From Patellaria atrata CBS 101060 (lineage: Eukaryota): DNA of 53,832 bases. The first letter of the stretch is position 1. Each line of letters opens with the position of its first letter. The position numbers and the translations under genes are program-made. Location: assembly GCA_010093705.1 (NCBI GenBank), contig MU006106.1, positions 124,001 to 177,832 on the forward strand, written 5' to 3'. Below, in pieces: positions 1 through 53,832 of this stretch. Under the pieces are notes generated by a model. That model worked only from the letters and a program-made list of their open reading frames with translations. It was not told the DNA's origin and made no database searches.

Positions 1-3000
1 CCCGTTACCAAAGATTAGGGAAAACTCAATCTCAGAGGCACAGATGGTGTGACCTAAAGATCTCATTTGTGCTCGCCTCATCTCCTCGCTCCTTTTCCTC
101 CCTTGCTCTCTTTTCGGCTCTCCCGTCCAGGCTCATGTTTTCCTTGGAGTTGAAGTCTGCTGTTTTGTGTAAGCTGTAGACATCGATTAATCGATTCGTA
201 TGTCAAGTGATGGCGCTTCCCCATGTTCGGATTACATCCCAAAACTAGAAAGACAAAAGGTTAGTAAGACACCTTAGATAGTAGCCGAGGCAGCTTGATT
301 CTCGCTTGTTGACCTTTCTTGCAACTTCTGTTTCATTCAATATATCTACACTAAGGTCACCTTACGTCTTGTTGACGTTTACAGTCTACAGTAAGTAGAA
401 CTAGGTGGAACTGGTTCTAGTCTCTCCGGACAAATGAGATTTTCCGCCGAGAGTCTAAGGTAGCTCGACTTTAGAACGACCTCCAAACTTCAAACTCTTC
501 AAACCCTTCATAGACAATGGAAGACAAAATGTACGATACAGTACATACGATCACGAGTCCCAAAAGCTAGTGTTGCGCAAGCGTGAAGCATTTGAGCAAC
601 CCTTAAGCTAACTCGTTACCTAGACTACATCCCCTCGATCTCTCTTTCATCTTACAGCGTTGGGTTGTGGAGCAGGTTCCCGAATGTAACCTACCATTCT
701 ACGGTTCATAGAGATTGTGAACTTCAATCGTATCAAAGGTATTTTCTGTTTAAGGTAAAAAGCTCACAAGATAGTAAGACAACGGATTTCTTGGCTCTTA
801 TTCATAGACCAATCCTTTCGAGCGGGGAGAACAGAGCTTTTATAGCTAAGGTAAGGTACATGCCGACTGACCACTCCGATACTTCCTAGTTCCTACAGTC
901 TACTTAAGAATTTCAACAACTATAGACCCCCCTCTGAAAGATTAGAGGTTAAGGTACCTCCTATCTTCCATCACAAATCAGAAGCTTTCTCGTTAATCCC
1001 GAATCCAGTCTCACCCTATCGTCTGCGCCCAAGAGTCACCTGATTCAGACGCAGTGCTAAGGTAGTATCTAGCGTCTAGACGTTAACCGACAACACTCTT
1101 TTTTTTTCCAATTTTTTTTAGCGGTGACGTATGGGGTACACGCTCCGTGAATTCCCCAAGTTGCGGGTGTCATAACCGTCGTTAAGCTTGCAATTTAGGT
1201 TATGGTCCACTACGGCCCGGGAGATCACTGCTCTAGCCCGGCCAACCGTTCTCCTTTTGCATTAGCTGTGCCAGAAGTACCGTACAACACCTCTCTGCAA
1301 TGTCACACCACTATCATGCTGCTCTGGTCCCTCGAAACTTTGAATATGCCCTTGTCAACAAAGGTATTCAGAAAGGTTGTATACCCCCATTCTTCTTACG
1401 CTATTTCTCACATGAAAGATTTGGAACCCTCTGTCCTTTCCTTCCGAGAGACTTCAATCATTTCAATGTATGCTTTGGGGTCTGACAAAAGATACCTGAA
1501 ACTCGACAACAGCCCCGTGGATCAATAATTCAAATCATATGCTGATCGTTCAGGGGCTTTGAGAACCCCTCTGGTTCACTACGCAGTCGGATTATGAATG
1601 GTAACCAATTACCATAGAAAAGCTAAAACCTTACCTCGGCCACCCTATTTCAATCCACGCACTCCACTTCACCACCGTTGAATAATAGAAGGCTAAGAGG
1701 ACCTGCAGTAGTCTCCAGTATTCCGAACTGGTTCAGGCGGCGGATCTAGATGTGTCTGATCTTCGGACTTGGAGGATACAGCATTAGCCAAAGTTTATGC
1801 TTGATTGACAAGTATTTGAAATCTCCAAAGCTCTAAGTTGAGTTCCCTAGACATAGTTCGACTAGACTAACTACATTCGTGCTTATGGTTCACCATCAGG
1901 CACTTGTCCTAAGTTTTGAAACTTCTTCGGCAAGTAATATTTATGTATTTTGTCTAGAGGAGACCAACTTAGGGATAGTACTATAAACTTTATAGTTTAT
2001 TAAGACCACAAATTAAGGGCCAGGATCGACATACGCTTTGATTCTTCGGCCTATCGACCGTGGTTATACGTGCTGTAGCACCGGATTCAACCCGATGAAG
2101 AGAACTCTGTTCGAAGGGAGGATGGGTAGCTCAGGATCTCGTTATCCAAAGGACATATCCCTTCTATGTGTCTCACATTCGGGTATTATCTTGTATCATG
2201 CACTACGATCGCGGCATTTTGCAGGCCCCCTGAGAAAGAGGGGGAGAACTACCCTTCTTACAGAGCTGAATGTGTTTACAGTATGTTTCCTCATCTTCTA
2301 TCGGAATACGAAAGCAAGCATCAAATTCTTCTTCGTAAGCAACCTAGGAGCTGTAAGTGAGATAGAATGGACGTTCTCATATCTTAAGCAGCGGTACTTT
2401 ACTACTTCGAGATCTATGAGACTCTCCTATTTTCAAAACGACTGAGCTTCCCTTCAGAGACATTCTCTAGTTTAGAGAATATTTCTCTTGCAATTTGACA
2501 CTAGACCTCTTCTTTGTTTAATCACTTTCATCTTTCTCACTTCCCAAGTGGGTGGCTACGCTATTAAGAGTACGAAAAGCATAATATAAGTGACACTCAC
2601 AACACATGGCGATAACAGCAACCCCCATCCAAGTGAAGCGTAACATAGCATAAATCCCGCTTCACATTTCAATTGCTCCCTGTTCCAGAATCTCACCAAT
2701 CAAATAGTTGTAAAATGCATTAAACGAAATTTCAAAATGATATTCATTCCGATATCGTTCCTCATACGAACGCCTCACCTATATTCCCTACTATTATCGA
2801 GGTATAATACTAATCAGCTAAACCCATCCCTTTTCACAGTTTTAAAACGGTCTATATACCCCCCGTATCAAAAATATGAGCCAACACGCATTTCAACATC
2901 ACCCCAAGCAAACCCTTATATTGCCCCATATATTCACTATACACACTTAGGGCAAGCTCAAAAATCCCAAAATCCCTTATTATCCTTCAAAACCCCCACT

Positions 3001-3474
3001 GCAGCCCCACCTGACATCTTTCTCAACATTCCATCCCCTGCCATCTCCCCCAACATTTATATCACCCGAAATCGGTGGGAAGCGAAAAACACCTTCTTCC
3101 CCCCTTTTCACTGCAATCGGCGAACATCTCGATCCGCAACTCGCCTGCTTCGGTACCCGCAGAGTTGGGAGCAGCGTTGCAGAGAGCGGTGCGTCGGTTT
3201 GGGGCAAGCAAATACGACATCAGAGGTCTCAAAGTATACATATGAATCACTTTCACCGCAAACATACACACAATGTACGCTTTGCACTGTGTGTGACTGG
3301 TTAGGTTCGCAACCCACGCGCAAGGGGGCGGGACTGCACATAGGTTGTACAGTGCTGTACGACGGGGCTTCAGGGTCTGTCGGGGACACGCGGGTAGGTC
3401 GAGATCTTACAGCACGCGGGCGTTGGGCGGTGTGTTGTGCGACGTGGGTGTTTTGCGCCTCGTGATGACGATCC

Positions 3475-3491
3475 GGGTAGGGTAGGGAGGG
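3475..3491 (+). other. Canonical G-quadruplex motif GGGTAGGGTAGGGAGGG
   Basis: Four G3 tracts (3475-77, 3480-82, 3485-87, 3489-91) with 1-2 nt loops, read directly from the sequence. Confidence 0.7.
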
Positions 3492-3904
3492 AAGGAAGGG
3501 GGTGAAAATACCATCCAGGCGTTTGAGCTAAACTACCTCTATTATATTTTGCCTGGTCATTGTTGGGGCCAGACTATAGTGACCATGCAAATGCTTCCGT
3601 CGTAAAACAATGACAGCCTGTGGAAAGCTGTATCCACGCGTTTTCGCGTCCCAACGAAATCGACAACGCCTCAAAGTACACACTCAGCAGCATCCATCTC
3701 TCCCCCACATACACGAGCGGATGTTTTATGAGCAACCCATCCGGTACCCGCCGCACAAATGCACTGCACGCGCACCCGTCGTGCATACCTTATCTCGCAC
3801 CCGTTTCACGCGTCCGCCCCAAACGCAAAGCAACAAACGTAGGTCTCAGCAACCGGCAGTCGAGTCCCGGAGATTCCACCACATGGCGCGGCGGGCGGGA
3901 CAGC

Positions 3905-5560
3905 TCACTTCGCGACGGCGGCGCTGAGGACCTGGGTGCGGAAGAAGCCGCCCTTGGTGCGCTCGATGACCTGCTGGTAGACCGATTGCGGCGGGTGGTT
4001 CATCACGACGGTGCCCTCTTGATAGTCGATTTTGGCGTCGACGCGCGTGTCGCGGATCAGGTTGACGATCCACTTTTCGCCTTCATCCTGGGAGAGGCCG
4101 AGGCGGGTGGAGAGGTCTCTGATGGTGGGGTCGGTTAGATCGAGAAGGTTATGTGGGGGTTGATGTTAGAGAAAGGGGATGGGGACGGGAATCGCGGTAT
4201 GCAAATGGGGTGAGACAGCGGTTGGAGGTAGAGGGGGTTCGGGTGTAGAATGAATCGGGGGAGAAGAAAGATGAAGGGAACACGTACTTGATGTCTATCC
4301 TTTGGTGGATCTTGCAGTATGATTCCGAGATCAGATGTCTTGCTGAGTCCATGAAACCCTCTGTCGCAGATGCGAGAAAGAAGTCGTTCTCGAGGATCTG
4401 CTGCGCTTCACCAAGCTTCTTTTGTGCTTCCTCGAAGTCGAAATCGATGTAGAGAGCTTTGATAAAGTCGGTGACGGGATCTGAGTACTCGTAACCTTCC
4501 TGTTTGACGATTCGTACGAGGTCTTTCAACTGCTTTTGATATTGATTTGAATTCCTACTCCTGCCTCTGTTCGTGATCACGGCGCTAGCTAGATATCTCA
4601 ATATCCAAGGACAGCTCGTTTGAATAGTGTTGATATAAGATGGAGAGAAAAAGAGTTCGGTGAGAGTATCGCGCGCAGGCTCATAGTTGAAGAAGGGGAA
4701 GAGAGACCAGTGGATGAGCCAGGTCCTGTGTTGGAGCTGGGCTAAGGGGTTGTTGAATAAACGTGTGTCAATCTGTTCCTTGACCTTTTGCACTTCCTCC
4801 ATCACCGTTTCCCATTTGGCCGCCTCTTCCGCTTCATTACTTGCCCCTCTTAGTATTTCGCAAGCCAACTTTCCCCAGGTTGCTGCAGCTACTTTGTCAT
4901 TATCTGTGGACTGAAGATGATAGGGTTAGCCTTTGAGCCAAGAAACCATAAATAAAGTCCTGGGCTTGAGGGCTTGAAAGACCTATAGGACTGGAATCTG
5001 AAATTCCTCCACCAGTATTACTTAAATCTTAGATTTTGGATTCGACTTACCAATACTCTGAAGCGGTATAATAGATCTGCTGCATGAGCATATCCACCTC
5101 GACTGTACTGAAAGTTCCCAAAATCATACAGTGCACTGATCATCTCCGCCGTAACTCCATGGTTCTCCTTGAGGTAGTTGAAGTTGGCCACTTTGTCACT
5201 ACGTAGATTGTTGACAACCTCTTCTTCATCTAATAGACCAATTATTTTCTCCGTCTCCTCGAGATACTGCTCAAATCGCTGTGTCACCTCTTCTTGCTTC
5301 TTCTGATACTCAGGCGCAATATCGTCCAATCCGTTGATCTTTGCGTGTAAGTCGCCAAGGTACTCTATCATGTTTGTCGTCTTTAAAAGTTCATATTGAG
5401 TCTTTAGGTCGTCTTCGGAGAGCTCCTCATCGCCGTCAACCAGAAATGTGAGAAGTGGAAATACTAAATGTCGATCGAGGTGGGGGATGAGTTTTGGTAA
5501 TAGATCGTATTGCTTCGCAACATCGTCTAATGAGGCCTCTGATGCACCGTTGGTCGTCAT
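3905..5560 (-). CDS. INT6: Eukaryotic translation initiation factor 3 subunit E (INT6), 3 exons: 5560-5051, 4910-4288, 4118-3905
   Basis: Spliced translation MTTNGAS...[20 protein letters not shown]...[15 protein letters not shown]...[28 protein letters not shown]...[18 protein letters not shown]...[11 protein letters not shown]. These are typical eIF3e N-terminal and PCI motifs. Both introns are GT-AG with CTAAC branch points. Confidence 0.96.
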
Positions 5561-5834
5561 GATTAACGTATCAAATACCAGAAAGCAACAGATACCGGGA
5601 TACTTTGTGGGTTGGTGTTGCAGTCTGGATAACTTTGTCGCTGCTGATTGTCGTTGTGTGGTTGCGGGCAAAATGTTCGCTAAACTTTTTGGCCTCAACT
5701 TCGCGATGAACTTTAAACCGACGATCTATGACCGCGTTCTTTTTCGCACCCTTCATAGCTTTCCATTTGCAGCATTATTCTTTTCCTAACCTCACTCAAT
5801 TGATTGATCATCTTCAAATAGAGATTTGATCAAT

Positions 5835-6438
5835 ATGGCGGTCCCATCCCCACTTCTCGCTTTCCTTCGACCCCTTGGCCTCCCTTGTTCAGCAACAGTT
5901 CGTCATTTCTTGCGTTTCTCCCAGAATACCAGGTCCAGCGTTGAAGGTTAGATATTTCGTCACATATTGTCCTGTTGAAGTCAGAAATGCTCAATCGCTC
6001 TTAGGGGCTGTTCCGCGAGAGTCCATTTCCGTTTCCGCTACCGTACCCGTTCCTTCATTAGCTTCGACATCAACATCCAATTCTCCACCTACCAAGGTGC
6101 CTAAAGCACCCTCACCAAGCGAGGCCTTCGAGTCTCAATCTCAATCTGGCTTAAAACCTACAGTAACTACGCCCACACAAATCATGCTCCCGTACCACAT
6201 CTCGAGGACGCCGAGTGCACAATTACCTTTTTATCTCCTCCGGAAAAGAGGCGGAAACCTACACCAGACCCGCGTCAAAGGAATTGCGGGTGATATCAAT
6301 GTATTGAGAACGGATATACAAAGGTTCTTAAACTTACCTGAGAAGGAGGTCACAATCAACAGGACGACCAATCACATAATCTGCAAAGGGCATTGGAGGT
6401 CGCAGTTGACAGAGTGGGCGAAACAACGGGGCTTTTGA
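5835..6438 (+). CDS. IMG2: Mitochondrial large ribosomal subunit protein mL49 (Img2), exons 5835-5946 and 6005-6438
   Basis: ATG 5835 gives an Arg/Leu-rich presequence (MAVPSPLLAFLRPL...VRHFLRFS). A 58-nt GT-AG intron joins it in frame to LPYHISRTPSAQLPFY...GGNLHQTRVKGIAGDI...HIICKGH...RGF*, the Img2 domain. Confidence 0.9.
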
Positions 6439-6747
6439 GGATTTCCTGCTCAGTGAAGCAAGAATAGATTTGGCGGCGGATCTGTGTCATATAGGTGGGA
6501 ATCATATGCATAAATGTAAAACAGTAACAACGACCTAAGTAACCATGGTTACCTTGTGTATTACTTATCACATACGTAGTAGGAGCTTTGGGAGTTGCTT
6601 GTGGTCAGGAAGCTACGCGTATTGATGATCAAGTTCAAGAATTCGCATCTAGTTTTCTTCAAATATTAATTCAGTTGAAACACTACGTTCGATCGAATTT
6701 TTTGATATACATACTACGACAGAGTTTTCCCTTACAGACTTTATGCA

Positions 6748-7353
6748 ATGCTTCCGTCATCGCCAACGTCACTGGAACTAATACGGATAAAGCCATAGTA
6801 TAGCAACCCGTCCCTTCTCAAACGATGGATACTGATTATATGTAGCATTCAAAACATCAGTGATCTCCTGTTGTCATGGACTCCTCCTCCACCCCTACCC
6901 TCCGAGGAGACAGATAGCGATTATGACCAAACTTATAGCGAAGAGTACTGGCTCACTCGAGCTCTCGCCGCGGAAATAGGCATTCCTCACCCTATATCAT
7001 CGATGCTGGACCCTAAACAGTTTCAAGCAAGTAGAAGTGTGGAGGAGCTCGTGCCATATTCCGACAACCTACTTTCCCTAGGCTCACGAAGATACGCGGA
7101 GCTTTACTGGATCTGGCATTGGGTGATCCAGAGGGACAGAAGCTTGGAATCAACCTCGGAAAACGATTCATTCGCTCGAGGAGTAGGATGCAACAGTGAA
7201 ATAGACATTATCAGTTCCTCCGCTAAACAGCGTAAGACCGTCGGCGCCCCCCAAATATGGTTCATGCTTGCAATAAAAGCGCGAGCTCGACAAATTGAAA
7301 ATGGTTCCACTCAGAGACACAAAGGGTCGCAGTGGAGTGGCTCCACGTCTTGA
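6748..7353 (+). CDS. Hypothetical protein (~185 aa), putative exons 6748-6797 and 6846-7353
   Basis: The 160-codon open frame 6871-7353 is joined in frame to ATG 6748 by a 48-nt GTATAG...ACTGAT...TAG intron. No family recognised. Confidence 0.4.
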
Positions 7354-7591
7354 GGTTATGAGTAACCTATTATTCGGTTTCAAGCAGTTAGAAGGTTTTA
7401 GCTAGGCCCCATTGTGTGTTTTTACTCCCTGAGATTCTGTATTCATCGCCATTCTCGGTGAGAAATAGAGTCGTATCTCCCGAATCCTTTTAGTACTCCT
7501 ATTGTACAGTACATTTGCAATGCGAACTTCTTATGGGTGTTCCGAAAGATGATAGAAACGACACCATATAAGCCATCCTAGCATACTAGGA

Positions 7592-8048
7592 TCAAGAAAG
7601 TCGAATAAATCCCTTCCATTTATTTAGCCAACTACCAAACGATGTTCTTTTGGGCGCTTGGTCAAGCTCTTGAATTAGGTTCTCATAATGTTTTGGACTG
7701 GACTTTGGTTTAAAGAAGGCTTCTGTTGTAGGGTACTAGAAGCGTGGTCAATCACGCAGGGTAAAAGCCCGTCGTCTCCAACACAACATACCTTCTGACT
7801 ATACCGGTTCCCCAACAGGGAATATAGCGCTTTAATGTTTTTCAACTCTCTTGCTTCGTCTATAAAAGGCGACCGGGTTGTTTTATTTGCGCGAGCTTTC
7901 AGGGTGTCCGCTAGGTTCACGGTAGGTCGTAGTGGATCTTTCGGCCATTGCGAAATTAAACGAGCATAATGTCTGGCAACTTGCTACAGAATAGTCAGCC
8001 ATCGGCCTGCATTTCTAAAGACAAAAAACATCAACTTACTGAGGACAT
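7592..8048 (-). CDS. CBP6: Mitochondrial cytochrome b translation/assembly factor Cbp6 (UQCC2 family), 114 aa, exons 8048-8040, 7983-7792, 7735-7592
   Basis: Spliced product MSS|QVARHYARLISQWPKDPLRP...ELKNIKALYSLLGNRYSQK|YPTTEAFFKPKSSPKHYENLIQELDQAPKR...GFIRLS*. WPxDxLRP and NRY..KYP...PxSxPxYY-like motifs fit Cbp6. Both introns are canonical and phase 0. Confidence 0.88.
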
Positions 8049-8220
8049 TGCGTTGTGATATATATAAGAGCAAAAGGCTGGAGCTGTGAGCCCTTCTAAT
8101 AAGATGTCTCGAGGATGTACATTGATGATAGTTATGTATTGCCTCAAAAGGCTTAGCGCTATCAAGATACGGATCTAATCTTATCAGATCTTTACAAGCG
8201 CTTTGAACTGCTGCGCCACC

Positions 8221-8241
8221 GGAAAGTGGAAAGTGGAAAGT
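8221..8241 (+). repeat. (GGAAAGT)x3 tandem repeat in the CBP6/BSD2 divergent promoter
   Basis: ggaaagt ggaaagt ggaaagt read directly. Confidence 0.8.
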
Positions 8242-8434
8242 GGTGGAAAATCATTGGCAAAGCCGCCCCATCCGTCTCATCACTCACCTGCACCTGAAGC
8301 GTCTCACCAACTCATCGTCCGCTCCCCTTTATACCAAGACCTACTCTTGTCCTTTACTTCCCTTCCTCTCCACCTTTGCTTTTCTTTTCCTTTGTTACTT
8401 TCAATACATCTATATTCATAGAAAGTTGCTCGCC

Positions 8435-9626
8435 ATGAGCCCGCAGCAGTACGAGCGGGTAGGTCGTTCTTGATTGCCCCCTCTCCTCGTCAGCCGACCT
8501 AACGTGGTGTTCGCATCCAGGTATCAAACAACGATGAAGACTCTCCAATAAGTCCACAGTTATCGTATCAACAACAACCCATTCCAAGCTCTCCTCCACC
8601 CTCATTCCGATCTCGCGCTTCATCACCTACTAGCCGTCATCTTCTGTCCGAGGACCCTCTCTCAGCCGATTCCGATCGCACACTAGCCGACACTTTCGAT
8701 TCTCCCTCCGATGATGAAGGATCAGATGATGAAAGAGAAGGTGATGACAGGCAACGGCTGATGAGGGCTAATACTCAGGATCGAGAAAATGAAAATAATA
8801 GTAATGCGACGCAGGAACCTGCTCGGCCAGGGGCAGTGGAGAGAAGGGTCACACAGTTACCTGTGTTCGCTCCCTCAACAACTTCGACAAGTGGAAGAGT
8901 CTATGGTGGCGGAGGCATGGCGCATGATGGTGTTTTCGCAAATCTGAGTGCTAAACCTTCGCGGGGAGAAGAGCTTGAGGAAAAGCCTCCGGTCCGTTTA
9001 TTATCTCCCTTTCACATCTACGGGCGACATCTACTAACATATAATGACAGACTTACGAACAAGCTGCCGCAGACGCTACACCTCCTTACTGGGAAACAAC
9101 CATTCTGGCTCCTGGCATGGTTTCGGATGAAGTATTCGTGGATGGCCTCCCCGTCGGTTCCATGTTCAGCTTCGTTTGGAACGCCGTAATCTCGATGTCG
9201 TTCCAACTAGTTGGATTCCTACTCACCTACCTCCTCCACACCACACACGCCGCAAAGAATGGCTCCCGAGCTGGTCTAGGTATCACTCTAATTCAGTACG
9301 GATTCTCCATGAAAGGCGCCGCCGGTCTAGACGATGGCCCATTAGCAGGTCCAAATGATGATTTCAGTGGTGCTCCTCCAGACCCAAATAGCCACGATTT
9401 CGACCCTAATACCGTTGCGCCTGATGATAGCCGGGTTCACATGGCTTTATCTAGCAGTGATTGGATTGCTTACATGCTTATGATCGTCGGTTGGTTTATC
9501 CTTATAAGGTCGGTCAGCGATTTCTTGCGTGCGAGACGACATGAGCAGCTTGTACTTCAAAGTCCCGAACGAGGGTTGCCAGTTCCGATTATCGCTGAAG
9601 GGGAAAGGCCGGATCAGAGTGTATAG
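8435..9626 (+). CDS. BSD2: Metal homeostasis protein Bsd2 (Rsp5 adaptor, NDFIP family), exons 8435-8458, 8521-8991, 9051-9626
   Basis: DGVFANLSAKP...EKPP|TYEQAAADATPPYWETTI (PY motifs), DGLPVGS.FSF.WN..ISMSFQLVGFLLTYLLHTTHAAKNGSRAGLGITLIQYG, followed by TM segments. Confidence 0.93.
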
Positions 9627-11104
9627 TTCTCGTACTTCCTTTGTATTGCACTTACTCCGGCACTTCCGGACACGTTGGATATCAAACGATGGATTGGGTG
9701 GCTGGCGTAATTTAGTTTTACGGACTTCTCATCTGTACGTTATTAAGGTGCTGCATCGTGTAAAGTTGCACCTCTCCGAATCAATCTTACAGATTCAGCC
9801 TGGTATGAGTTGACATGGCCAGTTTCGTGTACCAATTCAAGCTTCCCCAGCCACTATTAGGTTGAAAAGTTACAGGTTGTCGAGATATGCTCAATGCAGG
9901 TCGAACCTAAATACGGCGATGCTTTCCTTCTTCAGGTAATAAAACCTTCTCCATGCATCTAAAAGGGTCACTGCTCGCTTCTGTTCTTGATCCAAGTTGG
10001 AATTAAATATCCGTCCTTGGTGCCTTGTGGCTCGGTTTAGCCATAGTCAACTGCTGCTGGTTCTCTCAGCCTAACAGTCCAAGTGTCAGAAATGATTTCC
10101 CTTTTTTCTTCACAGACGTTATAGTAACCCGTATGATATATAAATCGCTGAAATAAGCTTGTTCGTTAGTATCATCTTTAAAGACAGCTGAAAAACATTT
10201 AAGAAAACGAAATGGTTACAGGCTCCCCTGTTGGTATAGCAGCGGTATAGAGCTGCTTGACATGATAGAAATAATGGTCTCTCCACGGTGCAAGCCCAGT
10301 TCTCTGGGTCGTGCTCCTACTCAGCCTCAGCAGACAACTTATATGGCGGTATTGTTGGCGTTTGGGGCTGAAGGGCGCAGCATGGTGGTCGGAACCAATT
10401 TGAGACTTAGGTTCTCAAGAGTATTCGTAGATATGTATGGAGAGGCATCCAAAATGTTGTCATGATTCAAATAAGACACAACATTGATCTCCGTTTCCCA
10501 TGTCATAGGTAGACAGAAACTAACTACTAGTTCAAAAGACCCCATCTCCTGCCAGGTACTCCCGAAACGTGAGAAGACTTGCCAAGAGAGCTTGTAATTC
10601 ACATTCAGAGAAAACAATTCCCGCAGACCGCGGGTCAGGCGTAAGGTAGACGAGACCTGGAGCATCATCTATATTCTTATGAGACACTTCGTAAGCTTCA
10701 GGCATCTCGCAAGTCGAACCAACTCTTGCGATACTCAGGTGTGGGTAACAACAACATCCGTGACATTAGGTTATAGGAGTTACTGACATTGCTATAGTTA
10801 GACCTGAGATAACTGTATTGTATATCTGTACTGTACATATCAACCCCTTTTATAAGAATAGTTCTATCGGATTGAGCGGCTCAAAGTGGGATATCCCCCA
10901 GCTCAACGCCAAGAAGTGGTACGTCGATTCCATCCCTCTTCCAGGTCTCAAGATACCTTTGCCATAACTTCTTCATGACAGCTTCGCACTTCTTTCACTG
11001 TCTGTTATCGCCGGCTCCAGAGTCCCGAGTATTATTTAGGGATAACGGCTAGTACTATAAGCTAACGTTTTATCTCTTTTACCAGTCGTATCGAGTAACC
11101 CATC

Positions 11105-13964
11105 ATGAACTACAATCAAGGCGCCCCCCTCCTAGGAGCGACCTTTGTCCCGGGAGGCTTCGATGACTATTATATGCCAGCCACAGGTCCGGAAGTGGTG
11201 TCTCCAGCTCCGCAAAGGTAGCAGAATCATAACTTCCCACGACATCCTTGGGTAAAGCACAGAACTAATCACAGCTTACAGGATCATGCCTGAGGTTCCG
11301 GAGCAGATGCAAGATAATCTAGCACACTTAGAGTCCGAAGCAAGGAGTAATAGTATCTCTAACCAATCTTCACAACCGAATCAGTATAATCGAGCTCCAC
11401 CTGACTACAAATCGCAAGCATCACACTCGACCAACTACCAACAGGAGCAGTATGGAGGTTATAATAGCAGCAACGCCGGTCACCAGCAGCAAAATCAACG
11501 TGTGACTTCTCCATACGAACAGAGATCTATCTCGCAACCGCCTCCACAAATCCAGTCAACCAAGACTGAACATTATTCACGGTTTTCGACATCCTATGAT
11601 GCGCCAAACTTTTCTCCGTTTCCCAAGATCAAAAACCGTCCTGCGAATGTTCCTCCTACAGATGATGAGAAAGAAGCCGTATTGGAAGATGCGCGGATGC
11701 CAGTCTTGAACTCCAATGACCCTGAAATGCAACTTGCTTGGGCACAGGATGCATTGGCTTACGTTGATGCGGCACAGATGCACGAGCAGCGGATATCGGA
11801 GACACAAACGGCTCGACCAGCAACGCCTCAAGTGGAACACCAACTAAGAGTTGACGCCATGAATATCGTGTCGTTCCTTGCTGATCAACACCACCCAAAA
11901 GCGGAATTCATGAGAGGGATGTGGTTAGAATTCGGCAAGTTCGGGCTGCGTGTGGATAAAAAAGAAGCTTTCAGGTGTTATTCGAGGTCAGCTGACAAAG
12001 GTTATGCAAGAGCAGAGTACAGGATTGGAATGCAGTATGAGCAGTCGAACGACCCAATCAAAGCGCTCATACATTATAAGCGTGGTGCAGAAGCTGGGGA
12101 CTCAGCATCGAATTATCGACTGGGAATGATGACGCTGCTGGGCCAACACGGCCAACAACAGGACTATGCCAAGGGCATCCAATTAATCAGACAAGCAGCG
12201 AGTACTGCGGACGAGAATGCGCCGCAGGGAGCTTTTGTTCTTGGTATGCTACAAGCTCGAGAATTACCACAAGTCAATGTACCGGAACTTTTCCTTCCTT
12301 ACGATGAGAAAATGGCAAGAATAAACATCGAGAAAGCAGCATTTCTGGGTTTTGCCAAAGCACAACTAAAGATGGGCAGTGCTTACGAACTTTGCAGTCT
12401 TGGTTGTGAGTTCAACCCGGCTTTATCATTACATTATAATGCGCTTGCTGCGAGACAAGGAGAATCTGAGGCAGACATGGCTATCAGCAAGTGGTTCCTT
12501 TGCGGTTATGAAGGGGTGTTTCAAAAGAACGAAGAGTTGGCATATACATATGCTCACCGAGCTGCTCAAGCCGGACTTGCTACGGCAGAATTCGCGATGG
12601 GATATTTCAACGAGATAGGCATGTACACACCAGTGAATCTCGACAAAGCGCTAGAGTGGTACGAGAAGGCCGCAAAAGGTGGCAATAAAGACGCGGAGGG
12701 GAGAATAGAAGGGATTGCCAAGCAGCGGACATTGACAAAGAAGGATCATGAGAATGTAGCAATCAACAGAATTCGATCGCAGTATGGATCGAAGCGCGGG
12801 GGTAGGCCGGAAAGATTCAAAGTTGCAGCACCCGCGTTGCCGATTATTAACGATAGCCCATCATCCGAGTATTCGAACTCTCCTGGTGGATCGGCACTTC
12901 CAAGGGTTGAGATTCGAGGGCTTACATCGAACACAGCATCGTCACCTTTGACTGCCCGCGCACCATCGCGTGCCGCTACGAGCACTCCATATCCAATTGA
13001 TGAAAGACCCCCGGTTATTGCCCCGCTAGACAGGCCTGCTACGGTTGCCCCATATCCTCTGGATAATGGACCACCCTTGGGTTCAGGTAGAGGTGGACCT
13101 CCAGGTGGAGGATTTTTTGCTCCCGAGCTACGGGCTGCTTCCGTAGCTCCAAGGCCGAGCTCTGCTTTCGGTATCAACCCGAACATTCTTGCGCCTCAAG
13201 GGGGCTCGCGACGGGATGACCGCATGGGACTACCTTCCCAAGGCAGTACAAATCTCCCGCTACGTCCATACACAAGCGTTGGCGATATGGGTGGCGGGAG
13301 AGGCCGTCCTCCGCAAGGGGGTCAACGAGTGCCGTCTGGTTCAGATTATTCCGACCGACCCCAAAGCACAAGGCCGCCATCCGGGCCTGATAGGGCGCAG
13401 AGCCAGCCGGTCGCAGATATCGGGTATGCTGCGCCGTCAGAGGGCAGGAACAGACTTCAGAAGCCTGGTAATCCTAATCTCGGGAAACAGCAACCAAAAT
13501 TACCAGATATTGGATTCCAGGCGCCTTTAGAACCGAAGAAAACGCCACAACTAGATCACCCGCAACCTCGTACATCTTCTATGGATACATACGATAGGCG
13601 AAACCAAAACCCGACGATTCGCCCTACGAGTGATCGTCCAGCGACAACTCGTCCGGGTTCATCTGGTGGCCGATCATCAGCAAGACAGGAACCTCTACCG
13701 TCTGTACCTACTAAAATCGATAACGGCCCAAAACCGAAGCCACAGGTTGAGGCGAGCGCAAATAAACCAACTGCAGCGACTACAAAACCGGCGGCAGTTC
13801 AAGCTAAACATCCGACGGCAACTCACCCTCCTGGAAAGGGACCTAAGACGTTTGATGAGATGGGAATCGCGCAAGCGAAGCAGGATAGCGATTGTGTAAG
13901 CACCGGATTTTTTCTTATTTTTTTTTCCAAGTAGTTACTAACCTGACAATAGGTTGTTATGTAA
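11105..13964 (+). CDS. SEL1-repeat chitin synthase regulator/activator (Chs4/Skt5-like) with C-terminal CaaX; exons 11105-11217, 11282-13895, 13953-13964
   Basis: Multiple SEL1-like repeats (AEYRIGMQYE, SNYRLGMMTLLG, AQLKMGSAYE, AEFAMGYFNEIG, ALEWYEKAAKGG), a Pro-rich tail, and the spliced end KGPKTFDEMGI...DC|VVM*. Probable 5' UTR intron 10919-11085. Confidence 0.85.
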
Positions 13965-14518
13965 TATCTATATACCCCAGGGCTGTGTAGCACCCTATCT
14001 TTTTCTTCTAGAGCTCTTGGTTGAATTTTTGCATAGCGAAGGGATGAGTATAGAATTGGAGATGACGCGAAATTGAGTTTTTATGAAACCGTGTATTAAC
14101 CGACGGCGAGATGCAATATTTGATGGCTAATATCAATTTCTGTCTGGTCACAAGTTTCACGCGAGAAATGGTTTTTCACTCGTCGTATTGAACTGACCTC
14201 ACATTTGAAGAAGGCGATCTATTCTCGAGTCTCTGTTGTATCATATTTGTAAAACAAGAGGTAGCGAGGTTTTAATCTCATGCCCTAAGGTAAGATACCT
14301 TCCCGTCAGGTTATACCCACATATCAACATCGCCCCTTCCTTAACCGTAATCTCAGAATCTTACCTAAGGGACCTTAGTCTTTACCCTAACTTTCACTCT
14401 TAATGTCAACTTCACCTCACCCTTAGCTCCATTTCGCTTCCTGACAATCCTTATAAACATTGCAGTACATCATTCAACGTGACTATCTGAAAATATCACT
14501 TCAGCAATCTGTACTCTA

Positions 14519-15634
14519 ATGGCACCACGCAAAGAGAAGGGGGAGAAGGTCTCTGTTGATGAAGGTCTCCTCATTTCTGACGCTATCGATAGTTGATATC
14601 TTGCTCACAGTCTCACCATCCAGCAACGGAGATGGTTTTTACGTATCTTCGTGAGCAGATGAGCTTCAATAATCATACCTAGACCTTGCTAATACTACAT
14701 AGGGAAACAAAAGTACGTTGAAGTACCATTTGGCTCGAAAATAGTCATGCTGGTTCAAGCTGATCAATGCCGTCAAATCAAGTCGTCCGTACTCTGTAAG
14801 TTCATTGTCCTGAGAGGCGGATTAGTTCTGCTTTGACAAAGATAAGGCGACGGATATTTCGGCAAACCTTCATAATAAAGTTACCAAGGGTATCTTCATT
14901 TTCCAAGATCGACTTAGTTGCACACATAACATTTCTCAGCCGCCGCAACCAAGATTCTCAAAGACCTACACGAGCGCAAGGAGATCGAAGGACGAGCTGC
15001 AGGTGAGATGTTTCCTTATTCCATCTCATAATACAAGTACTCGAGCTAATAGTGCATGCAGGCAAGCAAATAGTGTATCATGCTGTCCAAGTTAGTTCTC
15101 CGATTCCCTGTATTCAGATGGTCTATCAAAGCCATGTATCCAGATTCGGGCTCTAACGTAGGGTTGGTTTTCCAGAATGCCAAGGACTCCGCTTCTCCTG
15201 ATGATCTCGCGGTTATGGATGCAACCATCGTCGCTCTCCGTGACGAAACTACAAATCTTCGTGCTACAGAAAAGTCACTCAAAACATCACTCTCCACCCT
15301 ACAAGCTACGCTTTCAACTACAGACCTTCGCGCCGCCGTATCAACTCTTGAAACTGAGCGTACGGAAATCCTGGGCCGCCTCGAAGGTTTGCGTAGTGGC
15401 AGCGCGAAGCCGATTGACGAGAAGGAGAAACAGGATGTGGAGGATGAAGTCAGAAAGTGGGAGAGCTTAGAGAGGAAGCGCAAAAAGATTAGGGAGGAGA
15501 TGTGGGGTTTCTTATGCGAGAGCTTGCCGGAAGAACTGAAGGCGGAGGATCTAAAGGTAAGTGTAAAATGGGAGGGACTATATGTTCAAATGCTGATGTT
15601 AGGGGGTCAGGAGCAGCTCGGGCTTGATGAGTAA
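14519..15634 (+). CDS. HOP2: Homologous-pairing protein Hop2 (TBPIP/PSMC3IP), 9 exons including 10-nt and 13-nt micro-exons
   Basis: Spliced translation MAPRKEKGEKVSVDE|ATEMVFTYL|RKQ|NRPYS|ATDISANLHNKVTK|AAATKILKDL...GRAA|GKQIVYHAVQ|NAKD..., then a coiled coil and ...EQLGLDE*. YLRKQNRPYS and GKQ.VY are Hop2 winged-helix motifs, and all junctions keep frame. Confidence 0.92.
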
Positions 15635-16561
15635 GGATGAGCGTGATGAGGTCCATATGGATATGAACATGGGTAAGAGTGGCATTTGTGCTCTGTTGTC
15701 TCAAGTCACCTAGAAGACAGACCTCTGACGGATCGATCTCCTACTATTCTGCATCACCAGCATTGCAAATATTAGATACATGGGCGGAAGGGCGGGGCGG
15801 AGCGGAATACCTGGGGTAGATATAAGTTTAGCAGCCTCGCCAGTGCCTACGGTATTCTAACTCCAAAACGCCTCCGTCTGAACAATGTTTCATATTTGGA
15901 CAACATGTCACGCATATCTCACTTTACTCCACCTTGTTGAATTCATGGGTGAGTACTAAGGTGAGAGGTCGGTACAACTATAGTATCGACTTAAAAGGGA
16001 CTTCGATGACGACCACGCCGTAATAAGACCAACTATTGAGAGCTTTATCAAGATTCGGGTGTTCTTATCCCATACGGAGTATTTCACAGTCAATCGCAAT
16101 TCTATTTTGTATCACATGGATTCTTCTCATTTTCGAGTGGGCTTGATGCGCATAAGTTCTCTTTTATCACGAACCGTGCCCGTTTAACCTTCTTTGCTGA
16201 CGGAGTCACGGCAACAAGTCTCTGAGTGTGGCTCGTGCGGTCCATATTATCCTGTGTTGCCGTCTTTGTTGCAATGCTTCCAGGGATCCCTCCCGTTGCA
16301 TAATTTCTTGCAATTCGCTGAGCCTTATAGCTGACAAGTTCAAATAAGCAGCCCCTTTTTCTCTAACGGCCTAAATATTTGAAGTTAGGTTCGCCACAGA
16401 TCCTGAATCTTCCTTTAGTCTGTTCGTCCCGCGGGGCGTGTCCTTTTGATGTCAATATATAATTCATATATTTGCCATGGCATTCCTTCGTGGCCTCCCT
16501 TCCCTTAAAGCCGTCGCTTTCAATAGCAAATCTCACCCGCTAAAGTTCGTATCATGAGAGC

Positions 16562-18350
16562 ATGGGGATCATGATAAAGTCACTCGTTTATTTTTCTGTA
16601 TTATTTTCTAATTATGTCATTCTTTCACATGGTAAGTTGAACATCTCGCTCGATTTTATTCGCTTTCTTACATTTTCTTCAGCACAAGTATGGGGTACAA
16701 ACACAGGCTGGCCAGCGCCGACGTCCAAGGTGTGGGACACAACTGCATGCAAACCTGATTGCGCGGTAACTGGGGATGTATACGTTCTTTTCTGGTGGCC
16801 GACCGTGTATAACTATACCGTTGCAACGGTATACGTCACGATCGATGAGACGGACGACTCAACTACCACTAGCCTGTCGACTGAGGGCAATGCGACAGCA
16901 TTACAGTTATCTGTACTTCAATCCTTAGTGGAAACGGACAGGTTCGGCGAGAATGATATCGCAACTGTGCCATATTTTACCAAGGATTCTCTCACAATGT
17001 GGGTCCCTTTAAAGTTTTAACACGACCCTACCATAACACTGACTCCATCATAGCGAATATCCCACCTCCTATCTCGTAATTGACAACCTCGAGAGACAAT
17101 GGATCCCAACTCCCACCGCAAGCAGAGGCTACAATGCTAGCTGCGCAGTCTTTACGGAATATACACAACCCGCTCAACGCACCTTTGCCCTTCCCCCTGG
17201 TAATGATGATTGGCAGTATCGCTGGACCGAGACTCACTCCGTAGAGTCAGACGGGACATTCTTCTCGTACACATTCGCGCAAACATCCATCGCTAGCTTT
17301 CCGCAAAACGCCTACACTAATGTCCCGGGCTTCGAGACTTGTACCAGCGACGGTATCGCGGACGGCTTTCCGACTAGCAAGGTCATGGTGCAGGACATAA
17401 CGGCAACGAGCACGATCAGAAAACCCCGTTCTTCTACTCCTGACGATGAGGAGGGTTCAACTCCTTCAACTTCAACACGGCGAAGACCCACACCTGGGCA
17501 GGGGGAGCAGACACGACCAACTCCCACTCCTCCGGTGGACGCACAACCTACGCCTCGCCCTGGAATATCGCCTGGCCCCTCAGACAATAACGATAACAAT
17601 GACAATGATAATGGCAACACTTCAATTCTCCAAAGACCGATCCCCACGTCTCCCCGACCCATCATAACCCTCCCACCCTCCACAGCAATCCTCGGATCCC
17701 TTTCCTCCGGCAACCCATCATCCGTCTTCGTCTTCCCACTCAATCCCACCGCCACGCTCTTCCCCGGTGGACCCGCGATCACCCTCAGCGACTCAGGTTC
17801 CGACAGCGCTACTATCGTATCCATATTTCCAAACGGTCAAACGGTCGTCGTGGACGGTACGACGCAGCCGGTACTTTTCGTCACGCCAACCCCGCTGCCG
17901 GTCGTGATTGAGATAAATAGGGAAGTGTATACTGTTGCGCCGACTGGAGGCGTGGTCGCGGGGCAGACGATCGCTCCCGGCGATGGACCTGTGACGATCA
18001 GCGTGGGAGGGGTGGAGGTCGAGGTTATGATTTTCGAAGACGGATCTGTTGTCGTGACACCGGACGAAGAAGGAGGCCGGGAAGAGGCGGAGGTTACGGT
18101 AGCACCTGGCGGCCTGGTGGAGGTCGGGCCGAGCGGAAGCATGATCGTGAGGACCGGCGGTGCGATTCAGGTTGCTGAGACAGGTATCGAAAGGCCGACG
18201 CGGACAGGATTTACGGTCGTGACATCTACCTCAGTGGGGTCGAGGGGTGGTGAGAGCGGGGATACGAGCACAGCTGGCGCGACACGGGTGGGTTTGGAGG
18301 TGGGATGGTTTGGCCTCTTGCTTTTCGGGCTGGGTAATGGGATGTTTTGA
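16562..18350 (+). CDS. Secreted Ser/Thr/Pro-rich cell-surface protein, probable GPI anchor; exons 16562-16631, 16683-16998, 17054-18350
   Basis: Hydrophobic N-terminus, a Cys/Trp-containing N-domain, a Thr/Pro-rich stalk, TLxPGGPAIT-like repeats, and a C-terminal small-residue region plus hydrophobic tail (AGATRVGLEVGWFGLLLFGLGNGMF). Introns join ORFs 16562 and 17385 in frame. Confidence 0.75.
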
Positions 18351-18737
18351 TATCCTCGAGGTCTTGGTCTGGGTTTAGCGTATCGGCTTCGCAAATATCG
18401 GTAGGGAAGGGTTTGGGATTGGGAGTTTAGGAAATAGATGGGAAAACATGGTTGGGATAGAATCGAAGGGAAATCCTCACGGAATAGCGCATCGTCTGTT
18501 CTGTACTGTATATTAGTCACCTCATATATGTAGAACCCAATCATCACATTGGATAATCTTCATAATATCGTTCCATTTTCGAACTTTGTCGTGAGACATC
18601 TCCAGCAACGCCGGTTACCTAGAACCCCATTTTCCCTGCCCGAGCTTTCAGGATTATCGTACGCTATTATACACATATATTTTGACCATTAAACGCCTCA
18701 AGCATGGGCATTTGACACTCTCCCTCTGATCATTACC

Positions 18738-19883
18738 TCAATATCCCACACGTTCCCTCAGCTCCCTCACCTCCTGCTCGGTCAGTCCCTCAACCACACC
18801 CTCCTCCAATTGGACCATTATCGGGACGGACAAGCTCTCTCCCAATCCCTCCAAAAGCTCCACAACTGTACTCTCAAACACCTGAATCGGATACTCCTTC
18901 ATGAGATTCTCCAAGTGCACTCCCAGTCCCACGCCCTCCGTCGGATGAAGCTTGTCCGCCCACTCCTGCTTCGCCTGTGTCCAAGCGGGCAGTTCCCCGC
19001 CTCCGTCTTCAGGATCCGCGGCAAACATCGCATTTACGGCCGCTTCGTCCGTGCCGGCGTCAGGAGCTGGAGAGGATGAGGTCGCTCCGCGGTGGCCCCA
19101 GGCGAAGACCTCCGCCGCTAGCTTGGGGTCTGCCGAGCGGAAGACGAGGTAGGCCTCGAGACAGGCTTGCAGCATCCATTCGCCGGCTAGCTCCATCCAT
19201 CGCTCTGTGATGCCCCACTCGCCGTCGTCGGAAAGGGACTGGCGCGCGGCGGAGAGCGCGATGAAGGAGGGCAGGATGTCGGCGAGGGTCGCGCTCCTGG
19301 GAGTGCCGTAGAAATTTCGCGCTGCTGTGGGGTTGGTGGGGAGCAGAGCGCTCAGGGCGCGGGAGCGCGCGCGGGTGGTTGTGGCGAGCGGGAGGGGGAG
19401 GGAGGTGCTCAGGGTTGAGGATAGCTGAGCTGTGGGTGGTTGCGTCGCGTTGAAAGATTGTGCGCGCACGGTGTTTTGTGTACGGAGGGCGTTAAGGGAG
19501 GAGGCAGATGGAGTCGTGGAGGAGAGCGTGAGGCGACGCGCGAAGAGTGTGGTGAATTTCAGAAGGCGCAGGCGGTACAGGAGGTCAGGGTCTGCTGGAG
19601 CGGTGGGGTGGTTATTCTGAAAGATGCGGAGAAAGGCTGGATATGAGCGTCAGTTAGGTTGCTGGTAAGAGGAGGTAAAGAGCATGGGAAAGCTCATACC
19701 ATCGACCATTTGCAACGGAAGGTCTGGTTTGGAGGCATCAGCGAGCGTGGCTCCTGTTTGCGCAGCTTTGCGCTCCTCAAGAAGCCCCATGGTCGCGTTG
19801 TACATGAAATAGTCGAGGATCATAGTATCGACCTCCAACGCCGTTTCTGGGTCGGCGCGCTTGAGCAGATCTTGCGACGCCAT
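18738..19883 (-). CDS. Hypothetical protein of unknown function, exons 19883-19700 and 19636-18738
   Basis: A GTATGA...CTGAC...CAG intron (19699-19637) joins the 77-aa ORF to a long open frame (...WMELAGEWMLQACLEAYL...VFAWG...PIMVQLEEG). Strong GC3 coding bias. Confidence 0.8.
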
Positions 19884-20626
19884 TGTTGAGTGGAAAGTCC
19901 AATTGTTAACGAACGACTAGAGGTGAGGGTAGGAAAGGAGAGCAGTTCAAGGAGAGCAGCTCAAGGAGAACAAAGGATGAAGAGGGGAGCGCGATTGAAG
20001 AGGCACGAGGCGATTCATGGAGCCTCGCGCAAACGAAAGTACTTTCCAGTTTCCACATGCTTGATCAGTGTGAAAAGTCGCTTGTCGTCTCGTCTCACCG
20101 CAGATTCGGCGGTCTTGGGGAGTTACATGTTTCATGTTTCAGACTTTGAGGTTTTAGGGGATGTAGTACAGTACAACTTTTCGGCTTGAATGGAATTTTC
20201 CGTCTCTTTCCCCTGGAATATAAAGCCTACATGAATTCACGACTGACTAGGTGCGACGCCGAATGTGATGGTACATATGAATTGAGAATTGTGAGAAATG
20301 GACTCTGAATTTGAATATTGAATGTCTTTCTCATCTTCATTCCATACCAATGACAGTACGATCTTCTCCCGCCCCACTGTCTCATCCTGTCATTCCATAC
20401 TTCAACTGGTGGACACAACGATAATATTCAAAATTCTCTTCAACGATGGGCACGAAGATTCATTTAATCCTTAATTGAACATAAGACTGTAGGGTATGAA
20501 GCATCAGCTATTATATTATTCCAGCCGGACTATATCCTCTACATACAAATTCCGCGCCACAAATTGACGTAGAATTTCCATTATTCCCAATTAGGCCTCG
20601 CACCGCCTCGCACCGCCACACACAAA

Positions 20627-22065
20627 ATGGCTAACCACATGAAGGCAACAACGTCAGCGCTCAAACATAGCACTCTATCACTACTACTACTACTATTAAT
20701 ATCTCTTATATATATTCCCTCTTGTCAAGCTCTTCAAAATATAGACCATTTAGCTTTGCAAGACGAGCGATATTTGGAGTACCCCTTCTCCAACCCTGAG
20801 AATACATCGACTGTAGTTATGGGAGGCGGCGAAGGATATAAATCAGTCGCTTACTTTGTCAATTGGGTGGGTTATCTCGAAACTATAACACAAGATTTAA
20901 ACAAACGCTAACAAACGATCAGGCAATCTATGGCCGCAACCATCAACCCCAAGATCTCCCCGCCGAACGTCTAACGCACGTCTTGTATGCCTTCGCCAAT
21001 GTCCGTCCAGAAACAGGGGAAGTCTATCTCACCGATTCCTGGTCTGATGTCGAGAAGCACTACCCGTCCGACTCCTGGAATGATGTTGGAACTAATGTCT
21101 ACGGCTGTATAAAGCAGCTCTATCTCCTGAAGAAACGCAATCGTAATTTCAAGGTCCTCCTTTCCATTGGCGGCTGGACCTACAGCGCCAACTTCGCTGG
21201 CCCTGCCTCTACTCCAAATGGTCGTGCTACTTTCGCTCGCTCCGCCGTTCGTCTACTCGCGGACAATGGCTTTGACGGTCTAGACATCGACTGGGAGTAT
21301 CCAAAAGACGCCAGTGAGGCAGCAAACTTCATCGCTCTCCTTCAAGCGACCCGTGATGAACTCGACTCCTACAGCGCTCAGAACGCAAACGGATACCACT
21401 TTCTCCTTACAGTCGCCACGCCAGCAGGTCCACAGAACTACGAAAAACTTGACCTAGGCGCTATGGGACGTCTGCTTGACTTTATCAATCTGATGGCTTA
21501 CGATTACGCCGGAAGCTGGGACCAGCAATCCGGCCACCAAGCCAATCTCTTCCCCTGCACCCAAAACCCCGCATGCACGCCCTTCAGCACCGAGAATGCG
21601 GTGCGTTATTACACCTCTCAAGGCGTCCCTGCAAACAAAATCGTGCTTGGCATGCCCCTCTATGGCCGTGCGTTCCAGAATACTGCTGACCCAGGCAAAC
21701 CGTTTCAAGGCGTGGGTGAAGGTAGCTGGGAACAAGGCGTCTGGGATTACAAGGCTCTCCCTCGCCCGGGTGCGACCGAGTACCTTGACGAGGAGACCGG
21801 CGCGAGCTGGTGCGCAGACGGAAATGGTAATATGGTTAGTTATGATAACAAGGCGATGGCAGAGAGGAAAGTGGGGTATATCCAGCACAGAGGGCTCGGT
21901 GGGGCGATGTGGTGGGAGAGCTCGGGGGATAAGTGTGGAGAGGAGAGCTTGATTAAGACTGTGGTGGATCGATTGGGCCACGGCAGGATGGAGGAAAAGG
22001 AGAATTGTTTGGTGTATCCTACCAGCAAGTTTGAGAATTTACAGAAGGGATTTCCGGGAGAGTAG
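20627..22065 (+). CDS. GH18 chitinase (fungal subgroup A, ChiB-like); intron 20867-20922; alternative starts 20627/20639 (signal peptide) or 20819
   Basis: [40 protein letters not shown], catalytic [35 protein letters not shown]. Confidence 0.96.
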
Positions 22066-22464
22066 AGTTGCGGTTAGGGTTTGAACAGCGCTTTTGGTGG
22101 TGTGATATCATAGGGAATGGTTTGGGTTCCAATATCAGAATCGTAGTTTATATGGTACAAGGTTTAAAATATGGATCACTTGATATTTTGTTAGGTGTGA
22201 TTGAAAATAACAGCCCAAAAACAATATGATATCCGATTATTTTCAACGGTTTGTGGCTGGGAATGAAAGTTGAAGACTAAGGTCCGGTAAAAGCTCGGGT
22301 GGACGCGAACTTTTTTGGAGCTGCGCGTAATTATCATGATCAGGATGGTGGGATAAAGTTGTAAACTGTACAACAGAAGAGCTCTGAAATTTCGAGATAA
22401 AAATACTCCATATCTTTCAAAGGTACTGAAGCCCACGGACTACCTTCTCTATTCGCATCTCAAT

Positions 22465-24470
22465 ATGTCTTTCGGCGGGCAAACGCCCACTATCATAGTC
22501 CTCAAGGAAGGTGAGTACCAAGCTCCCATATATGCCTACAGGCAAAATCTAGGATTACATACTGATGATTGACAGGTACCGATCAGTCACAAGGTAGAGG
22601 GCAAATCGTATCCAATATCAACGCATGTCTCGCAGTCCAAGCCACCATTCGAAGTACGCTGGGGCCTTACGGCGGTGACCTGTTGCTGGTGGACGCAAAT
22701 GGGAAGCAGACTATCACGAATGATGGTGCGACTGTCATGAGGGTAGGTCTTGCGATTTGGAGCCTAAGTATTACATTAATTCCTTGACAGCTCCTGGATA
22801 TCGTCCACCCGGCCGCTAGAATCTTAACAGACATTGCTCGCTCGCAGGACGCAGAAGTGGGAGATGGCACAACCTCGGTCGTCGTGATCGCGGGAGAGAT
22901 ATTGAAAGAGGTCAAAGAATATGTCGAGCAGGGTGTGAGTAGCCAGGTCATCATGAAGGGCTTACGACGAGCGTGTACCATGGCGGTCAATAAAGTCAAG
23001 GAGATCGCGGTAAACCCTACAGAGAAGGACAAGAAGAAAACGTTGCAAAAACTTGCGGCTACAGCTATGAGTAGTAAATTGATACATCGAAATTCGGATT
23101 TCTTCACTAAGAGTAGGATACTGTGTCCTAAACATAGGCTATATTTACTAATCTGGTTTTGTAGTGGTTGTGGATGCCGTACTATCGTTAGACCAACAGG
23201 ATCTAAATGAGAAGCTCATAGGTATCAAGAAGATTACTGGGGGTGCCCTTCAAGACTCTCTCTTCGTTGATGGCGTAGCATTCAAAAAGACTTTCTCATA
23301 TGCTGGTTTCGAGCAACAACCGAAATCCTTTAAGAACCCGAAAATCGTGTGCTTAAACGTAGAACTCGAGCTAAAGAGCGAAAAAGACAATGCAGAGGTG
23401 CGGATAGATCAAGTATCAGAATACCAGGCTATTGTAGACGCAGAGTGGCAGATCATCTTTGACAAGATGGAAGCACTACACAAGACAGGAGCAAAAGTGG
23501 TCCTGAGCAAGCTACCAATAGGCGATTTAGCTACACAGTACGATCTTCTGTTGAATTTAGTTCAATGATCAAAGCTAACATTCTAGGTACTTTGCCGACC
23601 GAGACATCTTCTGCGCGGGTCGAGTGTCATCGGATGACATGGAACGAGTCGTGCAAGCTACCGGTGCCAGCATTCAATCGACATGCTCAGATATCCAATC
23701 AGAACATCTAGGTACCTGCGAACGCTTCGAAGAGCGCCAAATAGGAGGTGAACGGTTCAATTTCTTCGAAGGTTGTCCGGAGGCCAAAACCTGCACCTTA
23801 GTCCTTCGAGGAGGCGCGGAACAGTTCATCGCGGAAGTAGAGCGTAGCTTGCACGATGCTATTATGATTGTCAAGCGGGCAATCAAGAATCAGACAATCG
23901 TAGCTGGTGGTGGAGCTTGCGAGGTAAGTTCGATATCCCACTCCAGCCTATTCAAGTTCTCTAGCATCTAACCCATACGCAGATGGAAATCTCAAAATAT
24001 CTACACAGTTTCGCCGACAAGAACGTACCCCATAAGCAACAAGCGATTATTAAGGCTTTCGCCAAAGCACTGGAAGTTATACCTCGCCAACTCTGTGATA
24101 ACGCTGGCTTTGACGCAACGGACATGCTCAATCGTCTGCGTGTGGAACACCGAAACGGCAATATCTGGGCTGGCATTGATTTCGTGCATGAGACCGTAGC
24201 TAATAATTACGAGCGATTCGTATGGGAGCCCGCGCTCGTTAAGATCAATGCGATCCAAGCTGCTACTGAGGCGGCATGCTTGATCTTGGGCGTGGATGAG
24301 ACGATCAGTGAGTTTTCCCGGACCCCAACTTACAGCCTATAAGGATCAATACTAATTGTTACGTAGAAAACCAGGAATCGGAGCAGCCACAAGCGCCGAG
24401 AAGGGGCCTGCCACCGGGTGCAGCGCAGCGGGCGTTGAGAGGAAGGGGAAGAGGAATGGCCCGACGGTGA
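22465..24470 (+). CDS. CCT7: T-complex protein 1 subunit eta (CCT/TRiC), multi-exon
   Basis: [31 protein letters not shown]...[60 protein letters not shown], ending [10 protein letters not shown]. Confidence 0.96.
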
Positions 24471-25481
24471 TTCAGTTTCTGATTATCAATGCAATTGTAT
24501 TGTATAGATATAGAAATAAAAGATGACGCAATGCTAAACCAGCCGTGATAATGCGTCTTATACCCTTATCAAACGTGTGCTTCGAAGACTTGGTGAAGAG
24601 TGATATATGAACTAAAAAAAGTAGAATAATCATTTCTAGCACCTCATATGTAAATTTCTTCCCATATGAACCTGTCAATATATCATATCATGCTACGTAG
24701 GTGAGCGGCGGAATATTGAAACATGTCTTACCAAATAACAAGTTCAAGCAACTGGACCCTCGACATAGAGCATTCACGTTGACGTTCACATCCCCAACTT
24801 CATCAAAAGCACACATTCGGAACGGCAATAGCAAAAGTCAAAGCCCAATATCAATCTCTTACAATCATATATACTCCATCTCCAACTATCTACAACACCT
24901 TCCTCTCACCACCTACGAACCACCCCTCCGCACCGCATCCCTCCAGAATTCCAATAACGCACCCAGAAAGCAAAATCGGACCACTCGCACCGAGGCTAAA
25001 GGGTATCCAAAGCAGCAGCAGTAGAGCAACCAAACCCGAACCATGGAAGAAACTGGGCAAAAAAGACTTAACAGAAAGAGGATAAAAGGAAACAAATCGA
25101 CCGATAAGGCAAAGAGTCGAGCGTGATCAAGCTCCATGCCCTCGTCACCCCTTCCCTCCCGCCTACCCGCCTATCACCGCATCCTATCCAGACACAATGC
25201 CACTCCACGCCGAGCCACGATAGTTATGTTGCATGAAAAGAGGGAAAAGGAGATCTGGCCATGCAGTGTGGCTTGAGCGCAATACTAAAGACCAGAGTGC
25301 GAGGGAATGACCAGCAAAGAAAAGCAGAACTATACAAGTACACTCGCAAGAATTCAAAGATCAAAAAAGCCGGTGTGCCATGATATCCAGCATCCATCCA
25401 TAAACCTAAGCCGCCGTTTGCCAACAAAGACCAGACAATATATGAAATGACCTCCCCTGATTAGCCGACTTCTTACCGACC

Positions 25482-28400
25482 CTACGCTGCAGTAAGGCTC
25501 TCTGGACTCATCATCCCTACCGCCGACCCATCCTCCTTCTCCGGATCCCCCATGTTCTCCCCCGGGGGTGGCATCTTCAGCTGCAATTTGCCAATCGGCC
25601 TGATTTTCTCCGGTACCGACGTCGCATTTGCCATCTCTTCCGCCTTGCCTTCTTCCAACTTGCGTTTCTTCTTCGCAAGCTGCTGCTGTTCCCTGATCGG
25701 ACGTTTGCGGGGACTGGTGATCTTGCCTGTGGGCGGGAGACGGGGCTTTGGAAAACGCTGTTTGAGAGGAAGATCGTCGTCTTCGACGAGTTCCTCGTTG
25801 TTGTTAGATTCGAGCCTGGCGAGGAAGAAGTCTTGCACGAGACCAATTTGGGAGTTGATGTTGTTGATAGTGACCGGTTCGTAAGGGGCAGGTTGTTCCA
25901 TGATGATCCCGAGCGAGAGGTTGGAGCTGGGTATACGTGAGTAGATGCACTAAGATCCAGCAGCGGAATACGTACTTTGCGTTTTGCGACTGGTGCGCGG
26001 TGTACATTCTGTTCTGCAGCAGATGCAGCGGTACGGCAAGACTGGCGAGGCCGAACTCTTTGTCGAGCCCGAGCTCTTTAAACCCGAAAAAGTCTTCGCC
26101 GATCTCTTCGGCAAAATCGCCGCCGACAAATTGTTCGCTGCCGTCTTTGAAGGCACCAACGCCATCCGCACCGGCGGAACTATCCAAAGCAGGCCGCTTG
26201 ATAGTGTTAGCAATATCAACTCGAAAGTGTATTTTGTAAAACGAACCAAGAGCTCGGCAAGGTGCGATTTCATGCGCTCCTGCATCACGCCCAACTTCGT
26301 ACCAATCCTGTCCACATCATTTTTCACGTAGTCATCTAATGACTCTACATCGGTACCGTTCTCACTTAGACAATGAAGAACGGCTTCCTCATTGGTGAAA
26401 CGCGGTCTGAAGGATGGCCGTCCATCCGGAGCAGGAACTGGGTCTTTAACCTTTGGAGCTTCACGATACAATAAAAGTGTTTTAGCAAGGTTAGTGAAAT
26501 AATTACTTGCCAGGTCAGTGATAGAATCTAGCGCAGACGGTTGAAACTCTTCGAAGCCGGTGTGGTAGAAGATTTTTGCAACGCTTCGTTGAAGCGCTGC
26601 ACGAACTGTATGTTGTGACATGATTGGACCGTCATCCGTCATAACGATAGGTTCAGCGTCTTCTTCGATAAAAGGTTGAGGATCGTACTTCTGGAATTGA
26701 TTTTGGTACATCTGTAAGCGTAGCGATGAGTTACTGTCGACAAACCCTATTTATCTTTGGAGCAGCTGACTCACCTGAGACTGCAGTTGCATTTGTTTGA
26801 CCACTCCGATTTTCGCACATATCTTCCGTACATCCTGCATCTGCCGCATATTGGCCTCCATTTTCTGGGTGAAAGTACTTTGCGGTGACACAAAGATGCC
26901 CCTCGGTGCCATCCTCAAAAATTCCTCGGATTGATCTATGACTTGACCATTTCCGTCCTCAACCCACTGTAAGCGTTCGTTTATATCAGGGATCGCGGAC
27001 ACGGGATCATAGTAATCTGGAAGATACGTATCATCCTCAACTTCAATGCCTTCGGCAAGAGTCTCATTTCTAGAATTGGTTGTCCCGCCGTTGGAATCTT
27101 CAGTAGCGTTACTCTTGTCAGATGGCAGCTTTCCGAGTCCAATTTGCCTCTGTCGAGTCCAACGACGCATCCCAGCTCGGGTTCTCAAGATAGCCGGTTC
27201 CTCGGGGTTTAAGTGGTCGTTACGAAATAAGCGGTGACGTTCCGCCGCCATCAACGCACGATCCTTCTTAGTTACCTGTTTCCAGGTTTTGTACTCGATA
27301 TCATCCACATCGGGGTCTTCTGTCTGGCCTACGGCCAAGCCAGTTAAGGAACCTCCGTGGACATCAGCTTCCGAAGGGTCGGCTTGACTGCCATGAGCTC
27401 CATTAAAAAGCGCGTGCGGTCCCATTGGTGTGAGTGTTCCTGGGGGTGGTGTAGAAACACCATTTTGACTACCCTCCATCGGGGCGTCGGAATCTGCTCG
27501 GAGAAATTCGTGCTTAAGGTTAGAGACTGAATGTGCAGTATGTACCTTATTCTCAGTTACCGGAGAGCTATCTGTAGCAGTAGGTAGTGCTTTTCGCGTC
27601 GTAGAACCTCCTTTCTTAGCCATTTTCCCGGGAGCTTTGCGCCCGCGAGAAGCCATGATAGGTTCTTCTGCACTATGTCAGGCTGAGCTCTCACAGGGGA
27701 AAAGTGTACAAACCGTCATCGCTATCCTCAATACCGTCTGCATCATCCCCATTCTGTAGTCTTCTTTCCTCTGCTTCAACCTCCGCTCGGTCCCTGATCA
27801 CAATGTCTGGAATCAAGGGAACAATCTTCTCAGTTTCTTTCCTCATATAGAGTGCCTTTTTCCGTAATAAATGAGCTGGATCAGAGTTATATCTTAGACA
27901 ATTATCCCAGATAAGACTGAGATCCTCAACAAACTCCTTTTTCGATTTATATTGAACACCTTTCAGCTTCTTCAACATCGTGCCAATATCCATAGGTCGC
28001 TTAATAATATTATAGTAATCGGGTGCTTCTCTCTTGCTGACTTTATTCAGAAAGGGGGTTGCATGTTCACGTGCCTTGAGTTCCATAAGGACCTTCTCGC
28101 AAGCTTCGTATAACTCTTCCTGCCCGACCTTATCCTCACTAGCCCATTTGCTTCTGTTTTTCCTAGCTTCCCCCAACATCTGTCGTAGTTGTGCTTGAGT
28201 AGCTGGGATCCTGTCCCTATTCTTATCGATTGCCGCGATAAGGTTCTTCAACGTCAAGCTAGACGAACCTAAGTTTTCTGTGCTGAGCGTACCTTGGCGT
28301 GGCATGTTGTCCTGTCGAGCAGCATTCGGAGCGCCAGAATTCATTTCAGATTCCACTTGCCGGTCGAGTTCATCCAGTTTCTCTTGTTCCAACATAGCAT

Positions 28401-29079
28401 CACGGTCCGATTCCAAAGTGTGAAACATAGTATAAGAACGGCGCTGCACAGTCTCTTCCAAAGCCTTTTTCTCCTCCTCAAGGTTCTTCCGTATCTCTTC
28501 TGCGTTCTTGACATGATCCGAAGAAGATGATGCTTTGCGCTCGATGCCAGGTTTCAGAATTTGAGGCGAAGGGACCTGCAGGTTCAACGGGATACTGATG
28601 GAATTGATTCGCGACGGGGGTGCGCTTTTACAGAGCAAGGGAGACGCGTTGCTTGCTTCATCCTCATCGTTGTCTTCATCATCATCGCCATAGTCATCTT
28701 CGTCAATCGTTCGAGCGGGTTTCTTGGGCGCAGATGCGGGTGGAGCGGTTTCCGGGGGTCGCGCATCATCTCCAACCAGTCCATCAGCAGCGGTCGCGTC
28801 TTCAAGCGCTAGAGGTTTATTCAACCCATTGAGGACGGCATCAAGTCTTGACTCGGTGCGGTTATAGCGTTCCCTGAATACAGCGTGCCTCGGATCCTCC
28901 TCAGCCATTGTATCTCCGCCCTCCCCGTTGTTGGTCGCAAGCGCAGCGGACATGGCGCCATCGTCGCTCAAATTAGGAGTCCGAAGTCTGGTCGCGGAGG
29001 CATGACTGACTGATAAACGCCATGCGCCGTATGTGGATGGACGTGAGGATTGATGGTGTTGTAGATTATTGGCAGTCAT
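25482..29079 (-). CDS. SPT7: SAGA complex subunit Spt7 (bromodomain plus histone-fold/bromo-associated domain), 5 exons; start uncertain (29079, or a downstream in-frame ATG such as MSAAL or MAEED)
   Basis: [26 protein letters not shown], bromodomain [23 protein letters not shown]...[58 protein letters not shown]. Confidence 0.93.
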
Positions 29080-29538
29080 GACAGTATAAACCGCCTGTTC
29101 TTGGCACGAGTTCTCCTGCGGAGCGCAGTCCACAGCGAGAAACGTCCAGAGCCTCGTGCAACGGTCGCGGCGGGATGAAAGTACCGCTCATCGAAACCTG
29201 AAGCGTCGTATAGTCGGAGTAGCCAGTTTTTATGATGATATTCGATGGGGTTGGGTGCCGGCTGATGGAAAGTCGTCGCCGTTGTGAGGAATGAGGTCGT
29301 CAAGTTTAAGTTCGGATCAGTAGAGGTTTGCGGCTTAGGGTACAGTATGAGGCGGGGGGGGTATAGCCCATTGAGGGCGCTCTCTCAACACCAACTTCCG
29401 CCCTACGTCTTGCTACAAACAATCTATGCTTTTCAACCACTAAATAACCGTTTACAATCCGAAACACAGTCCTGTTATACCGATAAACTCTCTGTCTCAC
29501 GGAATCATGTCTATCTAAATTGCTGTATCGGCCTAAAA

Positions 29539-30404
29539 ATGCGCATCAGGACGCCTTTTGCAGGTGAGTGCTTACATTATCCCCAAGCATGTACTCTCCT
29601 TTTAGCGCAAATCTCTATATATCAACTCCACCTCTGGCCTTAGCGTAGGCTTGAAGTTACATATGAGTCGATCTTGAGACCTTGAAATCAGCTCGCATCT
29701 GGTAATAACGTTAAAGCGACTAATGAATCTTTGTAGCTGGTTTTGTTGTTCTGCTCTTCCTATCCGGGTTTGCAGGCCTTGCTCCTAGCAAACTTCCACT
29801 ACCTGGACACAGCGACAAAGGTTTACATTTTGTTACCTTTCTTATCCTCACGGTAAAATCTCAGAACTATTTCCAATAGGGGATACATAATTGTTCTGAC
29901 CGTCTGATCAGCTATGCTTCTACTGGATAATCGATACCAGCCGACGTAGAGTAATACAGTTCACTCTATTTGCTTGCACGTTCGTGCTGAGTATCGGATC
30001 TGAGATCGCCCAGGGTCTACTCCCGGTTAGACTTTTCTAGTCGCCTCCTATCCACCGTCTTAGCTAAAGCGAAGTAGAATGGCCGTGACTTCGACCCCTA
30101 CGATATAGTCGCCAATGTTCTTGGCTCTTTAATCGCCGTTGGTGCTTGCAATTGGTATCACAAGCGCATGCTAGAGAGGAAACGAAAGGCTAGAGGCTAC
30201 CACAATGTTGCCACCGATGACCTAGACGTGGAGCTTGGTGAGGGAGTGGGAGGTCAGGAGAGCGGTGTCATCCCGGAACCAACTCGTACGGTAGATGAGG
30301 AGCTCGATAATTGGGATGAAAACGCCGAGGATTGGGATGAGAGAGAAGCTGATAGCAACGGGGACTCCATCCAGAGAAAGGGAACGGATGGCGTTGCAAT
30401 GTGA
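29539..30404 (+). CDS. VanZ-family membrane protein, 4 exons
   Basis: Spliced MRIRTPFA|AGFVVLLFLSGFAGL...SDKGLHFVTFLILT|LCFYWIIDTSRRR...IGSEIAQGLLP|NGRDFDPYDIVANVLG...WYHKRMLERKR. DK..HF, SE..Q and R.FD..D..AN are VanZ motifs. Confidence 0.88.
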
Positions 30405-30765
30405 TATGGTAAAATATCGATTCAGGAGAGCTGAGCTAATTTATAGCTTTGCAAACATTATTATTGATGAATGTAAAAGTACAGTCTAGAATCACGGCTA
30501 TATCCTAACATCTTCGGTTGCTGCTGCTTAGTGTATCTGTAAAGAGGTGGTAGCTGCGATATATCGAGAGGCTTTCCGTGCACGTTTGAACAATTCTCAT
30601 CTCAGTATTTCTACAAGAGACCTTTGTTTGATATTGATTAGACATCCCCAGAACCCTAGGTATTTGCCCCGCATTTTATCATGATTATGCCATGCCTTAC
30701 TGCCAATAAACCGAGATCCGCGAAATCGAGTTTACTCCGTCCACCCACACCTTCCTAATGTCTCA

Positions 30766-31352
30766 TCATGCTGCTCCAGCAGTCTTCGCAGCCTGTTGTG
30801 GGTTGACCTTCTTTCCGTCCTTGTTATACCTGATCCTTGGTGGCGGAGCACGGTTGCGGCGACCTTCACGGGAGCGGACACTAATAGTAAAATCAGATAC
30901 CTGGTCTCCAAGATTCCTCCACGATTTTTCCGGTTGATTGTCCACATACCGTACGATCTTTCCGTGAATGGCGCAGGACACACAGTATTGCAATTTTAGG
31001 TACATTTTCGGGACTGTGTATTCGGGGTAAACAGAGGCATCCGAAATATCACCTTTTCCAATGAGATGTTAACAATTGTTCAAGACAATATGTATTGCTC
31101 TTCCTGAACTGAATTTCGGGATATCATGATTCAGGGTGACGTACGAATTGCGGCGGATTCGACCATGTTGCGGATCGTGAATCTCTTGATTGCTTTGTCC
31201 TTTGGCGTGCATCGCGAGCAGTTGGAGCAACGGATTGGCTTGACGTGGCCACGACCCTTCTTGTTACGGCCGCTGGCGATATCCCATTAGCTATTGGAGT
31301 TGAGCGGGCTTCGACGGACAATTACGTACTTTGACGCCCTCTTCTTGACCAT
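30766..31352 (-). CDS. RPS26: 40S ribosomal protein S26 (eS26), 4 exons
   Basis: [58 protein letters not shown]...[35 protein letters not shown]. Confidence 0.97.
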
Positions 31353-31871
31353 GATGGGTGATTTCTAAGTACTCAGTTAGAATGTGGGAGAATGTTTATA
31401 AAATTGGCTAGAAGTCGCACTTTGATACTCCGAGACTAATTGAGGAAATATGTCTGAGAATAGACAACGCTTCAGGAATACACTCGTGGCTACCAGTATC
31501 GAAATGGAGATGTGCGGGAGGTGGATGCTAGCGAAAGCCGCAATTTTACCGGTCGAAACGCCAAGACCTTATCACCTCGATCAGCTGCCCGAGCTCAGGT
31601 CGGCTCCTGTCATGTGTGAATACTTTTGAACTCTGCTTTTGCAATCGAAATCCTTTGACAAAGCCCAACGTGCATCTAGAAGCTCACTCTCTGTCCTTTT
31701 TAAGATAACAACACATACTCTGGTTGTGGGCTTTAGCGCGGCAATCTCCCGGTGTTTGGCCGTTCAAACTGACCTAGCAACCGACAATCAGATCTGTTTC
31801 TGCAGGCGAGCGTTTTCATCAACTCCCAATCCCCCATCCTGTTCCCCAAGGACAAGCCGAATTAATTCGCC

Positions 31872-34028
31872 ATGTCGCATACTGGGACCTACAGAGGAAC
31901 GCCCAAATCCAGGGGGCAGGTTTCTTTCACAAACAGCCCATCGGGTATACCACGACCTGCACTCGATAGCCATCAAAGTCAAGCGGCAAGCGATGCCGGC
32001 ACCTCTACTCTCAGTGCTAGCCGGCAGAAACAGTCAAAACGAGATGAGGTCAGTTTATTATAGCGAGAATCGCCTAGGATCCCTCTTCATTTACTAACAT
32101 TTCATCAGGCCATTCGACGGAAGATCGAAACTGATCTTAACAAAAAAAGCCGTCAGAATGCACGAATTCGGCCAACCCGTAAAGCCCCTCCTGGTACTGT
32201 GCTCGCCCTCAAACCAAGTCCTGCGTTGCAAATCAAGCCGAACACCACTGTTGCGGAGGCCGCTCAGTTGATGGCTGCGAAACGTGAAGATTGCGTCCTT
32301 GTTACAGATGACGATGAGCGAATTGCGGGCATCTTCACAGCTAAAGACCTCGCATTCCGAGTTGTAGGTGCAGGCATTAAAGCAAGAGATGTAACCATAG
32401 CAGAGATCATGACTAAGAACCCCCTTTGCGCGAAAACCGATACAAGCGCTACTGACGCTTTAGACTTGATGGTCAGGAAGGGATTTCGCCATCTTCCAGT
32501 CATGGATGAAAACCATGATATTTCCGGGATTCTGGATATCACTAAGTGTTTCTATGATGCCATGGAGAAGTTGGAACGTGCTTACAGCTCGTCACGTAAA
32601 TTGTACGATGCTCTTGAAGGTGTCCAGGCTGAGCTAGGCTCCAATCAGCCCCAGCAGATCATTCAATACGTGGAAGCTATTAGACATAAAATGTCAGGTC
32701 CCACATTGGAATCTGTTCTCAACGGTCAACCGCCTACGACTGTTTCCGTCCGAACTTCTGTCAAAGAAGCTGCAGCTTTGATGAAGGAAAACCACACAAC
32801 TGCTGTCCTTGTACAAGATCAAGGCTCAATAACTGGCATTTTCACCAGTAAAGACGTCGTTCTAAGAGTTATTGCTGCTGGTTTGGATCCATCAACGTGT
32901 AGCGTTGTACGAGTCATGACGCCTCATCCAGACTTTGCTCCAATGGATATGAGCATACAAGCTGCACTCCGCAAGATGCATGGTAAAAGATTAGTGAGGC
33001 AACTATGCTGAATATGTGCTAACTGCTTATAGATGGACATTATCTCAATTTACCCGTCATGAGTGAAGCTGGGGAGATTGTAGGCATGGTCGATGTGCTC
33101 AAGCTGACATATGCTACTCTAGATCAAGTACGTAAAATACAATATGTGTTAAGGGGTTCCTTTGCTAATATCGATCTAGATAAATTCAATGTCCACAAGC
33201 GAAAGTGAAGGACCGGCATGGAACAAATTCTGGCTTTCTATCGGCGATAACGAGACCGAATCTATGATGTCTGGCGAAGGGGGTAGTCGTGTACCCCATA
33301 CTCCTGATGCTCGTTCCCTAATGTCTCCCGAGCTCGCTCGTCCTGGCATGGACCGAGGAGATAGCGTATTACCAAATGAGTCTGCCTCCCATCACGGAGA
33401 GTCCCCGTCTCATTCTGCAGTCGCAGGTGCAGCAGTGGTACCAGTTGAAGACGCTGCCTTTGCGTTCAAATTCAAAGCTCCAAGTGGTCGAGTACATCGG
33501 CTTCAGGTCATTGCATCCGAAGGCCTAGGGGAATTGATCACCAATGTAGCACAGAAACTTGGGGGGGAGGCGGATTCCATCGGTGGGGTGCCTTCCTTTG
33601 ATGATGGTAAACTCAGTGACTCCGGATTCGCATTGAGTTACCTGGATAATGAGGGAGACACTGTTTCAATTACCACCGACCGGGATCTTTTGGATGCTGT
33701 GACGCTGGCCCGGCAAACACTTCGAGACAAAGTTGATCTCTTTGTTCACGATCCCAATCAAGCACCCCTTCCTGCAACTGTTGATCCTCAACCTGCCTTG
33801 GCTCCTGCGCCGCCTCTCCCAGAGACCGTTATCAGGGAGCGTCGGAGATATGAGGATAGCGAAGATGAAGCAATTGAACGTCCTAGGAGAAAGCAGACGT
33901 CAATATTGAAACAGGATGAGCAGTTGATTTCTGGTGTACCCAATGAGCTTCTCCTTCCTGGTGCTATTGTTACTTTGGCCGTTGTTATCATTGGAGTTTT
34001 TGCCATTGGCCGCGCCTCGAGCCGTTGA
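31872..34028 (+). CDS. CBS- and PB1-domain protein with C-terminal TM helix (S. pombe Mug70-like), multi-exon
   Basis: Two CBS pairs (IAGIFTAKDLAFRVV, GFRHLPVMD, GIFTSKDVVLRVIA, GHYLNLPV), a PB1 domain (FKFKAPSGRVHR...LSYLDNEGDTVSITTDRDL) and a hydrophobic tail. Confidence 0.9.
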
Positions 34029-35184
34029 AGGGATCGTGATGCGCAAGCTCTGAATTGATGAAGCGTTAATCTGAAGTGATGTCTCTAATTTAAGATTGTA
34101 TTGTCTGATCGCAGTAGTTGTTAGTAGAGCGACGTACCTTTCCCCTTAATTTCGTCTTCCGACGACATTATCTAGGATATTTAACACTAATTATCATACT
34201 TCTCAGTGGCTAGGAACTGTGTACTGTTAACCATCTGTTCGATGGCTCACTGTCTTTAACATGATATCCCTTAGAATGATAATTTAAAATTATATACGCC
34301 GTTGTCCTATACATGTAGCCAAGGAAAGTTATACTGTTGATGACATGGGAGTCCGTTATACTGGAAAGTCAGATTTTCTCTTCCCTTGCCAGGTTTTGCA
34401 CTCGTCGGATTGCTGTACGGCTTCATCTGACCCTGCTCGGTGGACACTTGCATTAAAATTTCGACAGTTGTTTGGTGTTATTCATGGTGTTGACACTGCA
34501 AAGCTGACATTAGATTGTAGTGTACAGTCTGATCCAGTCACGTGCCAGTGCATACAGCGGAAGTGTAATGCCATTTTAAGATCAAGCGTAGAGTAACTAT
34601 TAGGAGGGCCACCTTAGCACTGTGCGTAAAGTAGTAGGTAGACTGGGTAGTAATAGAATATGATAGTTTGTTCGACCTCTTCTCATTTAAAACCACTGCT
34701 GATAGACAGACGACGAAAGGAGCTTTAGGATAACATCAGAAATGTCAAAAACAAAGTCATACTCGCTGAGAGATTTAGCTTCAGGCTTCAAAAGGTGAAA
34801 TATCGACTGTTTTGTGGACATATCAATGTTCTGGGAGATCTCCGGGACGAATTCCTCAGTATGTTGCCGCTTCAGAGTCGAGACTTGCCTGAGATAGAAA
34901 AATATCCCACCTCACGTCCCTTTCACGTCCCCTCCACTACTGTACACACAAACACAAAATCCTCCCAGGTCGCGTAGCTGCATATTTCCCGAAATCCACT
35001 ACTTTTTCTCAGTGGTCCCAAAATCGACACGCAGCCTTTGATTTTACGGACTTCTTCGTAGGGTTCCTCTATATCTCTTTTATCCCTTGCAGCAACCGAG
35101 ATTCCTGAGCTAGAACTACGAGACCAACTTCTATTCTTTCCTCTCAACTTATTTCTCTTTCTGTGATACCCTTCTTTATTCACC

Positions 35185-38100
35185 ATGTCGATGCTACCAG
35201 CCGAGGTGCATGCTGCTCTCGATCAATTACTGCAGGGTCTGCAATCTTCAGATAATACCATTCGGTCTGCGGCAGAGGAGAGTCTCAATACAGAATGGGT
35301 CGCCAACAGGCCGGAAGTACTTCTGATGGGTTTAGTGGAGCAGATACAAGCTGCGCAAGATCCAAGCGTATATATCACTCTTCATGATTGGTACCCTTTC
35401 GTCACTCTAATTCACATTCTCATTCTAGATACGATCCTACGCTGCAGTGTTGTTCAGACGCATATCGACGAGAACTCGTAAAGAGCCAAATTCGGACACT
35501 TCGAAGGAGCAGTTTTTATGCCTTCCACAAATCCAGAGGAACGCTATTAGGGAAAAGCTATTACCTTGTCTTGCGGGGGAGAACATCCCGAATGTCAGAA
35601 ATAAAATTGGCGATGCAGTAGCGGAGATTGCTAGACAATATACAGAAGAGGGTATGTTTGAATTCTAGCTGGTCGTAAAAGTCAAATGTTAAGAGACACA
35701 TTGTAGGAGAACAATGGAACGAACTACTTCAGGCGTTATTTAACGCAAGCCAGTCCCCGGAACCAGGCCAGCGCGAGACGGCTTTCCGTATATTCACTGC
35801 AACACCTGGCATAATTGAGAGGCAACACGAAGATACAGTCAAGAGCGCTTTTTCGAACGGGTTCAAGGATAGCAACACAGCCGTATGTTTGCTAAGACCT
35901 GGTGCATCGGTGCGATTGCTAATATTCCTTTAGGTCCAACTGGCAGCTATGGAAGCCTTCGCTGAGTTCTTTAGATCTTTGCAGAAGAAGTCACAGAAGA
36001 AATACTATGAGTTGATACGCGACATCCTCAATATACTACCACCAATCAAGGACTCCGGGGAAAATGAGATGCTAACGAAAGCGCTAATGGCTTTGATCAA
36101 TCTCGCTGAAATCGCTCCTACGATGTTTAGACCGCTATTTAGCAGCTTAGTAGCATTTAGTGTAGGAGTTATCCAAGATAAAGAACTGGATGATTTACCC
36201 CGACAGAACGCACTAGAGCTTATGGCGACCTTCGCTGATTCTAGCCCTGCTATGTGTAAGAAGGATCCAAACTACACTAAGGATATGGTGACCCAATGTC
36301 TATCGCTCATGACTGATGTGGGTCGCGATGACGAAGAAGCGGAAGAGTGGAATGCTTCAGAAGATGTAAGTTTTAGTACCCCTTCCCTATATACTCTCTG
36401 ACAGTCCCCATAGCTTGACATCGACGAGAGCGACATGAACCATGTTGCGGGTGAGCAATGTATGGATCGTCTCGCTAACAAGCTCGGCGGTTCAGCAATC
36501 CTGCCCCCGACCTTTACCTGGCTGCCCCGTATGATAAATTCTTCATCATGGCGAGACAGACATGCAGCACTAATGGCTATTTCTGCCATCTCCGAGGGAT
36601 GTCGGGATCTGATGATTGGAGAGTTAGACAAAGTTCTTGAACTCGTCATTCCTGTTCTTACCGATCAGCATCCGAGAGTGCGATGGGCTGGTTGCAACGC
36701 TCTTGGTCAAATGAGCACTGACTTTGCCGGGACGATGCAGGAGAGGTATCATCAGATTGTTATACCTAGCATTATTCCGGTACTGGAGTCTCCAGAACCT
36801 CGAGTGCAAGCGCATGCTGCGGCTGCTCTCGTTAACTTCTGTGAGGAAGCTGAGAAGCAAATCCTGGAACCTTATCTCGATCAATTACTTTCGCACCTCA
36901 TGAAATTGCTTTCAAGCCCGAGACGTTTCGTACAAGAACAAGCTTTGTCGACTATTGCCACAGTTGCTGATTCCGCGGAAGCAGCGTTCTCACGGTACTA
37001 CGATGCACTGATGCCAATGCTATTCAACGTTTTAAGCGGGGAGCAATCGAAAGAGTATAGGCTATTGAGAGCGAAAGCTATGGAGTGTGCTACTTTGATA
37101 GCATTAGCTGTAGGACAAGAACGCATGGGTGCAGATGCCGTTAACCTTGTACAACTGCTGGGGAACATACAGCAGGGCATCACAGACGAGGACGATCCCC
37201 AAGCGTCATACCTACTACACTGTTGGGGTCGCATGTGTCGTGTAATGGGGCAAAATTTTGTCCCTTATCTCGCTGCTGTTATCCCACCCTTGACACAACT
37301 CGCTTCAGCAAAGGCTGATATTCAGCTACTGGACGATGACGATCAAGTTGCACAGATAGAACAGGAAGAAGGATGGGAGCTTGTACCACTTAAGGGCAAA
37401 GTGATTGGCATCAGAACTAGTATTCTGGACGACAAACATATGGCTATTGAGCTCATTGTCATCTATGCGCAGGTTTTGGAAGCAGCGTTCGAGCCTTATG
37501 TCGCCGAGATTCTAGAGAAGATCGCATTACCGGGTCTCGCATTCTTTTTCCACGACCCAGTCCGCGTCGCTTCCGCAAAGTGTGTACCTCAGCTCTTGAA
37601 CGCATATAAGAAGGCACATGGAGGTGAATCAGACCAATTACACCAGGTTTGGGAACGTACGATCGAACGGGTTCTCGAAGTCCTTAGCACGGAACCAGCG
37701 ATCGACACACTGGCGGAGATGTACCAATGTTTTTACGAGTGTCTAGAGGTAATTGGAAAGAATTCTATGAGACCGGAGCACATGAACACATTCATTGAAT
37801 CAGCCGGCAGCGTCCTTAGGGACTATCAGGAGCGCGTCCAGGCCAGACTTGAGGATGCTGCAGATAAAGAAGATGGTGAAGAGGAGTCGGAGGAGACGCT
37901 TCTGGCTATTGAGGACGACCAAACGTTGCTCTCGGACATGAACAAGGCGTATCACACCATCTTCAAGAACTGTGGTGCTGCGTTCCTTGATTACTGGGAA
38001 CGTCTCCTTCCATTTTACAACGCTGCTGCCGTAAATCAGGACCCGACACAGAGGCAGTGGGCCATCTGTATCTTCGATGATGTTCTCGAGTTCTGCGGTG

Positions 38101-38745
38101 AACAATCCTGGAAGTATAGTCAACACATTATCCAGCCACTTATCGATGGCATGCGTGATGACGTTCCAGCCAACCGACAAGCGGCAGTGTACGGGGTAGG
38201 TGTTGCGGCGCATAAGGGCGGCGAAGCATGGAGTGAATTCGTCGCCGCAAGCCTACCGATGCTATTTCAGGTGACGCAACGACAGAACGCTCGAGAAGAC
38301 GACGATGTCTTTGCAACTGAAAACGCGTGTGCTAGCATAGCTAAGATCCTGCATTACAACCGAAGCAAAGTGGGAGATCTGCAAGCAGTCGTGCAAGCGT
38401 GGATAGAGACTCTACCTGTCGTCAACGACGAGGAGGCGGCGCCGTACGCATATGCTTTCCTAGCACAACTCATGGAGCAGTAAGTCCACGCCTTCCTAAT
38501 CCATCAATCAGATAAACTTTACTAACTATATTACCAGACGGAATCCAGCAGTCGTAGCAAACGCAGCCCGTTGCTTCAATTACGTCGCTCTGGCCCTGGA
38601 GGCCGAGACGTTACAGGGCAATACGGCAAAGCAGATTGTAGGCGCCACCAAGACGTTTGTGCAGACAGCTGGGCTTAACGCGGCGGAGCTATTGGGGTCG
38701 CTGTCGCCTCAGACGCAAGAAATCGTGCGGAAGCACTTTGGATGA
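35185..38745 (+). CDS. PSE1: Importin beta-3 / karyopherin Kap121 (importin-5), multi-exon
   Basis: HEAT-repeat protein with LQSSDNTIRSAAEESL, DRLANKLGG, WRDRHAALMAISAISEGC, HPRVRWAGCNALGQMSTDF, EPRVQAHAAAALVNFCEE, LLRAKAMECATLIALAVG; ends ...RKHFG*. Confidence 0.95.
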
Positions 38746-39101
38746 GCTTGCAGATTTTTATCATCTTATGAAATCACGAGGGACTAATCTTAAATGCGGG
38801 ATGCTTAAGTGATGATGATGGGCATGAGCGGATGGCGTCAGATTATTTCTTTCCTTTGCCCCTGCTGGGGAGGGTGCATGTGGCTGATTTGAAAGTGTAG
38901 GGATATGTAGGCTCAGGAACATGTGCAGCTCATTGGGCATTTTGGTGGATTTCTTGTTTGCTTCGACTGGAGGGTTTTGTTATAGAGCAAAGCGTAGTTC
39001 GACTATGGATAATTATCTTCGAGAAATTAAATCAAAATCTCTGACCCTGGACTTGTAATCCCACAATCTATTGTTTGTTTGGTTACCTCCCGCACATAGA
39101 T

Positions 39102-40345
39102 TTATACTTCCATACTCTCGCCTTCACCCTCCCTAGGCAATACTATCTCCCCCTTCGGCACAATCTTCAATGAGAAATCCACATGATTCACCCCCTGATG
39201 GATGCTACTCGTACTCACCACATCGACATCCTCACACACATATTCCCGCGCATTGTCCTCCGTTAAGCCTCCACTCACCTCGACTAACGGGCCCCGCGCT
39301 CCCCTTCCCCACTTATCCTTCAATCTCTTCGCGCACTCCCTCACCCCTTGTCCAGTAAAATTATCTAACATCACGATATCGGCTCCGGCGGCGATCGCCT
39401 CGTCAGCATCCTCGTAGCTCTGGCATTCCACCTCCACCTTGACGCTGAATCCGCCAGCAGCCTTTGCAGCCTTCACGGCGCTGGTTATAGACCCAGCGGA
39501 CCAGATGTGATTATCCTTCAGCATCGTCATCGAGGAAAGATCATGCCTGTGCGCGTCGACGCCTGCCACGAGCATGCCGTATTTTTCGACGAGGCGGAAG
39601 CCAGGGGTTGTTTTGCGCGTGCCGGCGAGGGTGGAGGTGTAGCCGGCGGCACGGAGGAGGGTCATGAGGGTGAGGGATCTATTGGAGGATGGAGTTAGTA
39701 AGATGAAGATTCAAAAGAGACGGGGAGGTGCGCTGCTGAGTGCTTGGAGAGAAGTGAGCTTACTTTGTAGCGATACCCGAGCACCGCGCGAGCGTGTTCA
39801 GGGCTACACGCTCGCCGAGGAGGAGTTTACGGACTGGACCACGCACGGTGGCGCAATGGGTTATGGGGTCGAAGGACATGCCCTCGGGAATGTGCCATTC
39901 GACTCTGTACCCATTGAGTATCAGAACTAATATCGGACGGGAACATAATCCGGGGGGAAAGGGGGGTGATTCGCGGTGTGGGATTTTGAGAAAAGAGGCT
40001 TCAAGATGACGGTAACGGACCTGGGATTCACACTCACGTGCAGTCCAGCTGTCTAAACACTTCGTCGAAAAAGGGTACGCCTGCCAGTACGCCCTATTCG
40101 GCTTGTCAGGACACTTTCAGATAGTACTACGATGAGTGTGTAGCAGGGAGTATTGAGAGGGATTTTATGTCTACCTTGCTCTTCCCTAGCAATCGTGCCT
40201 CAGCCAATTCCTCGCCCACGACGAAGCCACCATAGTCGAAGCTTGGTGTGTCCTCCTCGAGCCATTCGGAGATCAACCGTTTGTATGTCTGTGGGAGGAG
40301 GTGGGCGACGGTGCCATGTGCGGGAGCGCCTCCTGTGATAGGCAT
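39102..40345 (-). CDS. BNA6: Quinolinate phosphoribosyltransferase (nicotinate-nucleotide pyrophosphorylase), 4 exons
   Basis: [97 protein letters not shown]. Confidence 0.96.
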
Positions 40346-40855
40346 CTTGCAAGAATTGGGGTTGATTTGAAAGGTGATACCAGTAAGTTAGTAATAGTAT
40401 TGAACGACACAATGATTGAATCACTGGTCGGGGACATGAAAAGCTTCCATCCACAGGCACAATGAGGACTCCGAGTATGAACATCGGGTTGATGTCAGCG
40501 GGGCCGGTAAGCCGAGCTTAAGCGAATATCGAACCCCTTTTCCAACCTTTCTGACAGTAAGGTACTAACTTCATTTCAACGACATAGTACAGTTTCCGAC
40601 GAAGAATTTATCTATGCTGCTAATATCATAGCAATCTAAAGGCCAGTATAGGAACGTTAAGAGTTCCGGTTAAAGAGCAAGCAAAGTTCAGGAAAACAAT
40701 GGTTGATTTTCCCTCAAACCGGAGCGGAAAATCATGAAAATACTCCCTCCATTTGACACTTGACTAAGTTCACTCGATCAATGGTTAGAATAATACGGAC
40801 CCATGGCGAGCGTACGAAGTAGTCTAAATCTGAAAGAAACTTCTTCATTGATAGC

Positions 40856-41382
40856 TATATAAGTCCTACCATTCTCCTCTCCACAGGCAGCATCGACAAG
40901 TTGGCGCGCTCCCTCGTATATCAAGCTTTAAACAAGGTCAGTGATAAGAACTGAGACCAGAAAATAAACAGGCTCTCGACTAACAACATCAGCATACAGT
41001 ATTCAAAACAATGGAAGGGAAACTAATTGTAAGTCGAATCACGTACCCTACGCCACTCAGAGAAGCAGAACTGTGTGAAGAAATTCCCTGGGTTGTATAG
41101 ATACCGCAAACTTTCCAAGCGCGAGGGATGTGGTAATGTGAACTGAGCGGCTATCGACATTAGAGGTTAAGTAACAAGTCAACTGACATTATTAGCATCG
41201 AGGTTGAAAACGAGGAAGAGGAGCCGTTATGCAGTGAAATTACGTACTTTGGGCTCGACCATGGAGGAATGAAAAGAACGATGGACGATGAAGCTAGGTG
41301 AGTAATGGTATGATGGGGGGATCGGCGGTGGAAGAGACGGCGATATGATTAGTATGATTCACTGACAGTATATGTCAGATAA
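40856..41382 (+). other. Putative spliced Pol II transcription unit with only a micro-ORF (9 or 51 aa)
   Basis: TATATAA at about 40856. Introns 40937-40992 (GTCAGT..CTAAC..CAG), 41029-41195 (GTAAGT..CTGAC..TAG) and 41298-41378 (GTGAGT..CTGAC..CAG). ATG 41011 lies in AAAACAATGG context. Confidence 0.5.
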
Positions 41383-42714
41383 TGGGGAATCAAATAGGAG
41401 TAACATGGAAACCCAAAAGGAGGCCAAGGGGTGTCTTAGAGTAAACCTCATGCGTATGCGTATAGAGAAAGGAGAAAAAGGATAATGAATGAGAACTCAT
41501 GGTAGAATGTAAGGCTTTTGAGGATGACGGAAATCAACACAGCAGCACAGTCCCATGGATATCAAGCGGTTCACCCTAGAGTATGGGGTAAGAGCTTTGT
41601 TCGACAGACGAATATCATTTCCGAAATGCATACATATATTCTACATCGAGGGGTTGATATCTTCTTTTCGAGGCATATCAGTTCTACGCGACTTCTCAGA
41701 CCGAGCAATTTCATATTTACGTAGAAATACACCGGCACCATAGGTCATACAGGAAAGCGTGTTACTCCAAACACAGCAGCTTCATCTCCTACAATCGGGG
41801 GATCTTGACATATCTCTTGTCAGTGCTGTGTACCATCCATTCCGACTTACCGAACTGACCAGAGACAGCTTCTCCAAGTTCTACGCGGAAAGGCGCTCCC
41901 CATGGGTCAGGGAAACTGTGTTCCTTTGCCATACGAAGGAGCACTACCTTATGTTTGTTAATATAGTACCTCCCAGGATCCTTCCCTACATCTATTAACG
42001 CTCATTCTACCGTTTGTCTCTATCTGTCCGCACATTTCTTTTGGGATCTTCCTAATACACTCTCCCCGACGTTGAAACTGTCTGCAACCTCTTCTGAAGC
42101 CTTCTTACCACAGATAACGGATAAATGCGGGAAGATAGATCTGCTTATTAAAGGAGCAACAAAGCAGCATCAATCAATCTTTCCTGCCTACTCTAGGTTA
42201 AGGTCAGGTAATGAAACCTTGTCAACGCTCCCTTTTTCATATCTCCCTTCAACCGGGTGCTAATAGGAGCGGCTTCAGGAGCAAGTATGCAATCATACAT
42301 ATCATGGCGTCCTTACTGGACGGAAATAAGGCCTCACAAGGAGCACTTTCTAGTATTACATAGTCCGCATTATGACCTTTCTACCGCTCCTTATGGCCTC
42401 ACAGGCATAACCTAATTCTTGCGTTTTGTTTACCTTGATCCTGCACTTCTAATTTTCATCTACTTTGCTCGCAATGACGGGTGACTTGAGGAAAGAGTTA
42501 GAAACGACCTAAGGCCCAACCCTCCCATGTGAACATTTACACATCACGATTAAAGCGTCAGGTAACCTAAGTATGCGTCCCAATGCGGACTCTCATTAAT
42601 GATTGATGGCTAGACAGCGTATAAATACATCTCGACATAAAGAAAGGTATATGCTCCTATCCACGCTATGCACAAATTACATGACACCTTAGCGATATAT
42701 ATTGTCTCTCAAGC

Positions 42715-45700
42715 CTACCCTTGTTTGATACATACGGGACAGCCTCCTTTCAGCACGTTCCGTATTAAGTGAGCATGAGCAACCTTAGCGCCAACGCTCC
42801 GACTATAGTAGCTATATTCATCCTCTGCAGCATCTGCGAGCTGACTCTTGAGAATTCTAACCGCGGATTCTGCTGCTGGATCTTTGGACGTGGTGATGTC
42901 GAGAAGACAGGACAGGTGGTATACATGACCACACGCAAAGCCTACCAGTGTCTCCTTTTCTACTAATCTGTTAGATACTGCTGCTCAGCAAGATATATTC
43001 ATAGACTTACCGTCGTCCATAAAGATCTTCTTGCAACCCACACAATGTCCAGGTTTGACATTCTTATCCAACTGGACGGTCTCAGGCTCCAATTCTGTAG
43101 GTGGGTCATCGTGTCCTGGACCCTCAACCGGCTCGACAAACACTTTTACGTCCCCCGGTGCCTCTTCAGGCGGATCCTGATGCATGACCTCGAACTTGAC
43201 GCCACGCTTCTGTCCTTCCCGCAATCGATCCATTCCTGTAGCGACCTCGCCGCGTAGGACTCTCGCGACACCATCGCTGATACTAAACTGAAGTTCGTAC
43301 TCGCGGATCATACGATGTATCCCATCTCGTAATCCCTCGATTTCCAGCCCTTCGGGTATTCGACGCACCAAGGTAATGGGATTAATGGCTGTGCCAACTT
43401 CCTCGAGGAGGCCGCGAATGAAGCGTGGTTTGTCCATCGAGTAGTCGAGAAGGTCATTCCAGAGGTCCGGATCATCTTGGTCTTTGGCAAAAGTTATTGC
43501 TTGGGAGACGTCTCTGAGCTTGTCAATGATGAGGAAGAGGGCTCGTTTAGTTTGGCCGGTTTTAGATAGGAGATAGCTATAATCATCAGTTTAAACTTTC
43601 AGACCTTCCAACAAGTCGTACTTACACGAGCTCGGGGATGTACTGTCGACTCTCGCAGACAGAAGATGCCTTCTCGAATGAGTAGCTTGTTGATGATTTG
43701 AGCAGGCTCATGAGGAGCTGACGATCGTACTCCGCGTACAGCTCGACAGCTAGATCGGCGAAGTCCTCGACCATCGTTCTTCCTTCTCTAGCAATTCGTT
43801 CGGCTCCGGTGCCAAATCGCTTGTCAGTGCCGAAGCCATTCCATAACTCCCGTAGGTAGAAGAAGAGAAAAGGTTGGAACGATAGCCCTTTTGCTTTCAG
43901 CTGATCTACAACGACATTCGGTCTTACTACGCCTTCATAAGCCTCATCCACTAGCAGATGGATCGCCTCAGCGCTTAGATCCTCCAACTCATTCAACGGT
44001 GCGGAGTCTAGCTGCTCTTCAGACACACGAAGAAGGACAAAACCAGGAATATCATCAGCAACAGTATCCAACAGATGAGAACTGCGGATAAGACTCATTG
44101 CAGCATCCGGATTTTGCAGCCGAATATAGCACCTGAGAGCATCCCTAACTCGACTACTAGCTACATACAGCTTTGCAAGTGAATCGAGCAGTATTCGCCA
44201 ATCTCGACCTTTCTCTCCGGCTTCAACCGTATCTTCAGTGACATCACCGGCTTTTAGTTTCGCCTCAATCGCTGAAGTGACGCTGTTGATATCGAATAGT
44301 TCTGGATCCCATTGTTCCAGGAGGTCTCGGAGCTTCAATCGATCCCGAATGATGTAGTGTCCTAGTACAACCTCATACACCTCTGAAGGTAAAGGCGGGT
44401 GTAGTTGTTTACTGGGAATGTACGGTGTAATCTCGTCAAATTTTCCTGCTTGCGCAAAAGTCCACACCCAATGTTCCCATCTTGAGGATGTCCCCAAAAC
44501 TCTTCCTGCTACCTGACCTCCCGTATTCCAATCCTTAGCGGAGACGAGTTGTTGCACCCAAAGGTCGCCAATTCTACGTTTCTCCTTTTCTACAGCAGAG
44601 TTGTGGGCTCTGGCGCCGAGTATAGTTTCTTGTGACGTATTGTCGTCTGCAAAGAACTCGACCAAACTCCCTCCTCGCTTTGATGGGGTACTTGGCGTCG
44701 AGTCCGGTTGCTTACTCGACGGAGTGGAGATGACTTCTGGATGGTTATCAATCAATTCCCAAGCCGCCTTATAGTTGTCGTGTTCCAGTAACCAGTTAAG
44801 ATGATCTGAAGCGTCACGCTTTACTGCTAGGATACAGTCGTACGGGCTATGCATGAATATTTTCAAACCAACATTTGCTGCAGACGGATGAGCATCTTGA
44901 ATTCTTCTACTCGATATAGAGGGGACTCCCTGAGTCGAAGTGGGCCCTGGCGAAGTAATACTATCGTTGTCACCGCTGTTGGCGAAACTGATGATACTTG
45001 CTCCGGAACTAAAGATCCGTTTAGCATTCGCCCCGGCGTCCCACAAACCCCCTCCAATAGCCTCAAGTGCGTTTCGTTGTGCAGGTCCGATATCTGGAGC
45101 CGGTGGGATATAAAGGGTGCTTAGATGATAGTCTGCTGCTGACAGTGATTCAAACCTGCTCACGGTCAATGTATCAACGTCAACCTCCTCCTTGTCTTCT
45201 GAGGATAGATCAATGATTCGTAGCTGGGGCTTAATACCATTCTGTCGATGGTGTACGCCCCGTCTTGGTGTCGTCTGTGCGGTTGGTGTTATTGGTTCGT
45301 CATCGTCATCACGAGTTCTGTAAGCAAGTACGAGAAGAAGGGAAGGGGTATAGAGCGATAAACCAGAAACAATGCAATCACCAAACCGTAAACTGTGATA
45401 ACAGGATTAGCTGGATCGCAGAGCAAAATCTATTGTGGGAAACATACGAATGCACAACATCCACACTACCAACAGATCTCTCACCAACCGTCTTGCCCAT
45501 ACCTGCTCCTCCCATGTTTACGTGAAATACCCAAGCGCAGTCTCCCCACCCTACTACCACTTTCTCTTTCGAATCTTTTCGAACAGAACTTTTTATTGAA
45601 GATTTGTTTCCTCGATTGTATTTCTCCTGGGGTTCTGTAGATGCTAGGAGTAGATCTTCGTCTGCTTCTAGATTCTTGTCGTCTATCCATTCTGCTCTTG

Positions 45701-46875
45701 CTTTCCAAACGCCAGCCATATCTTCCCACGTACGGCGATTGGGACGGTCAAAATGACCAATTCTTTTCCATGCTGACTCGGAATCGGCGCTTTCTAAGTA
45801 GAGGCCAGATCTCATGAACTTTATACCTTGCTCATTTACCCAAACCACATATTTGCCAGATAATGACCACTTGATAGTATTGATGGTACCCTCTCCACTG
45901 TGCAGTACGGTGTCTTTACCAGTATTAGCCCCTAAGCCGATAGATCCAAGCCAACCTGATGCAGCAGCGGCAGCACTATTGGTATTTGCATTTGCACTGA
46001 CTCCCGCCTTACCCCCAGACGTCATGATGAGGTTTCCAGCTAGGCCTCCAGAAAGATATGTTCTATCATTTTTATAGTCAGGTGACAGCGCAACAGCTTG
46101 AACCGGTCTCGCAAAATTACGCAGCGTAACATCTTTGGGATCAATGAGTGAAGAGACACATACGTGCCCATCTATCGAAGATGTTGCTATGTATATTGAA
46201 TTCGACGGAGTTGTCGGAACTTGGACCTGCTTCGGAGTTCTTGGTGTTCTTGGTGAAGCGCCAGTGGTTGGGTTTGACTTTATGGAGCTTGCTTTGCTAG
46301 AAGTAGACCTAGATTCGCTCTGTAACCTTGCAACGACTTCAGACCTTGCATTGGGGAACGGTGGAGGGAAAGGGGATATTGAGACAGCTGTCACAGAGGC
46401 TGAATGCGCATGGTAGAACCGTAAAGATTGGAAGGTCGGGATTGTAATCGCATGCTTCACATGGTCAACGGCGGAAGAGATCTCAAGTATACTTCAAGGA
46501 CTCACGATGTTCCCATTATGCGTCCCAATTATCTAAAGAAGATTGAGCAACCAATCCCCAATATCTATGCGGACTCAAGCTTACCATTTTATCCCCAGCA
46601 ACCAGAAAGCTACTTGTCGCATCACCATTTCTGTAGACTGACCCCAGACTGCTTGTCAGTACTGAATATTTCAATTTCGGTTCTTCGTCCTCTTCCTCAT
46701 CATCCTCCTCTTCGTCCTCCTCACTGTCTTCAGCTTCACCGAGACGCTTCGTGTCGCGTTCATGAAAGGGCATGATCGGAGGTCCAGCTATGTCTGTAGA
46801 TGGGTTGTTCTCCTGCGCCCCCTCTTTTTCATTGTTGCCATCGTTTAGCTCGGGTCCTTCCGATTCCGCGGACAT
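42715..46875 (-). CDS. VPS41: HOPS complex subunit Vps41, multi-exon
   Basis: Acidic N-terminus then EPKLKY, WD40 region (HAHSASVTAVSISP, NFARPVQAVALSPDY, VLHSGEGTINTIKWS), SPYDCILAVKRD..DHL.WL, clathrin-repeat region (SYSFEKA..VCE...YIPEL), and a C-terminal RING-like C..C...FACGHVYHLSC...CPVC. Confidence 0.95.
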
Positions 46876-47082
46876 GATGGACGCATTGGTTTCTCTGTAA
46901 TTTTATGGTAGTGGTCTTACGACGTTGAGATCCGTAGGTTTACAGTAGCTTTGGAATTGATGACGCTAGCTGTAGCTCTCCCCGAACCCGCTTCGCGCTA
47001 GAATGGATTTAGTTCTACCTTATGGATAACTGCTACAAGTTCAATTCAATAGCTTTTATCTAGTTCTACGAAATATAGCTAG

Positions 47083-48522
47083 ATGAAGCTGGAACAAATT
47101 GCGTACTGTCCCTATTGGCGATGACATATTCTTACAATAATGTAACCAGGTGTGCTCTACGATCATCGCACCGCCCATGCCAACTTCTTGGTTTCTCGCG
47201 ATCTTTTACAAGAGCAACCCCAAGTTTCAAAACAAATAGAGAAAGGATTGTGTCGCAGGACGTAACTTCCAAGCAGGATGATCAGACGAAGCGCAAAGGC
47301 GCTCGTGCTTCAGCTGGTAAAACATCATTGCGAAGGGTAGCTGTTGAGGCAGAGCGCTCGAGGGTTGGCTTCATTAGAGGAAGAGGGAAGATACGATTTG
47401 TGGATCCAGAAGTTGAAACTAGGGTATGAAAGTCATGTTTGCCCCCTAGTGTGTATGAGTCTAACTGGCATATAGACAGTAACTGCATATTGTGCAGCGG
47501 AACAGTATAACATCTCGAAGGTCGCCCACCTCGTTAAAGAGGAAGGCTATAAACTCGATCCTTATCATACTGGCCTATACCCCCAAGTTGTTCATCTACG
47601 AACCCCCTACGAATGTACGCAGATATCTGAACACGGAGATGCCGCAGTACAAGGGCTAGGAGACCTCTTCATATTTCCATCTGGTACCGCCGTTGCCTGG
47701 AATGTCCCTAATAGACTGGTCTCAGATTTTGTGAGCCGGATTTTGCTTCCCGCCGCTGAGGGGGTTAAATTGGACTTTATTGAAGAAGAGGACCTGGAGT
47801 ATGTAGAGGATCCGTCCACAGATGCTAGCAGTATCATCGGTGATACAATCATATTAGGAACCCAATTGGGAGTGACCTTATCAAAATCTAGTGAAAACGG
47901 ATATGTATCCCAATCAAGACAGGGGAATTCTGAGAACAATGCTGTCCCACATGATGAGATTGATACTGTCCTCGCAAAGATTGCGTTCTCTTCTGGCCTC
48001 GCTCGCTCTACTAAGCTTGCAGTCCTCGAGAGTCTACTGAATTCCTACTTCAACTCGACGCGGGATATACCACGACTTCTATCCCATGGTTCTCGGTTAC
48101 CTTATTCACGGGATTTTATTCTTCGCAAAACGGGAGAACTACTTAGCATCCGCGCTCAGCTGAATCTATATTCTGAGCTTACTGATTCTCTCCCAGATCT
48201 CTTTTGGGATAGTCGACATGAACTAGGCCTAGAAGGCTACTATGATGAAGTTGGTCGTGCGCTTGACATCAATGTTCGCATTAAGAGTTTGAACGACAAA
48301 ATGGACTATGCCCAAGAGATAGCGACTGTTCTCCGAGAACGGCTCAGTGAGTCGCATGGCTTACTCCTCGAGTGGCTGATTATTGCTCTTATCTCCGTAG
48401 AAGTACTCTTCGAGTTGTTACGGCAATACAAGGAATGGGAAGAAAGGCATGACGAGTTAAGTACAGATGCCTTGTTCCGTAAATTCTTGAAAAAGGAGTT
48501 GCAGAAAGAACAATCGCGTTGA
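47083..48522 (+). CDS. DUF155 / RMD1-Sif2 family protein, probably the mitochondrial RMND1 (Mrx10)-like member; start exon tentative
   Basis: Presequence-like N-terminus, SLRRVAVEAERSR, VTAYCAAEQY, DLFIFPSGTAVAW, KIAFSSGLARSTKLAVLE, RAQLNLYSELTDSLPDLFW, LDINVRIKSLNDKMDY, LEWLIIALISVE. Confidence 0.88.
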
Positions 48523-49153
48523 CCACAGGAAATGAGAGATCCAAGCGATCTATAATTCGTCCAGAGCTCACGAATCACTAAATCCCCTTTCCATCGCACT
48601 TTGCGCTGCGGCTCAAATAAAGGATAATCACAACTCCCTTGCGCATAAGGTGACAAGCTCTATTGGCCCATGGAAGAAATAAAGTCCAAGGATACCTGGC
48701 TGAGAGCTAAACATCACAATCCTCACTTCTCTATTGACAAATCTAGCGTACAAGTGAAGGAAAATGAGCATATATATCAGTACAGCCCACCACCATATAG
48801 TGTACAGACGGTAAAGAACTAGGTAACGGAGCAATTATGCACTACGAGGCGTTCTAAGGGATAACGGTTTAGTAGGACCAGCCCCTTTGAGGTTTTAGAT
48901 ATATAGAACTACATATAACAGTCTATGGTATATCAAACACTTACTGTACTGAAACTCTATAACTCTCGTATAAAAGAGATATAGAATGTAAACGAATATG
49001 TAATCCGTTTGCAAAGTTTACTGTACCTGCTAAACTTCGGCAAAACCCACAAACACATTTCACGAAATCGTCAAGGCAAACTCCTCGAAAGCTTTGAACA
49101 TCGCGATCTTTGTCTATCTAAGACATCTGAGTCTTCGACTACCTACCACAAGG

Positions 49154-50185
49154 ATGGGTGTTCCCTTCGACTATGCGCCCGATCGACCGGAGCATATCGA
49201 TGTCATACTTAACGGCCTTGACCGATACAACCCAGAAACCACCGCTGTCTTCCAGGACTATGTCATGCAACAGTGTGAAAATCAGACATATGACTGCTAC
49301 GCAAACTTAGCGCTTCTGAAATTGTACGTAATCTGCTTTCTATCTAAGGGTTCAAAAATTCCCTTCATACTGTCCAATATGATGAATAACTTACCACGAA
49401 CGTTTCCTATTACCCGAGGGCAACGGAGCATGAATCTCTCCAGCCCGTTGAAGTATCTTTTTAGCTCTATCTGATATGACATTCTTCACTATTCGCTATT
49501 TCATTTTCCGAGAATTGAACCATCTGCTGATTATTCTCCCACTATATCAGATACCAGTTTAACCCTCACCTCACCCGGGACGAAACAATAACCAACATCC
49601 TCGTCAAATCTCTTACCGTCTTCCCCTCGCCAGACTTCAGCCTGTGCCTCTCTCTTCTACCCCCGCACATTCTAACACCTCACGCCGCATCCCTCTCTGC
49701 TCCTGCGGCCGGCGACGCGTCTCTCCCGGAAGCCGTACAGAAACTCAACGTCCTCAACAACTTACTTGGCGGTGCAGACTATGCCGGCTTCTGGGCTGAG
49801 CTAGACTCAGACGACCTCTACGCAGATCTAGTAGCAGATGTGAGCGGGTTCGAGGAGTTGATGCGGGTTCGGATTGCGGTGACGGTATCTCAGGCGATGA
49901 GGGCGGTGAAGAGAAGTGTGCTAGAAGCGTGGTTGAACCTGTTTGGAAGCGGGTTCGAACACTTTGTAGGTGAGGTGTGTGGATGGGTAGTAGAAGGGGA
50001 TACAGTGAAAGTGCCTCTGAATAAAGAGAATGAGGCTAAGGGGACGGTGGTGAGGGAAAATGTGAAATTTGACCGTAAGTTCTAACTATTTTGTTTGCCC
50101 TTTCAAACTCGCGATATGAAGATACTAACGATAGCTTGCAGAGTTCTCGAGATTGATCAAACGAGCGTACGAGCAACCTGCATAG
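49154..50185 (+). CDS. EIF3K: Eukaryotic translation initiation factor 3 subunit K; exons 49154-49324, 49551-50074, 50142-50185
   Basis: [18 protein letters not shown]...[19 protein letters not shown]...[19 protein letters not shown]...[11 protein letters not shown]...[31 protein letters not shown]. Confidence 0.95.
49371..49481 (+). ncRNA. Intronic box C/D snoRNA, U44/SNORD44-like (predicted 18S rRNA 2'-O-methyl-A guide)
   Basis: Inside the unusually long (226 nt) eIF3k intron 1: box C ATGATGA (49379-85), box D CTGA (49471-74), flanking TGTC/GACA stem, D'-like CCGA (49414-17) and internal GGGC/GCCC stem. The guide TTAGCTCTA before box D is antisense to the conserved 18S sequence UAGAGCUAA. 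Confidence 0.85.
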
Positions 50186-50478
50186 TGAAGGTGGGTCGTA
50201 GGATATCTCTTTCTAATCATGAATTGACGCATCAGACGGGGGAGACGGTGTAGCAATACACTTTTCACGGCGTTATGAGAGGTCAAGTCTGAAATGAGAT
50301 ATGAGGATTGAACCCTATCCAGTTCGTCCAAAACATTCAATGACATGACTGTATTCATGATATCCAATTTCAGATGTACCATCTCCCGACGTTTATTCTG
50401 CATATGGCACGAACCAGTTCTCTATTAACATGACTTCGTAATTCATCGCTTTTCGTCTTGATCCTGTGTATCCTCCTG

Positions 50479-51817
50479 CTACGGACCTCTTTTGACAACC
50501 TCTTCCCATTGCACTCCCACCCATTCTTCCAAGTATCCCACCTCGCCTTCGCTCACATCCTTCGCGCCACAATCCTCAGAGCATACGCCCATAATCACAG
50601 TTCCCCAGTCCATTCCCTCGAGCCCTATCTCATCAACCTCGAGCTCGACGATCGCACCCGGGGTTAATTGGATCTCGAACACACGCTCGGCACCGCAGGA
50701 TGTGCATCGATGCATGCCGCTCTGTGCGCCGGCCGTCACCTTTATCTTCCCGCCAGAATCGTGGCCGTGATACGGAGCGAGCATTCTACCAACGACGTCG
50801 GCCTTGGAGTACAGTAACGGCGAGCCTCCGAACTCGTACCGTAGAACCTGCTCGGGGTTCTGAGCTAGTCTGTCCGCAAAGCGCTGAAAGCTCTTATCGA
50901 GGGTGCTCTCGAAAGCTTCCTTGTCCTCCTTACCGCCTGCACTGGATTCCCCGTCGACGTCCATGCGGGTTTGAGAAGGTATTTCGGGGACAGAGGGTGC
51001 ATCGAGAGTCTCGTAATCCGCATCGATGTGGGAAAGGGGGTATGAAGGCGGGAACGCGGAGGTGGAGGGCCATGGTTCGTGTGGTCGGGGAGGTGGGCTT
51101 GTTGGGGGAGAAGATATGCGCACCTTGGAAGCGAAGGTTTCGGGAAGGTTAGAAATGCTTTGGGTTTGGGGGTCTTCAGGTCTCTGAGCTGGTTTGGCTG
51201 CGAGGGAAGAGGTCGAGAACAGATTCTGTGCGGATGATGAGGTAGAAAAGGGGTTGGGACGTGTAGGGTTCGATGTGGAAACCGAAAATGGATTTGCAGT
51301 TGTGGATGTAGGTGGGTTTGCTCCACGGAAAAGTTGAGATCCTAGATTCAACGGATGCTTCTGCCCTTGTGGAACTGTGGTCTTTGGTTCTGGATGCTTC
51401 TGTTCGATCCGGCAGCTGCTATTATGACCTTTCGCTATCCTCGTTGCTCTGATCCCCCGTATACTACCTTCTTTCCTTCGACATGCCTTTCTTCGGCAAG
51501 TGAAGAGGTATAGCCGTCTTTCGTGCCCTGGAAAGCGTTCAGGTAAGTCGCCGTTGAGCTGGAGCAACAATGACATGTAGTCATTACACACTTTGCATTT
51601 GCCTAGGGCAGCCGATGGGGCAGTTTTACCATCAAGCCAGCTCTGAACATAACTAGGTCAGCATGTGTATACAAAGGCGATTTTTCTACGATAGACTTAC
51701 GGGCTGCCCTCCCAAGTGGCTAAAAGTATCCTCGGTGGGTTCTTTTGAAGGATACCCCAGCAGCACACCAGTCTCAGTATATTCCTCATCGGTAGAATCG
51801 CTGTCATAGGAAATCAT
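50479..51817 (-). CDS. TSR4: PDCD2L / Tsr4 (uS5 chaperone, 20S rRNA accumulation protein); intron 51700-51643
   Basis: MISYDSDS...VLLGY...SHLGGQP|SWLD...CKVC...LLLQL...RRLYLFTCR...C, and PDCD2_C DKSFQRFADRLAQNPEQVLRYEFGGSPLLYS...CTSCGAERVFEIQLTP...GMDWGTV...EEWVGVQWEE. Confidence 0.92.
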
Positions 51818-53600
51818 TACTGTATCGGCCAGTAGCGAGCACTTAATGGCGTTCCAGTATCCTTTGCGTGGCGGGGGAAATTGTACATTTGCGATATCAA
51901 TTATTTTCTACGGTGGACAAGTCGGACCTAATGCGCATAATAGGACCACTTGGACTAGTTCTGCCGTAGTCCTGGATCTATCGATTGCTACCCCTATTAT
52001 TTCTCCCTTTCCAATCCACAATCCTGTTTCATCGACTGCCTTGAACATCCCAAGAGATCTGCTTGCGCAACCAAATACGACTAAACAGACACGTACTTTG
52101 TACTGTACGAGACAAGAACGCGATATCTCTCATATCTCACATCTCTGACAGCGACAGAGTGTATTATCAGAATCGTTACCACAGGAAGTTATAGTGAATA
52201 GATATCTCATCCGTTCCTTTTTCTTGTGTATTGAGTCATGTTTAGTCCCCTAAGGGAGAATGAAAAGCCGACCTACACGCTCTTTAAGGCCATCCATGGC
52301 TTATTATACGCTTCTTGATTGAACTGTCTTCTTCCACTCTACTGTACAGAACGTACCAGATGTAGGGAGAAATCTTTAGTCTTAAAAAATATTCTGTTGA
52401 TATTGATTCTATGCACTCTGTCTTTGGTCATCTGCGAGTGGGGAGGGCTCTGCCTGACTAGAGATTGTCGGCAAAGGTTCAACAGTCTCAGCAAAAGTAA
52501 TACGGTAGCAAAGTTCTATCGCGGGCTACCTACTTAGGACCACAAACGGCACCCGGATACTGAAGTCACTCGATCTCACGCTCTTCGCGTCCTGAGTAGG
52601 ATGATTTAGTCTTCGACTCGCCCAGGTCTTGGTACGAGGTCTCCGTAATCAGCACCAGGTCTACCAAGAAGTAACAAACATCATGACTTTGTGGAATATA
52701 GCTGTGGTTGTCCGAGTAAATATATAAGGTACACTTACACCCATATCCTATATACTGCTGACTTGGCTAACACTTGGTATCGCTTGGCTTTAGTAACTTT
52801 GCTTACAATGCCCCTTATACCCATAGAATGACATATGAAACGGGAATAAAAGACTCATTTGTATCTAGGTAACCCCATACATAGCATCTCTTCTCCATAG
52901 ACAGGAATTCGTAAGGTTGATACTTGGACCTTGGTATATATTCCTTTTGACTTCTCCTAACTGTGCAATTTGTCATTATAGTTCGGCCAGAAATTTGCTC
53001 TCATATGTTTTGGAAAGCCATCTAAGTCAAGTAACAATTATTTGTCAAGGAATCCCTCCAATGTCTTTATCTTGCTTGTATCTTCTAGACTAGTCCAAAA
53101 CCACTCCTCGAGAGAGTAATTCTTCTGACTTTCATGCTGGAAAAATCTCCTAAGGAAGTAATGAAAAGATCAACTATGCGCTGTTTACCTTCCTTGTTCA
53201 GGGGAACCGGTTAATAGGGTACAGAATCCCATGTGGATGGGGATATTTGAGTCGTTCATCGTTCACTTGCACTAGTGGTGAGAACTCATTGAAGCATTTC
53301 GGCCTAATTGTCCTTTTCGACTTCAGACTCAATTCCAGCGACCTTTGCTGCACATTCCCATCCTGACATTGTTAGTTTAAGTTCAGATGGATAGCAACGG
53401 AGATACACGATAAAAGAAAGAAAGAGAAATCAAAGCCAAGCAAGTCATTGGAACATACCACGGTTCAGGTTCGATCAGAACCAAATTCCATGATCGAAGT
53501 TCTGACCTCACAAGCAACTCCTTTTCCTTAAATTTCTTGCTCTCTCACTTTCTGTACTGTACATTGTGTGAACTGAAATCTAGAAATTCCTTCTACCTGC

Positions 53601-53832
53601 ATGTCAGATATCACACCATTCGAAATTGCAATCATGACGAGAAAATCATTCCCTGACGATGGAGAGATCTTACCTTCTTATAATGGGAACCCCTCGCTGA
53701 CGCTCCGGTTCGTACAGTCCACGATCAACCTTTACCAAGTGTGCTAACATGTACTGTACAGGCGCCCATCGACCCACTGGAACAGTTCAACATGCAAATT
53801 CTTGCAGAAGCCGTGGGGGGTGAACGGTGTCG
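53601..53832 (+). CDS. 5' part of a hypothetical gene running off the window end (exon 53601-53707, intron 53708-53761)
   Basis: Open frame from ATG 53601, then a GTTCGT...GCTAAC...CAG intron; the frame stays open to the window edge. No family recognised. Confidence 0.35.

Follow-up and report, generated by a model that had tools for sequence, protein, structure and literature searches.

The window, by which we mean the whole stretch of 53,832 nucleotides that was analyzed, carries on its forward strand a gene for eIF3k with three coding exons (49154..49323, 49551..50074, and 50142..50185, the last through the stop codon). Splicing out 49324-49550 (227 nt) and 50075-50141 (67 nt) leaves a frame encoding 245 amino acids. 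All three exons follow from the spliced translation; exon 1 agrees with the protein alignment as well, and exon 2 matches PF10075 and shares 100% identity with a named protein of Patellaria atrata. The choice of eIF3k as the host gene in an earlier, sequence-only reading of this DNA was thus borne out. That reading was also right that the first intron is long, although splicing makes it 227 nt and not 226 nt. Intron 1 (phase 2, GTACGT...CAG), like intron 2 delimited by the splicing model, lies at a position common to most of the homologues and contains a branch-point-like motif at 49526..49531, recognized by motif match. All features described below for the window are on this same + strand.

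Within intron 1 lies an element that, by every feature testable in sequence, is a box C/D snoRNA. Its homologues came from an alignment of eIF3k against metagenome contigs, from which the best 80 of 222 confirmed stretches were taken; every count or median for homologues given here refers to this set of 80. Box C (ATGATGA, 49379..49385) has a GA-GA core with little or no variation among 51 aligned copies, and box D (CTGA, 49471..49474) lies 76 nt ahead of the 3' splice site, close to the median of 72 nt in the homologues. The two boxes span 96 nt inclusive and are enclosed by an outer terminal stem of 4 bp, in which TGTC (49371..49374) pairs with GACA (49478..49481), as the sequence-only reading had noticed in describing ATGATGA and CTGA about 95 nt apart with a terminal stem. 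Besides folding in the window copy, the outer stems of the homologues exceeded the pairing of shuffled sequences (mean longest run of 3.9 versus 3.06). A second pair of boxes is found inside the element, namely, box D' (CCGA, 49414..49417) and box C' (TTGAAGT, 49448..49454), the latter with a nearly invariant TGA and an invariant next G in the alignment. The C' box, as well as the internal hairpin and the D' guide described below, did not figure in the earlier reading.

Pairs of C and D motifs are frequent in this DNA: of the 32 other RTGATGA sites in the window, 12 are followed by a CTGA at a distance of 50 to 150 nt. The folding energy of the region was unremarkable (z 0.18), and Rfam gave no match at the cut-off anywhere in the window. 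The intron element reached the gathering cut-off of no family; the result for the window copy was a partial match to SNORD44 (RF00287) of 14.2 bits, covering model positions 34-59 of 61, with a gathering cut-off of 40 bits. What makes the element more than chance is that each guide pairs best with rRNA at exactly the site predicted for it and that the element recurs in 59 of 63 distinct orthologous introns.

The position of the intron was kept in 72 of the best 80 of 222 loci, and the other eight, without an intron, are probably transcripts. Removal of 10 exact duplicates from the 72 left 62 distinct introns, or 63 with that of the window. The C/D scaffold was present in 59 of them, with both guides in 51 of the 59 copies; the alignment of eIF3k intron 1 proposed in the sequence-only reading hence reveals boxes and guides kept in orthologous introns. 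Median identity to the window was 0.79 over the snoRNA, versus 0.50 and 0.57 over its two flanks. The four introns devoid of the snoRNA were all short (53 to 96 nt) and belonged to three Aureobasidium-like loci (92 to 94% protein identity) and one distant locus. In the Aureobasidium-like loci (L014, L016, and L017), the intron was kept (86 to 96 nt) and the snoRNA lost, and the snoRNA model found no copy there.

Of the distinct copies carrying a D' guide (51 in number), 23 were Dothideomycete-like, 16 Leotiomycete-like, and 3 Lecanoromycete-like, and 9 were left unplaced, the class being that of the best named-protein match at an identity of at least 83% in a reference set that contained no named Sordariomycete or Eurotiomycete protein. 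The classes of the matched genera are those to which we take them to belong. A search of the protein atlas assigned no class to the unplaced loci either. Several copies were single-guide derivatives: the 18S guide was lost or degraded in L029, L075, and L076, and so was the 25S guide in L027, L030, L044, and L074. In intron 1 of the unplaced locus L077 (about 396-464), the A162 guide was kept and the D' guide had been swapped for one forming 13 bp with 18S 46-58 (target C49), the same guide that is found in Neurospora CD4.

The D guide, TTAGCTCTA (49461..49469), is followed by a T and then by box D. With the 18S and 25S rRNAs of the same genome as pairing targets, it formed 9 bp with 18S 159-167, so that the +5 rule points to A162, and the duplex (-12.1 kcal/mol) had the lowest energy among 1159 rRNA windows. 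This adenosine is equivalent to human Am166, Arabidopsis Am162, and Neurospora Am161; the U44-type 18S guide with an Am166-equivalent target that had been read from the letters alone is accordingly found also in the genome's own 18S. Published tables enter the site as human Am166 guided by U44 and list no Saccharomyces cerevisiae counterpart (PMC2780460, PMC8583080, PMC11542601), in line with the earlier statement that this yeast lacks the methylation. The exact guide, together with box D, was present in 56 of the 59 copies. Its pairing in the window is short, since the guide was at least one base longer in 55 of the 56 exact copies and reached 10 to 11 bp in most. The antisense of C/D guides has been stated to range from 10 to 21 bp (PMC2780460); the D guide of the window falls one base pair below this range, and the D' guide, with 13 bp, falls inside it.

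This D' guide (49400..49412) is the stronger of the two. It pairs with 25S 2932-2944 over 13 bp (one of them G-U) and is separated by a single base from the CCGA of box D', which makes U2935 the target under the +5 rule. Its duplex of -17.2 kcal/mol was the best of the 1159 rRNA windows. Positions in 25S are in yeast numbering, anchored on a uridine that we take to be U2921, an anchor consistent with the bases found at 2946, 2948, and 2959 and with the Arabidopsis-yeast equivalences. U2935 lies 3' of the A-loop helix H92. The guide was conserved in 54 of the 59 copies, always in the same register, and the box after it was CTGA in 30, CCGA in 22, and something else in 2. No U methylation at the position equivalent to 2935 appears in the tables for Neurospora (predicted sites), Arabidopsis, tomato, tobacco, human, and yeast of PMC2780460, PMC8583080, and PMC11542601, and among the papers listed by a literature search none mentioned Um2935, Am2934, or Um2936. 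Along the same lines, the guide table for Neurospora (PMC2780460) lists no guide for the 25S stretch around U2935, and Tables 1 and 2 of the Aspergillus study (PMC2377427) hold no such target.

Between boxes D' and C', the RNA folds into an internal hairpin (49418..49446) with an outer stem (49418-21/49443-46), an inner stem (49425-28/49438-41), and a loop of 9 nt (49429-37) that holds a conserved UGAAUC. The 4-bp stem with the 9-nt UGAAUC loop was detected in 41 of 55 distinct copies from the best 80 of 222 loci, one further copy having been excluded because its motif overlaps D'. In a pairing test anchored on the loop, the inner stem of these 41 copies was paired in 157 of 164 cells, while shuffling gave a mean of 147.4 and none of 5000 trials reached the same value. 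Compensatory changes in the stem (G-C to C-G and A-U to G-C) amounted to only a few events. The loop was intact in two lineages that lack the 25S guide (L027/L030 and L074) and damaged in two that lack the 18S guide (L029 and L075/L076). The whole hairpin was absent from several two-guide lineages, and also from L044 and L077, which have only the 18S guide of the pair. As for a target of the loop, none stands out from its pairing with 18S and 25S. The pairing of UGAAUC with 18S 244-250 (7 bp, -7.4 kcal/mol) was equaled or beaten by 13 of 1159 windows, and its other partners were 18S 155-158 (4 bp) or a site in 25S. We claim no target among them, given that a 6-mer match is expected by chance.

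Between box C and the D' guide is a candidate extra-pairing element, TTACCACG (49391..49398), that is complementary to 18S 148-155. In the 18S figure for Chaetomium of PMC12723226, these bases correspond to the 5' strand of helix 8. The sequence-only reading had placed it correctly as antisense to the neighboring 18S but had taken it for a perfect complement; the duplex has 7 Watson-Crick pairs and 1 G-U pair, because the genome's 18S, which reads UGUGGUAA, has a U where that reading had a C. No box follows the element, and its 18S complement adjoins the guide target at 159-167. Among the 59 copies, the exact 8-mer occurred in 2 and ACCAC in 27. Pairing of at least 6 bp with 18S 144-158 was reached by 21 of the 23 Dothideomycete-like copies but by only 1 of the 16 Leotiomycete-like ones and none of the 3 Lecanoromycete-like ones; among the 9 unplaced copies, 1 reached this length and 8 reached 5 bp. 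The enhancer by extra pairing that had been proposed earlier is thus matched by pairing in Dothideomycete-like copies, but this pairing is mostly missing in the Leotiomycete- and Lecanoromycete-like ones. Where pairing exists, lineages use differing registers of one and the same 18S strand.

We ranked this 18S stretch against the rest of the rRNA, leaving out the window copy and weighting the others by protein cluster (90, 85, and 80% identity). By duplex length, the 18S 145-159 stretch took rank 2 to 8 among 1546 rRNA windows, and by energy rank 7 to 42, the weakest version being the strict spacer scored by energy (rank 26 to 42 of 1546), so that across all versions it was within the top 0.1 to 2.7%. 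Every homologue was scored against the rRNA of the Patellaria atrata genome and the homologues are mutually related, and for these reasons we regard the support for the spacer as moderate. The U-rich spacers of Leotiomycete-like copies also paired with 18S 170-184 (9 of 16 copies, rank 9 of 1546), a candidate that we rejected as low complexity.

Extra pairing in spacers beside box C or C' has been reported for snR47 and snR60, in a study that describes effects of up to five-fold for extra-pairing elements (van Nues et al. 2011, PMC3116282). The elements described there for snR47, snR60, snR70, and snR75 are short conserved rRNA complements that pair near the target and do not precede a D box, and the fungal spacer likewise has its complement next to the target and no D box after it. 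It differs from them in being restricted to some lineages and in being a candidate, and the D'-C' loop has no clear adjacent target. Since the spacer follows box C and the guide precedes box D, the RNA would grip both strands of helix 8, its two contacts three bases apart. Weighing these points, we lean slightly toward the spacer acting as an enhancer in this lineage, judging from pairing and its distribution. The window copy combines the shortened D guide (49459-49469 region) with one of the longest spacer pairings, and in this one case the long spacer pairing could compensate for the short guide.

We also looked for relatives of the two guides elsewhere in the genome. Exact matches numbered 3 for the D-guide motif (1 in the control) and 3 for the D'-guide motif (4 in the control). 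Among the D-guide matches, L088 could have been a second copy but was rejected as chance, as it has no box C at a fitting distance. At L090:1501-1519 (G000:C26, about 270057-270075, - strand), a 14-base perfect antisense to 18S 159-172 is followed by T and CTGA; we likewise consider it chance, there being no clear box C and, on the opposite strand, a 602-amino-acid frame with a kinase-like end. The D'-guide matches L091 and L092 had no score with the snoRNA model. Since the genome-wide search relied on exact motifs and the snoRNA model was applied to loci only, diverged paralogues may remain.

Two other snoRNAs in this genome have guides to the same part of 18S. An 82-nt intronic box C/D snoRNA at L102:1479-1560 (G000:C4, about 1092969-1093050, + strand), which has no Rfam match at the cut-off, carries a D' guide of 11 bp to 18S U168, corresponding to the D' guide of Neurospora CD32, and a D guide of 9 bp to 18S U125. 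Downstream of it, a frame ends in IPPVSSG, which we take to resemble the small subunit of molybdopterin synthase. The second, at L094:1438-1515 (G000:C2, about 2107962-2108039, + strand), has guides to 18S A155 (12 bp) and to 25S G2918 (yeast numbering); by its guides, it is the orthologue of Neurospora CD17, and it is clustered with Rfam matches over the cut-off to Afu_455 and Afu_294. The helix 8 region is thus covered by three overlapping predicted guides in the genome (for A155, A162, and U168), and competition of overlapping guides has been discussed (PMC3116282). Fragmentary matches resembling small-subunit rRNA were also found outside the main rDNA contig, at L003 (G000:C114) and L004 (G000:C6:750437-750703), and are perhaps mitochondrial rRNA and a nuclear remnant.

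In order to put the eIF3k-intron RNA into perspective, we compared it with known guide RNAs. The closest in design is Arabidopsis snoR18a/b (At3g/At4gCDbox105), which has two guides in the same order as the fungal RNA, D' to the stretch of 25S that lies 3' of H92 and D to 18S Am162, and whose D-guide tail and box D are identical to those of the fungal RNA. Both of its targets, 25S Am2935 (D') and 18S Am162 (D), are in the RiboMethSeq table of PMC8583080. The D' targets differ by one base, the plant guide addressing an A (Arabidopsis Am2935, equivalent to yeast A2934) and the fungal guide the next base 3', U2935. The fungal copies also have a longer D'-C' hairpin with its UGAAUC loop, and they reside in eIF3k introns. 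Two of the homologues, L069 (20.9 bits) and L020 (21.1 bits), aligned over positions 1-88 of 88 with snoZ102_R77 (RF00359), a family that shares clan CL00060 with SNORD44, albeit below its cut-off of 40; the window copy had no match among those listed. In human SNORD44/U44, the D guide addresses the corresponding adenosine of 18S, Am166, and the 14.2-bit match to its model does not include the fungal D' guide to 25S. Because the second guide of the fungal RNA is a conserved 13-bp D' guide to 25S, it is a two-subunit double guide like plant snoR18, which goes beyond a copy of U44.

Among fungi, a close counterpart is Neurospora crassa Nc CD32 (EU780956; CD_32 in snoStrip), likewise intronic and with the same D guide and box D. 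It was cloned as cDNA, has a predicted target of 18S Am161, and was listed with snoR18 and U44 as homologues and with none in either yeast (PMC2780460). Its D' guide addresses 18S Um167, whereas that of the eIF3k-intron RNA addresses 25S. CD_32 has been reported only from Sordariales (PMC5824354), and the searched text and supplement of PMC2780460 name no gene as the host of CD32. In the ciliate Tetrahymena, the Rfam consensus of TtnuCD4 (RF02281) has a matching large-subunit antisense ahead of CUGA in the fungal register, but the box behind it is D, at the 3' end of the RNA, and not D' as in the fungal copies, and only model positions 34-60 match; no annotated target of TtnuCD4 was found in the main text of PMC3273799. 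We found no paper naming a snoRNA in an eIF3k intron or this host, although supplementary lists may hold such an entry, and the main texts of PMC8216456 and PMC8476143 name no initiation-factor gene as a snoRNA host. By function, the eIF3k-intron RNA groups with plant snoR18/Z102-R77 and human U44. Going by its guides and boxes, we expect it to work like snoR18 and U44, and formally it lies outside RF00287, RF00359, and CD_32.

Taken together, these data lead us to assign a probability of about 90% to the reading that the element is a double-guide box C/D snoRNA directing one methylation in each ribosomal subunit, at 18S A162 and at 25S U2935. After splicing, debranching and trimming of eIF3k intron 1 would set free an RNA of ~100 nt, along the known pathway, and Snu13, Nop56, Nop58, and Nop1 would assemble on C/D and C'/D'. 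The D guide would then direct 2'-O-methylation of 18S A162 and the D' guide that of 25S U2935; the pairing is read from the sequence in both cases, and the +5 rule predicts which base is modified. In Patellaria atrata and in most Dothideomycete-like relatives, the spacer would in addition pair with 18S 148-155, and helix 8 would probably be gripped on both strands. We somewhat favor the idea that this grip helps the opening of the helix and the competition with the overlapping guides for A155 and U168. By its position, the snoRNA is presumably co-expressed with eIF3k. This location requires no special functional link, since intronic snoRNAs are known to relocate among broadly expressed host genes (PMC3511168).

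Other explanations concern mainly the 25S guide. The RNA might be a single-function copy of U44, in which only the D guide methylates and the 25S stretch is a folding aid or inactive, and this would fit the absence of a Um at the 25S site from the published tables named above, the CCGA in place of CTGA as box D' in Patellaria atrata, and the loss or replacement of the D' guide in 5 of the 59 copies from the best 80 of 222 loci. We nevertheless judge it quite improbable: a 13-bp antisense stands one base ahead of D' in 54 of the 59 copies (ahead of CTGA in 30), the C' box and the D'-C' stem are conserved, the D' target of the plant counterpart is a mapped methylation (PMC8583080), and the Rfam consensus of Tetrahymena TtnuCD4 has an antisense to 25S in the fungal register before box D. 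A related idea, which overlaps with the best explanation, is that the D' guide acts in a shifted register on the neighboring A2934 and so has the function of snoR18. The plant RNA does target the A one base 5', and methylation of adjacent sites from one guide has been discussed for U24 (PMC8583080), but all 54 copies with the D' guide keep the register that gives the U by the +5 rule, as does the TtnuCD4 consensus, and we hold a shift to A2934 to be improbable.

The remaining alternatives deny either the role given to the spacer or the snoRNA itself. As an option, the sequence-only reading had seen in TTACCACG the relic of a former second methylation guide, which would fit its complementarity to 18S 148-155 beside A155 (human Am159), a site that is snoRNA-guided in other species. 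This is unlikely because no D-like box follows the element and A155 has its own 12-bp guide elsewhere in the genome (L094). Furthermore, the D' position is taken by the 25S guide, the exact 8-mer is kept in so few copies (2 of 59), and the pairing slides in register among lineages, which is impossible for a +5 guide; we give the relic very little credence. Finally, there might be no snoRNA at all, but only motifs that arose by chance or an intron element with a role in the splicing or regulation of eIF3k, and this would fit the frequency of C and D motif pairs in the window, the unremarkable folding energy, and the lack of an Rfam match at the cut-off. Such an explanation would have to account for two rRNA antisense stretches in exact box register, conserved over three fungal classes while the flanks diverge, and for the identity of one guide to that of a cloned Neurospora snoRNA, and we regard it as extremely improbable.

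Coming back to the double-guide snoRNA, its origin can be addressed with more caution. We are inclined to believe that it descends from one ancestral two-guide RNA held in common with plants. A fuller scenario, which we put forward as tentative and rather doubtful, is that the fungal RNA descends from a two-guide snoRNA predating the plant-fungal split, whose 25S target slid by one base (U in fungi and in the ciliate Rfam consensus, A in plants) and which docks on 18S with accessory elements, the spacer on the other strand of helix 8 and possibly the UGAAUC loop, with CD32 as a later recombinant. CD32 might have arisen by joining the D half of the eIF3k-intron RNA to a U168 guide, and this would fit the presence of a U168 guide on a separate intronic snoRNA (L102) in this genome.

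The mechanism proposed here is an ordinary one and implies no new kind of biology. Its interest is in closing a gap in the inventory of fungal snoRNAs: the U44-type family, which the published survey placed in Sordariales only (PMC5824354), has a version in eIF3k introns of Dothideomycete-, Leotiomycete-, and Lecanoromycete-like fungi, and this version carries another second guide. It also predicts a 25S methylation beside the A-loop helix that is lacking in budding yeast. If the RNA is indeed an ancient two-guide snoRNA, filamentous fungi would carry Um2935 near the peptidyl transferase center. The losses of single guides, the guide swap, the losses of the whole snoRNA, and the shift by one base relative to plants provide natural variants for studying how guide RNAs and their rRNA sites evolve.
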